Source: an uncultured delta proteobacterium (GTDB lineage Bacteria; Myxococcota; Myxococcia; Myxococcales; Anaeromyxobacteraceae). Taken from it: a DNA stretch of 64,000 nucleotides. The translations under genes were made by a program, and so were the position numbers. The notes beneath the pieces are model-generated. The model was not told where the DNA came from, searched no databases, and saw only the letters and a program-made list of their open reading frames with translations. Positions 1-64,000 of this stretch are shown one piece after another (positions within the stretch are counted from its first letter, which is position 1; the number at the start of each line of letters is the position of its first letter). The DNA is taken from positions 192,001 through 256,000 of the forward strand of contig CAWFDF010000004.1 of assembly GCA_963814585.1 (NCBI GenBank). The letters run 5' to 3'.

Positions 1-301
1 GCCGCCAGAAGGCCACCGCCGCCGCCAGCGGCGGCGTGAGCTGCAGCAGCGTGCCGCCGAGGATGGCGAGGAAGCGCCAGCCGAGGAGGCCGAAGAGCGG
101 GTGGCCGGCCTCGTGCACCACCAGGTCGAAGGCGTGGATGGCCGCGGCCAGGAAGCCGTCGGTCCGCTCGGAGCGGAGGAGGAGCGCCACTCCGGCCAGC
201 ACCACCGCCACCACCGCGCCGTGCGGAGGTGGGAAGGCGAGGAGCGCCTCGACCCCCCGCCGCGGGAGGCCGGGCATGGGCAGGTTCGCCTCGTCGATCA
301 T
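1..301 (-). CDS. membrane protein with HExxH motif (M50-like peptidase family), runs off the window edge
   Basis: Not in the ORF track; manual translation from ATG 301 (GGAGG upstream) gives MIDEANLPMPG...FDLVVHEAGHPLFGLLGWRFLAILGGTLLQL with hydrophobic segments. Confidence 0.65.
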   Translation of the reverse strand, partial: MIDEANLPMPGLPRRGVEALLAFPPPHGAVVAVVLAGVALLLRSERTDGFLAAAIHAFDLVVHEAGHPLFGLLGWRFLAILGGTLLQLTPPLAAAVAFWR

Positions 302-471
302 GCCCTCCACACATACGCCCACCGCCCCCAAGGTCGAAGCATTCCTTCCAGGTCCCTGTCCCGGGCCGGACTCCCGCCACACCCCTCCTCGTGGTGAGCC
401 GCCAGCGGATTCGTGGCACGGCCCCCGCATCGAGGGTTGCGCCTGGCCCGTCGCGCGAGAAGATGGGACGC

Positions 472-1071
472 ATGGCCCAGTCCACCCCGATCTCCGCGAG
501 CCTCGCACCCGGGCTGCTGGTCGCCTCGCCGACCCTGGGCGATCCCAACTTCGACGGCTCGGTGATCCTGATGGCGGAGCACCACGCCGAGGGCGCGCTC
601 GGCTTCGTGGTCAACCGCCCCGGCCCCATCGCCGTGGCCGAGGTGCTGCGCGGCCTCGATCCGGGGCTGGCGGCCGACGCCATCCGCCACGGGCGCGCCG
701 GCGGCCACGTGCTGGTCGGCGGGCCGGTCCAGCCCGAGCGGCTCTGGATCCTCTACCGGCCCGGCCAGGTCCCGGCCGAGGACGACGCCACCCTGGTGGG
801 CAGCGGCCTGGCGCTGGGAGGCTCCCGCGAGCTGCTCGAGGCGCTGGTCCGGACCCCGGACGGGGGCCCCTTCCTGCTCCTGCTCGGCTACGCCGGCTGG
901 GCGCCCATGCAGGTGGAGCACGAGGTGGTCGGGGGCGCCTGGCTCCCGCTGCCGCTCCAGGAGGACCTGGTCTTCGACGTCCCGCACGGCGAGCGCTGGG
1001 ACGAGGCGGTGCGGCGGCTCGGGCTGGAGCCCGGTGGCTTCATGGTGGCGGGTGGCGGCGCGAAGGCCTGA
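472..1071 (+). CDS. YqgE/AlgH family protein (DUF179)
   Basis: LLVASPTLGDPNFDGSVIL, GALGFVVNRP, GGPV and LGYAGW motifs; start trimmed from ORF 229..1071. Confidence 0.9.
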   Translation: MAQSTPISASLAPGLLVASPTLGDPNFDGSVILMAEHHAEGALGFVVNRPGPIAVAEVLRGLDPGLAADAIRHGRAGGHVLVGGPVQPERLWILYRPGQVPAEDDATLVGSGLALGGSRELLEALVRTPDGGPFLLLLGYAGWAPMQVEHEVVGGAWLPLPLQEDLVFDVPHGERWDEAVRRLGLEPGGFMVAGGGAKA

Positions 1072-1107
1072 CCCGAGGGCCATCACGACGCGCCCCGGCT
1101 GGACCTT

Positions 1108-1288
1108 TAGTGCCCCGACCCAGGCAAGATGCCTACTGCGAGAGCCGATCCTCTCGCTGCGGCAGGCGGCCTCGTCGGTCCGCTGCTCAACGTAGCGCTG
1201 CTACGCTTCCGCTGCTCCCTCCTCGGGCGCCAGCCTCGCTTCGGTCTCGGCTCTCTCGTCACGTCATCTTGCCTGGGTCGGGGCACTA
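1108..1288. mobile_element. 181-bp MITE-like non-autonomous element with perfect 24-bp terminal inverted repeats and a fold-back interior
   Basis: TAGTGCCCCGACCCAGGCAAGATG (1108-1131) is the exact reverse complement of 1265-1288; inner stems GAGAGCCGA/TCGGCTCTC and CGTAGC-GCT-GCTACG; TA at both ends; no credible ORF. Confidence 0.8.
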
Positions 1289-1315
1289 GTCTAGACAGGT
1301 TGGTCGATCTACGCT
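1287..1315 (+). promoter_or_regulatory. hutH promoter overlapping a candidate HutC operator
   Basis: GTCTAGACA palindromic core (1289-1297) resembles the HutC box TGTA-N2-TACA; -35 TAGTCT (1287-1292), 17-nt spacer, -10 TACGCT (1310-1315), ATG 6 nt later. Confidence 0.65.
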
Positions 1316-1321
1316 GGGCGC

Positions 1322-2845
1322 ATGGTCCTCGTCCCCGGCCGGCTGACCCTCGCCCAGCTGCGCTCGCTCGCACGCGGCCGCCAGCCGGTCACGCTCGACC
1401 CGGCCGCCTGGCCGGTCCTCGAGGCCGGCGCGGCGGCCGTCGAGGCCATCGTCCGCCGCGGCGAGCCGGCCTACGGGATCAACACCGGCTTCGGGCGCCT
1501 CGCCTCCACGCACATCCCCGATTCCCAGCTCGAGCTGCTGCAGCGCAACCTGGTGCTCTCGCACGCCGTCGGCGTGGGCCGGCCGCTGGCGGCGCCGGTG
1601 GTCCGGCTCGTCATCGCGCTCAAGGTGGCCAGCCTGGCGCGCGGCCACTCCGGCGTGCGGCGCGTGGTCGTCGAGGCCCTCCTCAAGCTGCTCGAGGCCG
1701 GGGTGCTCCCGGTCATCCCGGAGAAGGGCTCGGTGGGCGCCTCGGGCGACCTGGCGCCGCTGGCCCACCTCGCCGTGGCGCTGCTCGGCATCGGCGAGGT
1801 CTCCGTCGGCGAGGAGCGGCTGCCGGCCACCGAGGGGCTGAGGCGGGCCGGGCTGTCGCCGCTCACGCTGGCCGCCAAGGAGGGCCTGGCGCTGCTCAAC
1901 GGCACGCAGGTCTCCACCGCGCTGGCGCTCCTCCACCTCTTCGAGATCGAGGACCTGCTGCGGACGGCCCTGGTCTCGGGCGCGCTCTCGGTGGACGCCG
2001 CCGCCGGCTCGGTGAAGCCGTTCGACGCCCGCATCCACGCCCTGCGCGGCCAGCCCGGGCAGATCGAGGCGGCCGCCGCCTACCGGGCGCTGCTGGAGGG
2101 CTCCGAGATCAACGTCAGCCACCGCGACTGCGGCAAGGTGCAGGATCCGTACAGCCTGCGCTGCCAGCCGCAGGTGATGGGGGCCTGCCTCGACCAGGCC
2201 CGCCACGCCGCGGCGGTGCTGGCGCGCGAGGCCAACGGCGTCACCGACAACCCGCTGCTCTTCCCCGACACGCTGGAGGTGCTCTCCGGCGGCAACTTCC
2301 ACGCCGAGCCGGTGGCCTTCGCCGCCGACAACCTGGCGCTGGCGGTGGCCGAGATCGGGGCCCTGGCGGAGCGGCGCATCGCCCTGCTCATCGACGCCAC
2401 GCTCTCCGGCCTGCCGCCGTTCCTGGTCCGGGACGGGGGCGTCAACTCCGGCTTCATGATCGCCCACGTCACCGCCGCGGCGCTGGCCTCGGAGAACAAG
2501 TCCCTGGCCCACCCGGCCTCGGTCGACTCGCTCCCCACCTCGGCCAACCAGGAGGACCACGTCTCCATGGCCACCTTCGCGGCGCGCCGGCTGGGCGACA
2601 TGGCCGACAACACCGCCGGCATCCTCGCCATCGAGCTGCTGGCGGCGGCCCAGGGGGTGGACCTGCGCGCCCCCAGCGCCACCAGCCCGCGGCTGCGCGC
2701 GGTGATGGCGCTGATCAGGGAGCGGGTGGCCCACTACGACCTCGACCACTACTTCGCGCCGGACATCGCCGCCGTCCAGGAGCTGGTGCAGTCGGCGGCG
2801 ATCGCCGCCCACGCGCCGCTGGCGCTGGCCTCCCTGGAGACCTGA
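1322..2845 (+). CDS. hutH: histidine ammonia-lyase
   Basis: [11 protein letters not shown]-forming [30 protein letters not shown]. Confidence 0.97.
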
Positions 2846-3540
2846 TGGAAGTCCCCGCCTACCAGCGCATCAAGGCCTGGCTGCTCTCCCGCATCGAGGC
2901 CGGCGAGTGGCGCGAGGGGGATCGCATCCCCTCCGAGCCCGAGCTGGCGCGCCGCTTCAAGGTGGCGCGCATGACCGTCAACCGCGCGGTGCGCGAGCTG
3001 GCCGGCGCGCACCTGCTGGTCCGCACGCCGGGGAGCGGCACCTTCGTCGCCCCGCCCCGCCACGAGTCGACGCTGGTGGAGATCCGCCCGATCTCCGACG
3101 AGATCCGGCGGCGCGGCGGGAGCCACTCGGCCGAGGTGCGGCGCCTCGACGAGCTCCGGGCCGGCAAGGCCCTGGCCGGGGAGCTGGACCTCGCCGAGGG
3201 CGAGGTGGTCTTCCACTCGGTCGTGCTCCACCGCGCCGACGGCATCCCGGTCCAGGTCGAGGAGCGCTGGGTGGTCCCGGCCGCCGCCCCCGACTACCTG
3301 CGGCAGGACTTCACCGGCACCACGCCCAGCGAGTACCTGATGCGGGTGGCGCCGCTGGCGCGCGTCGACTACCGGATCGAGGCCAGCCAGCCCGACGAGG
3401 CCACCCGCGCCGCGCTGGCCCTGGCCCCTGGCGAGCCCTGCCTGCTGCTCCACCGCCTCACCTTCTCGGGCGGCCGCCCCGCCGGGGTCGCGGACCTCTG
3501 GCACCCGGGCAGCCGTTACCGGCTCACCGGTCACCTGTAG
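2845..3540 (+). CDS. hutC: histidine utilisation repressor (GntR HTH + UTRA)
   Basis: TGATG overlap with hut[42 protein letters not shown]; operon context. Confidence 0.93.
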
Positions 3541-3554
3541 GGGGAGGCTCGCCC

Positions 3555-5246
3555 ATGGACCGCCGCCACGATCCCGCCCGCGTCGTCCGCGCGCCTCGCG
3601 GGACCACGCTCGCCTGCCGCGGCTGGCTCACCGAGGCGGCCTTCCGGATGCTGCAGAACAACCTCGATCCCGAGGTGGCCGAGCACCCGCAGTCGCTGGT
3701 GGTCTACGGCGGCATCGGCCGGGCGGCCCGCGACTGGCCGTGCTTCGACGCCATCCTGGCCACCCTGAGGCGACTCGGCGACGACGAGACCCTGCTGGTC
3801 CAGAGCGGCAAGCCGGTGGGCGTCTTCACCACCCACCCCGACGCACCGCGCGTGCTGCTGGCCAGCTCCAACCTGGTGCCGCGCTGGGCCACCTGGGAGC
3901 ACTTCGACGAGCTCGATCGCAAGGGCCTGATGATGTACGGCCAGATGACGGCCGGCTCCTGGATCTACATCGGCAGCCAGGGGATCGTGCAGGGGACCTA
4001 CGAGACCTTCTTCGCGGTCGCCAGCCAGCACTTCGGCGGCCAGCCGGGCGGGCGCTGGATCCTCACCGGCGGCCTCGGTGGCATGGGCGGGGCCCAGCCG
4101 CTCGCCGCCACCATGGCCGGCTTCTCGATGATCGCGGTCGAGTGCGACCCGACCCGGATCGAGCGGCGGCTCGCCACCCGCTACCTCGACCGCCGCGCCG
4201 GCACGCTCGACGAGGCGCTGGCGGCGCTCGCCGGGGCGAAGGCCGCCGGGCGGCCGGTCTCGGTGGGCCTGCTCGGCAATGCCGCCGACGTCTTCGCCGA
4301 GCTGGTGCGGCGCGGGATCACCCCCGACGTCGTCACCGACCAGACCAGCGCCCATGATCCGGTCCGCGGGTACCTGCCGCAGGGCTGGACGCTGGTGCGC
4401 TGGCGCGCCGCCCAGCAGGACGACCCGGCCTCCATCGTCGGGCCGGCCCGGGCCTCGATGGCGGCGCAGGTGCGCGCCATGCTGGAGCTGCAGCGGCGCG
4501 GCGCCGCCACCTTCGACTACGGCAACAACCTGCGCCAGCAGGCCCGGGAGGCCGGCGTGGCCGATGCCTTCGCCTTCCCCGGCTTCGTCCCGGCCTACAT
4601 CCGGCCGCTCTTCTGCCAGGGGCTGGGGCCGTTCCGCTGGGTGGCCCTCTCCGGCGACCCCGAGGACATCCACCGCACCGACGAGAAGGTGAAGGCCCTG
4701 CTCCCCGGCGACCGGCACCTGCACCGCTGGCTCGACCTGGCGCGGGAGCGGATCGCCTTCCAGGGGTTGCCGGCGCGGATCTGCTGGGTGGGGGTGAAGG
4801 ACCGCGTCCGGCTCGGCCTGGCCTTCAACCAGATGGTGGCGAGCGGGGAGCTCGCCGCCCCCATCGTCATCGGCCGCGATCACCTCGACACCGGCTCGGT
4901 GGCCTCGCCCAACCGCGAGACCGAGGCCATGCTCGACGGGTCCGATGCGGTGAGCGACTGGCCGCTGCTCAACGCCCTGCTCAACACCGCGGGGGGCGCC
5001 ACCTGGGTCTCCATCCACCACGGCGGCGGCGTCGGCATGGGCTTCTCGCAGCACGCCGGCATGGTGATCGTCGCCGACGGCACGGAGGCGGCGGCGCGGC
5101 GGCTCGCCCGCGTGCTCTGGAACGACCCGGCCACCGGCGTGATGCGCCACGCCGACGCCGGCTACCCCCTGGCCCTCGAGACGGCGCGCGAGGCCGGGCT
5201 CGACCTCCCCATGCTGGGGCCCGGAAGCACGACCCGGGGACCGTGA
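3555..5246 (+). CDS. hutU: urocanate hydratase
   Basis: [58 protein letters not shown] upstream. Confidence 0.97.
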
Positions 5247-6499
5247 CTCCCGTGAGCGCCGCTCGACTCGCCGCCCCGACCTGGGACCTGCTGGTGCGCC
5301 GGGCCCGGCTGGCCACCATGGTCCCGGGCTCGCCGTACGGCGAGCTGGCGAGCGGGGCCCTGGCGGCGCGCGACGGCCGCCTCGCCTTCGTCGGACCGGA
5401 CGCCGAGCTGCCGGCCGGCGCCACCGCCGCGCTCGAGCTGGACGCGGAGGGCCGGCTGCTCACGCCCGGGCTCATCGACGCCCACACCCACCTGGTCCAC
5501 GCCGGCCACCGGGCCGCCGAGTTCGAGCGGCGGCTGGCTGGCGCCAGCTACGAGGAGATCGCCAGGGCCGGCGGGGGCATCCGCGCCACCGTCGCGGCCA
5601 CCCGCGCCGCCGACGAGGCCACGCTGCTGCGGCAGAGCCGGCCCCGGCTCGCGGCGCTGCTCGCCGACGGCGTCACCACCGTGGAGGTGAAGAGCGGCTA
5701 CGGGCTCGACCTCGACACCGAGCTGAGGCAGCTGCGGGTGGCGCGGCGGCTCGGCGAGCTGCTGCCGGTCACGGTCCGCGCCACCTTCCTCGGCGCCCAC
5801 GCCGTGCCGGCCGAGCTCGAGGGGCGTCCCGACGCCTGGCTCGACCTGGTCATCGGCGAGGTGCTGCCGGCGGTGGTCGCGGCGGGCCTGGCCGACGCGG
5901 TCGACGCCTACTGCGAGCGAGGGGCGTTCAGCCCGGCGCAGGTGGAGCGACTCTTCGCGGCCGCGGCGAGCCACGGGCTCCCGGTGAAGCTGCACGCCGA
6001 GCAGCGCTCCGACTCCGGAGGGGCGGCGCTGGCCGCCCGCCACCGGGCCCTCTCCGCCGACCACCTCGAGCACCTCTCGGGCGCGGGGGTGTCGGCCATG
6101 GCCGGCGCCGGCACCGTCGCCGTGCTGTTGCCGGGCGCCTACCTCCACCTGCGCGAGGCGCGGCCGCCGCCGGTCGAGGCCCTGCGCGCCGCCGGCGTCC
6201 CCATGGCGGTCGCCACCGACTGCAACCCCGGCACCTCGCCGCTCGCCTCGCTCACCACGGCCATGAACCTCGCCTGCACCCTCTTCGGCCTCACGCCGGC
6301 CGAGGCGCTGGCCGGCGCCACCCGCCACGCCGCCCGCGCGCTGGGGCTCGCGGACCGCGGCATGCTCTCGGTGGGGCTGCGCGCCGACCTCGCCCTCTGG
6401 GACGCCGACCACCCGGCCGAGCTGGCGGCCCGGCTCGGCCCGTCGTCCCTCGCCACCCGCTTCGTCGCCGGGAGACCCGACCATGCACCAGCCCGCTGA
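5243..6499 (+). CDS. hutI: imidazolonepropionase
   Basis: [40 protein letters not shown] overlap with hutU. Confidence 0.95.
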
Positions 6500-7430
6500 C
6501 CTCGCCCTCTGGACCGGCCGCGTCGACGCCGAGGAGGGGCCGCGCGCGCTCCGCTGGCACCAGGCGATCCGGCCGCTGCCCGGCGGCGCCGCGCCCGGCA
6601 TGGCCCTGCTCGGCTTCGCCTGCGACGCCGGGGTGGCGCGCAACCACGGCCGGCCCGGGGCCGCCGGTGGACCGGCCGCGCTCCGCCGCGCCCTGGCGAG
6701 TCTCGCCTGGCACCGGACCGCACCGGCCTGGGACGCCGGCGACGTGGTGGTGGGCGGCGACCGGCTGGAGGACGGGCAGCTCGAGCTGGCCGGCGCGGTG
6801 ACGAGGCTGCTCGACGCCGGCCACCGGCCGGTGGTGGTGGGCGGCGGCCACGAGGTGGCGTACGGCAGCTTCACCGGCCTCGCCGACCACCTGGCGCGCC
6901 AGGCCGGCGCGCGGGCGCCGGCCATCGGCGTGGTCAACCTCGACGCCCACCTCGACCTGCGGGCTGGCCGCGCCAGCTCGGGGACGCCCTTCCGGCAGAT
7001 CGCCGAGTCCTGCGCGACGCGCCGCTGGCCCTTTCGCTACCTCTGCCTGGGCGTCGACGAGGGCGCCAACACCGCGGCGCTCCTCGACACCGCCCGCCGG
7101 CTCGGCGCGACCTGGCGGCGGGACCGGGCCCTCACGCCGGCGCGGCTCGACGAGGCCACCGCGGAGCTGGCGGCCTTCCTCGCCACCGTGGAGCGGGTCC
7201 ACCTGACCGTCGATCTCGACGTCCTGCCGGCCGCGGTCGCGCCCGGCGTCTCGGCGCCTGCGCCGCGGGGCGTGGCGCTCGAGGTCGTCGAGGCCCTGGT
7301 GGACACGGTGCTGGCCAGCGGCAAGCTGGCCCTGGGCGAGGTGGCCGAGCTCAGCCCGGTCCAGGACCCCGACGGCCGCACCGCCCGGGTGGCGGCGCGC
7401 CTGGTGGAGCAGCTGGGACGCGAGCGGTAG
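6483..7430 (+). CDS. hutG: formimidoylglutamase (arginase/ureohydrolase family)
   Basis: [36 protein letters not shown]. Confidence 0.93.
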
Positions 7431-7564
7431 GACCGCGCTGGCGCCAGCCCGGAACCCCCATCCGGGGGGCCCACGAACCCCGCACCTCGGCCTCAATTGC
7501 GCCTATTGTCCCCTGTTCCGTGGCCAGCGCACCGGCAGACGGGCCTTCCCTCCTCGGAGCTCAC

Positions 7565-8803
7565 ATGACTCTCGCCACTCGCACCTCCGCGCTCACGCTG
7601 GTCGCCCTCCTCGCCGCCTGCGGGAAGAAGGAGGCGGCCCCCGTCGCCAGGCCGCCGCCCGAGGTGACCGTGGTGACCGCGGTCCAGCGCGACGTCCCCA
7701 TCGGCGGCGAGCTGGTGGCCACGCTCCACGGCGACCAGGACATCGAGCTGCGGGCCCGCGTCGAGGGCTACCTGAAGGCCATCGGCTACAAGGAGGGGTC
7801 CGAGGTGAAGAAGGGGCAGCTGCTCTTCACCATCGACGACCAGCCCTACCAGGCGGCCCTGGCCCAGGCCAGGGGGGCCGAGGCCCGGGCCAAGGCGGCC
7901 TTCGCCAAGGCCGACCTCGACGTGAACCGCTTCACGCCGCTGGTCGCGCAGCGCGCCATCAGCCAGGCCGAGCTCGACAACGCGCTGGCGGCCCGCGACT
8001 CCGCCAAGGCGGCCTTGCAGGCGGCGCAGGCCGACAGCGAGAAGGCCCGGCTCGACGTCTCCTACGCCCGCATCACCTCGCCGGTGGACGGCGTCGCCGG
8101 CAAGGCCGAGCGGAAGGTGGGTGACCTGGTGGGCAAGGGGGAGGCCACGCTGCTCACCACCGTCTCGGTCCTCGATCCCATCCGCGCCACCGTCAACCTC
8201 CCCGAGGCCCTCTTCCTCAAGTACGCCGACCGGCTGGCCGGCATCGAGGCCAGCGCCAAGCTGCCTCCCAGCCCGGAGGGGCCCCAGCTGCAACTCTCCG
8301 ACGGCTCGATCCACCCGGTGCGCGGCCGGCTGGTGCTGGTCGATCGCGCCGTCGATTCGACCACCGGCACCCTCCGCGCCGAGATCGCCTTCGCCAACCC
8401 GAAGCGGACGCTCCGCCCCGGCCTGTACGGCAAGGTGCTCTTCAAGAGCGCCCAGCTCACCGGCGCCGTGCTGGTGCCGCAGAAGGCGGTGACCGAGCTG
8501 CAGGGGACCTACTCGGTGCTGGTGGTCGGCGCCGACGACGTGGTCCACCAGAAGCCGGTCAAGCCCGGCCCGCGCGCCGGCGAGCTGTGGGTCATGGAGT
8601 CGGGGGTGGCCGCCGGCGAGCGGGTGGTGGTGGCCGGGTTCCTGGGGTTGAAGGAGGGCGTGAAGGTCAAGGCCGTGGAGGAGCCCGCCGCGCCGGTCCC
8701 GCCCTCCGCCGCGACCAACGCCGTGGCGCCTCCCGTCCCGGCTCCCGCCGCCCAGACCAACGCCGCGGCGCCGCCGGCGCCCGCACCCGCACCCGCCAGG
8801 TAG
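7565..8803 (+). CDS. RND efflux periplasmic adaptor (membrane fusion lipoprotein)
   Basis: Lipobox LAAC, RARVEGYL, ITSPVDG, VDSTTGT, LRPGLY; Pro/Ala-rich tail. Confidence 0.93.
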   Translation: MTLATRTSALTLVALLAACGKKEAAPVARPPPEVTVVTAVQRDVPIGGELVATLHGDQDIELRARVEGYLKAIGYKEGSEVKKGQLLFTIDDQPYQAALAQARGAEARAKAAFAKADLDVNRFTPLVAQRAISQAELDNALAARDSAKAALQAAQADSEKARLDVSYARITSPVDGVAGKAERKVGDLVGKGEATLLTTVSVLDPIRATVNLPEALFLKYADRLAGIEASAKLPPSPEGPQLQLSDGSIHPVRGRLVLVDRAVDSTTGTLRAEIAFANPKRTLRPGLYGKVLFKSAQLTGAVLVPQKAVTELQGTYSVLVVGADDVVHQKPVKPGPRAGELWVMESGVAAGERVVVAGFLGLKEGVKVKAVEEPAAPVPPSAATNAVAPPVPAPAAQTNAAAPPAPAPAPAR

Positions 8804-8818
8804 CCTCCAGGAGCCGAC

Positions 8819-11800
8819 ATGGGCAACTTCTTCATCCGCCGCCCCATCGTGGCGATGGTCCTCTCCATCGTCATGGTGATCGTGGGCGCCGTGGCCCTCC
8901 AGGGCCTCCCCATCGCCAAGTTCCCCGAGATCGTACCGCCCATGGTGCAGGTCACCACCACCTACACCGGCGCCTCGGCGCTCGACGTGGAGCAGTCGGT
9001 GGCCACGCCGCTGGAGCAGAAGATCAACGGCGTGGAGCGGTCGATCTACATGAAGTCGACCAACGCCAACGACGGCACGCTCAAGATCGAGGTCAGCTTC
9101 GAGCTCGGCACCAACCTCGACATCGCCTCGGTGCTGGTCCAGAACCGCGTCTCGGAAGGCTCCTCGGTCCTGCCCCAGGAGGTGAAGCAGTACGGCGTGG
9201 TCACCAAGAAGTCGCTGGCCTTCCCCATGATGCTGGTGACGCTCACCTCGCCGGCGGGGACCTTCGACAACGTCTTCCTCTCCAACTACGCCAACATCAA
9301 CATCGTCGACCAGCTGGCCCGCCTGCCCGGCGTCGGCCAGACCCTCCTCTTCGGCGGCTCCGACTACTCGATGCGCGTCTGGATCCGCCCCGACAAGCTG
9401 CGCAACCTCGGCCTCACCGTCTCCGACCTCACCACCGCCATCCAGCAGCAGAACGTGCTGCAGCCGGCTGGCCAGCTGGGCGGCCCGCCGGCCCCCCCGG
9501 GCGTCCAGTTCACCTACGCGGTCAAGACCAAGGGGCGCCTGCTCGACGCCGACGAGTTCGGCCAGATCATCGTCCGCGCCAACCCCGACGGCTCGATCGT
9601 CCGCCTGAAGGACGTGGCCCGCCTCGAGCTCGGCTCGCTGCTCTACAACTCGGCGGGCCGGCTCAACGGCAAGGACGCCGCGGTCATCGCCATCTACCAG
9701 CTGCCCGGATCCAACGCCCTCGAGCTCTCCAAGAAGGTCCGGGCCACCATGGAGGACCTGGGCAAGCGCTTCCCGGCCGCCATCCAGCACTCCATCACCC
9801 TCGACACCACCGCCGCCGTCACCGCCGGCATCGAGGAGATCATCAGCACCCTCTTCGAGGCCGTGCTGCTGGTGATCCTGGTGGTCTTCGTCTTCCTGCA
9901 GAACTGGCGGGCCACGCTGATCCCGCTGCTGACCGTGCCGGTCTCGCTGATCGGCACCTTCATCGTCTTCCCCATGCTCGGCTTCTCGGTCAACACCCTG
10001 TCGCTGCTCGGCCTGGTGCTGGCCATCGGCATCGTGGTCGACGACGCCATCGTGGTGGTCGAGGCGGTCATGCACCACCTCGAGCAGGGCAAGAGCCCGC
10101 GCGAGGCGACCGAGCAGGCCATGAAGGAGGTCTCCGGGCCGGTGGTGGCCATCGCCCTGGTGCTGACCGCGGTCTTCGTCCCGGTCGCCTTCATGCCCGG
10201 CCTGACCGGCCGGCTCTACCAGCAGTTCGCCGTCACCATCGCCATCTCGGTCTGCTTCTCGGCCATCAACGCCCTGACGCTGTCGCCGGCGCTGGCCTCG
10301 CTGCTGCTCAAGGCGCCGGGCGGCAAGAAGTCGTTCCTGAAGCCCTTCTACGACGTCTTCAACAAGTACTTCGGCAAGCTCACCGACGGCTACGTCGGCT
10401 TCACCGGCATCCTGGTCCGCAAGGCCTACCGCAGCATGGTGCTGGTGCTGATCACCGCGGTGCTGGCGGTGGTCTTCGCCATGCGCGTCCCTGGTGGCTT
10501 CCTCCCCGACGAGGACGAGGGCTACTTCTTCGCCAACGTCCAGCTCCCCGACGCCTCCTCGCTGGAGCGGACCGAGGTCACCGTCAAGAGGGTCCAGGAG
10601 ATCATCCAGGCCCAGGCCGGCGTCGAGTACGTCACCGGGATCTCCGGCTTCTCCATGCTCTCGGGCGCCTACGCCTCCAACACCGCCTTCTTCTTCGTGT
10701 CGCTCAAGCCCTGGGAGGAGCGCAAGGCCAAGGCGGAGCAGGCGGCCGCCATCATCCAGGCCATCAACGGCAGGCTGCGGAAGGAGGTCACCGAGGCCTT
10801 CGCCTTCACCTTCGCGCCGCCTCCCATCCCCGGCCTCGGCTCGGGCTCCGGCTTCACCCTCATGCTCCAGGACCAGGCCGGCCAGACCCCGCAGGCGCTG
10901 GCCGACGCGCTGCAGAAGTTCATGGCCGGCGCCAGGGCGCGCCCCGAGATCGGGACCATCAACTCCATCTACCGGGCCGCCGTGCCGCAGGTGCTCGCCG
11001 ACCTCGACCGCGACAAGGCGGTCAAGCTGGGCGTCCCCGTCACCCAGGTCAACCAGACGCTGGGCTCGCTGCTGGGCAGCTCCTACGTCAACGACTTCAA
11101 CCGCTTCGGCCGGACCTACAAGGTGATGATGCAGGCCGAGCCCGAGTTCCGCGTCAAGCCGGAGAACCTCGGCCAGTTCTTCGTGCGTGGCAACTCGGGC
11201 GATCCATCCCGCTCGACACGCTGGTGACCACCAGGCCGCTCTCCGGGCCGGAGTTCACCAACCGCTTCAACCTCTTCCGCTCGGCCGAGGTGAACGGCGT
11301 CCCGGCCCCCGGCTACAGCTCGGCCCAGGCCATGAAGGCGCTCGAGGAGGTGGCCGCGACGCTGCCGCAGGGCTTCGGCCACTCCTGGTCCAACGTCTCC
11401 TACCAGGAGAAGGCGGCCGAGGGCTCCAGCGCCGTGGTCTTCGTCTTCGCCATCGTGCTGGTCTTCCTGATCCTGGCCGCCCAGTACGAGAGCTGGTCGC
11501 TGCCGCTCTCGGTGGTGCTGGGCACGCCCTTCGCCGCCCTGGGCGCCTTCTTCGGCCTCTGGCTGGCGCGCCTCACCCTGGGCCCGGCCTACGTCAACAA
11601 CGTCTTCGCCCAGATCGGCCTGGTCATGCTGGTCGGCCTGGCGGCCAAGAACGCCATCCTCATCGTCGAGTTCGCCAAGGAGTCGGTCCACGCCGGGAAG
11701 CCGCCCATCGAGGCGGCCCTCTACGCCGCCCGGCTGCGGCTGCGCCCCATCCTCATGACCGCCTTCGCCTTCATCCTCGGCGTGCTGCCGCTGGTGCGCG

Positions 11801-11994
11801 CCGCCGGCGCCGGGGCCGAGTCGCGAAAGGTCATGGGCATGGCGGTCTTCGCCGGCATGCTGGTCGCCACCCTGCTGGCCGTGGTGCTGGTCCCCGTGCT
11901 CTTCGTCACGGTGGAGCGGCTCTTCGGCGGCAAGGCCCACGAGGCTCCACCCACCCCCGAGGGCGCCGCGCCGGCCCCAGGAGGCCACCCGTGA
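8819..11994 (+). pseudogene. RND efflux permease (HAE1, AcrB/MexF-like) split by a single-base frameshift near 11203; true pseudogene or sequence error
   Basis: ORF 8819..11227 holds the N-terminal part (FFIRRPI, GIVVDDAIVVVE); C-terminal part (SIPLDTLV...AKNAILIVEFA...RLRPILMT) is in another frame ending 11994; GGC GA- TCC ATC CCG needs one extra base. Confidence 0.85.
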
Positions 11995-13445
11995 CCACCC
12001 GCCACCTCGCCCTCGCCGCCCTGCTGCTGGCCGGCTGCTCGGTCGGCCCGGCCTACCAGCGCCCCACCGCGCCGGAGCCCGAGGCCTTCCGCTACGCCGA
12101 CGTCAAGGAGGCGACCTCCATCGCCGACCTCCCCTGGTGGGAGCAGTTCAAGGACCCGACGCTGGCCGCGCTGATCACCGAGGCGCTGGAGAGGAACCAG
12201 GACCTGGCGCTGGCCGCGGCCCGGGTGCAGGAGAGCCGGGCGGTGGCGCGGAGCGCGGGCAGCGGGCTCTGGCCCCAGGTCGGGATCCAGGCCGGCGGGT
12301 CCTACGGGCAGCTCGTCTCCGAGAACGTCGACTCGGGCGCCGCCGTGGGCGGCAGGCTGGGGATCGAGGCCGGGGTGAGCTGGGAGCTCGACCTGTTCGG
12401 GCGGGTCCGGAGCTCCCGCGACCAGGCCGAGGCGATCTCCATCGCCACCGACGAGGACCGGCGTGGCGTGGTGCTGGCGCTGGTCTCCGGCGTGGCCCAG
12501 GCCTACATCGAGCTGCGCTCCCTCGACATCCAGCTCGAGGTGGCCCGCACCAACGGCGCCCTGCGCAAGGGGACGCTCGACCTCTTCCAGGCCCGGGCCA
12601 AGGGCGGCGTGGCCTCCGACCTCGAGGTGGAGCAGGCCCGCGCCGACTACGCGGTCACCTCGGCGGCCGAGCCGTCCACCGAGCGGCTCATCGCCCTGAA
12701 GGAGCACGAGCTCTGCGTCCTGCTGGGCCGTCCGCCCGGGCCCATCGACCGGAAGGTCGAGCGTCTGGAGCCGCCGATGCCCCCGACGCTGCCGGCCGGC
12801 GTGCCGGCCAGCCTGCTGGAGCGGCGCCCCGACCTGCGCTCCGCCGAGCAGGTGGCCATCGCCGCCACCGCCGGGGCCCGCGTGGCCACCGCCGACCGCT
12901 TCCCCCGCCTCTCGCTCGACGGGGTCCTCGGCCTGAGCTCGCTGTCGATCTCCTCGCTGGTCACCGGCGACGCCCTGCGCTGGAGCGTCGGCGGCGGCCT
13001 GTTCGCCCCCATCTTCGAGGGTGGCCGGCTCAAGGCCAACCAGGACGCGGCCTACGCCCGCATCGACCAGTCCACCGCGATGTGGCGCCAGGCCGTGCTC
13101 CGGGCGCTGCGCGAGGTCTCCGACGCCGCGGTCAGCGTCAAGATGTTCACCGCGGTCCGGACGCAGAACGAGATCGAGGTGAAGTCCACCACCAACGCCG
13201 CCCGGCTGGCCATGCTCCGCTACGAGGGCGGCGTCTCGAGCTACCTGGAGGTGCTCGACGCCCAGCGGCGCCAGTTCGACTCGGCCAACACCCTGGTGGC
13301 CTCCCGCCGCAACGAGCTGGTGTCGGTGGTGCAGCTCTACAAGTCGCTCGGCGGCGGCTGGCAGGAGGCGCCCGCGGCCACCACCCCGCCGGCCGGCGGC
13401 ACGCCGGCTCCCGCGCCGCCCCCGGCCCAGCCGCCGGTGCGGTGA
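11991..13445 (+). CDS. outer membrane efflux lipoprotein (NodT/OprM family)
   Basis: GTGA overlap; lipobox [43 protein letters not shown]. Confidence 0.93.
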
Positions 13446-13474
13446 TCCGGCCAGGGCGACGTGAAGCGCCTCGG

Positions 13475-15118
<1,644 letters not shown>

Positions 15119-15182
15119 TGGCCGGAGGACCCGGCGCCCCCCGGTCGTGAAAGGCGGAGGGGCCCGGAGCCGCCGGCCCTCC

Positions 15183-16598
15183 TCACCTGGTCACGAAGAG
15201 GACCCAGGGCGTCCCCACCAGCATGAAGACCAGGAAGCAGAACCCGGTCGTCAGGGCGCCCAGGCGGTAGAGCTCGCCCTGCCTCAGGTACCCGCTCCCC
15301 ACGAAGATGACGTTCTGGCTCCCGCCCTGCGGCGTGATGGCCGAGAAGTAGCTGCTGGCGAAGAGCAGGGCGAAGGCCATGAGCGGCGCCGGCACGCCGG
15401 CCCGCATGCCGACGTCGAGGAAGACGCCGAAGAGGGCCAGCACCTGCGACGACTGGCTGACGAACAGGTAGTGCATCAGCACGTAGAGCGAGACCAGGGC
15501 CACGTAGGCCGCCGGCCAGGCGACGCCCCCCAGCCTCATCGCCAGCCGCTCGCCCAGGTAGCCCATGAAGCCCAGCTCGTTGAGCTGGGCGCTGAGCGCG
15601 AAGAGGACGGCCAGCCAGAGGAAGGTGGCCAGGGTGTCGCCCTCGCGGGAGATGTCGTCGAGCGTGAGGACGCGGACGGCGAGGAGCCCGCCGAGGCCGG
15701 CGAAGGCCACGCCGGTCACGTCCAGCCCCAGCGTCCCGGCCAGGACCCAGCCCGAGACCATGAGCGCGAAGGCCGCGGCCACCAGCTTCTCGTCCCGGCC
15801 GAGCGCCCCCATGGACCGCAGCGCCTCGCGGGCGGCGGCCGGCGCCTCCGGCGTCGCCTTCACGTCGGGCGGGAACAGCGCGTACAGCACCAGGGGGAGC
15901 AGCAGGATGGCCGCCAGCGCCGGGACCGACGAGGCCACCAGCCACGAGCCGAAGCCGATCCTCAGCCCGGCGTGCTGGGCCACCTCGATCCCGATGGGGT
16001 TGGCCGAGGTGGCCGTCATCCACAGGGCCGAGGAGACGGCCAGGCTGGCCATGCCACAGAACATCAGGTAGCCACCGAGCCGGCGCCGGGTCGGGTCCTC
16101 GGGGCTCGAGCCGGCGCCCTGCGCCAGGGAGAGCACGATCGGGTAGATCACGCCGCCTCGCGCGGTGTTGCTCGGGAAGGCCGGCGCGATGAGCGCATCG
16201 GTGACGAAGATGCTGTAGGCCAGCCCCAGCGTGGAGCGGCCGAACACGCTCACCACCAGCAGGCTGATGCGCCGGCCCAGCCCCGACTTCACCACGCTCC
16301 TCGCCACCAGGAAGGCCACCACCACCAGGAGGACGCTGCCGTTGCTGAAGCCGGCGAAGGCCTTGGCCGGCGTCACGGTCCCGGTGATGACCGCGGCCGA
16401 CACCGCCAGCATCGCCGAGGTCAGGAGCGGGAAGGCGCCGACGATGACCGAGAAGATGGCCGCGGCGAAGATGGCGAAGAGGTGCCAGGCCCGGGGCGTC
16501 AACCCGGCCGGGACCGGGGCGAACCAGATGCCGAGCGCCAGGGCGAAGGGGGCCGCGCGGGTGAGGAGCGCGCGCAGCCGCGCCACGCGATCGCTCAT
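15183..16598 (-). CDS. DASS family anion/dicarboxylate symporter
   Basis: Polytopic membrane protein with PAFPSNTARGG, WMTATSANP, HYLFVS; start trimmed from 15183..17126. Confidence 0.88.
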   Translation of the reverse strand: MSDRVARLRALLTRAAPFALALGIWFAPVPAGLTPRAWHLFAIFAAAIFSVIVGAFPLLTSAMLAVSAAVITGTVTPAKAFAGFSNGSVLLVVVAFLVARSVVKSGLGRRISLLVVSVFGRSTLGLAYSIFVTDALIAPAFPSNTARGGVIYPIVLSLAQGAGSSPEDPTRRRLGGYLMFCGMASLAVSSALWMTATSANPIGIEVAQHAGLRIGFGSWLVASSVPALAAILLLPLVLYALFPPDVKATPEAPAAAREALRSMGALGRDEKLVAAAFALMVSGWVLAGTLGLDVTGVAFAGLGGLLAVRVLTLDDISREGDTLATFLWLAVLFALSAQLNELGFMGYLGERLAMRLGGVAWPAAYVALVSLYVLMHYLFVSQSSQVLALFGVFLDVGMRAGVPAPLMAFALLFASSYFSAITPQGGSQNVIFVGSGYLRQGELYRLGALTTGFCFLVFMLVGTPWVLFVTR

Positions 16599-17179
16599 GG
16601 CGTGGGGCCCCGGGCCGGGGTGGCGCGGGCCTCGCCGATGCGGGCCCGCCCCTTCAGGTCGACGGCACGCCCCTGGATGACCCCCTCCTCCGTCTCGACC
16701 ACCATGCGCCAGTGCATCTGGTAGGTCCCCGTCACCCCCAGGAAGCGGCCGGTCCCGCCCACGATGGTGCCGGTGACGGGCTGGCCGCTCGCGACCGGCC
16801 CACCGCTCAGCTCGCTGAAGATCTCGTCCCCGCCGTCGTCGGTCCAGACCGCGCGCCCCACGCCGCCGGTCAGGCTGTCGGAGAAGGTGATGGCCCTGGC
16901 CTGGAAGCCCACGCCCAGGCCGCGCTCCCCCGTGAGCAGCAGCGACCCGCCCAGGCGGGCCACCGAGGCCCGGCGACCGGGGCCGAGGTCGAGGGCCTGC
17001 CGCTCGCCGACCGCGGACCAGGTCCCCTCGAAGTGCCGCCACTCGCCGGCGGCCGGCGCCGCCTCGGGCGCCGTCGCCGGCTTGCTGCACGAACCGCCGC
17101 CGATGGCGAGCAGGACCGCCAGCCACCGCGCGCCCCGGGCCGGGCCGTTCGCCAGCTCGGTCGTCCCGGGGCGCCGCAC
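16595..17179 (-). CDS. putative exported/lipoprotein beta-barrel of unknown function
   Basis: Hydrophobic leader ending GGSC; TIVGGTGRFLGVTG motif; packed within the operon; start uncertain. Confidence 0.7.
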   Translation of the reverse strand: MRRPGTTELANGPARGARWLAVLLAIGGGSCSKPATAPEAAPAAGEWRHFEGTWSAVGERQALDLGPGRRASVARLGGSLLLTGERGLGVGFQARAITFSDSLTGGVGRAVWTDDGGDEIFSELSGGPVASGQPVTGTIVGGTGRFLGVTGTYQMHWRMVVETEEGVIQGRAVDLKGRARIGEARATPARGPTP

Positions 17180-17192
17180 GCGGCGGATCCTA

Positions 17193-18380
17193 CTACTTCC
17201 AGGTGTCGCGGCTCGAGAAGCTGTACTTCAGCGAGACCTGGAGCCGGAGGTCGGTGCCGGAGGCGTCGTCCTTGTCGATGCGCTTGCCCCAGAGGAGCTC
17301 CGGCCCGAACAGCAGGCTCGACGCCGGCGCGAACAGCAGGTTGGCCGAGGCATACTGGCCGCTCTTGAAGGCGTCGGCGTCCTGCAGGCTGGTGTTGTCG
17401 ACCGTGGTGCTGCTGTAGCCGAAGGAGCTGGTCCACTTCTCCGTCCAGGCGACGTCGACGTAGGCGAACAGCCCCAGCAGCGGCACCGCCTCCGCGTTCG
17501 GGTCGGCCAGCGTGCCCCCGAAGGCCAGGTCGGTCCCGCCGTCGTTCAGGTAGTAGGAGATCCCCTTGCCGCCCAGCACCGACAGCCGCAGCGTCGCCAT
17601 CGGGCCGACCTTGAAGACCGAGCTGACGTCGAGGCCGTAGCCCATCGCGCTGTCCTTGGGATCGCCGCCCGGGGCGCCCGGCGTGTCGTAGCCGAGCCAG
17701 CGCAGCAGGCCGGCGACCTGGAGGTAGCCCCACCCGCCCGTGAGCCGGTACTGGGCGGTGAGGTCGGGCGCCTTGCTGACGCCAGTGGGGTTGCCCCCGA
17801 CCGTCCCCGGGTCGAGGTCGGTGGCCGGCCGCTCCAGGGCGAGGGCGATGGTGTGCTCCTTCATGACGCGCGTGTACCGCACCTGGACGTTCCGGTAGAA
17901 GGACATGCCGGCCGGCCCCCAGTAGTCGATGATGTTGGGCCAGAGGTCGGCGTCCATGAAGAGGCTGTGGGTCAGGCCCGCCAGCACCGGGCCCCACTCG
18001 CCGTAGGCGTGGCGAAGGCGGACGCCGTTCTGGCCCCCCGCGTCGGGCCGATCGCTGCCCGAGGACCCGAAGAAGTCGAACTCGAGCCGGGTCTTGAGCA
18101 GGTCGCCGGCGACCGGCAAGGACGCCTTCACGCCCAGCCGGCTCTGGCGCACGCTGAAGACGGTCTCGCCGTCGCTGCCGTACTGGCCGTCGGCGGTGGG
18201 GATGCGGCTGGGCCGCAGCGTGGCGTTCCAGTCCGACCTGACCCGGTTGAAGTCCTGGATGAGATCGGCCTGGGCGAAGCCGTAGACCTCGAAGGAGGGC
18301 TTGCTGCCTCCCTCCTGGGCCCGTCCCGGGGCCGGGAGCAGTGTCACGGCGGCCAGGGCCGCCAGCAGGATGATCCGCAT
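17193..18380 (-). CDS. DcaP-like outer membrane porin
   Basis: Signal peptide; YGFAQAD, SVRQSRLG, EFDFFG, RLRHAYG, C-terminal aromatic strand KYSF. Confidence 0.8.
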   Translation of the reverse strand: MRIILLAALAAVTLLPAPGRAQEGGSKPSFEVYGFAQADLIQDFNRVRSDWNATLRPSRIPTADGQYGSDGETVFSVRQSRLGVKASLPVAGDLLKTRLEFDFFGSSGSDRPDAGGQNGVRLRHAYGEWGPVLAGLTHSLFMDADLWPNIIDYWGPAGMSFYRNVQVRYTRVMKEHTIALALERPATDLDPGTVGGNPTGVSKAPDLTAQYRLTGGWGYLQVAGLLRWLGYDTPGAPGGDPKDSAMGYGLDVSSVFKVGPMATLRLSVLGGKGISYYLNDGGTDLAFGGTLADPNAEAVPLLGLFAYVDVAWTEKWTSSFGYSSTTVDNTSLQDADAFKSGQYASANLLFAPASSLLFGPELLWGKRIDKDDASGTDLRLQVSLKYSFSSRDTWK

Positions 18381-18390
18381 GGTCGTCTCC

Positions 18391-19482
18391 TCAGTATTCC
18401 TCGAAGTACTTCTGGATCGCCTTGATGTCGGTGGTCCTGGTGAGCGCCTGCTGCAGCAGCACGCGCGCCTTCGGCGGGTTGAGCTCCAGGGCGGCCACGA
18501 AGCCGAGCTTGTCGTCGTCGAGCTCCACGTTGCGGGCCACGGTGCCGGTGCCCACCCGCGTGCTGCGCACCACCACCACCCCCTTCCTGGCGGCGGCGGC
18601 CAGCGCGTCGATCATGGGCGCGGTGGCGTTCCCGTCGCCGACGCCGGCCAGCACGATCCCCTTGGCCCCGGCGGCCACCGCGGCCTCCACCGGCTCCTTG
18701 CCGACGTTGGCGTGGGCGTAGACGATGGCCACGTTGGGGAGCGCGTCGGGCACGTTCCCGGCGAAGGCGCTGCCGCTGGTGTGCTTCGGCACCGGCGGCG
18801 AGTAGAAGTTGGCCTTGCCGAAGAGCACGATGCCGGCCTTGCCCCGGTTGGGCGAGACGAAGGTCTGCAGCGAGGTGGCGTTGGTCTTGGTGGACTCACG
18901 CGCGTAGTGGATGTCGTCGTTGAGCACGCAGAGGACGCCGCGCCCCCGGGCCGCCTTGTCGATGGCCACGGCGGTGCCGTTGAAGAGGTTCATGGGGCCG
19001 TCGGCGGAGATGGCCGTGGCCGGCCGCATCGAGCCGACCAGCACCACCGGCTTGTCGCCCTTCACCACCAGGTTGAGGAAGTAGCCGGTCTCCTCCATGG
19101 TGTCGGTGCCGTGGGTGATGACGATGCCGTCCACGCCGGCCTGGGCCTGCAGCTCGTTCACGCGGCGCGCCAGCTTGATCCAGACGGCGTCGTTCATGTC
19201 CTGGCTGCCGATGCTGGCGATCTGCTCGCCCTTCACGATGGCCAGCTTCTCCATGCCGGGGACCCCCTTGATGAGGGCGTCCACCGAGAAGCTGCCGGAC
19301 TTGTAGCCGGCCTCCCCCTCCTTGGGCTGGGCGCCGGCGATGGTGCCGCCGGTGGCGAGGATCATCACGCCCGGCCTGGCGGGCGCCGGCGCGGGCTTCG
19401 GGGCCTGGGCGGCGCCGGGAACGGCGGCCAGCGCCAGCGCCACCACCAGCGAGAGTCGGATGCTGCGGTTCGTCGTGCTCAT
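18391..19482 (-). CDS. ansB: periplasmic type II L-asparaginase
   Basis: Signal peptide; ATGGTIAG, IGSQDM, THGTDTMEET, GSMRP, ADGPMNL. Confidence 0.92.
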   Translation of the reverse strand: MSTTNRSIRLSLVVALALAAVPGAAQAPKPAPAPARPGVMILATGGTIAGAQPKEGEAGYKSGSFSVDALIKGVPGMEKLAIVKGEQIASIGSQDMNDAVWIKLARRVNELQAQAGVDGIVITHGTDTMEETGYFLNLVVKGDKPVVLVGSMRPATAISADGPMNLFNGTAVAIDKAARGRGVLCVLNDDIHYARESTKTNATSLQTFVSPNRGKAGIVLFGKANFYSPPVPKHTSGSAFAGNVPDALPNVAIVYAHANVGKEPVEAAVAAGAKGIVLAGVGDGNATAPMIDALAAAARKGVVVVRSTRVGTGTVARNVELDDDKLGFVAALELNPPKARVLLQQALTRTTDIKAIQKYFEEY

Positions 19483-19550
19483 GGGCGTCTCCTCACCTGC
19501 TCCTGGCGCCGCACCCCGGCGCCCTGCGGGTCCAGCGGGTCACGTCGCGG

Positions 19551-21014
19551 TCAGGCCTTGCCCTTCTCCTGGTCGGACTCCTTGAACCACACCTCGTCGT
19601 GCTTCATGGCCTTGGCGCCGGCGATGCCCGGCTTGGTCATCTCGAAGGGGTCGAGGATGGCGTCGAGCTGCGCCTGGGTGAGGACCTGGTCCCGGAGGAT
19701 CAGCTCCCGCACCGGCTTGCCGGAGACGTTGGCCTCCCGGGCGATGCGCGCCGCCGTCTCGTAGCCGACGTGCGGGTTGATGGCGGTGATGACGCCCACG
19801 CTGTTGTCCACGTAGGCCTTCATCCGCTCGGCGTTGGCGGTGAGCCCCTCCACCAGGAACTTCCGGAAGACCACGAAGGCGTTGGTCATGATGCTGATGG
19901 ACTGGAGCAGGTTGAAGACCAGCACCGGCTCCATCACGTTGAGCTCGAACTGGCCGGCCTCGGAGGCGAGGCAGATGGTGTGGTCGTTGCCGATGACCTG
20001 GAAGGCCACCTGGTTCACCACCTCGGCCATGACCGGGTTGACCTTGCCCGGCATGATCGACGACCCGGGCTGCCGGGCCGGCAGGTTGAGCTCGCCCAGG
20101 CCGCAGCGCGGGCCGGAGGCCATCAGCCGCAGGTCGTTGGCGATCTTGGAGAGGTTCATCATGCAGACCTTGAGGGCCGCCGAGACCTCGGTGTAGCTGT
20201 CGGTGTTCTGGGTGGCGTCGACCAGGTCCTCGGCGGTCTTGATGGGGAAGCCCGAGAACTCGGCCAGGTACTTCACCACCGCGGCGATGTAGGCCGGGTC
20301 GGCGTTGAGGCCGGTGCCGACCGCGGTGGCCCCCATGTTGACCTCGGCCAGCTGCTTGCCCACGCCGCGGATCCGCTCCAGGTCGCGGCCGATGACCCGC
20401 CGGTAGGCCCCGAACTCCTGGCCGAGGCGGATGGGCACGGCGTCCTGCAGGTGGGTGCGCCCCATCTTGATGATGCCGTGGAACTCCTTCTCCTTGGCGG
20501 CGAAGGCGTCGTGGAGCCGCTGCAGCTCCGCCAGCAGGGCCTTGCCCAGGTCGAGCGTCGCCAGGTGGATGCCGGTGGGGAAGGCGTCGTTGGTGGACTG
20601 CGCCATGTTGACGTGGCTGTTGGGGCTGATGACGTCGTACTTGCCCTTGGCGTGCCCGAGCAGCTCGAGGGCCCGGTTGGCGATCACCTCGTTGGCGTTC
20701 ATGTTGATGGAGGTGCCGGCGCCGCCCTGGATGGGGTCGACGATGAACTGGGCGTCGAGCTTGCCGGCGATGACGTCGTCGGCCGCCCGGGCGATGGCGT
20801 CGGCCAGCTTCCTGTCGAGGTGGCCGGTGTCGCGGTTGGCCAGCGCGGCGGCCTTCTTGACGATGCCCATGGCCCGGATCAGCGCCGGGTGGAGCGGCAG
20901 GCCGGTGATGGGGAAGTTCTCCGCGCCCCGCAGCGTCTGCACGCCGTAGTAGGCGTCGGCCGGGACCTCGCGGTCGCCGAGGAAGTCGTGCTCGATCCGG
21001 ACGTTGCTGGCCAT
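19551..21014 (-). CDS. aspA: aspartate ammonia-lyase
   Basis: YYGVQT, QGGAGTSINMNANEV, QSTNDAFPT, KMGRTHLQDA, GSSIMPGKVNP, GQFELNVMEP. Confidence 0.93.
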   Translation of the reverse strand: MASNVRIEHDFLGDREVPADAYYGVQTLRGAENFPITGLPLHPALIRAMGIVKKAAALANRDTGHLDRKLADAIARAADDVIAGKLDAQFIVDPIQGGAGTSINMNANEVIANRALELLGHAKGKYDVISPNSHVNMAQSTNDAFPTGIHLATLDLGKALLAELQRLHDAFAAKEKEFHGIIKMGRTHLQDAVPIRLGQEFGAYRRVIGRDLERIRGVGKQLAEVNMGATAVGTGLNADPAYIAAVVKYLAEFSGFPIKTAEDLVDATQNTDSYTEVSAALKVCMMNLSKIANDLRLMASGPRCGLGELNLPARQPGSSIMPGKVNPVMAEVVNQVAFQVIGNDHTICLASEAGQFELNVMEPVLVFNLLQSISIMTNAFVVFRKFLVEGLTANAERMKAYVDNSVGVITAINPHVGYETAARIAREANVSGKPVRELILRDQVLTQAQLDAILDPFEMTKPGIAGAKAMKHDEVWFKESDQEKGKA

Positions 21015-21052
21015 GGTGCCCTCTCCTTCGTGGCGCCGTCCCCGGCGCGCGG

Positions 21053-22360
21053 TCACATGATGAGCTTGCCGAGGATCAGCCCCGCGGTGACCGAGCCGGC
21101 GGTGGCCGCCAGGCCCGGCAGCATGAAGCTGTGGTTGAGGACCCACTTGCCGATGCGGGTGGTGCCGGTGCGGTCGAAGTTGATGGCGGCCACCAGCGTC
21201 GGGTAGTTGGGGATGAAGAAGTAGCCGTTCACGGCCGGGAACATGCCGGCGAGGGCGCTGGCGGGGAGGCCCAGGCTGACGCCGAGCGGCATCAGCGATC
21301 GCACCGTGGCGGCCTGGCTGTAGAGCAGGATCGACATGACGAAGAGCGCCACCGCGAAGAGCCACGGCCGCTGCGTCACCAGCGCCTGCAGGGGCCCCTG
21401 GATCTGGTCCAGGTTGTTCTTGAAGAAGGTGTCGCCCATCCAGGCGATCCCGAAGATGGCGATGACCGCCTGCACGCCGGCGCGGAAGACCGTGCCGTTG
21501 GCCATCTTCTCGACGCTGGCCTGGCAGGTCATCGCCATGAGGGCGGCGATCGAGAGCATCAGCATCTCGATGGCCTGGGCCATGCCGAGGACGCGCGGCT
21601 CGGGGCCGTCGCGCCAGGTGCGCAGCTCCGGGAAGGTCCCGAGCAGCACCACCAGGACCACGCCGATCAGGAAGAGGACCACCGAGAGCTTGGCGCGCCA
21701 GGTGGCCGGGCCGGCGGCGGCCGCCACCGTGGTGTCGGCCAGCCCCCCGGCCAGCCGCCGCTGGTACTCGGCGTCGTCGGCCAGGTCCTTGCCCAGCCGG
21801 CTGGCCACGATCGCCCCCACGCCACAGCCGATCAGCGTGGCCGGGATGCAGACCGCCAGGATGACGCCGAGCGACGGGGCGCCGGGCAGCAACCCGAGCA
21901 GGGCGACGGTGGCCGCCGAGATGGGGCTGGCGGTGATGGCCTGCTGCGAGGCGATCACCGAGATGGAGAGAGGTCGCTCGGGGCGGACCCCCGACTCGCG
22001 GGCCACCTCGGCGATGACCGGGAGGATGGCGTAGGCCACGTGGCCGGTGCCGGCGAAGAGGGTGAAGACGTAGGCCACCATCGGGGCCACGAAGGTGATG
22101 GCGGAGGGGCGGGTGCGCAGCGCCTTGGTGGCCAGGTGGACCAGGAAGTCCATGCCGCCGGCGGCCTGGAGCCCGGCGGCCGCGGTCACCACCGCGGCGA
22201 TCATCAGCATGACGTCGATGGGTGGGTCGGCCGGCGGCGCCCCGAAGACGAAGACCAGGATGGCGGTGCCGAGCCCGCCCATGATGCCGAGGCCGAGGCC
22301 GCCGAGCCGGGCGCCGACCACGATGGCGCCGAGCACGATGGCGAGCTGTAACCAGAGCAC
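21053..22360 (-). CDS. anaerobic C4-dicarboxylate transporter (DcuA/DcuB family)
   Basis: GARLGG, AGTGH, RPERP, ITASPISAA, FGIAW, SQAAT, FDRTGTTRIG, NHSFM; GGGAGG before GTG. Confidence 0.92.
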   Translation of the reverse strand: MLWLQLAIVLGAIVVGARLGGLGLGIMGGLGTAILVFVFGAPPADPPIDVMLMIAAVVTAAAGLQAAGGMDFLVHLATKALRTRPSAITFVAPMVAYVFTLFAGTGHVAYAILPVIAEVARESGVRPERPLSISVIASQQAITASPISAATVALLGLLPGAPSLGVILAVCIPATLIGCGVGAIVASRLGKDLADDAEYQRRLAGGLADTTVAAAAGPATWRAKLSVVLFLIGVVLVVLLGTFPELRTWRDGPEPRVLGMAQAIEMLMLSIAALMAMTCQASVEKMANGTVFRAGVQAVIAIFGIAWMGDTFFKNNLDQIQGPLQALVTQRPWLFAVALFVMSILLYSQAATVRSLMPLGVSLGLPASALAGMFPAVNGYFFIPNYPTLVAAINFDRTGTTRIGKWVLNHSFMLPGLAATAGSVTAGLILGKLIM

Positions 22361-22469
22361 GGTCCCCTCCCGCCGATGACGACGTCCGGGACGCTACTCC
22401 GTCATTCGGGGGATTGGCCGCGGCCCGAAGGGCATGCGACCCCTCGCCGCGACCCGCCCGGGCTCGGGG

Positions 22470-22484
22470 GCAATGGACCTGCCA
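22470..22484 (-). promoter_or_regulatory. sigma54 (-24/-12) promoter of the dcu-aspA-ansB operon
   Basis: Minus strand TGGCAGGTCCATTGC = GG-N10-GC, about 110 bp upstream of the dcu start. Confidence 0.7.
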
Positions 22485-22581
22485 CGTGGAGCGGGCGACT
22501 GGCCGGCGCGCCGGCGCCTCCCCGGGTGGATCCGGTCCCAGGCCGGTGCCGTTGCCCAGGCAGCTTGCCCGGGGAGGGTCT

Positions 22582-23661
22582 TCACTCTCCGATCGCGCCC
22601 GGCTCGTGGTCCAGGTCGGCGATCCAGGAGGTGGTCAGCGTGTAGGCGACGGCGAGGACGGCCGGTCCGATGAAGAGCCCCACCACGCCGAAGCCGACCA
22701 GCCCGCCGATGACGCCGGCGAAGATGAGCAGGAGCGGGAGATCGGCCCCCTTCTTGATGAGGATGGGGCGGAGGATGTTGTCGATGGAGACCACGCCGAG
22801 CCCCCAGATCAGCAGGACCGTGCCCCACACGTTCGAGCCGGTGGCGTAGAGCCAGATCACCGACGGCGCCAGCACCAGCAGCGGCCCGAGCTGGGCGATG
22901 CAGAGCACCATCACGATGGCGGTGAGCAGGCCGGCGTGCGGGATCCCCGCCACCGCCAGCCCCACCCCGGCCAGCGTGGTCTGGACCAGGGCCGTGACCA
23001 CCACGCCCAGGGCGACGGCGCGGACGGCCTTCCCGGCCAGCTCCACCGCCCCCTCGCCCCGCGCTCCCGCCAGCCGGCGGAAGAAGCGGCGGAGCCCGGT
23101 GGCCGCTCCCTCGCCGCTGGAGTAGAGCACCCCGGTGATGATGACGGTGAGCAGGAACTGGACGACGGTCCCGCCGAGGCTGCCGGCTCGGTCGACCACC
23201 CAGCGGAAGGCCTCGCGACCGTAGGGCGCCAGCTGGGCGCTGAGCGCGCCGGGCTCCCTGGCCGACAGCTCGAGCCACTTCGCCTCGAGCTTCGGCCCCG
23301 CGAGCGGGACCGCCTTGAGCCACCCGGGGAGATCCGGCAGGGGCCGATCCAGCCCGCCCTTGACCAGCTCGACCATCCGGTCCGAGTTCTCGACCACCGT
23401 CGAGATGGCCAGGTAGATCGGCACCACCAGGAGGAGGAGCAGCAGCAGCACCATCACGGCGGCGGCCGGTCCGCGCCGGCCCCCGAAGCGGCGCTGGAGC
23501 CAGAGCAGGATCGGCCAGGTGGAGACGGCGATCATGGCGGCCCAGACCAGGGCGAGCACGAAGGGGCGCATCACCCAGGCGGTGCCCAGGATCAGGATCG
23601 CCAAGGCGACCACGGCCAGGGTGACGCGGGGAAGGTCCAGCGGGCGCGGAGAGGTGGTCAT
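22582..23661 (-). CDS. AI-2E family transporter (YdiK-like)
   Basis: Polytopic; IDNILRPILI, GVIGG, FGVVGLFIGP. Confidence 0.88.
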   Translation of the reverse strand: MTTSPRPLDLPRVTLAVVALAILILGTAWVMRPFVLALVWAAMIAVSTWPILLWLQRRFGGRRGPAAAVMVLLLLLLLVVPIYLAISTVVENSDRMVELVKGGLDRPLPDLPGWLKAVPLAGPKLEAKWLELSAREPGALSAQLAPYGREAFRWVVDRAGSLGGTVVQFLLTVIITGVLYSSGEGAATGLRRFFRRLAGARGEGAVELAGKAVRAVALGVVVTALVQTTLAGVGLAVAGIPHAGLLTAIVMVLCIAQLGPLLVLAPSVIWLYATGSNVWGTVLLIWGLGVVSIDNILRPILIKKGADLPLLLIFAGVIGGLVGFGVVGLFIGPAVLAVAYTLTTSWIADLDHEPGAIGE

Positions 23662-23835
23662 GAGCTCGTGGTCCTCGAGGATGGGCACGTCCCGGAAGCC
23701 CGCCCGGACGGACAGGAGCCTGCGGATCTGGCCCCGCATGCTACCCCCGGGAGGGCGGCATTTCCGAGCCGCGGCCGCTCGGGCCCCCAATGGGCGGTCC
23801 CCCCGTCGCGAAGGCGGCGTGGGGGGTCACCGCCC

Positions 23836-24660
23836 TCAGTACTTCTCGGGCACCAGCTTGATCGGGTGGGTCGACTCGGAGTGACGGCCCTTCTTCCGCT
23901 TCGGCAGCTCCACCTTCCTCATCGCCTTGGTCGCGTCCCGGTAGGGGATCCGGGAGAGCAGGTGGTGGATGCAGTTGAGCCGGGCCCGGCGCTTGTCGTC
24001 GGAGCGCACCACGTGCCAGGGGGCCAGCGCGGTGTCGGTGGCGGCGAACATCTCGTCCCGGGCGAGGGTGTAGTCGTCCCAGCGGGTGTAGGACTCGAGG
24101 TCCATGGGCGAGAGCTTCCAGAGCTTGCGCCCGTCGTCGATGCGCGCCTGCAGCCGCCGGGTCTGCTCCTCCATGCTCACCTCGAACCAGTACTTGATGA
24201 GCATGATGCCCGACTCGATCATGGCCTTCTCGACCAGCGGGACCACCTGCAGGAACTTCCGCGCCGCCTCCTCGCTGCAGAAGCCCATGACCCGCTCCAC
24301 GCCGGCGCGGTTGTACCAGCTGCGATCGAAGATCACGATCTCGCCGGCGGCGGGGAAGTGGGCCATGTAGCGCTGCGCGTACATCTGCGACTTCTCGCGC
24401 TCGGTCGGCGCCGGGAGCGCCACCACCCGGAAGACGCGCGGGCTGACCCGCTCGGTGATGGCCTTGATGACGCCGCCCTTGCCGGCGCCGTCGCGCCCCT
24501 CGAAGACCACGCAGACCTTGAGGCCGGTCTTCCTGGCCCACTCCTGGAGCTTGACCAGCTCGACGTGCAGCTTGGCCAGCTCCTTCTCGTAGGCCTTGCG
24601 CTTCAGCGGCCCGGCGCCGGCCTCGGGCCGGCTCTTCTTGCTCGCCTTCGACTCGCCCAT
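23836..24660 (-). CDS. ppk2: polyphosphate kinase 2
   Basis: FEGRDGAGKGG Walker A, FDRSWYNRAGVERVMGF, WKLSPMD; GGAGG RBS. Confidence 0.95.
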   Translation of the reverse strand: MGESKASKKSRPEAGAGPLKRKAYEKELAKLHVELVKLQEWARKTGLKVCVVFEGRDGAGKGGVIKAITERVSPRVFRVVALPAPTEREKSQMYAQRYMAHFPAAGEIVIFDRSWYNRAGVERVMGFCSEEAARKFLQVVPLVEKAMIESGIMLIKYWFEVSMEEQTRRLQARIDDGRKLWKLSPMDLESYTRWDDYTLARDEMFAATDTALAPWHVVRSDDKRRARLNCIHHLLSRIPYRDATKAMRKVELPKRKKGRHSESTHPIKLVPEKY

Positions 24661-24799
24661 CGGGCCTCCCTGGTCCAGGCCTGGATCGGCCCGCCGGCAT
24701 GCTGTCACGTGCTCGAGGCACCGGCCATCCGACCCGTTTGGGTTCGGCGCCGGGGACTTGCCGCCAGGTCCGGGCCGCTCCGCTCGCCGATCGCCCCGC

Positions 24800-25765
24800 T
24801 CAGGGCGTGGCCGCGCGGCCGCCCCAGGTGGCCTGCCCCCACGCCACCGTCTGGCGGGCCGCCTCGTCGCGTGGCGTGGCGATGGCGCCGTGGCGGGCGC
24901 GGAACTTCGCGTCGTCCACCTCGAACGGCTCCTCCCACTGGTAGGCCATCTCGCCGAGCTCGCGGATGATCGGCATGAAGAGGCCGAGCGCCTTGAGGGC
25001 CAGCGGCGGCATCCGCGTCGCCGCGATGGGCCGGCCCAGCGCGGCGGCGTGGCGGTCGATCAGCGCCCGGGTCGGCTCGGCCGGGTGGCAGGGGAGCATG
25101 TAGGTGCCCTCGGCGCCGGAGTCCTGGCCCAGCCTCGCCAGCCCGGCCGCCACGTCCGGGATGAAGTGGTAGGTGTGCCGGGTCTCCAGCGGCACCACCA
25201 TGCTGGCCGACTTGCCCGCCAGCGCCGCCGGCCAGAAGCGGTCGGCGAAGTGGGTGCCGACGCCGCCGGGGCCATAGAAGTCGCTGGCCCGCCCGGTGAC
25301 GGCCCGGACGTCGCCGCGCTGCACCGCCGCCTCCAGCTGCTGGTGCAGGCGGGCCCGGATCTCCCCCTTCCTCGAGCAGGGGTCGAACGGCGTGGCCTCG
25401 TCGAGCTTTCGGCCACCCGGCTTCCCGAGCGCGTAGAGGTTGTCGAGCACCACCAGTCGCGCCCTGGCCTTGCCGGCGGCGGCGACGAGGCCGTCGAGGA
25501 TGGCCGGCAGCTCGGCCTGCCAGGTCCTGGCGAAGTAGGCCACGTTCATGCAGTGGTAGACGGTGGTGGCCCCGCGCGCCGCCTCGGTGGCCGCGGCCGC
25601 GTCGCGGGCGTCGGCCCGGACCGCCTCGACGCCGGGGATGGCGACGGGCGCGTCGGACCGGCGCACCAGCCGGACTCGGTGGCCGGCGGCGGCGAGCTGC
25701 CGGGCGAGGTGTGGACCGACCTGGCCGGCGCCGAAGACGACGTGCAGCTCCTGGGGGGTGGTCAT
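24800..25765 (-). CDS. NAD-dependent epimerase/dehydratase family protein
   Basis: VFGAGQVG Rossmann motif, DNLY, KGEIR, RASDFYGP. Confidence 0.85.
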   Translation of the reverse strand: MTTPQELHVVFGAGQVGPHLARQLAAAGHRVRLVRRSDAPVAIPGVEAVRADARDAAAATEAARGATTVYHCMNVAYFARTWQAELPAILDGLVAAAGKARARLVVLDNLYALGKPGGRKLDEATPFDPCSRKGEIRARLHQQLEAAVQRGDVRAVTGRASDFYGPGGVGTHFADRFWPAALAGKSASMVVPLETRHTYHFIPDVAAGLARLGQDSGAEGTYMLPCHPAEPTRALIDRHAAALGRPIAATRMPPLALKALGLFMPIIRELGEMAYQWEEPFEVDDAKFRARHGAIATPRDEAARQTVAWGQATWGGRAATP

Positions 25766-25840
25766 TGCCGGAGGATAATGGAGGGCCGGCCGACGCGCCG
25801 CGCCCACCACCGGGCGCCAGTACGGCCCGCCGCCCCCCGC

Positions 25841-27274
25841 TCAGCCGTCGACGGGACGGATCGCCTTCCGCACGCCCGGCAGCTGGGGTGTCCCTTCGCC
25901 TTCTTCGGCCTCTCCGGAGGCGTCGCGCTGGAGCTTCTGCCTCGTCTCCGGCTTCACGCGCGCCCCGAGCTTGACCATGTCGCCGGCCCGCTTGAGGACG
26001 TTGCCCCGCCCGGTGGCCAGCTTGGCCCGGGCGTCGGTGAAGCTCGCCTTGGCCTGGTCGAGGCGACTCCCCACATCGTCGAGGACCTCGACGAACGCGG
26101 CGAGCTTGTCGAGCAGGCCGCCGGCCTCCTCGGCGATCTCCTGGGCGTTGGCGTTCTGCGCCTCCGACCTCCAGACGTGCGCCACCAGCTGCAGCGCGGC
26201 CAGCAACGTGGTGGGCGAGCAGATGGCGACGCCAAGCCGGAACGCCTCCTCGTAGAGCCCCGGCTCCCGGATGAGCGCGGCCTGGAAGGCCCCGTCGTTG
26301 GGGATGAACATGAAGACGATGTCGAGCGTCCGCTGTTCCAGCACGCTCGCGTAGTTCTTGCCCTTCAGCTCCTTGAAGTGCCGGCGAACCGACTCCACGT
26401 GCTCGTCCAGCGCCGTCTCACGGGCCTCCTGTTCGGTCGCACGGGTGACGGCCACGAAGGCCGTCAGGCTGCACTTGGCGTCCACCACGATGGCCCGGTT
26501 TCCCGGGAGGTAGACGAGGCAGTCGGGCCGCTTGCGACCTCCCTCCTCGTCCACGTGATTCACCTGCAGCTGGTAGTCACGACCGGCGGTGAGCCCCGCC
26601 GCCTCCAGCAGCCGCTCCAGCACCAGCTCACCCCAGTCGCCCTGCTGCTTGCTGTCCCGGGTGAGCGCCTTGCTCAGCGCCTCGGCGTCCTGGTGGAGCC
26701 TGGCCTGCGTCTCCTGCATCTTCTTCAGCGACTCCAGCAAGGAGACCCGGTCGCGGTTCTCCTGGTCGTAGGTCTTCTCGACCTTGGCCTCGAACTCGCG
26801 CAGCTTCTCGCTGACCGGCTTGAGCAGCGCCTCCAGCCCCTCACGGCTCCGGTCCAGCATGGCCTTCCCCTTCTCGTCGAGGATCCGGTTGGCCAGCTTC
26901 TCGAGTTCGGCCCGGACCTGCTCCCTGGCCTTCTCCGCCGCGGCGATCCGCTCCACCGCGGCACGCCTCTCGGCGTCGAGCTCGGCCACCGTCCGCGCCA
27001 TCGACGCGCTGAGCTCGAGCACCCGAGCCTGCTCCGCGGCGAGCGAGGCCTGGACGTTCGCAGTCTGGCGGCGAGCCTCGGCGACCTGCTCGACGGCGGC
27101 GCGCTGCTGCTCGCGAAGCACGGCGGTCTGCGGCTCGGCCTCGCGCTCGGCGGCGAGCCGCCCCTGGGCGGTCGCCTCCGCGATCCCGAGCCGGCGCAGG
27201 TGGAGCCCCAGGGCCGCCCCTCCGGCGAGCCCCGCCAGCCCGATCACCATCGCCGCCATCACGCCTCCGTCCAT
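25841..27274 (-). CDS. rmuC: DNA recombination protein RmuC
   Basis: N-terminal TM and coiled coil; GDWGELVLERLLE, RPD..VYLP, VDAK, MFIP, SPTTLL, GRGN. Confidence 0.92.
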   Translation of the reverse strand: MDGGVMAAMVIGLAGLAGGAALGLHLRRLGIAEATAQGRLAAEREAEPQTAVLREQQRAAVEQVAEARRQTANVQASLAAEQARVLELSASMARTVAELDAERRAAVERIAAAEKAREQVRAELEKLANRILDEKGKAMLDRSREGLEALLKPVSEKLREFEAKVEKTYDQENRDRVSLLESLKKMQETQARLHQDAEALSKALTRDSKQQGDWGELVLERLLEAAGLTAGRDYQLQVNHVDEEGGRKRPDCLVYLPGNRAIVVDAKCSLTAFVAVTRATEQEARETALDEHVESVRRHFKELKGKNYASVLEQRTLDIVFMFIPNDGAFQAALIREPGLYEEAFRLGVAICSPTTLLAALQLVAHVWRSEAQNANAQEIAEEAGGLLDKLAAFVEVLDDVGSRLDQAKASFTDARAKLATGRGNVLKRAGDMVKLGARVKPETRQKLQRDASGEAEEGEGTPQLPGVRKAIRPVDG

Positions 27275-27394
27275 TCCCGCTCCTTTCGCGGCTCGCTTGC
27301 GCCTGCCTCCCGCACTCTAGCGGGGGGTCGGACATCCGGCGCCACGGCACCCGAGGCGGCGCGGAAGCCGCGCGGCTCGACCCCCCCGAAATCC

Positions 27395-27412
27395 ACTTTG
27401 GGCGCCCAAAGT
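27395..27412. promoter_or_regulatory. perfect 18-bp palindrome between the RES toxin gene and rmuC (operator or hairpin)
   Basis: ACTTTGGGCGCCCAAAGT is self-complementary; flanked by C7 and G7 runs. Confidence 0.5.
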
Positions 27413-27442
27413 TGCGAAGGGGGGGCCACGAATGGGTGCTGG

Positions 27443-28213
27443 CTAGACCGCCGGGGTCGGCAGCTTCCCGCCGACGAGGAACGTGGCTCGCGGGAAGTCG
27501 ACCCGCTCGACGGCGGCGATGCCCTGCCGTCGGTACTCGACGTCCTCCTGCGCCGTGACCGTGCATTGCCAGTTCTGCGCCGGGCCGAGCGGCGCCCTGC
27601 CCGCGAACGCGGCGGGCGTGAAGAGGCCGACACCGACCCCTCCCCTCGGGCAGCGCGCCGAGTGGTAGCGCACCGCCTCGATCCCCGCCTGCCGCATCTC
27701 GCCACCGAGCTGCTGCGCGTCGGCGTAGAAGACCTTCGAGGCAAGCCGCGCCCGGTAGGCGTCGAACGGCGCCAGGGTCAGGTCGATGGCCCGGTCGGTG
27801 GCGACGCCAGCGCGAAACACCGTCACCGCGATGGTGCTGGGGAGCAGCGCTGCCTCGGTGCCGGCGAAGAAGACGCGCCGGTAGTACGCGTACTCGGCCT
27901 GCGCCGTCTCCAGCGCCTCGGCGCCGTACCAGAGGCCTCGATCGTGCCGGGAGCCGAAGCGTGAGCCGTGCCGGAGCGGCGGGTAGCGAAACGGCGTGAA
28001 GAGCAGGTGGTGGAGCCCGGCGAACTCGCGCCCCGGCGGCAGCGACGGCTTCGAGTCGTCGAGGAGTTGCTCGAGCAGGTCGTGCTCCGCCGCCGAGTCG
28101 ACCAGCGCTCGGGTCGAAAGGATGTGCTGCCCCTCGACCACCCGCCAGGCCCGGCACTCGAGCCGGGTGGACCTAGTTCTTCCCGCGCATCGCGTCCAGA
28201 TACTGGGTGACAC
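27443..28213 (-). CDS. RES domain toxin (MbcT/ParT-like NAD+-acting family)
   Basis: WRVVEGQH, TPFRYPP, GSRFG, WYGAE...TAQAE, YHSAR; GTG at 28213 inside the antitoxin 3' end (start inferred). Confidence 0.85.
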   Translation of the reverse strand: MSPSIWTRCAGRTRSTRLECRAWRVVEGQHILSTRALVDSAAEHDLLEQLLDDSKPSLPPGREFAGLHHLLFTPFRYPPLRHGSRFGSRHDRGLWYGAEALETAQAEYAYYRRVFFAGTEAALLPSTIAVTVFRAGVATDRAIDLTLAPFDAYRARLASKVFYADAQQLGGEMRQAGIEAVRYHSARCPRGGVGVGLFTPAAFAGRAPLGPAQNWQCTVTAQEDVEYRRQGIAAVERVDFPRATFLVGGKLPTPAV

Positions 28214-28547
28214 GGACCAGCCCTTCGACGGAGGGGAGGAGGATGGCCGGGACCTGGCCGAGGTGGGCGTTCTCGGCGTGGAGCCACCGGCGGCAGCTCT
28301 CGTGGTCGCCGAGCAGGGCGTCGAGGCTGCGGTACATCCGCAGGAAGAGGATGGCCAGCTGCCCCTCCTTGTCCGCCGGGGCGATGGCCCGGCTCCCGCC
28401 GCCCAGGCGCGAGACCGAGGCGCCGCTGATGCCCAGGATGGCACCGAGCGCGGCGTCGGTCAGGCCGAGCAGGCGGGCGGCCCGCAGCGTCGCCTTGGTC
28501 AGGACGGCGCTCGAGGTGGTGGGGTTGGCGTGGGCGATGGAGCGCAT
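28173..28547 (-). CDS. Xre/MbcA/ParS-type antitoxin
   Basis: HTH LGAILGISGASVSRL, then RMYRSLDALLG...WLHAENAHLGQVP...GLVRVTQYLDAMRG; GGGAGG RBS. Confidence 0.87.
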   Translation of the reverse strand: MRSIAHANPTTSSAVLTKATLRAARLLGLTDAALGAILGISGASVSRLGGGSRAIAPADKEGQLAILFLRMYRSLDALLGDHESCRRWLHAENAHLGQVPAILLPSVEGLVRVTQYLDAMRGKN

Positions 28548-28567
28548 CGGGGCACCTCCCAGCATGC

Positions 28568-28608
28568 TTGCAGCTGAATAGTATGTGCCCGCTCGGTTGC
28601 AGGTGCAA
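28568..28608 (-). promoter_or_regulatory. sigma70-type promoter of the TA operon with palindromic operators
   Basis: Minus strand TTGCAC-17nt-CATACT; TTGCA-GG-TGCAA (28597-28608) over the -35 and TTGCA-GC-TGAAT (28568-28579) at +1. Confidence 0.7.
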
Positions 28609-28631
28609 GTCGGCGTCCCGGGCCGGCCCGG

Positions 28632-29657
28632 TCAGCGCCCCAGCCAGGCCCAGGTGGCGGCCGCCGCCAGGAGCGCCCCGAGCAGCCGCCAGGGCCACGG
28701 GCTCCGGACCGCCGCCAGCTCGGCGCCGGTAAGGGGGATGAGGTCGGCGGTGCCGACCTGCTGGGTGCCGCCCGGGGCGGCGGCCGGCCGCGTCCGCTCC
28801 TCGAGCAGGGCGGTGAGCCGCTTCTCCGGGCGCACCTCGCCGAGCAGCCGGCCGGCGATGGCCTTCAGCTCCCCGGCCAGCATGGCCGAGGTCTCCCAGC
28901 GGCGGTCGGACCGCTGCTCCAGGCAGCGCTCGATGGCCCGCGCCAGCCGGCGTGGGACCGCCGGGGCCAGCTCCCGGACCGGGCGGAGCCGCCCCTTGCG
29001 GATGGCGGCGAAGAGCTCCTGGTAGTCGGGCCCGTCGAAGGGGCGCTTCCCGGTCGCCAGCTCGTAGAGCGTGACGCCCAGCGACCAGAGGTCGCTGCGC
29101 TCGTCCTCGCCGTCGCCGCCCAGCACCTCCGGGGCGATGTAGTAGGGCGTGCCGACCACGGTGCCGGTGCGAGTGAGATCGCTGGCCATCGGATCCTTGA
29201 CGATGCCGAAGTCCATCACCTTGACCGTGCCCTGGCGCGAGATCATCACGTTGCCCGGCTTCAGGTCGCGGTGCAGCAGCGAGTGGGCGTGGATGCACTC
29301 CAGCGCGTCGGCAACCGCCGCCCCGATGGCGGCGACGCAGTCCGGCGGGAGCGGCCCTCCCTGGAGGAGCCGGGAGAGGTCCTCGCCATCGACGAACTCG
29401 GTGACCAGGTAGAGCGCCTCGTCCTTCTCCACGAAGTCGTGGATGGCGATGATGCCGGCGTGGTGGATCTGGGCGTAGGCACGCCCCTCGCGCCGGAAGC
29501 GCTCGGCCAGCTCCTCGGAGCGCGCCGAGGGGGCGTCGAGCTGCTTGACCGCCACCTTCCGGTCGAGCGCCTCCTGGTAGGCCTCGTAGACGACGCTCAT
29601 GCCGCCGCGGCCAATCTCCTTGATCACCCGGGCGGTCCCGACCTTGCGAACGGCCAT
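28632..29657 (-). CDS. Hanks-type serine/threonine protein kinase with C-terminal TM segment
   Basis: IGRGGMSVVY, VAVK, HRDLKPGN, DFG, GTPYYIAPE, DLWSLG. Confidence 0.93.
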   Translation of the reverse strand: MAVRKVGTARVIKEIGRGGMSVVYEAYQEALDRKVAVKQLDAPSARSEELAERFRREGRAYAQIHHAGIIAIHDFVEKDEALYLVTEFVDGEDLSRLLQGGPLPPDCVAAIGAAVADALECIHAHSLLHRDLKPGNVMISRQGTVKVMDFGIVKDPMASDLTRTGTVVGTPYYIAPEVLGGDGEDERSDLWSLGVTLYELATGKRPFDGPDYQELFAAIRKGRLRPVRELAPAVPRRLARAIERCLEQRSDRRWETSAMLAGELKAIAGRLLGEVRPEKRLTALLEERTRPAAAPGGTQQVGTADLIPLTGAELAAVRSPWPWRLLGALLAAAATWAWLGR

Positions 29658-29755
29658 GGCGGGACTCTCTCCCGGGGCGCGGGGGGAGGACAAGGGGACG
29701 ATGTGGGTGCGGCGAGCCCGGCGCCGGGCGCGGACGCCTGGCGCGGCGGCGGCCG

Positions 29756-31027
29756 TCAGGGGATGAGCGGCTGGCCGCCGGCGGCGGCGAGCCCGGCGGC
29801 CCGCGACACCAGGTGGCCGCCGTCGTTCTCCGGCGTGGTCTGGCAGGAGGCGCCCGCCCCGAAGGCCATGCCGGCCGCGCCGCCCGCGGCCACCCGGTCC
29901 GGGTGGTCGAAGAAGTAGTCGACCTTGTTGTCCCGGTTGGTGCCGTCCCCGGCGGCGTCGCAGGCGTCGGGGAGCGACATGTTCCCCACCGGGACCTGCC
30001 ACCAGAGCACCTTCTTCCCGGCGCGGTCGGCGACGGCGCGCGACCAGGCGAAGGCCTGCGCGAAGGTGGGGAGGGCCGTGTCGGTGGCGTCGAGCCAGCT
30101 GTTGCGCGGCGGGACCTGGCGCTGGTACCAGCCGGCGTCCCGGTCGGAGAGGTCGATGACCACGAGATCGGCGCAGCCGGACCCGGCGGCCAGGAGGAAG
30201 TCGGCGGTCTTCCTCCCCTCGGCGGCGACGTCGAGCGACGCGCTGGAGTTGGAGACGCAGTCGAAGCCGGAGGCCCAGGCCGAGCCGTGGAGCCCGACCA
30301 GCGCGTTGGGGGCGTGGCGGCGGACCATGGCGATCATGCAGCGCCCCAGGCCGGCGATCGACTCCTCCGCGGCGGCGCAGTCGGCCGGGTTGGCGCTGGC
30401 CACCCGGGCCGGCAGCCCGTGGGCGTCGGTGCCGGCGGCGCGCGCGGCGTGCTGGGCGTAGCCCCAGAAGTCGGGCTCGACGTGGACGATGGCCGGGGCG
30501 CTCCCGACCTGCTTCAGGAAGAACCTGAAGTCGTCGAGGTAGGCGGTCATGAAGGAGAGATCGCGCGCCGCCACGGTGGCCTCGGCGGTCCCCTCGCCGA
30601 TGCCGAGCCGCGCCTGGGCCGCCGGGAGGATCAGGTAGTAGGTGAACATGGGCCGGAGCCCGGCGGCGGCGGTGCCGGCGACGAAGTCGCGCACGAACTG
30701 GCCGGGCGGCCGCTGGTCCCACTGCCAGGTGCCCCACCAGGCGCTGCCGCAGCCCACCGCCGTGGCCCGGCCGGGGGCGAGGCAGGCCGGGTCGGGCGCC
30801 AGGACGCCGGCCAGGTACTGGTAGCGCAGGTCGAACCCCTGGCTCCCGACCACGCCGACGTCGCCGGCATAGCCGACGGCGAGCCGGTTCGGCAGCGCCG
30901 GGGCGGAGCCGGTGCAGGCCAGTGGTGCCGCCGGCCCGGCGGGCGCTGGAAGGGGCGCCGTGCCGCCGCCGCAGGCGGCGAGCGCTCCGGAGAGGGCCAG
31001 GATGACGATGGGGTGGAGCCGGCGCAT
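29756..31027 (-). CDS. uncharacterised lipoprotein, possibly glycoside hydrolase-like
   Basis: Lipobox LAAC; aromatic-rich [33 protein letters not shown]3-biased codons. Confidence 0.75.
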
Positions 31028-31168
31028 CCCGGGAGCCTATGACGGGACCGCTGGGATATCGACCTGGTGAAGGGGCGCGGCACGCGGGAGGGTGGCCCGA
31101 GGGAGGCGGCGCCCCTCCTTCCCGGCCGGGACTCGCGGGGAAGGCCCGCGCCAGGCGGGCCTCTTTCC

Positions 31169-31207
31169 TTGACTCCAGCCCGCCCGTTCAGTATCCATCC
31201 GTTCAGT
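31169..31207 (+). promoter_or_regulatory. recA promoter with two tandem Myxococcus-type LexA-like boxes
   Basis: TTGACT at 31169-31174; CCGTTCAGT twice, 15 bp apart; each matches CTRHAMRYBYGTTCAGS at 14/17 by manual count. Confidence 0.6.
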
Positions 31208-31290
31208 GGCCTGTCAGAGGGGGCCGGTACAACCCCTCCACACGACGAACGACGGGGACGCGGACGGCGCCCCCTCCAAGGAGATGTGAA

Positions 31291-32379
<1,089 letters not shown>

Positions 32380-32576
32380 CGGTCTCGAGTCCGGGCCCCG
32401 CGACCGCGGGTGCCGGGCGCGCACCAGGGGCTGGCTCCGAGAGGGGCCGGCCCCGCTTCGTCCCGGGGCACCCTGGCCCTCCCTGGTCCCGTCGAGAGCC
32501 CCGCGGCGGGGCTGGCAGCCCAGTCCCACCAGCGGCTGCGAGGGCGCGCCGGATATGCTCTAACCTCGTTCCCCAG

Positions 32577-33929
32577 ATGCCCGTGGACCTCTCCTCCAAG
32601 GACTGGCTCGCCCGCCTCGTCGACGAGGCGCTGGACCGCTACGACCCGGACGCCGAGCGGGCGCGCCTGCCCGACGAGCTGCTGCGGGCCGCGGCCGGCA
32701 GGGACCTGGTGCCGGGCGCCCGGATGCTGGTGGCCCGCTCGCTCCGCCTCCACAAGCTGGCGCCGGGCGACGACTCGCCGGAGGCGGCCTTCCTGGAGGA
32801 GGTGCGCGGCCACCTCGCCCTGGTGCTCGACGTGGCGCAGCTGGCCGGCCAGCCGTGGGACCGGCGTCGCGCCAGGGTCCAGCTGGCCGCCTCGCTGGCC
32901 GAGGCGCTCGGCGAGGCGGGCCTGGCGGCGGCCGACGACTCGGGGCCAGGCCCGGGCGGGACGGCGCACGACGTCGAGGCGGCGCTGCGGGCGGCCGGCC
33001 GCGACCTGAAGGCCCGCTTCTTCCCGCCCGGCGATCCCATCGACGGGCTCCCGCTCTACCCCGGCCTGCGCGCCTCGTTCCGGCGGCAGCTGGCCCGGGT
33101 CGCCATGGGGTTCCAGCGGACCGGGCGGTTCGAGGCCGAGGCGCTGGCCCGCCACCGCACCTTCGCCGAGCAGGAGCGCGCCCTGCTGGCCGAGGGGCTG
33201 GCCGGCCTGCTCGCCGCCGCGGCCCCGGCCCCGAGCGAGACCTGGGCCGTGCTGCGCCGCCGCCAGCTCGGCCGGCTCGGCCTCCCCGGCCCCAGGCTGC
33301 GCGACGCCCGCCACGCCGTGGCCACCCCCCGCACCCCCGGCGCCCTGGCCCTGGCCACGCCGACGCAGATGCGCCCCTTCCTCCTGGAGCAGCTGCTCCT
33401 CGCCAAGCGGCGGGCCCGGCTCCCGGCCGAGCCGGCGGCCGGGTACATCGAGGCCTTCCGCGTGGCGGCCGGGCTCGACGATCAGGCGCTGGTGGCGGCG
33501 CAGGTCGAGGCGGGGGCGCAGAACGACGACCACCTGGCCTGGTTCCAGGCGGTGGGCGGCCCTGGCTCCGACTGGGGCCGCCTGGCGGAGGCCTGGGAGG
33601 AGACCTCCGACGAGGTGGTGGAGCGGATCGGCGAGGCGGTCACCACCAGCCTGGACGCGCTGACCACCGAGCTGCGGGAGACCGGCGAGCTGGGCCAGCT
33701 GCTGGCGCGGGCGGCGGGCGGCGCCACCCTCACCGCCGACGAGAAGCGCAAGGTGAAGGAGCAGCTGGTCGACCTCGCCAAGGCGGTGCCGGCGCTGGCC
33801 ATCTTCGCGGCCCCCGGGGGCATGCTGCTGCTGCCGCTGCTGGCCAAGCTGCTGCCGTTCAGCCTGCTGCCCGGTGCGTGGGAGAAGGCGCGCGAGCGGG
33901 AGCGGCTGCGCCGCCAGCGACCGGGGTGA
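32577..33929 (+). CDS. helical protein with C-terminal LETM1-like segment
   Basis: C-terminus [44 protein letters not shown] resembles bacterial LETM1-related proteins. Confidence 0.7.
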
Positions 33930-34111
33930 GAGGGCGGCCGCCCTCCGGCGCAGGCGGGAACGTGAGCGGCTGCGACGTCATCGGCCGGACGGAGGGGCCG
34001 ATGGGACTCCGGCGCGGGCCGGCGCTCGTCAAGCCCTCGCCGCCCGGCGCGGGTCCCGGCTCCGGCCCGGGCGGAGGGGCCGGTGGGTCTCCGGCTTGCG
34101 CCGGCGCGCGC

Positions 34112-34648
34112 TCAGCCCTCGCCGCCCGGCTCGGGTCCCGGATCCGGCTCGGAGGGCGCGGCTTCGACCGGCGAGGGCGGCTCGGCCTGCGGTTCGGCGG
34201 AGAGGCAATCGGGGCAGGTCCCGACCAGCTCGTGGTAGTGCGACTCGAGCCGGTAGCCGTGCCTGGAAGCCACCTCGCGCTGCAGGATCTCGAAGGCCTC
34301 GAACTCGAACTCGATGACCTGGCCGCAGCGGCCGCAGAGCAGGTGGTCGTGGTGCTCGCGCCCGAAGGTGGTCTCGTAGCTCTTGGAGTCGGCCACCACG
34401 ATGGCCGGCTGGAGGATGCCGGCCTCGGCGAGCAGCGGCAGCGTCCGGTAGACGGTCGCCTTGGAGCCGCGGATCCCGCGTGCCTTCAGGTCGGCGATCA
34501 GGTCGTCGATCGGGTAGTGGCCCTGCCGGGCCATGGCCGCCTCGACGATGGCGGCGCGTGCCTCGGTGAGCCGGAGGTCCTTCAGGTGGAGGAACCGCTC
34601 GAACTTGTCGAGCGCGGCCTTCATCTTGTCCTTGTCGGAAAGTTCCAT
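34112..34648 (-). CDS. Fur family transcriptional regulator
   Basis: RLTEAR, SKATVYRTL, HHDHLLCGRCG, GTCPDC. Confidence 0.93.
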   Translation of the reverse strand: MELSDKDKMKAALDKFERFLHLKDLRLTEARAAIVEAAMARQGHYPIDDLIADLKARGIRGSKATVYRTLPLLAEAGILQPAIVVADSKSYETTFGREHHDHLLCGRCGQVIEFEFEAFEILQREVASRHGYRLESHYHELVGTCPDCLSAEPQAEPPSPVEAAPSEPDPGPEPGGEG

Positions 34649-34671
34649 GCGACCTTGTCTCACGGGTCCAG

Positions 34672-34700
34672 ACGGTAGCGGGCCGTCCGGGTGGAGTCAA
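34672..34700 (-). promoter_or_regulatory. sigma70-type promoter of the Fur-family gene
   Basis: Minus strand TTGACT-17nt-TACCGT. Confidence 0.6.
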
Positions 34701-34775
34701 CGAGGCTCACCGAGCCTGACATCCCGTCCCTGTTCCCTTGTTTCGCGGCGGCTCACCGCGCTACATCGGGTGCCA

Positions 34776-36839
34776 GTGCGCCACCGTCTCGCCTCCGCCG
34801 CCCTCCTCGCCAGCCTGGCCCTCCCCGCCCGGGGCCTGGCGCCCTCCCCCGCCAGCAGCGCCGGCGCACCGCCCACGGCGCTGCGCCAGGCCATCGACGC
34901 GCTGGTGGAGCGGTCGGCGCTGGCCGGCGCCCGCGTCGGCATCTGCGTGGTGTCTCTCGACTCCGGGGCCACGCTCTACGCCCGCGACGCCGACACGCTG
35001 CTCAACCCCGCCTCCGGCGTGAAGCTCTTCACCTCGGCCGCGGCGCTGGCCCGGCTCGGGCCGGAGTACCGGTTCGAGACCGAGGCCTGGCTCGACGAGG
35101 CGGGCCTGGCCGGCGGGGCGGCCCGCGCCCTCTACCTGCGCGGCAAGGGCGACCCGACGCTCACCACCGAGCGGCTCTGGGCGTTCGCCGCGGACCTGCA
35201 GCACCTCGGGCTGAAGCGGGTCGGCGACCTGGTGCTCGACGAGGGCTGGTTCGACGCCGAGCGGACAGGCGCCGGCTTCGACCAGGAGTCCGGCGACCAT
35301 GGCTACCTGGCGCCGGCCGGGGCGCTCTCGCTCAACTTCAACACCGTCGCGATCCACGTCGCGCCGGGCCCGCGGCCAGGCGCCCCCGGGCGGGTCGAGC
35401 TGGAGCCGGAGTCCGCCTACATCGAGCTCGTCAACCGGACCGTGACGGTGGGACCTCGCGCGGGCCGGCGGCTCTCCGTCACCTCGACGCCAGGCGGGCC
35501 GCCTGGCCGGCAGCGGATCACGGTGGAGGGTCGGCTCCCGGCCGGCCGGCGCCCGGTGACCTGGTGGCGCAAGATCGACGATCCGGCCCGGTACCTCGGC
35601 CAGACGCTGCGGCGGCTGCTGGAGCTTCGCGGCGTCCGGGTGACCGGGCAGGTGCGTCTCGGGGCGGTGCCGGCAGGAGCCCAGCTCCTCCACGTGGCCG
35701 AGTCGGAGCCGCTCTCGGACGTGGTCCGCCGTCTCAACAAGGGCAGCAACAACTTCATGGCCGAGCAGCTCCTCAAGACGCTCGGCGCGGAGGCGGCAGG
35801 TCCGCCCGGGAGCTGGAGCTCCGGGCTGGCGGTGGTGGAGTCCTTCCTGGCCTCGCTCGGCCTGCCGCGGGGCAGCTACGTGATGAAGAACGGCTCGGGG
35901 CTCAACGACGCCAACCGGTTCAGCGCCCGGCAGGTGGCGCGGCTGCTGGCGGAGACCTGGCGCCGCTTCCCGGTGGCCCCCGAGTTCCTCTCCTCGCTGC
36001 CGCTGGCGGGCAAGGACGGGACCATCCGCTGGCGGCTGGAGGGGCCGGCGCTGGCCGGGCGGGTGCGGGCCAAGACCGGCACGCTCGACGGCGTCAACTC
36101 GCTGGCCGGCTACGTGGAGACCGAGGAGCGGGAGCGGCTGGCCTTCGCCATCCTGGTCAATGACGCGCCGGGGAAGGCGGCGGCGATGACGCCGGGCATC
36201 GACGCGGTGACGGCCGCGCTGGTGACGGGAGGCGCGACCGGAGCCGCCGCCACGGTGGTGACGGCGGGTGCCCAGGACGGCGGCGCCACCTCCCCGGAGG
36301 CGCTCGACGCGGCGGCCCTCACCTATCTCGCCATGGGCCGGGCCCACGATCGGCGCAACGTCACCTTCCTTCGAACCGCGCTGCGGGCCGAGGCCGCGCC
36401 GCAGCTTCGCCTGGCGGTGGCCGAGGCGCTCTACCGCTCCGACCCCGACGCCGCCGCGGCCCGGCGCGGCCTGCTCGAGGCCTCCGACCCCCTCCCGGCA
36501 CCGCCGCTGGCGCGCCTGCTCGGGCTGGCGCAGGCCGGTGAACCTCCACCCGTGGTGGCGGCGCTCGGCGATCTCGCCGGCGAGGGCAGCGGCGACGCCA
36601 TCGCCCGGCTGCTGGCGCTGGCCGCCGCCGAGCCGTCCCCGCCCCTGCGCGAGGCGCTGGCCGCCGTGCTCGGCGAGGTGGTCGAGGCGGCGCCGACCGA
36701 GCTCCGCGTGGCGCTGCAGGCCGCCCCGCCGCCGGTGCGGGAGGCGGCGGCGGCCCTGCTGGGCGACCGGCTGCCCCCGGCGCCGGGCACGCTCGAGCCG
36801 GCCTCCATCGGGCCGGCCGCTGTCAGACCCGACCGCTAG
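34776..36839 (+). CDS. dacB: D-Ala-D-Ala carboxypeptidase/endopeptidase (PBP4, peptidase S13) with C-terminal helical extension
   Basis: Signal peptide; PASGVK (SxxK), GDPTL, SNN, NGSGL, AKTGTL; start uncertain (GTG 34770 or 34776). Confidence 0.9.
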
Positions 36840-36898
36840 GTTGCCAGCCTCACGACGCCGGCGGCTCACGCCGGCCACGCACGCGAAAGGTCACACCC

Positions 36899-37363
36899 AT
36901 GGTCAACAAGGTCATCCTGGTCGGCAACCTCGGCAAGGACCCCGAGGTCCGCTACACCACCGGCGGCCAGGCCGTCGCCAACCTCCGCATCGCCACCTCC
37001 CGCTCCTGGACCGACAAGCAGTCGGGCCAGAAGAAGGAGGAGACCGAGTGGCATGACGTCGAGGTCTGGGGCAAGCAGGCCGAGCAGTGCGGGGAGTTCC
37101 TGTCCAAGGGGCGCCAGGTCTACGTCGAGGGTCGGCTCAAGACCGACAGCTGGGACGACAAGACGTCCGGCCAGAAGCGCTCCCGCGTGAAGGTGGTGGC
37201 CGACACGGTCCGCTTCCTCGGCGGTGGCGGCGGCGCCGGGCGCGGCGCCGGGGCACCGGGCGGCGCCCGTCCGCCGCAGGGTGGTGGTGACGACCAGGGC
37301 GGTCCGCCCCCCGGGTTCGACGACGGCGGCAGCGGCGGCGGGCACGAGGACATCCCCTTCTAG
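36899..37363 (+). CDS. ssb: single-stranded DNA-binding protein
   Basis: [26 protein letters not shown], Gly-rich linker, EDIPF tail. Confidence 0.98.
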
Positions 37364-37393
37364 CCAGCACATCCGGCGCGGAGGCCCCGTCCG

Positions 37394-37744
37394 ATGAAGC
37401 CGCTGGTGGTGGTGGTCCGCGACCTGGTCTTCCGCTCCAAGATCCACGCGGCGGCCGAGCGGCTGGGCGTGCCGCTCCGGCTGGCCCCGCGCGGATCGAC
37501 GCTCTCCGAGGCCATCGCCGGCATCGAGCGGCCGACCGTGCTGGCCGATCTCGGCGAGCCCGGGCTGCTCGAGCAGGTCCGCGCCGCCAAGGGGCAGGGA
37601 CCGGTCCGCGTCATCGGCTACCTCGGCCACCTCCAGGAGGGGCTCATGGCGGAGGCCCGGTCGGCCGGCGTCGACGAGGTGCTCACCCGCGGCCAGTTCG
37701 TGGCCCGGCTCGACTCGCTGCTCCACGGTGGCGAGGTGAACTGA
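37394..37744 (+). CDS. small receiver-like (CheY-fold) protein, atypical
   Basis: Beta/alpha alternation, VVVVRD, VLADL, ARSAGVDEVL. Confidence 0.6.
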   Translation: MKPLVVVVRDLVFRSKIHAAAERLGVPLRLAPRGSTLSEAIAGIERPTVLADLGEPGLLEQVRAAKGQGPVRVIGYLGHLQEGLMAEARSAGVDEVLTRGQFVARLDSLLHGGEVN

Positions 37745-37848
37745 GCTGCCGCCCGGCCCGTCGGGCGGAGGAACCGGCCACCTCGGGTGCGAGGGGTCCG
37801 CCGTGCTCGGCGGTCGACAGGCGGGGCCGGTGGCGCTAGAGAGTGGCC

Positions 37849-38115
37849 ATGGCTGCGCCCAGGATCACCGTCTACACCAAGGCCTCCTGTCCCTACTGCG
37901 TGCGGGCCAAGGCCCTGCTCAAGCGGAAGGGGTTCGCCTTCGAGGAGGTCTCCGTCGAGGGCAAGGACGAGCTGCGCACCTGGCTGGTCGAGCAGACCGG
38001 CCAGATGACCGTGCCGCAGGTCTTCGCCGGCGACCGATCGCTGGGCGGGTTCAGCGATCTCGACGCGCTCGACCGCGAGGGCCAGCTCGATCCCATCCTG
38101 CGAGGCGACGCCTGA
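37849..38115 (+). CDS. grxC: glutaredoxin 3
   Basis: CPYC, TVPQVF, GGFSDL. Confidence 0.9.
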   Translation: MAAPRITVYTKASCPYCVRAKALLKRKGFAFEEVSVEGKDELRTWLVEQTGQMTVPQVFAGDRSLGGFSDLDALDREGQLDPILRGDA

Positions 38116-38134
38116 TCCCGGCGGGGAGGAACCC

Positions 38135-38551
38135 GTGGCCTGCTGGCTGGTGAAGACCGAGCCGTCCACCTACTCGTTCGACGACCTGCTCCTCGAGAAG
38201 AGGACGGCCTGGACCGGCGTGAAGAACCCGCAGGCGCAGCTTCAGCTGCGGGCCATGAGGACCGGCGACCGGGTCGCCGTCTACCACACCGGCGGCGAGA
38301 AGGCCGTGGTCGGCACGGCGCGGGTGGCGCGGGCGGCCAGGCCGGACCCGACCGACCGCGAGGGCCGGCGGGTGGCCGTCGAGCTCGCGCCGGCCCGGCC
38401 GCTCGCCGAGCCGGTGACCCTGGCCGCGCTGCGGGCCGAGAAGGCCTTCGCCGGCTCCGCGCTGCTCCGGCAGGGCCGGCTCTCGGTGGTGCCGCTCACC
38501 GCCGCCCAGTGGCGGGTGGTCCAGGTTCTGGGGCGCGCCCGGCGCGCGTGA
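38135..38551 (+). CDS. EVE domain protein
   Basis: WLVKTEPSTYSFDDL, WTGVKN, GD...YHTG, RQGRLSVVP. Confidence 0.9.
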   Translation: MACWLVKTEPSTYSFDDLLLEKRTAWTGVKNPQAQLQLRAMRTGDRVAVYHTGGEKAVVGTARVARAARPDPTDREGRRVAVELAPARPLAEPVTLAALRAEKAFAGSALLRQGRLSVVPLTAAQWRVVQVLGRARRA

Positions 38552-38568
38552 TAACGTCGGCCGCGTCC

Positions 38569-40983
38569 GTGGCCCCGTCCCTCATCGAGAAGTACCGGCA
38601 GATCCTCGCGGCCGATCCTCGTTCGCGCATCTTCGTGGAGCTGGCCCGGGCCCTCCTCGATCGCGGCGACACCAGCCTCGCCATGGAGGTCTGCCGGGCC
38701 GGGCTCGAGCACCACCCGAGGTCGATCCTGGGGCGAGTCACCTGGGGGCGGGCGCTGCTGCAGGCGGGCGACCTCAAGGGCGCCCAGGACCAGTTCGACG
38801 TGGCCATCGGCATCGATCCCGGCACGCCGCACGCCTACAACCTGGTCGGCGAGGTGCTGGTGGCGGCCGGCCACTTCCGCGAGGCGCTGCCGGTCCTGTC
38901 CCGCGCCGCCGAGATGCAGCCGGCCGACGCCCAGGCCAGGGCGCGGCTGGAGGAGGCGCGCCGGCGGGCGGGCGGCGGGACCGCGGTGGCCCTCCCCGCC
39001 GTCGTCGCGCCGGCCGCGGGCAGCGCGCCGAAGCCCGCCACCGCCCCGGCTCCTGGCCAGGCCGGCCCGACCCGCGCCGCCATGCCGGCCGTCACCGGAC
39101 CGGGCCAGGACGATCGCCCTCCTCTCGACGCCTCCAGGTCCACCGACGACACCCGCACCGAGGAGCTGACCCTTCAGCTCGCCGTCGGCGAGGGGCCCGC
39201 CGGCTCCGGGCAACCGGCCCAGCCGCCCCGACCGCCCCCCGTCCCGCCGGGCCGCCGGGGCGGACTCCCGGGCCCTCGCACCCTCCTCGGCATCCTGCCG
39301 CCGGGCGAGGGGGCGCCTGCCAGGGCCGCCGCGACGGCCACCGCCCCCGACGCGGCCGAGGCCGCCCGCCTGGCCTCGACCTACGAGCGGGAGCTTCGCG
39401 AGAAGGCGGCCCACGCCGAGGCCCAGGCCACGGCGCCCTCGAGGCGCGGCCGGGCCGTCGCCCTGCTGGCGCTGGCTGCGGTCCTGGCCGGCGCCCTCGG
39501 CACCTTCGCCTGGTTCAGGGCCCGCTCCCAGGCGGAGGAGCTGGAGCGGTCCCTCCGGGAGGCCCGCGCCGGGCTGGCGCGTGACACCCGCGGCGCCCTG
39601 GCCGAGGCGGCCGAGGTGCTGTCCAGGTCCCGGGCCGTCTCGCCCCGCGATCCGAGGCTCCTCTCGCTGGTGGCGCAGGTCAACGCGGTGCTGGCGTCGG
39701 ACCACGGCGACGCCGCCGCGCGCGCCCTGGCGCTGGAGCTGACCGACCCGGGCGTCGCCGGTGACGGCGCGCTGGCGGCGCGCTGGCTGCTGGCCGGCAG
39801 CGGCGCCGAGCGGGCCGCCGCGGCCACGGCCCTGCTCTCCACCCCGGCCGGTGCCACCCCGGAGCCGATCCTCCTCCGGCTGGCCGGCGAGGTCCTGCTC
39901 TCGCGCGGCGAGCTCGCCTCCGGCCGGGCCCGGCTGGAGCAGGCGGCCAGGGCCTCGCCGCCACTCCTCGCCGCGGTGGCCTCCCTCGGCGACAGCCACC
40001 TCCAGGCGGGCGACGCCGAGCGGGCGCTGGCCTTCTACGAGGGGGCCATCCGGGCCCACGCCACGCACCCGCGATCGGTGATGGGCGCCGCCGAGGCCCG
40101 GCTGGCGCTGGCGCGCCCGCTCGATGGCTCGCTGCTCGAGCTGGCCGCGGTCCAGGCCGATCCGGCCAGCCCGCCGCCGGTGCGCGAGAGGCTCCGCTTC
40201 GAGCTGGCCTACGCCCGGGTGCTGGCCGCCTCGGGCCAGATCGACGGCGCCGCGCGGCGGCTCACGCTGGCCGCCGGCGCGCTCGGCGACTCCTCCAGGC
40301 TCGAGGCCGCCCTCGCCAGCCTGCTCCTCGACGCCCGCCGATGGGACCAGGCCGAGGCGGCGGCCGGCAAGGCGATCCGCCTCGAGCCGAAGGTGGTGGA
40401 CCACCGCGTGCTGCTGGCCCGCGCCCGCAACGGCGCCCACCGGCACGCCGCGGCGCTCCAGGCGCTCGACGGGCAGGACGGCCGGCAGGCCTGGCTGGAG
40501 CGCGGCATCGCGCTCCACGGGATGGGCCGGCAGGAGCAGGCCCGGGCCGCGCTGGAGAAGACCCTCCGCGACGGGAGGATGCCGGCCGAGGCGGCCGTCT
40601 GGTATGCCCGCGCCGACGTCGCCCGGGGCCGCGCCGACCGGGCCGTGACCCTGCTCACCAGGCTGGCGGCCGCACCCGGCGCCGGGCCGCTGGCCCAGGC
40701 CACGCTGGGCGAGGCGCTGCTGGCGGCCGGGCGTCCTGCCGACGCCGAGACGGCCTGCCAGGCCGCCGTGGCCCGGGACGCCAGCGCGCCGGAGGGGCAC
40801 CGCTGCCTCGGCCAGGTGTTGCTGGCCCGAGGCCACGCCCAGGCCGCCATCGCCTCGCTGGAGCGGGCGCTCGAGCTCGACCCGGCCGACCCCGAGGCCA
40901 GGACGCTGCTGGCCGCGGCCAGGGCGCCGCCGGCACCGAAGGCCCCGGCGAAGAAGGCGCCACCGAGGAAGGCGAGGAAGTAG
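38569..40983 (+). CDS. membrane-anchored tetratricopeptide repeat protein
   Basis: N-terminal TPRs (DPRSRIFVELA), Pro-rich linker, one TM segment, many C-terminal TPR-like repeats; start uncertain (38548 or 38569). Confidence 0.8.
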   Translation: MAPSLIEKYRQILAADPRSRIFVELARALLDRGDTSLAMEVCRAGLEHHPRSILGRVTWGRALLQAGDLKGAQDQFDVAIGIDPGTPHAYNLVGEVLVAAGHFREALPVLSRAAEMQPADAQARARLEEARRRAGGGTAVALPAVVAPAAGSAPKPATAPAPGQAGPTRAAMPAVTGPGQDDRPPLDASRSTDDTRTEELTLQLAVGEGPAGSGQPAQPPRPPPVPPGRRGGLPGPRTLLGILPPGEGAPARAAATATAPDAAEAARLASTYERELREKAAHAEAQATAPSRRGRAVALLALAAVLAGALGTFAWFRARSQAEELERSLREARAGLARDTRGALAEAAEVLSRSRAVSPRDPRLLSLVAQVNAVLASDHGDAAARALALELTDPGVAGDGALAARWLLAGSGAERAAAATALLSTPAGATPEPILLRLAGEVLLSRGELASGRARLEQAARASPPLLAAVASLGDSHLQAGDAERALAFYEGAIRAHATHPRSVMGAAEARLALARPLDGSLLELAAVQADPASPPPVRERLRFELAYARVLAASGQIDGAARRLTLAAGALGDSSRLEAALASLLLDARRWDQAEAAAGKAIRLEPKVVDHRVLLARARNGAHRHAAALQALDGQDGRQAWLERGIALHGMGRQEQARAALEKTLRDGRMPAEAAVWYARADVARGRADRAVTLLTRLAAAPGAGPLAQATLGEALLAAGRPADAETACQAAVARDASAPEGHRCLGQVLLARGHAQAAIASLERALELDPADPEARTLLAAARAPPAPKAPAKKAPPRKARK

Positions 40984-41004
40984 CCGCCGGACCGCGTCCG
41001 GCCC

Positions 41005-41676
41005 TCACCGCCGCCACCGCCCCGCCTCCACGAAGGAGAAGTAGCCGCCCGCCGCCACGATGACGTGGTCGCGGGCCAGCACGCCGACCAGCTCGGCGGC
41101 GGCGCGCAGCCGCTCGGTCAGGTCGACGTCCTCCGGCGACGGGGCCGGATCGCCGCTGGGGTGGTTGTGGACGAAGACCACCGAGTGGGCGCCCTCCCGC
41201 ACCGCCGGCCGGAGCGCGTCGCGCGGCGAGACCGGGCACTGCGAGAGCGAGCCCTCCGCCACCTGCACCGTGCGCTGCAGCCGCCCGCGCACGTCGAGCA
41301 GCACCACGTGGAACCCCTCGCGCTCGGCGTGGGCGGCGTGGCGCAGCAGCTCGTGGACCCGCCGCGGATCGAGGCAGCGCTCGCCTCGCCGGGGTGGCGC
41401 CCAGCCGCCGCGGCGCCCCAGCTCGAAGGCCGCGGAGAGGGCGGCGGCGCGGGCGGCGCCGATCCCGGTGCTGGCGGCGATGGCGCCGGGCGGGGCCCAG
41501 GCCAGCTCGTGGAGCGGCGAGGCCTCCAGCAGGTCGAGGGCGCTGACGCGCGCGGGCCGGCGTCCGGCGCCCAGCACCAGGGCCAGCAGCTCCGCGTCGG
41601 AGAGCGAGCGGGGGCCGTCGGCGAGCAGCCGCTCGCGGGGAAGGTCGGGCGGCGTGGCGCCGGTCGGAGCGGTCAT
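41005..41676 (-). CDS. radC: RadC family JAB-domain protein
   Basis: PRERLL, LSDAELLA, HhH-like GIGAARA, HNHPSGDPAPSPED, DHVIV. Confidence 0.95.
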   Translation of the reverse strand: MTAPTGATPPDLPRERLLADGPRSLSDAELLALVLGAGRRPARVSALDLLEASPLHELAWAPPGAIAASTGIGAARAAALSAAFELGRRGGWAPPRRGERCLDPRRVHELLRHAAHAEREGFHVVLLDVRGRLQRTVQVAEGSLSQCPVSPRDALRPAVREGAHSVVFVHNHPSGDPAPSPEDVDLTERLRAAAELVGVLARDHVIVAAGGYFSFVEAGRWRR

Positions 41677-41689
41677 CGGGGTGGGACAG

Positions 41690-41705
41690 AGCAACGGGCG
41701 TGCCG
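41690..41705 (-). promoter_or_regulatory. candidate sigma54 promoter directly upstream of radC
   Basis: Minus strand CGGCACGCCCGTTGCT = GG-N10-GC, near consensus. Confidence 0.55.
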
Positions 41706-41910
41706 CGACCGGAGCCGCCCCACGTCGGCTGCCGCCGATGGCCGGCAGGGGCCAACCGGCCTCCCCGCCTCGCCTTTCTCCTGACCGAGAGTAATCTCGG
41801 TGATCTCCGTGGAGGGCCCGATCCGGTCCCGGGGTCATCCTCCAGGACCGCCTCCGGCCGTGCGCCGACCTCCCAGGACCGCGGCGCGCCCACGGCCCCC
41901 GGACAGGGAC

Positions 41911-41945
41911 CGGCCCGAGCCACCGGAGGACCGGTGGTCGGGCCG
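41911..41945 (-). terminator. GC-rich hairpin downstream of yceI
   Basis: CGGCCCGA-G-CCACCGG-agga-CCGGTGG-TCGGGCCG; no clear U-tract. Confidence 0.45.
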
Positions 41946-41970
41946 AGGTGCAGCCTGGGCTTCCCGGCCG

Positions 41971-42558
41971 CTACTTGGCGGGCGGGGCCGCCTTCACCAG
42001 CTCGGCCTCGATGGTGATGGTGACGGCGTCACTGACCACCGCGTCGGGACCGTAGCTGACGCCGAAGTCCTTGCGGTTGAGCTTGGTGGTGGCCGAGACG
42101 GCGCGCCGGGAGAGTCCGTAGGGGTCCTTGATCTCCTTGGTCGGGCCGGTCACGTCGAGCACCACCGCCTTGGTGACGCCCCTCATGGTCAGGTCGCCCG
42201 TCACCTTGAGCCCCTCGCCGGCCTTCTCGACCTTGGTGGACTTGAAGGTGATGGTGGGGAACCTGGCGGTGTCGAAGAAGTCGGGCGACCGGAGGTGGGT
42301 GTCGCGCTTCTGGTCGCGGGTGCTGACCGAGGCCGCGTCGATGGTGGCCTCGACGGTCGACTTGGTGACGTCGGCCTCGTCGAGGACCACCGTGCCGGTG
42401 GTCTTGTCGAAGTCGCCGCGGACCGACGAGATCATGAAGTGCTTCACGGTGAAGCCGGCCTGGGTGTGCGAGGTGTCGATGTTCCAGGTGTCGCCGGCGA
42501 GGGCGAAGGCGGGGAGGGCGACGAGGGCGACGGCGAGGCTGCGGACGATGCGGTTCAT
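41971..42558 (-). CDS. YceI family lipid/polyisoprenoid-binding periplasmic protein
   Basis: Signal peptide; WNIDTSHT, VRGDF, RDTHLRSPDFFD, GDLTMRGVTK, RKDFGV. Confidence 0.93.
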   Translation of the reverse strand: MNRIVRSLAVALVALPAFALAGDTWNIDTSHTQAGFTVKHFMISSVRGDFDKTTGTVVLDEADVTKSTVEATIDAASVSTRDQKRDTHLRSPDFFDTARFPTITFKSTKVEKAGEGLKVTGDLTMRGVTKAVVLDVTGPTKEIKDPYGLSRRAVSATTKLNRKDFGVSYGPDAVVSDAVTITIEAELVKAAPPAK

Positions 42559-42627
42559 GGGTGCTGCTCCTTGGACTGGGTTGCGACTGCGGTGGTTCGG
42601 GACGTCGGTGGGACTGCGGCGCGCCCG

Positions 42628-43431
42628 TCAGGCCGTGGCCGGGCGGAACGCGAAGGTGCGGAGGCTCAAGGTGGCGTGGGCGAAGCCGGCGAAGATGGTC
42701 TCGGGCCGCTCCCCCGGCCAGGCGGCGCCGAGCGCCACCAGCAGCGGGTCGAAGTGCTCGCTGGACGGGTGGGCCCGCGCCGGGCCGGGGGCCAGCCGCT
42801 GCCAGCGGACCAGCGCCTCCCGCTCCTGCAGCTCGGCCCGCTCCCAGGCCCAGCGGTCGAAGTCGACGGCCCACGCCGCCGGCGTGGCGTCCTGGTGGGC
42901 GAGGTCGAGGTCGCCGAGGTTGTGCACCAGGCCCCCGCTGGCCACCAGCAGCACGCCCTCGTCGCGCAGCGGCCGCAGCGCCTCGCCGAAGCCGACCAGC
43001 GCCTCGGGCGGCAGCGCCGGCAGCGCCACCTGGATCACCGGGATCGAGGCGTCGGGGAGCGCCAGCCGCAGCGGCACCCAGGCGCCATGGTCGAGGCCGC
43101 GGGTCGGGCTGACCACCGCCGGGACGCCGGCGCCGGAGAGGTGCGTGGCGATCCGGGCGGCCCGGCGCGGCTCGCCCGGGACGTCGTAGCGGAGCCGGTA
43201 GAGCGGCTCGGGAAAGCCGGAGAAGTCGTGGATGGTCCCGGGCCGGGCGGCCCCCGTGACCCCGACCGGCCCGCGCGCCTGCCAGTGGGCCGACACCACG
43301 GCGATGGCGGAGGGGCGGGCCGCGCCCGTGAGGGCGTCGCCGAAGCGGCGCAGCGAGGCCGCGTACGGTCCGGCGTCGAGCGCCACCGTGGGGGCGCCGT
43401 GCGAGACGAAGACCACCGGCTGGCGGGTCAT
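42628..43431 (-). CDS. DODA/YgiD-type extradiol dioxygenase (LigB family)
   Basis: FVSHGAP, VSAHW, HDFSGFP, GLDHGAWVPL, SGGLVHNL, AHPSSEHFDPL. Confidence 0.9.
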   Translation of the reverse strand: MTRQPVVFVSHGAPTVALDAGPYAASLRRFGDALTGAARPSAIAVVSAHWQARGPVGVTGAARPGTIHDFSGFPEPLYRLRYDVPGEPRRAARIATHLSGAGVPAVVSPTRGLDHGAWVPLRLALPDASIPVIQVALPALPPEALVGFGEALRPLRDEGVLLVASGGLVHNLGDLDLAHQDATPAAWAVDFDRWAWERAELQEREALVRWQRLAPGPARAHPSSEHFDPLLVALGAAWPGERPETIFAGFAHATLSLRTFAFRPATA

Positions 43432-43790
43432 GGCGCGCCTCCGCCTCGTCCCGCGGCGCTGGCCCGGCCCTGGCTCCGCCGCCTGGCGCCGATGGCCCGC
43501 CCGGCCGGCGCGAAGACCCGGATCAGCTCACCCGCCCAGCCGGCCAGCGCCCCCGGCACGACCCGGTAGTGGTGGAACTGCCCGCTCCGCCTCACCGCCA
43601 CCAGCCCCGCGGCGACCAGCACCTTGAGGTGGTGCGAGATGGTGGCCTGCGACACCGGGAAGGCCCGGACCAGGTCGGCGCAGGAGTGCTCCGGGACCAT
43701 GGCGATGGCCAGCAGCAGCTCCAGCCGGGTCTGGTCGGAGAGGGCCTTGGCGACGCTGGCGACCCGGGCGGTGGAGGCGTTCATCGACAT
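43428..43790 (-). CDS. ArsR/SmtB family transcriptional regulator
   Basis: KALSDQTRL, SQATISHHLKVLVAAGLV, RRSGQFHHY; ATGA overlap with the dioxygenase. Confidence 0.88.
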   Translation of the reverse strand: MSMNASTARVASVAKALSDQTRLELLLAIAMVPEHSCADLVRAFPVSQATISHHLKVLVAAGLVAVRRSGQFHHYRVVPGALAGWAGELIRVFAPAGRAIGARRRSQGRASAAGRGGGAP

Positions 43791-43886
43791 ATCGATGAGC
43801 GTCTATCTAAGGCCCCCGCCGCCCGGCGCCATCCCATCGACATGCCCCGTCGGGCGATACCTGCAACCGTGCGGGACGACTGGGGA

Positions 43887-44987
43887 TCAGCGCCGCAGGA
43901 ACCGCTCCAGGAGCCGGTAGCCACGCGCCAGCGCCGCCACCTCGACCCACTCGCCCCGCTGGTGCGCCTGCGCGGTCGCGCCCGGCCCGAAGTTGACCGC
44001 GCGGACGCCGTGCACCGCCAGCCGGGCCACGTCGGTCCAGGCCTGCTTCGGCTCGGCGGCCGCCCCGGTCCGCGCCAGGAGCCGCTGCACCAGCGGATGA
44101 TCGCTCCAGGCCGGACAGGCCGGCGAGCGGTCGTTGAGCGTCACCGAGGCGCCGTGCCGCTCCGCCAGCGCCGTCAGCTCCCCGGCCGCCTGCTCCAGCG
44201 TCTTGTCGGGCGCGAAGCGGAAGTTGAGGTTGAGCGCGCAGCGATCCGGCACCACGTTGCGAGCGTGGCCGCCGTCGATGCGGGTGCAGGTGATCACCTC
44301 GCGGAAGACCTGCCCGCCGCTGACCGCCTCCCGCGGCGGCCGCGCCGCCAGCTCGGCCAGCAGCATCCCGGCCCGGTGCACGGCGTTCTCCCCCTGCCAC
44401 GGCCGGGCCGAGTGCGCCGAGCGGCCGTGGAAGGTGACGGTGGCGTGGATCGAGCCGACACAGCCGAGCTGCACCACGTTGTCGGTCGGCTCGAGGCAGA
44501 GCGCCAGCTCGGCCTGCCTCACCTCGGGCGCCCCGGCCAGCACCGCCTCCAGCTCGTTCTCGAGGTACGGCCCCTCCTCGCGGGCGTAGAGGACCAGCAG
44601 GAGATCGCAGAACCGATCCCCGCCGGGCAGCGCCTCGGCCAGCGCCATCATCACCGCCAGCCCGCCCTTCATGTCCGAGGCGCCCGGCGCCACCAGCCGC
44701 GCCCCGTCGCGGCGCGGCCCGCCGCGATCCTCGGCGTGCACCGGCACGGTGTCGAGGTGGCCGCAGAGCGCCAGCAGCGGGCGGCCGGGCCGGGCCATGG
44801 CGCCGTCCACCCCCACCACCAGCGAGTCCTTGATCCGGCGAACGTGCGGGAAGCGGCCCGTGGCCCAGGCCTGGACCTGGTCGCAGAGCCTGCGCTCCTC
44901 GCCGATGGGCGAGAGGACGCCGCACAGCGCGGCGGTCCGCGCCCCCAGCGCCTCGGCCAGCGCCTGGTCGGCCGCGGCCTCGCTCAC
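43887..44987 (-). CDS. dapE: succinyl-diaminopimelate desuccinylase (M20 family)
   Basis: GHLDTVP, GASDMKGG, REE, LEPT, GRSAHSARPW, NFGPG, AHQ; GTGA overlap with dapD. Confidence 0.88.
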   Translation of the reverse strand: MSEAAADQALAEALGARTAALCGVLSPIGEERRLCDQVQAWATGRFPHVRRIKDSLVVGVDGAMARPGRPLLALCGHLDTVPVHAEDRGGPRRDGARLVAPGASDMKGGLAVMMALAEALPGGDRFCDLLLVLYAREEGPYLENELEAVLAGAPEVRQAELALCLEPTDNVVQLGCVGSIHATVTFHGRSAHSARPWQGENAVHRAGMLLAELAARPPREAVSGGQVFREVITCTRIDGGHARNVVPDRCALNLNFRFAPDKTLEQAAGELTALAERHGASVTLNDRSPACPAWSDHPLVQRLLARTGAAAEPKQAWTDVARLAVHGVRAVNFGPGATAQAHQRGEWVEVAALARGYRLLERFLRR

Positions 44988-45808
44988 ACCTGCACCTCGA
45001 AGTCGCGCAGCGCCTCGTTGAGCGAGACCTTCTTGTCGGTGGAGGCGCTCCGCCGACCGACGATGAGGGCGCAGGGGATCTGGTAGACGCCGGCCGGGTA
45101 CTTCTTCGGCCTCGTCCCCGGGATCACCACCGAGCGGGCCGGGACCCGCCCCTTGTGCACCACCTCCTCCTGGCCGGTCACGTCGATGATGGGCGTCGAC
45201 GCGGTGATGCACACGTTGGCCCCCAGCACGGCGTCCTCCTCCACCAGCACCCCCTCGACCAGGATGCAGCGCGAGCCGAGGAAGACCCCGTCCTCGACGA
45301 TGTTGGGCCGGGCGCCGGGTGGCTCGAGCACGCCGCCGATGCCGACCCCCCCGGCGACGTGGACGTTGCGCCCCACCTGGGCGCAGGAGCCGACGGTGGC
45401 CCAGGTGTCCACCATCGAGCCGGCGCCGACGCGGGCCCCGACGTTGACGAAGCCCGGCAGCACCACCACGCCCGGCTCCAGGAAGGCGCCGTAGCGGACG
45501 ATGCCGCCGGGCACCAGCCGCACGCCGGCCGCCTCGAGGTCGTGCTTGAGCGGCACCTTGTCACGGGCCTGGAAGGGCCCGTACTCGTGGACCGCCATGG
45601 GGGAGATGCCGAAGTAGAGGTTGACCGCCTGCATCAGCCAGGCGTTCACCTTCCACTCGCCGTCCCGCTTCTCGGCCACCCGCAGCTGCCCGCGGTCCAG
45701 GCCGGCCATGGCCAGCCGCACCGCCTCGCGGACGGCCCCCTCCTCCAGCCGCTTGCGATCGGCGAAGGCCGCCTCGATCAGCGCCCTCGTCCCCTTCCAG
45801 TCGCTCAT
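44984..45808 (-). CDS. dapD: tetrahydrodipicolinate N-succinyltransferase
   Basis: LDRGQLRVAEK, DKVPLK, FVNVGA, MVDTWATVGSCAQVG, GGVLEP, SLNEALR. Confidence 0.95.
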   Translation of the reverse strand: MSDWKGTRALIEAAFADRKRLEEGAVREAVRLAMAGLDRGQLRVAEKRDGEWKVNAWLMQAVNLYFGISPMAVHEYGPFQARDKVPLKHDLEAAGVRLVPGGIVRYGAFLEPGVVVLPGFVNVGARVGAGSMVDTWATVGSCAQVGRNVHVAGGVGIGGVLEPPGARPNIVEDGVFLGSRCILVEGVLVEEDAVLGANVCITASTPIIDVTGQEEVVHKGRVPARSVVIPGTRPKKYPAGVYQIPCALIVGRRSASTDKKVSLNEALRDFEVQV

Positions 45809-46957
45809 GTCGGAACCCTCCTCCACTGGTCGATGGCCGCCCGGCACTCGTCCAGCGCCGGGACCAGCGCCACCCGCACGTACCCCTCGCCGGCGCCGAA
45901 GGCGGTTCCCGGGGCCACCACGATCCCTGCTTCCAGCAGCCGGAGCGCGTACCCGGCCGCGTCCAGGCCCGCCGGCACCTTCACCCAGAGGTACAGGGTG
46001 GCCTCGCTGCCGTGGACCTCGAGCCCGCGCTCGCGGAAGAAGGCGGCGAAGAGGTCGCGCTTCTGCCTGAAGACGGCGCGGCGCTCGGCGGCGTGGGCGT
46101 CGTCGCCCCAGGCGGCGGTGGCGGCGGCGCTGACGAAGTCGGGCGAGGCGACGCCGGGGTGGGAGCGGAGCCGCTTGAGGATGGCGACCAGGTCCGGGTC
46201 GCCGGCCACGAAGCCGGAGCGGTACCCGGTCATGCCGCTCCGCTTCGAGCAGGAGTGGATGCAGAGGACGTTCTCCACCTGGACCTGGAGCATGGAGAGC
46301 GGCGGCACGCCGAAGTAGACGTCGGCGTAGCACTCGTCGGAGACCACGACGAAGCCGTGGCGCCTGGCGGCGGCGCCGACGCGGATGAGGTAGTCGCGCG
46401 GCGCCATGGCGCCGGTGGGGTTGTGCGGGTAGTTCACCCAGAACAGCAGCGTCCGGTCGAGCACGCCGGGCCCGAGCGCCTCCGGCTCCACCAGGAAGCG
46501 GTTGGCGGCGGTGAGCGCCACCTTGACGGGCTCCAGCCCGGCGAAGCGGGCCCCCACCTCGTAGGTGGGGTAGCCGGGGTCGGGCATCACCACCAGGCGG
46601 CGGGCCGGGTCGCCGCAGAAGGCGAGCGGCAGGTGGAAGATGGCCTCCTTGGCGCCGCTGGCCGGCACCACCTGGGTGTCGGGGTCGACGGTGACGCCGA
46701 AGCGGCGCGCCAGGTAGCCGGTCACGGCGCCGCGCAGGGCCGGGGTGCCGAGCGGGCTCGGGTACTGCGACACCTCGGGCACCGCAGCGCGCAGGGCCTC
46801 CCTCAGGAACGGTGGGGTCGGCTCCTTCGGATCGCCCAGCCCGAAGTCGAAGAGGCGAGCGCCCCTCGGCGCGGAGCCGGGCCTTCCGCTCCTCCAGCGC
46901 CACCATCAGGTTGACCTGCAGCTGCCCCAGGATCGGGTTCTTCGGCGGCGAACGCAC
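45805..46957 (-). pseudogene. dapC: succinyl-diaminopimelate aminotransferase (class I/II PLP) with a 1-nt frameshift near 46858
   Basis: N-terminus (KNPILGQL...LRAEGR) and remainder (LFDFGLGDPKEPTP...NYPHNPTG, SDECY, SKRSGMTGYRSG) join if one base is removed from minus-strand GGG CGC t CGC CTC TTC. Confidence 0.8.
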
Positions 46958-47005
46958 CGGTCGAGGATATGCCCAAGCGCCCGAAAACGCATTATAAGCG
47001 CGGTC

Positions 47006-48397
47006 ATGCTGCGCTACGACGTGGTGGTCATCGGCTCGGGTCCCGCAGGGGAGAACGGCGCCATCCAGGCGGCCGCCCTCGGCAAGAAGGTGGCGCTGGT
47101 GGAGAAGGAGGCGGTGCCCGGCGGAGCCTGCGCCAACACCGGCACCATCCCCTCCAAGGCGCTGCGGGAGACCGCGCTGGCCATCAAGCAGGCGCGAAGC
47201 CGCGACGCCCACGGCATCGAGCTCAAGGTGTCCGACACCGTCACCGTCCCCGAGCTGATGGGGCGCCGCGGGCTGGTCACCGCCCGCGAGCACGGCCGCA
47301 TCCGCGACGGCCTGAGCCGCGCCGGCATCGAGTACTTCCGGGGCAAGGCCAGCTTCCAGGATCCCCACACCGTCCGCATCACCACGCCCGGGGGCTTCAG
47401 CTTCCAGGACGTGGCCACCGAGGTGGTGCTGCTGGCCACCGGCACCCGCCCCTTCCACCCGCCGCCGTACGCCTTCGACAACATCTGGGTCTACGACTCG
47501 GACTCGATCCTGCTGCTCGACCGGGTGCCGCGCTCGCTGGCCATCCTCGGCGGCGGGGTGGCCGGCTGCGAGTACGCCTCGATCTTCGCCGCCCTCGGCG
47601 TCCACGTGCACATCGTCGACTCCAAGGACCGGCTGCTGCCCTGGCTGGACGCCGAGCTCTCGCTGGCCATGCAGGAGGCCTTCGTGGAGGGCGGCATCGA
47701 GCTGCACCAGCGGCTGCGGGCCACCAAGGTGGAGCGCGGCGACCGCGACGTGCTGGTCACGCTCTCCACCGGCTCGCGCATCGTGGCCGAGAAGGTGCTG
47801 GTGGCCGGCGGGCGCATCGGCAACGTCGAGTCGCTCAACCTCGCCGCCGCCGGCCTGGAGGCCACCGACAAGGGGATCCTCGAGGTGACGGCCAACTACC
47901 AGACCAAGGTGCCGCACATCTACGCCGCCGGCGACCTGGTCGGCTTCCCCGGGCTGGCCTCGGCCTCGATGGAGCAGGGGCGCATGGCGATGATCCACGC
48001 CTGCGGCGCCGGGCGGAGCCGGCTCTCCGACCTGCTGCCGGTGGGCATCTACACCATCCCCGAGGTCTCCTCGGTGGGCGAGACCGAGGAGTCGCTCTCC
48101 GCCAAGTCCATGTCCTACGTGTCCGGCAAGGCCAGCCTGATGGGCAACGCCCGCGCCAACCTCATCGGCGAGGCCACCGGGTTCGTGAAGATCCTGGCCG
48201 GCCGGGGGGACCGCAAGATCCTCGGCGTCCACTGCATCGGGCCGCACGCCTCCGAGCTGGTCCACCTCGGCCACGCCGTGATGGCGCTGGGCGGCGACCT
48301 CGGCTACTTCGAGCAGGCGGTCTTCAACTACCCGACGCTGGGCGAGGCCTTCAAGTACGCGGCCTTCGACGCGCTGGAGAAAGTGAAGGGCGCCTAG
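47006..48397 (+). CDS. sthA: soluble pyridine nucleotide transhydrogenase
   Basis: IGSGPAG, GGACANTGTIPSK (CxxxxT instead of the disulfide), YDSDSIL, ASMEQGR, GIYTIPE, FNYPTL. Confidence 0.92.
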   Translation: MLRYDVVVIGSGPAGENGAIQAAALGKKVALVEKEAVPGGACANTGTIPSKALRETALAIKQARSRDAHGIELKVSDTVTVPELMGRRGLVTAREHGRIRDGLSRAGIEYFRGKASFQDPHTVRITTPGGFSFQDVATEVVLLATGTRPFHPPPYAFDNIWVYDSDSILLLDRVPRSLAILGGGVAGCEYASIFAALGVHVHIVDSKDRLLPWLDAELSLAMQEAFVEGGIELHQRLRATKVERGDRDVLVTLSTGSRIVAEKVLVAGGRIGNVESLNLAAAGLEATDKGILEVTANYQTKVPHIYAAGDLVGFPGLASASMEQGRMAMIHACGAGRSRLSDLLPVGIYTIPEVSSVGETEESLSAKSMSYVSGKASLMGNARANLIGEATGFVKILAGRGDRKILGVHCIGPHASELVHLGHAVMALGGDLGYFEQAVFNYPTLGEAFKYAAFDALEKVKGA

Positions 48398-49305
48398 CCG
48401 ATCCTGGCCCGCGCCTGCGAGAGCGCGGCGTGGACCTGCTCCAGCGCCCGCTTGGCGGCGTGGAGCTCCTCGCGGTCGCGCCGCAGCGACTCCAGCTCGG
48501 CGGCCAGCCCGTCCCGCTCGCGCGCCGTCTCGGCCAGCGCCCCCCGCAGCCGGGCGGCGTCGGCGCCGGCCTCGCGCAGCTCCTCGGCCAGCCGCTCCAC
48601 CTCGGCGGCCCGCTCGCTCCGCCCGGCGGCCTCCTCGTCGGCGCGCCGCGACACCTCCTCGAGCAGCCGGGCCCGCTCCTCGTCGATGCCGGCCATGGCC
48701 TGGGCGCGGCGCAGCGCCTCGTCGCGCTCCGCCTCCAGCGCCGCCAGCTCCGAGAGCAGGTCGCCGAGCACGGCCCGCTTCTCCTCCAGCTCGGCCTCCA
48801 CCGCGCCCGTCCGGGCCAGCGCCTCGCGCCCCTCGCCGGCGGTGCGCGCCAGCTCGGCCCGGGAGGCCTCGAGATCGGCCCGCAGCGCCGCCTCGCGCTC
48901 GCGGGCGCCCTCCAGCTCGGCCTCCAGGTCGTGGGCCAGCCCCAGCACCTGCGCGGCGGCGCGCGACGGGTCACCGGGCGCCGGCTCGGTCCGCCGGCGC
49001 GGCCGCGCCGCCTCGGCCACGCGCCGCTTGATCTTGTCGAGCCGCTCCCGGCGGGCCTCCAGGTCGTCGGCCTCGGGGGCGAAGGCCTGCGGCGCGCGGG
49101 TCGCGGCCGGGGCGCTCGCCGCCACCTCCAGCCGGGCCTCGGCGGCCCGGGCCATGGCCGCCAGGGTCGGCGTCTCGGCCAGCGGGGCGCGCACGCCGGG
49201 CGGCGCGTCGTCGACCATCGCCTCCAGCTGCAGCGGCGCGGTCGCGGCGGCGGGCTTGAGGCGGGGCTTCAGCTTGGGGACGTTGGCGTCGAAGGCCTTG
49301 CGCAT
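48394..49305 (-). CDS. pomX: PomX-like coiled-coil ATPase-activating protein
   Basis: N-terminus MRKAFDANVPKLKPRLK resembles the M. xanthus PomX N-peptide (K13, R15 kept); Ala/Pro linker; long C-terminal coiled coil; follows the ParA gene. Confidence 0.8.
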   Translation of the reverse strand: MRKAFDANVPKLKPRLKPAAATAPLQLEAMVDDAPPGVRAPLAETPTLAAMARAAEARLEVAASAPAATRAPQAFAPEADDLEARRERLDKIKRRVAEAARPRRRTEPAPGDPSRAAAQVLGLAHDLEAELEGAREREAALRADLEASRAELARTAGEGREALARTGAVEAELEEKRAVLGDLLSELAALEAERDEALRRAQAMAGIDEERARLLEEVSRRADEEAAGRSERAAEVERLAEELREAGADAARLRGALAETARERDGLAAELESLRRDREELHAAKRALEQVHAALSQARARIG

Positions 49306-49310
49306 GCTGG

Positions 49311-50267
49311 TCACGCTCCCGCGGCGCCGGAGCGGCTTGGCTCCAGGGCGCCGATGCGATCGAGGATCTCCAGCTGGAGCGCCTCGATGTCGTTCGCCCC
49401 CTTCGAGTCCGGGTCGTACCCGAAGACCGGGCACCCCTCGCTCGAAGCCTGGGCAAACTTGGTGCACTGCCGGACCACGCTCTTCAGCAGGTACTCCCCG
49501 TAGTGGGTCTTCAGGGCGTCGACCGCCTCGCGGGCGATCCGGAAGGTCTGGTTGAAGGCGTTGACGACGATGAAGATGTGCTGGAGCTGGTGGGAGAGGT
49601 CGGTCTCCAGCCCCTGCACGGTCTCGAAGAGCAGGCGCAGGCCGTCGTAGGACAGGAAGTCGGCCAGCACCGGGATGATCAGGTCGTCGGCCGCCATCAG
49701 CGCGTTGAGGTTGAGCAGCCCGAACGACGGCGGCGCGTCGAGCACCACGAAGTCGTAGTGGGGCCGGGCCTCCTGCAGCGCCTTGGCGAGCCGGAACTCG
49801 CGCCCGGCCATGGGCATGAGCGAGAGGTCGATGGTCGACATGGCCAGGTTGGCCGGCACCAGGTCGAGGTTGGGCATCCGGGTGCGGACCGTCACCTCGG
49901 AGACGGGGGTCTTGCGGACCAGCACGTCGAAGAGCGTGGCCTTGGCCTCGCCCCCCTCGTGGCCGAGGCACTTGGTGGCGTGCCCTTGCGAGTCGAGATC
50001 GACCACCAGCACCCGGTAGCCTCGCTCGGCCAGGCGGTACGCGTAGGAGGTGGAGAGGCTGGTCTTGCCGGTGCCGCCCTTGAAATTGAGGAAGAGCTGG
50101 ACGCGCGCCGCGTTGAGCGCCAGGGCCGGCTTCTTCAGCTTCACGCGGAGCTCGGCCAGCACCTCCGGGCCGTAGGCCTCGCGCTTTCCCAGCGCGGCCT
50201 CCACCTGGCGCGGCGTGGCGCCGACGATCTCGGCGAGGCGCCTCATGCTGTAGCGGACGTTCTCCAT
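49311..50267 (-). CDS. pomZ: PomZ-like ParA/MinD ATPase
   Basis: Deviant Walker A NFKGGTGKTS, DLDSQGH, DAPPS; flanked by pomY- and pomX-like genes. Confidence 0.85.
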   Translation of the reverse strand: MENVRYSMRRLAEIVGATPRQVEAALGKREAYGPEVLAELRVKLKKPALALNAARVQLFLNFKGGTGKTSLSTSYAYRLAERGYRVLVVDLDSQGHATKCLGHEGGEAKATLFDVLVRKTPVSEVTVRTRMPNLDLVPANLAMSTIDLSLMPMAGREFRLAKALQEARPHYDFVVLDAPPSFGLLNLNALMAADDLIIPVLADFLSYDGLRLLFETVQGLETDLSHQLQHIFIVVNAFNQTFRIAREAVDALKTHYGEYLLKSVVRQCTKFAQASSEGCPVFGYDPDSKGANDIEALQLEILDRIGALEPSRSGAAGA

Positions 50268-50275
50268 CGTTCCCC

Positions 50276-51820
50276 TCAGGCCGTGCACCAGCGTGGGCCG
50301 CGCCGCACCGCCGCGCCGCGCCCGGCCAGGAGCTCGAGGGCCGCGTCGACCCTCGCCGCAGGAGCGCCGCAGGCCCGCACCAGCTCCTCGGGCGTGCAGC
50401 CGCGCAGCGCGCCGCGGAGCTCCAGCAGCACCGCCGCCTCGAGCGCGCCACCGGCCGACGTCGGGCCGGGCGCCGGCGCCTCCAGCACCGCCACGGCGGC
50501 GCGGGCGCGGGGTGCGGGCGCGGCGGCGACCGGGCCGGGCGCGATGGGTGCCGCCGGCCGGATCGGGGCGGTGGCAGGCGCCACGGCGGCGGGCCCCGCG
50601 ACGCGTGTCGCGCCCACGGCCACGGTCACGGTCACGGCCGCCTGCGATGGCGACGGCCCGGGCGCCGACCCAGGTCGCGAGGCGGTGCGCTGGTACCGCT
50701 CCAGCGCGCGCCGCGCCGTGTCGCTGCTCCGGCCCGAGAGCGCCGCGGCGGCCGCGCGGGCCACGCCCGCGTCGGCGTCGCGGAGCGCGGCGGCCAGCGC
50801 CGCCTCGGCCACCTCGCCGCGTGCGAAGCCGAGCAGGACCGCGGCGCGCCGCCGGACCATGGGGCTCCCGTCGCCGAGGCCCCTGGCCAGCCGCGGCAGC
50901 GCCGCCTCCTGGGCCACCGCCGCCAGCGTCTCCAGCGCCGCGGCCCGGACCTCGGGGCGCGGGTCGGCGAGCTCGCGCGCCGCCAGGTCGGCGGCGAACG
51001 GCTCCTGGAACCGCCCCAGGGCCTCCAGCAGCGCCACCTTGACGCCGGCGTCCGGCTCCTGCCCCAGCGCCGAGGCCAGCAGCGGCGCCGAGGCCCGGGC
51101 GCCCAGCGCCGCCAGCTGCCGGATGGCCCGCCGGCGCGCCGCCGGCTCGCCCGCCGAGAGCTCGGCCATGGCCCGCTCGTGGAGGACCCGGTCGGCGCGG
51201 GTGGGGAGCGCCGCGGCCAGCGAGGTGGCGTCGGCGCGGGAGAGCCCGGTGCGGCCCGCGGCCTGGAAGTCCCCGGCCAGCGCGGAGACCGCCGCGGGGG
51301 CGGCGCCGTGGCGCGCCGAGGTGGCGGCCGTCGCCGGCAGGCCCGCCGAGGCGGCCGGCGCCATCCCGCGCGCCTCGGCGCTCGCCTTCCAGGCGCGCAG
51401 CGACACGATCTCGGCGCGCAGCTCGGCGATGAAGCCGGCCAGGTCGGAGCCGTCGGCGTCGGCCGGCGCCTCGCCCTCCTGGGCCGGGGCGCCGCCGAGA
51501 CGGGCCCGCTCCACCAGCCCGCCCATGAGCCGCTCGCGCTCGGTCTCCAGCAGGTCGATCCGCTCGGTGAGGTCGCGCTCGCGCAGCACCCAGGCGCCGT
51601 GATCGCCGCGCGCGGTGGCCAGCTCCTGGGTCAGCTCGGTCTCCCGGGCGCGGGAGTGCGCGGCGTCGGCGCGGGCCCGCTCCGCCACCTGGCGCGCCGC
51701 GGCCAGCTCCGACTCGAGCTGGGCGACCTTGCACTCGAAGTAGACGATCTTCTCCAGCACGCTCCGGAGCAGCTCTCCCGGATCGCTCGCGCTGTCGCCC
51801 GATGGCCGCCGCCCGTCCAT
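50276..51820 (-). CDS. pomY: PomY-like coiled-coil + HEAT-repeat protein
   Basis: N-terminal coiled coil (LEKIVYFECKV), HEAT repeats (DPRPEVRAAALE, DGSPMVRRRAA), Pro/Ala-rich tail. Confidence 0.78.
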   Translation of the reverse strand: MDGRRPSGDSASDPGELLRSVLEKIVYFECKVAQLESELAAARQVAERARADAAHSRARETELTQELATARGDHGAWVLRERDLTERIDLLETERERLMGGLVERARLGGAPAQEGEAPADADGSDLAGFIAELRAEIVSLRAWKASAEARGMAPAASAGLPATAATSARHGAAPAAVSALAGDFQAAGRTGLSRADATSLAAALPTRADRVLHERAMAELSAGEPAARRRAIRQLAALGARASAPLLASALGQEPDAGVKVALLEALGRFQEPFAADLAARELADPRPEVRAAALETLAAVAQEAALPRLARGLGDGSPMVRRRAAVLLGFARGEVAEAALAAALRDADAGVARAAAAALSGRSSDTARRALERYQRTASRPGSAPGPSPSQAAVTVTVAVGATRVAGPAAVAPATAPIRPAAPIAPGPVAAAPAPRARAAVAVLEAPAPGPTSAGGALEAAVLLELRGALRGCTPEELVRACGAPAARVDAALELLAGRGAAVRRGPRWCTA

Positions 51821-51885
51821 TCCCCGTCCACCCTCGCCACCCGAACGGATCCCGCCCTGATCACGGGATCTTGCTGCGATATCGG

Positions 51886-51914
51886 AGAGTAGCCGCTCGG
51901 ATCCGGGAAGGCAA
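51886..51914 (-). promoter_or_regulatory. sigma70-type promoter of the pomYZX-like operon
   Basis: Minus strand TTGCCT-17nt-TACTCT. Confidence 0.55.
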
Positions 51915-51955
51915 ATCCTCGACCGCGCTCCAGGGGCCGGGAGCGCCCGACCGCC

Positions 51956-53260
51956 TCAGCCCGGGGCGCGCTCCAGCCCGTGGCCACCGGGGCCCCGCTC
52001 GCGGCGCCAGAGCAGGAAGGAGAAGACGAAGCCGAGCGTGGAGAGGGCCGCCAGCATCCACATCACCGGCAGCCAGCCGCCCGGGTTGGCGGCGCTGGCG
52101 TGGGCCGCGTCCTTCACCGCGCCCATGCCCCAGACCATGCCCGCCCAGACCAGCTGCTGGCAGAAGGTCATGAGGGCGTACGCCGAGCCCAGCCGCTCCA
52201 CCGGCACCAGGTAGGTGACCGCCGGCCAGAGGACGGCGGGGACCAGCGCGAAGGCCAGGCCGAGCATCCCCATGGAGAGCTCGAGCGGGAGCCGGGTGTG
52301 GGCCATGAGCAGGAAGGGCGGCACCAGCAGGGCCGAGCCGACCAGCATGAAGAGCGCCCGCCGGCCGATCCGGTCGACCACGAAGCCGAAGATGGGCATG
52401 CCGATCATCGAGAACATCGGCAGGATCGACTTGAGCTGGCCGGCCCGCTCTGGCGTGACGCCGTGGGCGTCGATGAGGAAGAGGTTGGCGAAGGTGCGGA
52501 ACGGGAAGATGGAGGCGTAGAAGGCGACGCACAGCCCCACCACCCACCAGTAGCCCAGGTTGAAGCGGACCAGGTCGGAGAGCACCAGCTTGTCGGTGGC
52601 CCCGGCGCTGGCCACGGCGTACCGGCTGGCGGCGGTGCGCTCCAGGGCGGCGTAGGCGATGGCGAAGACCAGCCAGGCCAGGCCGAGCGCCGCCGCCAGC
52701 AGGAGCGGCGGCTGCCAGCCGGAGAAGAGCGGCTGGAAGAGGTCCGGCGACTGGTCGGCCACCCAGGAGCCCCCGCGCGCCACCAGCAGCTGGAGCGCCA
52801 GGGCGAACGAGATCTCCTTCCCCTTGAACCAGCGGCCCACCACCGTGGTCGAGGCCACGATGAAGAGCTCGGAGCCGATGCCGAGCAGGAACCGCCCCGC
52901 CATCATCCCGGCCCAGGGCGTGGCCGGGAAGAGCGCGGGCAGCACGGCGATGAGCAGCGTGCCCACGGCGCCGACGGCGGCGAAGAGGATGGCCGAGGCG
53001 GCCATGCCGATCCGGTCGATGAGCACGCCGCCGGCGATGAGCGTCAGCAGCGCCGCCACGTTGTAGCTGGTGTCGAGCAGGCCGAGCTGCTCGCCGGTGA
53101 CGCCGAAGGACTTCTCCAGCAGGGGCGCCACCGGGTAGAGCGCGTCGAAGGTGTAGTAGCAGCCGAACATGGCCAGGCTGCACGAGGCCAGCACCAGCCA
53201 GCGGTAGCCGGCCGGGGGCGGTGGGCGGGGGGTGGCCGTGACGGGGGGGGCGTCGGACAT
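51956..53260 (-). CDS. MFS transporter
   Basis: About 12 TM segments; GVLIDRIG and GFVVDRIGRR motif A; GRFLLGIGSE; WFKGKE. Confidence 0.9.
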   Translation of the reverse strand: MSDAPPVTATPRPPPPAGYRWLVLASCSLAMFGCYYTFDALYPVAPLLEKSFGVTGEQLGLLDTSYNVAALLTLIAGGVLIDRIGMAASAILFAAVGAVGTLLIAVLPALFPATPWAGMMAGRFLLGIGSELFIVASTTVVGRWFKGKEISFALALQLLVARGGSWVADQSPDLFQPLFSGWQPPLLLAAALGLAWLVFAIAYAALERTAASRYAVASAGATDKLVLSDLVRFNLGYWWVVGLCVAFYASIFPFRTFANLFLIDAHGVTPERAGQLKSILPMFSMIGMPIFGFVVDRIGRRALFMLVGSALLVPPFLLMAHTRLPLELSMGMLGLAFALVPAVLWPAVTYLVPVERLGSAYALMTFCQQLVWAGMVWGMGAVKDAAHASAANPGGWLPVMWMLAALSTLGFVFSFLLWRRERGPGGHGLERAPG

Positions 53261-53376
53261 GGGGGCGCAGCCTAGCACCCCAGGGGACGGGCCCCACCGA
53301 GGGCGTTCCCCGGGGCGGACGTGCGGAGCCGGGCGCGGCCGGTTAGGTGAGTCCCATCCACGAGGAGGAGACCCCC

Positions 53377-53925
53377 ATGGCCCTGGTTCGATCCGCAGCC
53401 CTGCTCGTCGTGCTGGCCTCGCCCGCCGCCCCGGCCATCGCCCTGGCCGCCGAGCCCGAGCAGCACATGGCACCCGCCGCCGAGACCCCCAGCCCCGACT
53501 TCGATCGGCTCAAGGCCATGGCCGGGACGTGGGAGGGAACGGCGAGCCATGGCGGGGACCAGAAGCCCACGGCCACGCGGGCCACGATCCAGGTGGTCTC
53601 CGCCGGCTCGGCGGTCATGCTGATCACCGATCCGGGGGCTTCGCACGAGATGGTCACCATGTTCCACCGCGATGGCGAGGCCCTGCTCGCCACCCACTAC
53701 TGTGCGGCCATGAACCAGCCGCGCATGAAGGCTCGCGCCGGCTCGCCGGCCGGAACCATCGCCTTCGAGTTCCTGGACGGCACCAACCTCGGCCCGCACC
53801 CTGGCCGGATGCAGGGGCTGGTGGTCACCGTGCCGGGGCCCGATCACCACACCCAGGCCTGGATCTTCCGCGCCGGCGGAAAGGACAGCACCTTGACCCT
53901 GGACCTGAAGCGCACCAGGGGCTGA
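53377..53925 (+). CDS. secreted protein of unknown function
   Basis: GAGGAG RBS, signal peptide, LKAMAGTWEG, THYCAAMNQPRM. Confidence 0.8.
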   Translation: MALVRSAALLVVLASPAAPAIALAAEPEQHMAPAAETPSPDFDRLKAMAGTWEGTASHGGDQKPTATRATIQVVSAGSAVMLITDPGASHEMVTMFHRDGEALLATHYCAAMNQPRMKARAGSPAGTIAFEFLDGTNLGPHPGRMQGLVVTVPGPDHHTQAWIFRAGGKDSTLTLDLKRTRG

Positions 53926-53951
53926 CGGCGCCAGTCCCCTGGTCAGAGCCC

Positions 53952-54680
53952 TCACCGGCGCTGGGCCTCGCCGGTCATGGGCACGAAGCGGACCAGGAGG
54001 AGGGACTTGCGGCTCAGACCCGCCGCGGTCCGCTCGACCCGCACCAGCTCCTGCACCCCCTCCTCGCCGATGGGGGCGACCAGCCGGCCGCCGACCGCCA
54101 GCTGGTCGAGCAGCGGCGGCGGGATCTCCAGCGGCGCCGCGGCCAGGAGGATGGCGTCGTAGGGAGCGCGCTCCGGCCAGCCGAAGTAGCCGTCGCCGGC
54201 GTGGACGTGGATGTTGCGGTACCCCAGCGCCTCCAGCCGCGCCGCGGCCTGCTGCGCCAGCGGCTCGACGAGATCGATGGTGTGGACCTCGCCGGCCAGC
54301 AGGGACAGCACCGCGGCCTGGTACCCCGAGCCGGTCCCGATCTCGAGCACCCGGGCGCCGGGCCTCAGCCGCGCCGCCTCGGCCGTCACCGCCACGATGT
54401 AGGGCTGGCTGATGGTCTGGCCGTGGCCGATGCCGAGCGGCCAGTCCGAGTAGGCCTGGCCGAGCAACGACGCCGGGACGAAGCGGTGGCGCTCCACGCG
54501 CCGCATGGCGTCGAGGACGCGCGGGTCGCGGATGCCGCGGGCCTCGATCTGCGTGGCCACCATGCGCAGCCGGGCCGCGGTGCTGGCCGCGTCCGCCTCG
54601 GCACCTGACGCTGCAGCCTCTGGCCACCCTGGCAGCCATCCCACCGGGACCACCTCGCTTCCCGGGGCCGACTTGACCAC
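53952..54680 (-). CDS. pcm: protein-L-isoaspartate O-methyltransferase
   Basis: [41 protein letters not shown]; start uncertain. Confidence 0.93.
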
Positions 54681-54756
54681 CCGGCGTCGCGCTGGTCGAG
54701 GCCCCTGGGAGGTGGGTCCCTCCCGGGTGGCGGGATTCCAGGTCCGCCGCTCGGCC

Positions 54757-55602
54757 CTACCCCTCGTCGCTCCCCCCCATGGCCCGGTGCAGCCCGGGCG
54801 CCAGCGCCAGCGCCGCCAGCGCCAGCGCCACCCCGGCCACCACGTCGGCCACGTAGTGGACCTGGATGTAGACGGTGGCGAAGATCACCGCCGCCGCCCA
54901 GGCCCAGAGCGGCAGCGCCCAGCGCGGGAAGAGGCGCGTCCCCAGCGCCGCCGGCACCAGCGACAGGGCGGTGTGGCCGCTGGGGAAGGCGTCCAGGGTG
55001 GTGGCCTCGGCGGCGCGCAGGAAGGCTCGCACCGCGTGGGCGACGGCGCCGCCCCCCAGCACCAGGGCCTCGTCGGCGTGCGGCACGCGGGGGCCGGAGG
55101 CGGGCCAGAGGAAGTAGCCCAGGTAGGAGAGGTAGAAGGCCAGCAGCAGGGTGAAGACGGTCCGCTCGAAGGCGGCCGGCTCCCGCCAGGCCCGCGCCGC
55201 CACCGCCACGCCCACCGGGAGCAGGTAGTAGCTCCAGTAGGCGGCGTAGACGAGATCGGTGAACCAGTCCGGCCGCCCCAGGGCGCCACGCCAGGCCGCG
55301 GCGATCGGGGCGAACCAGCGGGCGTCCACCGCCGCCAGCAGCTGGTCGTAGCGGACCGGGTTGAGCGCCACGATGATCGGCTGGAGCAGCGAGAAGATGG
55401 CGACGACGATGGCCACCGGGGCGAAGTCGCGGAGCCAGCCGAGCGGGCCGGGCCGGTCCCCGGTCCGCGCCAGCGCCAGCACCACGGCCAGCAGGCCGGC
55501 CGTCGCCACCAGCCTCGGCCCCGCCTCGGGGGCCCGCGACGCGGCGGCCGCCGCGGAGAGCAGCAGCAGGGCCAGGGCCGTGAGCCGCTCCGAGCCCCTC
55601 AT
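54757..55602 (-). CDS. PAP2 superfamily membrane protein (Aur1/IPC-synthase-like)
   Basis: WPASGPR, AFPSGH, VHYVADV motifs; multiple TM segments. Confidence 0.85.
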
Positions 55603-56480
55603 CGGCCCGCCGGCGGCGCGCCCACGCCGCCGGTCCAGGCCGGCTCGCCCTCGGGCGGGCCGAGGTGGCGGGTGGGGTCCTCCAGGATCTGCTGCACCAG
55701 GAGGAGCGAGCGGGCGCAGGAGTAGGCGTCGTCGATCCGCTCGTCGAAGGTCCAGCGGACCGAGAGCCCGTCGTCGACCACCACCCGGTCCCGCTCCACG
55801 AACGGGTGGCGCCGCGGCGCCGACACGGCGCCAAAGATGGAGACCGTCCCGTACTCATAGAGGTGGTGGTAGGCGTCGGAGACGCCCACCGAGCCGAGGT
55901 TCGCCAGGAACAGGCTGGCGTACATCGGGTCGTCCTTGATCATGAACCAGGGGTAGAGGTTCCAGCGGTCGAGCGCCCGGGCCAGCGCCACCAGCCCGGT
56001 GATGAGCGGCCCGGGCAGCCGCATCACCAGGCCGATCTCCCTGTCGACCCGCCGCTCGATCTCGCGGGCCTCGCCCACCAGCCCGGAGAAGCGCGCCGAG
56101 AAGGCCCGGAACGGCTCGCCCGGCGTGAGCTGCACCTTCACGGTCGCCTCCGCCCCCTCGTCGGAGAACTCCTCCTTGGCGATGAAGGAGACGGCCACGC
56201 CGCGCCGCTGGTAGATGCGCCCGCCGGAGACGAAGCGGTTGAGGCGGGGCCGGGCGTCGAGCACCACCGCGCAGGCGTAGGCGAGCAGCTGGAAGAGGGT
56301 GGCGCGCGGCCGGTGGGCACGGTTGTAGGCGCGAAGCCAGGCCCGGGCGGCGGCGATGCGGTAGGTGGTGTCCTGGAAGACGACGCTCTCGTTCCGGACG
56401 CGCATCAGGTACGGCATGATCAGGCGCGCCGGGACCTCGTCGCGGACCAGATCGCCATCGGGGCGGCGAAACAGGGGCAT
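55599..56480 (-). CDS. stand-alone 2-oxoacid dehydrogenase E2 catalytic-domain-like protein
   Basis: RPRLNRFVSG, FLANLGSVG, TFDERIDDA; no lipoyl domain; ATGA overlap with the PAP2 gene. Confidence 0.75.
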   Translation of the reverse strand: MPLFRRPDGDLVRDEVPARLIMPYLMRVRNESVVFQDTTYRIAAARAWLRAYNRAHRPRATLFQLLAYACAVVLDARPRLNRFVSGGRIYQRRGVAVSFIAKEEFSDEGAEATVKVQLTPGEPFRAFSARFSGLVGEAREIERRVDREIGLVMRLPGPLITGLVALARALDRWNLYPWFMIKDDPMYASLFLANLGSVGVSDAYHHLYEYGTVSIFGAVSAPRRHPFVERDRVVVDDGLSVRWTFDERIDDAYSCARSLLLVQQILEDPTRHLGPPEGEPAWTGGVGAPPAGR

Positions 56481-56538
56481 CCACGCAGGGTCGTGCCGGG
56501 GCCGGGGCGTGTCAAGGCGAGCCGGGCGCCCCGCCGCC

Positions 56539-56601
56539 GGACCAGAGAACCGGGCGTGCCGCGACCGCAGCTGGACCGGAGAGCCGGGCGTGCCGCGACC
56601 G
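56539..56601. repeat. two imperfect 29-bp direct repeats (34-bp period)
   Basis: GGACCAGAGAACCGGGCGTGCCGCGACCG and GGACCGGAGAGCCGGGCGTGCCGCGACCG; 17-mer core also at 41695-41711. Confidence 0.75.
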
Positions 56602-56632
56602 TTGCTCGACGGCACGCCCCCGGCGATCCCTC

Positions 56633-56813
56633 ATGGCGCCACTCACCTGGCCCGATCCCTGCTGCGGCGCTCGCTGCCTGGCTGCGCCGGGCGGACTCCT
56701 CCGTCCGCTGCTCAGCGGGCCACCAGCCCGCTTCCGCCACTCCGTCGTCGTGCGACCCGGCTCGCCGACGGCATCGTGTGCCTCGCGACGGGCTCAGGCC
56801 AGGCGAGGCGCTG

Positions 56814-56814
<1 letters not shown>
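56633..56814 (-). repeat. second ~180-bp fold-back element, same structural family as 1108-1288
   Basis: Shares GTCCGCTGCTCA-hairpin-CTTCCGC core at identical spacing; imperfect terminal stem CTCACCTGGCCCGATCCC / GGGCTCAGGCCAGGCGAG. Confidence 0.75.
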
Positions 56815-58157
<1,343 letters not shown>

Positions 58158-58279
58158 GGTGACTCCTGTGCTGCAACGGCGATGTGGTGGGACGGGGAGA
58201 TGGGGCGCGACGCCGCTCGTGCGGCGCGCGGTGGCGGCCTAGCAGGCGGCCGGCGGCGGCTGGGCGCGGAGGTTGGGGG

Positions 58280-59635
58280 TCACGACAGCACCGCCTCCAC
58301 GCTCTCGCGAAACACCTCGGTATGCAAGTCGACGTCGGCGGCGTTGGTGACCGGGCACATCAGCGCCATGTTGTGGAAGGGGGTCATGAGGACCCCGCGG
58401 TTGAGCGCGGCCAGGTGCATGTAGCGGTCGAGCTCGGCGTCCACCGCGGCGGCGGCCTCGCCGCCGTTGCGGGGCGCGGTGGCGCGGAACCAGTACTCGG
58501 CCCGGGCCCCCAGCCGCTTCACGATCCAGGGCAGGCCCTGCTCGGCGATGACGCCCTCGACGCCGGCGGCGAAGCGCTCGGCCAGCGGGATCATCCGGGC
58601 GTAGGCCGCCTCGGTGAGCACCTCGCCCAGCGTGGCCCGCATGGCGGCGACCGCCAGCGCGTTCCCGGCCAGCGTCCCGCCGATGCCGCCGGTGTCGGCG
58701 AGGTCCCGCGCGGTGGCCGCGCGCCACCGCGTCGCCACCTCCTCGGTGAACCCGTAGACCGCCGCCGGGATGCCCGAGGCGATGGCCTTGCCGACCGTGA
58801 CGAAGTCGGGCTCCAGCCCCCAGGCGAGGGTGCAGCCGCCCGGGCCGGCCGAGACGGTGTGGGTCTCGTCGATGACCAGCAGCGTGCCGTGCTTCCTGGT
58901 CAGGGCCCGCAGCGCGGCGTGGTAGCCCGGGTCGGGCAAGACGATGCCGATGTTGGTCATGGCCGGCTCGGCCAGCACGCAGGCCACGTCGCCGTGGGCC
59001 AGCGCCCGCTCCAGCGCCGCCAGGTCGTTGAACTCGACCACCCGGGTGGTGACGGCCGGGTCCACCGGCGGGCCGACGTTGCCGGCCCGCGGGCCGACGC
59101 GTCCGTCGGGGCCGAGCGTGGCGAAGGTCTCGTCGACGGTGCCGTGGTAGCACCAGTTGAAGACCAGCACCTTGGGCCGCCCGGTGATCTGCCGGGCGAT
59201 GCGGATGACGAACCGGTTGGCGTCGGTGGCGGTCATGGCCAGCTGCCACGACGGCAGCGAGAAGCGGCGGGACAGCTCGGCCGAGACCTCCAGCGCCTCC
59301 TCGGTGGGGAGCATGAAGGTGATGCCGCGATCGAGCTGCGCCTTGATGGCCACCAGCGCCGCGTCGGGGGCGTGGCCGGTCATGGCCCCGGTGTCGCCGA
59401 GGCAGAAGTCGACGTAGGTCCGGCCGTCGACGTCGGTGAAGCGCGCCCCCTTGGCCTGCTCCACGAAGAGCGGGAAGGCGCCGGCCCAGCGGGTCATCCA
59501 GCTCATGGGCACGCCGTCGTGCAGGTGCGCCTTGGCGCGCTCGAAGAGCTCCCGCGAGGTCCGGTGCTCCGCGGAGAAGCGGGCCTGCTCCGCCTTCAGG
59601 GCGGCCGCCAGGCGGTTGCGATCGATGGTCCTCAT
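58280..59635 (-). CDS. class III PLP aminotransferase (GSA-aminomutase-like subgroup)
   Basis: GVPMSWM, DFCLGDTGAMTGH, YHG, AEPAMTN, IDETHT, VGKAIASG, GGTLAGN. Confidence 0.85.
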   Translation of the reverse strand: MRTIDRNRLAAALKAEQARFSAEHRTSRELFERAKAHLHDGVPMSWMTRWAGAFPLFVEQAKGARFTDVDGRTYVDFCLGDTGAMTGHAPDAALVAIKAQLDRGITFMLPTEEALEVSAELSRRFSLPSWQLAMTATDANRFVIRIARQITGRPKVLVFNWCYHGTVDETFATLGPDGRVGPRAGNVGPPVDPAVTTRVVEFNDLAALERALAHGDVACVLAEPAMTNIGIVLPDPGYHAALRALTRKHGTLLVIDETHTVSAGPGGCTLAWGLEPDFVTVGKAIASGIPAAVYGFTEEVATRWRAATARDLADTGGIGGTLAGNALAVAAMRATLGEVLTEAAYARMIPLAERFAAGVEGVIAEQGLPWIVKRLGARAEYWFRATAPRNGGEAAAAVDAELDRYMHLAALNRGVLMTPFHNMALMCPVTNAADVDLHTEVFRESVEAVLS

Positions 59636-59660
59636 CTCGGCTTCCTTTCTGCCGGGCACG

Positions 59661-60476
59661 TCACCTGGACGCTCCGGCCACGTCCTCGGTGCCGCGCGTC
59701 AGCCACCAGGCGGCGAGGATGGGCAGTGCCGTCACCACCATCACCACCAGCGCCACCACGTTGGTGACCGGGACGTCGCGCGGCCGGCCCAGCTGGCCGA
59801 GCAGCCAGAGGGGCAGGGTCTGCTCGTGGCCGGCGGTGAAGGTGGTGACGATGATCTCGTCGAAGGAGAGGCCGAAGGCGAGGATGCCCCCGGCCAGCAG
59901 CGAGGTCCCCAGCTGCGGCAGGATCACGCGGCGGAAGGTCTGGAAGGTGTCGGCGCCCAGGTCCATCGAGGCCTCGATGAGGCTGGGCGGCAGCCGGCGC
60001 AGCCGCGCCACCACGTTGTTGTAGACCACCACCACGCAGAAGGTGGCGTGGCCGACGGCGATGGTCCAGAAGCCCGGATTGACGTGCCCCAGCCGGAAGG
60101 CGGAGAGCAGCGCGATGCCGGTGATGATCCCGGGCAGGGCGATGGGGAGGATGAAGATCAGCGTGATGGCGTCCTTCCCCGGAAACGGCCGGCGGGCCAG
60201 CGCCAGGGCCGCCGCGCTGCCGAGCAGCAGCGCGGCCACGGTGGCCACGGCGGCGATGCGGACGGAGAGCAGGATGGCCCGGACCACGTCGTCCCGGGCC
60301 GCGGCGCGGGCGAACCACTTGAGGGTGAGCCCCGGGGGCGGGAAGCTGAAGGCGCTCTCCTCGGTGCTGAAGGCGTAGAGGGCCACCACCAGGATGGGGA
60401 CATGGAGGAAGACCACCCCGCCCCAGGCGAGGAGACGGAGCCACCAGGGGGCGGGCGGGGCCTGGTCAGAGCGCAT
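59661..60476 (-). CDS. polyamine ABC transporter permease (YdcV/PotC-like)
   Basis: [30 protein letters not shown]. Confidence 0.92.
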
Positions 60477-61428
60477 CGAAGGCTCCCAGCCGGCGCGCCA
60501 GCGCCAGGTAGAGGGCGACCACGACGATGGGGACGGCGGTGAAGGCGGCCGCCATGGGCACGTTCCCCACCGAGCCCTGAAGCGTGTAGACCATGGTGCC
60601 GACGAAGAGCCCGGGGGGGCCGATCAGCTGCGGGATGATGTAGTCACCCAGCGTGAGCGAGAAGGTGAAGATGGAGCCGGCCACCACCCCGGGGAAGGCC
60701 AGCGGCAGCAGCACGTTCCGGAAGGTCTGCCCCGGGCGCGCCCCCAGGTCGGCCGAGGCCTGCAGGAGGTTCTGCGGCACCCGCTCGATGGCCGCCTGCG
60801 TCGGCAGGATCATGTAGGGGAGCCAGACGTAGGTGAAGACCAGGAAGCGGCCGAGGTTGGAGGTGGAGAGCGACGAGCCGCCCACCACCGGCCAGGTGAG
60901 CACCTCGTCGAGGGCCCCGCGCAGGCCGAGCTGCCCGGCGAACCAGTAGATCAGGCCGCCCTTGGCGAGGATCACCGTCCAGGCGTAGGCCTTGACGATG
61001 TAGCTCGCCCACATGGGCAGCATCACCGCCACGTAGAGGAAGCCCTTCATCGACCCGGTGGCGTGGCGCGCCATGTAGTAGGCGATGGGGAAGGCCAGCG
61101 CCGCGCAGGCCAGCGTCACCGCCGTGGCCATGGCCAGCGTCCGCAGCACCACGTCGAGGTTGGCGGCGTCGAGGAGGGCGCGGTAGTTGGCCCAGGTGAG
61201 CTCGGGGACCACCGCCATGGTGAAGTCGTCGAAGGTGTAGGCGCTCTGCCAGACCAGCGCCAGGAGCGAGCCCAGGTAGACCACCCCGAACCAGAGCAGC
61301 GGCGGCGCCAGGAGCAGCAGCAGCGCCAGGGACCGGCGCCGGTAGAGGAAGCTGGAGAAGCGGCGCGGCAGCCCGCTCCACGCTGGCGCCGGGCTCGCGC
61401 CGGCGGCGGTGACGGCCGGGGGCGTCAT
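60466..61428 (-). CDS. polyamine ABC transporter permease (YdcU/PotB-like)
   Basis: [40 protein letters not shown]. Confidence 0.92.
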
Positions 61429-61432
61429 GGCC

Positions 61433-62446
61433 TCAGGCCACCGCGTCCAGGGCGACCATGGCGCCACGGGCCCAGGCCAGCTGCACCGGCTCGCCGGGCC
61501 GTGGGCCGGCGGGCTCGGTCCCCTCCTGGTTGGGGACGCTGGCCGAGAACCTGGTCCCGTCGACGTCCACCTCGTAGCGGCTCACCGGCCCGTGGTACTG
61601 CACGTCGACGAGCCGCCCGGTGACGCCGACCTGGCCGTCGGCCGGTGGGCCGAGGCGGATGTGCTCGGGGCGGATGGAGACCGGGCCGGCCGCGCCCGCC
61701 AGGCGCAGGGCCAGCGCGCCCTCGAGCACGTTGGCGGTTCCCACGAAGCCGGCCACGAAGGCGGTGCGCGGGCGGGTGTAGAGGTTGCGGGGGGTGTCCA
61801 CCTGCTCCAGCCGCCCCTGGTGGAAGACCGCCACCCGGTCGGACATCGAGAGCGCCTCGCCCTGGTCGTGGGTGACGTAGACGAAGGTGATCCCGAGGCG
61901 GCGCTGCAGCCCCTTGAGCTCGGTCTGCATCTGCTCCCGGAGCTTGAGGTCGAGCGCCCCCAGCGGCTCGTCGAGCAGCAGGACCCGCGGCTGGTTGACC
62001 AGGGCACGGGCCAGGGCCACCCGCTGCCGCTGGCCGCCGGAGAGCTGCCCGGGCCGTCGGTCCCCCAGGCCCCCCAGGGCCACCTGCTCCAGGGCCGCCT
62101 CGGCGTCGCGGTCGCGGGCGCGGCGCCCGACGCCCTTCACCCTCAGGCCGTAGCCGACGTTCTCCAGCACCGAGAGGTGCGGGAAGAGGGCGTAGTCCTG
62201 GAAGACCGTGTTGACGTCCCGCTCGTAGGGCGGGAGCGCCGAGGCGTCCTGGCCGTGGAGCACGATCCGGCCGGCGTCGGGGAGATCGAAGCCGGCGATG
62301 AGCCGCAGGCAGGTGGTCTTCCCGGAGCCGGACGGACCCAGCATGGAGAAGAACTCCCCGTCCTCGATGGCCAGCGACACGCCGTCCACGGCGCGCACGC
62401 TGCCGTAGTGGCGGCTCACCTGCTGGAGCTCGACCGCGACGCTCAT
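61433..62446 (-). CDS. polyamine ABC transporter ATP-binding protein (YdcT/PotA-like)
   Basis: GPSGSGKTT, VFQDYALFPH, LSGGQRQR, LLDEP, VTHDQ, TOBE-like tail. Confidence 0.95.
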   Translation of the reverse strand: MSVAVELQQVSRHYGSVRAVDGVSLAIEDGEFFSMLGPSGSGKTTCLRLIAGFDLPDAGRIVLHGQDASALPPYERDVNTVFQDYALFPHLSVLENVGYGLRVKGVGRRARDRDAEAALEQVALGGLGDRRPGQLSGGQRQRVALARALVNQPRVLLLDEPLGALDLKLREQMQTELKGLQRRLGITFVYVTHDQGEALSMSDRVAVFHQGRLEQVDTPRNLYTRPRTAFVAGFVGTANVLEGALALRLAGAAGPVSIRPEHIRLGPPADGQVGVTGRLVDVQYHGPVSRYEVDVDGTRFSASVPNQEGTEPAGPRPGEPVQLAWARGAMVALDAVA

Positions 62447-62508
62447 GGGGGTCCGGGAGACGGGGCGCCGGGGCCGCCCGGCGGCGGGCCCCGGCGCGGT
62501 GCGCGGTG

Positions 62509-63651
62509 CTAGCGGCCACCCATGATGGCGATGTAGTCGGTCACCCAGCGGCTGTAGGGCACGCAGGCGCGCTGGCCGCACTTGGCGGTCGGCGTCTTCC
62601 AGAAGCGGATCTCGGCGAAGCGGTCGAAGCCGTTCACCTTGCAGAAGTCGGTCCCGCCCGGCGCCTTCTCCTGGCAGGCCGCCGGCACCACCGGCGCCGA
62701 TCCGAACCACTCCGCCAGCGCGGACTGCGGCTTGGTCCCCAGCGACCACTCCATCCACTTGTAGGCGCAGGTGACGTGCTTGGCGTCGGCGTGGAGCATG
62801 GTGGTGTCGGCCCACCCGGTCGACCCCTCCACCGGGATGGTCGAGGCGATCGGCTGCTTCTCGGCCTGCAGGGCGTTGACCATGTAGCCCCAGGAGCTGG
62901 AGGCGGCCACGCCCTCGTTCTTGAAGTCGCTCATCTGCACCGTGGCGTCGTGCCAGTAGCGGTGGACCAGCGGCTTCTGGCCGCGCAGCACCTCGAGCAC
63001 CGCCGCGTACTGCTTCTCGTCGAGCTCGTAGGGGTCCTTGATGCCGAGCTCGGGGCGCTTCCGGGCCAGGTAGAGGGCGGCGTCGGCCACGTAGATGGGG
63101 CCGTCGTAGGCCTGCACCCGCCCCTTGTTCGGCTTGCCGTCGGGGAAGGCCTGGGCCTCGAAGACCACCGCCCAGCTGGTGGGCGGGGTCTTGAAGACGT
63201 TGGTGTTGTACATGAGCACGTTCGGCCCCCACTGGTAGGGCACGCCGTAGCGGACCCCGCCGACCACGTACCAGGGCGCGTCCTGCAGCCGCGCGTCGAC
63301 GGTCTTGAACGAGGGGATGAGCGCGGTGTTGACGGGCTGGACCTTCTTGCCCGCCACCAGCCGGAGGCTGGCGTCGCCGGAGGCGGTGACCAGGTCGTAG
63401 CCGCCCTTGTTCATGAGGGCGACCATCTCGTCCGAGGTGGCGGCGGTCTTGACGTTGACCTTGCAGCCGGTCTCCTTCTCGAACTGGGTCACCCAGTCGT
63501 AGGCCTTGTCCGACTCGCCGCGCTCGATGTAGCCGGGCCAGGCCACGATGTCGAGTCGCCCCTCGGGCTTGCCGAGGGCGGTGGGCGGTGCGGCCAGGGC
63601 CTGGGAGGCCGCGAGCAGCGCAGTGGTGACGACGAGCCTGTACGTGAGCAT
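62509..63651 (-). CDS. polyamine ABC transporter substrate-binding protein (YdcS-like)
   Basis: Signal peptide; AWPGYIERG, FEKETGC, TASGDAS, YQWGPN, GWAD; AAAGGA RBS. Confidence 0.92.
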   Translation of the reverse strand: MLTYRLVVTTALLAASQALAAPPTALGKPEGRLDIVAWPGYIERGESDKAYDWVTQFEKETGCKVNVKTAATSDEMVALMNKGGYDLVTASGDASLRLVAGKKVQPVNTALIPSFKTVDARLQDAPWYVVGGVRYGVPYQWGPNVLMYNTNVFKTPPTSWAVVFEAQAFPDGKPNKGRVQAYDGPIYVADAALYLARKRPELGIKDPYELDEKQYAAVLEVLRGQKPLVHRYWHDATVQMSDFKNEGVAASSSWGYMVNALQAEKQPIASTIPVEGSTGWADTTMLHADAKHVTCAYKWMEWSLGTKPQSALAEWFGSAPVVPAACQEKAPGGTDFCKVNGFDRFAEIRFWKTPTAKCGQRACVPYSRWVTDYIAIMGGR

Positions 63652-63698
63652 GGCGTGGTTCCTTTCCGGATGGTCCAGCCGAGGTGCCGGCTACCATG

Positions 63699-63714
63699 AG
63701 CACCTCCTGTGCCA
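63699..63714 (-). promoter_or_regulatory. sigma54 promoter of the polyamine operon
   Basis: Minus strand TGGCACAGGAGGTGCT = GG-N10-GC, about 50 bp upstream of the start. Confidence 0.72.
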
Positions 63715-63821
63715 TATGGTCCGGATCGGTCCTGATCAGCCAAGAGTTGGCATCAACTCAGGAAAGGGCCGGCCGTTCTCCAGGCCGCCGGGAGTCTGCC
63801 AGCACCCCGCCTATGCTCGGT

Positions 63822-63844
63822 TGCCATTTTCATGCGTAATGGCA
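63822..63844. promoter_or_regulatory. candidate enhancer (upstream activator sequence)
   Basis: Inverted repeat TGCCATT-N9-AATGGCA about 110-130 bp upstream of the -24 box. Confidence 0.55.
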
Positions 63845-63854
63845 TAGATCGCTG

Positions 63855-64000
63855 ATGCTCCGACGCGCCGATCCCGATCAGTCCCTGGCCGCCTGGCTCT
63901 CCGCCGCCGGCCTCGACGCCGAGGCCCTGGCCGGCGCCCTGATCTTCGGACCGCGGCGCGGCCTCGCCATCGCCGGCCTCGACGGGGTGGTCCGCTTCGC
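63855..64000 (+). CDS. partial divergent gene, N-terminus PAS-like (possible sigma54 activator or sensor)
   Basis: ATG 63855 open to the window end: MLRRADPDQSLAAWLSAAGLDAEALAGALIFGPRRGLAIAGLDGVVRF. Confidence 0.5.
   Translation, partial: MLRRADPDQSLAAWLSAAGLDAEALAGALIFGPRRGLAIAGLDGVVRF

Follow-up and report, generated by a model that had tools for sequence, protein, structure and literature searches.

The window, i.e. the whole 64 000-nt stretch of DNA that was analysed, derives from a genome of 4.3 Mb with 73% G+C (G000; assembly 92% complete) and contains two copies of a fold-back element, both of which are intergenic. Copy 1 lies between a YqgE/AlgH-like gene and hutH, and copy 2 starts at the stop codon of a putrescine aminotransferase gene. 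Both contain the motif GTCCGCTGCTCA-N16-CTTCCGC (1178-1212 and 56703-56737) at the identical spacing pointed out in a preliminary description made from the sequence alone, and we found it exactly twice in the window, compared with ~1.5e-6 expected occurrences. The limits proposed there (1108-1288 and ~56633-56814) were close and could be refined to TA[1110-1286]TA for copy 1 and TCA[56634-56813]TCA for copy 2, with element lengths of 177-182 bp. Copy 2 is somewhat decayed relative to other copies of its family (family B, see below). The features of the two copies are as follows.

1108-1109, plus strand: left TA target dinucleotide of copy 1, read from the sequence (TA on both sides in 32/35 loci of matching IS630 elements)
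1110-1131, plus strand: left terminal inverted repeat of copy 1, IS630 subgroup A type (20/22 versus the left end of the intact IS630 element L313, CTA flank counted in)
1136-1258, minus strand: conserved rod of copy 1, ~123 nt (four GA/GNA loops, two GA/GA tandems, covarying stems)
1170-1226, minus strand: G.A ladder of copy 1 with twofold-symmetric GCAGC centre, tip hairpin 1190-1206 included (tip loop length variable, 3-16 nt)
1265-1286, minus strand: right terminal inverted repeat of copy 1 (21/22 versus IS630 L313, 19/22 versus IS630 L315)
1287-1288, plus strand: right TA of copy 1, adjoining the palindrome GTCTAGAC upstream of hutH
56631-56633, plus strand: left target duplication TCA of copy 2 (TCA or TGA identical on both sides in 11/14 B-type elements with both ends recognisable)
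56634-56656, plus strand: left terminal inverted repeat of copy 2, IS630 subgroup B type (resembles the ends of IS630 L586, L588 and L589; 16/22 versus L586, counted by hand)
56662-56785, minus strand: conserved rod of copy 2, second core subtype, with the G.A ladder at 56695-56751 (B consensus core 85/122 identical to the core of copy 1)
56790-56813, minus strand: right terminal inverted repeat of copy 2 (2 nt shorter than in other B copies)
56814-56816, plus strand: right target duplication TCA of copy 2, coinciding with the stop codon (TGA) of the putrescine aminotransferase gene (minus strand, 56814-58157)

The insertion of copy 1 abuts the palindrome upstream of hutH (window 1287-1320). 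At the hutH site, relatives carry TTGTCTAGACA or TGGTCTAGACA, followed by a -10-like hexamer at 17 bp, and a GntR/HutC-like ORF is located after hutH. The palindrome resembles a HutC operator over a promoter, and the insertion of copy 1 may have an effect on hut regulation. Directly to the left of copy 2 (window 56519-56600) there are two direct repeats of ~40 bp (AGA[AG]CCGGGCGTGCCGCGACCG).

Both minus strands form unbranched rods (z = -12.0, copy 1; -3.4, copy 2; 0/200 shuffles as good for either), in which an interior module of ~120-125 nt folds back on the purine-rich strand around a twofold-symmetric centre. The rod is composed of two GA/GA tandems and four 2x3 GA/GNA loops. The tip hairpins, the ladder of facing TC dinucleotides (GA/GA on the minus strand), the compensatory swaps and the repeated asymmetric loop described before are all present. 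The ladder therefore stands; however, two of the four core tandems counted there as GA/GA turn out to be 2x3 GA/GNA loops and repeat the motif of the outer pair of asymmetric loops. Tandem G.A pairs are known to adopt a stable, sheared geometry. A DNA mini-hairpin with a sheared G.A pair has been described as well (PMC13037366).

In a MAFFT alignment of 15 variants that was not fitted to structure, compensatory changes occur in 31 of the 44 predicted pairs. A covariance model built from this alignment was run on 77 chosen loci, with the ~125-nt class and near-duplicates left out, and gave 78 matches; in the resulting alignment, which is fitted to the model and so leans towards its structure, both sides have changed in 42/44 pairs, and 95.4% of the cells are paired, compared with 70.5% after shuffling and 27-42% with the partners slid. 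For the G.A counts the matches were reduced to 48 lineages of <90% identity. Among these the six G.A tandems are kept in 44/45, 39/48, 41/48, 45/47, 36/47 and 33/42 cases (79-98%), so that the TC/TC positions are not freely variable, and the bulged N of the GNA loops varies. In the same 48 lineages G.T pairs outnumber A.C pairs (81 versus 20), and in 43 of them the fold is better on the purine strand, under RNA and DNA parameters alike, with a strand asymmetry of -9.2 kcal/mol for RNA and -3.8 kcal/mol for DNA parameters, neither of which scores tandem G.A pairs properly. The covariation and the retention of the G.A tandems bear out the proposed selection for a fold-back structure on the purine-rich strand, and the rod is very probably an exchangeable module selected for its structure. 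No named family had been recognised before, and no Rfam family matches the window at the gathering threshold; copy 1 gave only chance-level matches at E <= 10, and 10 related loci gave weak chance-level matches only, a lone Flavo-1 match in L423 lying beside the hairpin and not on it.

The outer stems had been called unrelated, and the family had not been recognised. Compared by sequence, these stems are the terminal inverted repeats of IS630 elements. A pattern search of 201 genomes for A-type ends without a rod after them led to two intact 1.2-kb IS630 elements, L313 (in G013) and L315 (in G094), whose transposases match NF033545 at 123 and 125 bits (cut-off 100). For this parent IS we collected 80 metagenomic transposase relatives; both ends were picked up by pattern in 35 of them, of which 32 have TA on both sides. 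The B-type ends are matched by a second, distant IS630 subgroup of ~1.05 kb (L586, L588, L589) flanked by TCA/TCA or TGA/TGA, which was located by a DDE_3 family search, an earlier pattern search having given MITEs and fragments only. The same trinucleotide is found on both sides of 11/14 B elements with both ends recognisable, the left one being part of the search pattern, and the A and B partner transposases are 23% identical over 116 aa. Both copies are almost certainly MITEs with IS630-derived ends, and as members of this class they are less novel than was claimed at first.

G000 itself has no match to DDE_3, DDE_Tnp_1, DDE_Tnp_4, DDE_5 or ISAzo13 and no tblastn match to the A partner in its 92%-complete assembly, and relatives contain intact IS630 elements with matching ends, which agrees with the mobilisation in trans suggested by the preliminary description. 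Of the two transposase types considered there, DDE enzymes were found in the form of these IS630 partners, but no linked Y1_Tnp (HUH) gene was found in the 10 genomes searched. As A partners, DDE_Tnp_4 (0/5 genomes), DDE_Tnp_1, IS701, ISAzo13 and Y1_Tnp were ruled out by comparison of the ends. No partner was found for four further end types, AGAAG, AGAAYCC, TAGGAG and AGAGC. Very long (~85 bp), A+T-rich inverted repeats beside IS701-like matches (L235:2559-3587 and L238:93-1021) are candidate ends of other IS or MITEs.

The target sites of family A differ from those of its parent IS and of known IS630 MITEs, as only 17 of the 33 A copies of relatives have the same dinucleotide on both sides (versus 32/35 for the parent IS, p = 3e-4). 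The inner A and T of these copies are practically invariant (32/33 each), but the outer bases are kept in only 22/33 and 26/33. Decay after insertion may explain the absence of TA in old copies (L053 versus L058), but as the sole cause it is ruled out for young ones, since only 3/7 sequence-identical A copies have TA/TA. At the L043 site, judged by the reading frame of the orthologous empty site, the insertion agrees with a net gain of 179 bp and no duplication. For ISY100 it was reported that the 3' ends are cut exactly and TA is duplicated in 34/39 products; a further 3/39 have a full TA at one end and a lone A at the opposite one (PMC2170065). Family A MITEs may integrate partly by a non-canonical route.

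Within G000 the two copies belong to two dispersed repeat families, copy 1 to family A and copy 2 to family B, and the existence of a wider family was thus confirmed: BLAST with both copies gave 104 merged loci, fragments included, and the covariance model matched 47 of the 150 candidates scored. Family A comprises 33 copies of >=140 aligned bases (one inside a duplicated region), of which 23 are >=95% identical to the consensus and 7 are mutually identical; family B has about 5 near-full copies. Internal-deletion derivatives of 79-115 bp and ends-only hairpins of 39-40 bp are also found. The full-length family A copies are the young, identical ones, and the deletion derivatives are diverged. 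No family match was obtained for 15 open-frame translations of the elements. Chimeric or nested A/B elements, with a B end joined to an A arm or an A element inside B fragments, are located at G000:C12:148547-148674, C9:268990-269152 and C17:12515-12670. Long regions of the assembly are present two to three times at 86-99.6% identity (contigs C1/C6/C16, C7/C9, C9/C17/C18 and C15/C16/C17), suggesting a strain mixture or real duplications. CTAG is ~50-fold rarer than CCAG in G000 (879 versus 46 419), and the preferred target of family A is thus scarce and mostly found on TAG stop codons.

Could the element be a non-coding RNA or cis-regulatory element that benefits the host and is kept at each locus, copy 1 for instance as a regulator of the hut operon? 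The strong covariation and the palindrome that copy 1 abuts upstream of hutH would fit. However, copy 1 is absent in 6/6 genus relatives that keep yqgE next to hutH (12 relatives searched), no neighbouring gene is common to the loci, the copies have IS ends and target duplications, and they decay neutrally and match no Rfam family. This explanation is already largely refuted, and we consider it very improbable. Likewise, for 14/25 A copies of relatives, G000 has an element-free site to which the paired flanks map. In one relative (G001), the orthologue of the copy 1 locus holds, immediately behind the yqgE stop, a B-type deletion derivative that is short and flanked by TGA on either side (L022), so this region was struck independently by both families. 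Among the 15 of 112 matches listed between four DNA contig sets of one study and a 16.5-kb region of G000 with three copies, no joint skips an element; two RNA runs contained only 5% of the words of that region.

The same rod is found between quite different ends. The rod of copy 1 is identical to an Eisenbacteria core at 100/123 positions, compared with 8/36 in the aligned outer columns, and the ends of the Eisenbacteria rod match an annotated IS5 element (18/20). The ends of other rods match an IS1182 element (14/18; NF033551, 301 bits) and a second IS5 type (12/16; NF033580), both weaker and shorter matches. The interior of the elements, the rod, is not IS-derived. In or beside IS630 loci no match was found at E <= 0.01 in 80 and at E <= 0.05 in 10 more, and 27 other IS loci gave two marginal matches (E 0.04 and 0.08). 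A tree of the core alone requires 5-6 changes for the A-type ends, but it is rough and weakly resolved (9/45 branches starred), its starred branches force only 2, and it fixes neither the number nor the direction of the end swaps.

BLAST detected the rod in 21/41 related genomes and the model in 23/121 genomes of the phylum (23 candidates scored per genome). A scan for the exact pattern gave at least 115 stretches, the 80 titled ones including records of Myxococcota, Binatia, Eisenbacteria, Armatimonadetes and Vulcanimicrobiota; the rod thus occurs across at least five phylum-level groups. The two pattern matches in Chthoniobacter (L081 and L113) do not adopt the rod fold and were not counted, and a match in Planctomycetota (L108) is partial. 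The plasmid collection contained no match to copy 1 and chance matches only for L083 and the B end. In IMG/VR there was no exact core match and no match to the G037b-type end, but four contigs (L411, L422-L424) carry shorter hairpins with the same tip and outer loop and weak model scores (best E 0.007).

Rods of 120-130 nt without IS ends are present in several genomes, with 68 model matches in G316 and 36 in G317. From 20 regions of G316 we recovered 16 rods, whose interiors are near-identical and whose outer stems of 10-12 bp are ragged and variable between copies but still paired; on inspection of these regions no common flank or duplication was seen. One end-less rod lies in frame within the gene of an error-prone DNA polymerase (DnaE2; L120, an Anaeromyxobacteraceae record), and the corresponding position in G000 has no insert. 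Some end-less rods could be decayed MITEs. This distribution shows that the rod has come to lie between ends from several unrelated IS groups and that it multiplies in the absence of such ends as well. In the search for a mobiliser of the end-less rods, Y1_Tnp, DUF559 and GIY-YIG genes showed no linkage (5 genomes searched each), and no rods were found beside the Y1, DUF559 or GIY-YIG loci scanned. The genes between close rod pairs are ordinary, and among 900 ORFs at 139 loci there was no recurrent neighbour beyond orthologous sites and common families.

Such end-less, multi-copy rods would be expected if a pathway of their own, independent of IS and similar to that of REPINs or Rickettsia palindromic elements, alone conserved the fold; a rod would then land in an ends-only shell and be amplified by IS630 without use of its structure. 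Ends-only shells of 39-40 bp do exist in G000, A-type ends carry other cargo as well, and in vitro IS630-type ends alone suffice (PMC2170065). Indeed, in G048 such ends enclose other, mutually related interiors of 350-400 bp without a match to the rod model (L318:2846-3215 and L319:2687-3107), so an IS630 MITE can do without the rod; these elements represent another MITE family. For a 1.3-kb ISY100 mini-element, ends of ~24-30 bp were sufficient for transposition (PMC2170065), so that an internal rod may be dispensable. However, in lineages with A-type ends the rods have diverged with compensatory changes and kept G.A tandems, which is unexpected for a pure passenger unless it was re-captured many times, and the full-length A copies are young and identical whereas the deletion derivatives are diverged. 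We regard such a separate pathway with a passive role of the rod in the MITEs as quite unlikely.

Mutations within G000 indicate when selection acts. Between lineages, the difference from the A consensus is 4.8% at G.A positions, 35% in stems, 45% at unpaired sites and 63% in the ends. Within G000, singleton mutations hit 13/765 G.A sites and 35/1885 other A/G sites (p = 0.87; duplicated C1 copy dropped), a comparison with little power against weak selection, and 65 changed pairs are broken versus 44 kept. For family A in G000, the fold is kept in spreading lineages and lost at the ordinary rate after insertion. As the G.A sites mutate like others after insertion, selection on the fold appears to act during spreading rather than at the individual loci. 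In 10 older copies, with all differences counted, 14/120 G.A adenines have changed compared with 86/270 other A/T sites; this sparing probably stems from shared ancestral variants inherited within subfamilies, but it could reflect selection at the loci.

Neither copy is followed by a terminator T-run, and a Rho-independent terminator is ruled out by this and by the occurrence of both orientations relative to transcription, confirming the earlier view that the element is not simply an mRNA terminator. With script-called genes, 18 of 45 loci have the purine strand in sense, 8 in antisense, 15 are convergent and 4 divergent (18:8, p = 0.076). The lean towards sense is what weak selection at the RNA level would give, and the rod might instead work as RNA: copies at operon stop codons would be co-transcribed, the rod would be tolerated as a non-terminating, poor RNase III substrate or would itself be the transcript that copies the module, and lineages with an intact rod would reach high copy number. 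Many copies abut stop codons, between co-directional genes the GA strand is in sense in 18 cases versus 8, G.U-type pairs are favoured by 81:20, and ERIC and NEMIS act via mRNA structure (PMC2229807). On the other hand, the antisense orientation is common and includes copy 1, inserted copies decay neutrally, and no reverse transcriptase or other recurrent neighbour was seen at the 139 loci (900 ORFs). Moreover, the tip loops are not enriched in GNRA or UUCG: in 108 distinct tips, which are not independent of each other, the loops range from 3 to 16 nt, with GNA in 9/21 triloops, GNRA in 1/21 tetraloops and UUCG in 0/21. We consider an RNA-level function unlikely, though less so than a passive role. 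The mix of orientations, the tip loops and the ordinary decay favour, without proving, that the fold matters in DNA during spread, and we lean slightly towards the rod acting as single-stranded DNA rather than as RNA. Of the single-stranded DNA or non-coding RNA module originally proposed, a stand-alone non-coding RNA is disfavoured by the neutral decay and the lineage-specific sites.

The best explanation overall, which we hold to be somewhat more probable than all others combined, is a hybrid non-autonomous element in which IS ends surround a separate fold-back module that acts as folded single-stranded DNA. Based on the biology of IS630, an IS630-family transposase would act in trans and cut and paste the elements by their terminal repeats, with TA as the target of subgroup A, frequently in TAG stop codons, and a TCA/TGA duplication in the case of subgroup B, frequently at TGA stops. 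The rod would act as folded single-stranded DNA during mobilisation, at the replication fork or in an extruded cruciform. It might juxtapose both ends of a very short element and offer its sheared G.A/GNA surfaces to a putative, widely distributed protein.

Of the known systems, the MITEs mobilised by IS630 are closest: RUP of pneumococcus as well as Correia/NEMIS and ERIC, as TA-flanked MITEs, have 100-200 bp, terminal inverted repeats matching IS630, a TA target and a long stem-loop and are intergenic and near gene ends, as found here (PMC2229807). Unlike our elements, they are described in that review as A+T-rich and family-specific; here one covarying interior extends across two distant IS630 subgroups, IS5-type and IS1182-type ends, an end-less form and several phyla. 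Nezha, Chunjie and bcr1 are MITEs or MITE-like repeats that also have stable folds, with compensatory changes in bcr1; Chunjie is rich in A+T and has ends of 21 bp and duplications of 9 bp, bcr1 forms a cruciform and has 5-bp duplications, and the descriptions in PMC3184786, as far as available, contain neither a G.A ladder nor an exchange of ends. In the literature covered (titles and starts of abstracts) we found no description of the rod family or of one interior common to several IS families, and the origin of internal MITE motifs is left open in the conclusions of a review (PMC2229807). The usual picture of a bacterial MITE is that of two IS ends with a leftover or arbitrary filler in between; here it is the filler that is conserved, and the ends can be exchanged. 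The reason for the long rods of bacterial MITEs hence becomes a directly testable question, as a cognate IS630 transposase (that of L313 or L315) is at hand together with natural deletion derivatives and copies that are young and identical. If one structure-selected module serves IS630, IS5 and IS1182 ends alike, this would suggest a factor common to them, from the host or from a mobile element, and if the fold acts in DNA, the rod would provide a natural case of selection on GA/GNA loops in DNA.

The end-less rods have counterparts of their own. REP sequences and REPINs, with RAYT (HUH) transposases, are non-coding repeats that fold back and are believed to move in the form of folded single strands; REPINs resemble the end-less rods in size and in the lack of IS ends, but on inspection no doublet architecture of short REPs tagged with GTAG/CGTC is evident in the rods, and Y1_Tnp has no match in G316, with its 68 rods, or in G043. 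The tip region of the rod may resemble RPE-1. Rickettsia palindromic elements (RPE-1 and kin) are long hairpins of 105-146 bp, some of them in frame in conserved genes (PMC2229807, PMC10969869, PMC3733652), which is paralleled by the single in-frame case in DnaE2; at the peptide level, none of 15 open-frame translations matched an RPE family of NCBIfam at E <= 10. It is conceivable, though on balance doubtful, that the rod forms the core of a hitherto undescribed class of non-coding selfish DNA that extends across phyla, possibly including the Rickettsia palindromic elements, in which a folded single-strand GA/GNA module with its own mobilisation route via a putative protein repeatedly takes over the ends of unrelated DDE IS (two IS630 subgroups, IS5 and IS1182) for extra routes of spread.

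Three minor observations concern the surroundings of individual rods. The DnaE2 gene (L120:988-4476, minus strand) apparently contains a second, unrelated, palindrome-like in-frame insert (peptide around DPTLSPSPSGRG). In G316, two end-less rods of opposite orientation flank a gene for a small RNA-binding (RRM-like) protein (L457:1500-2330, contig C458), both with a duplicated ladder segment. Finally, rods at L394 (~1500-1530) and L448 (~1450-1500) are located directly upstream of what appear to be tRNA 5' ends (candidates).
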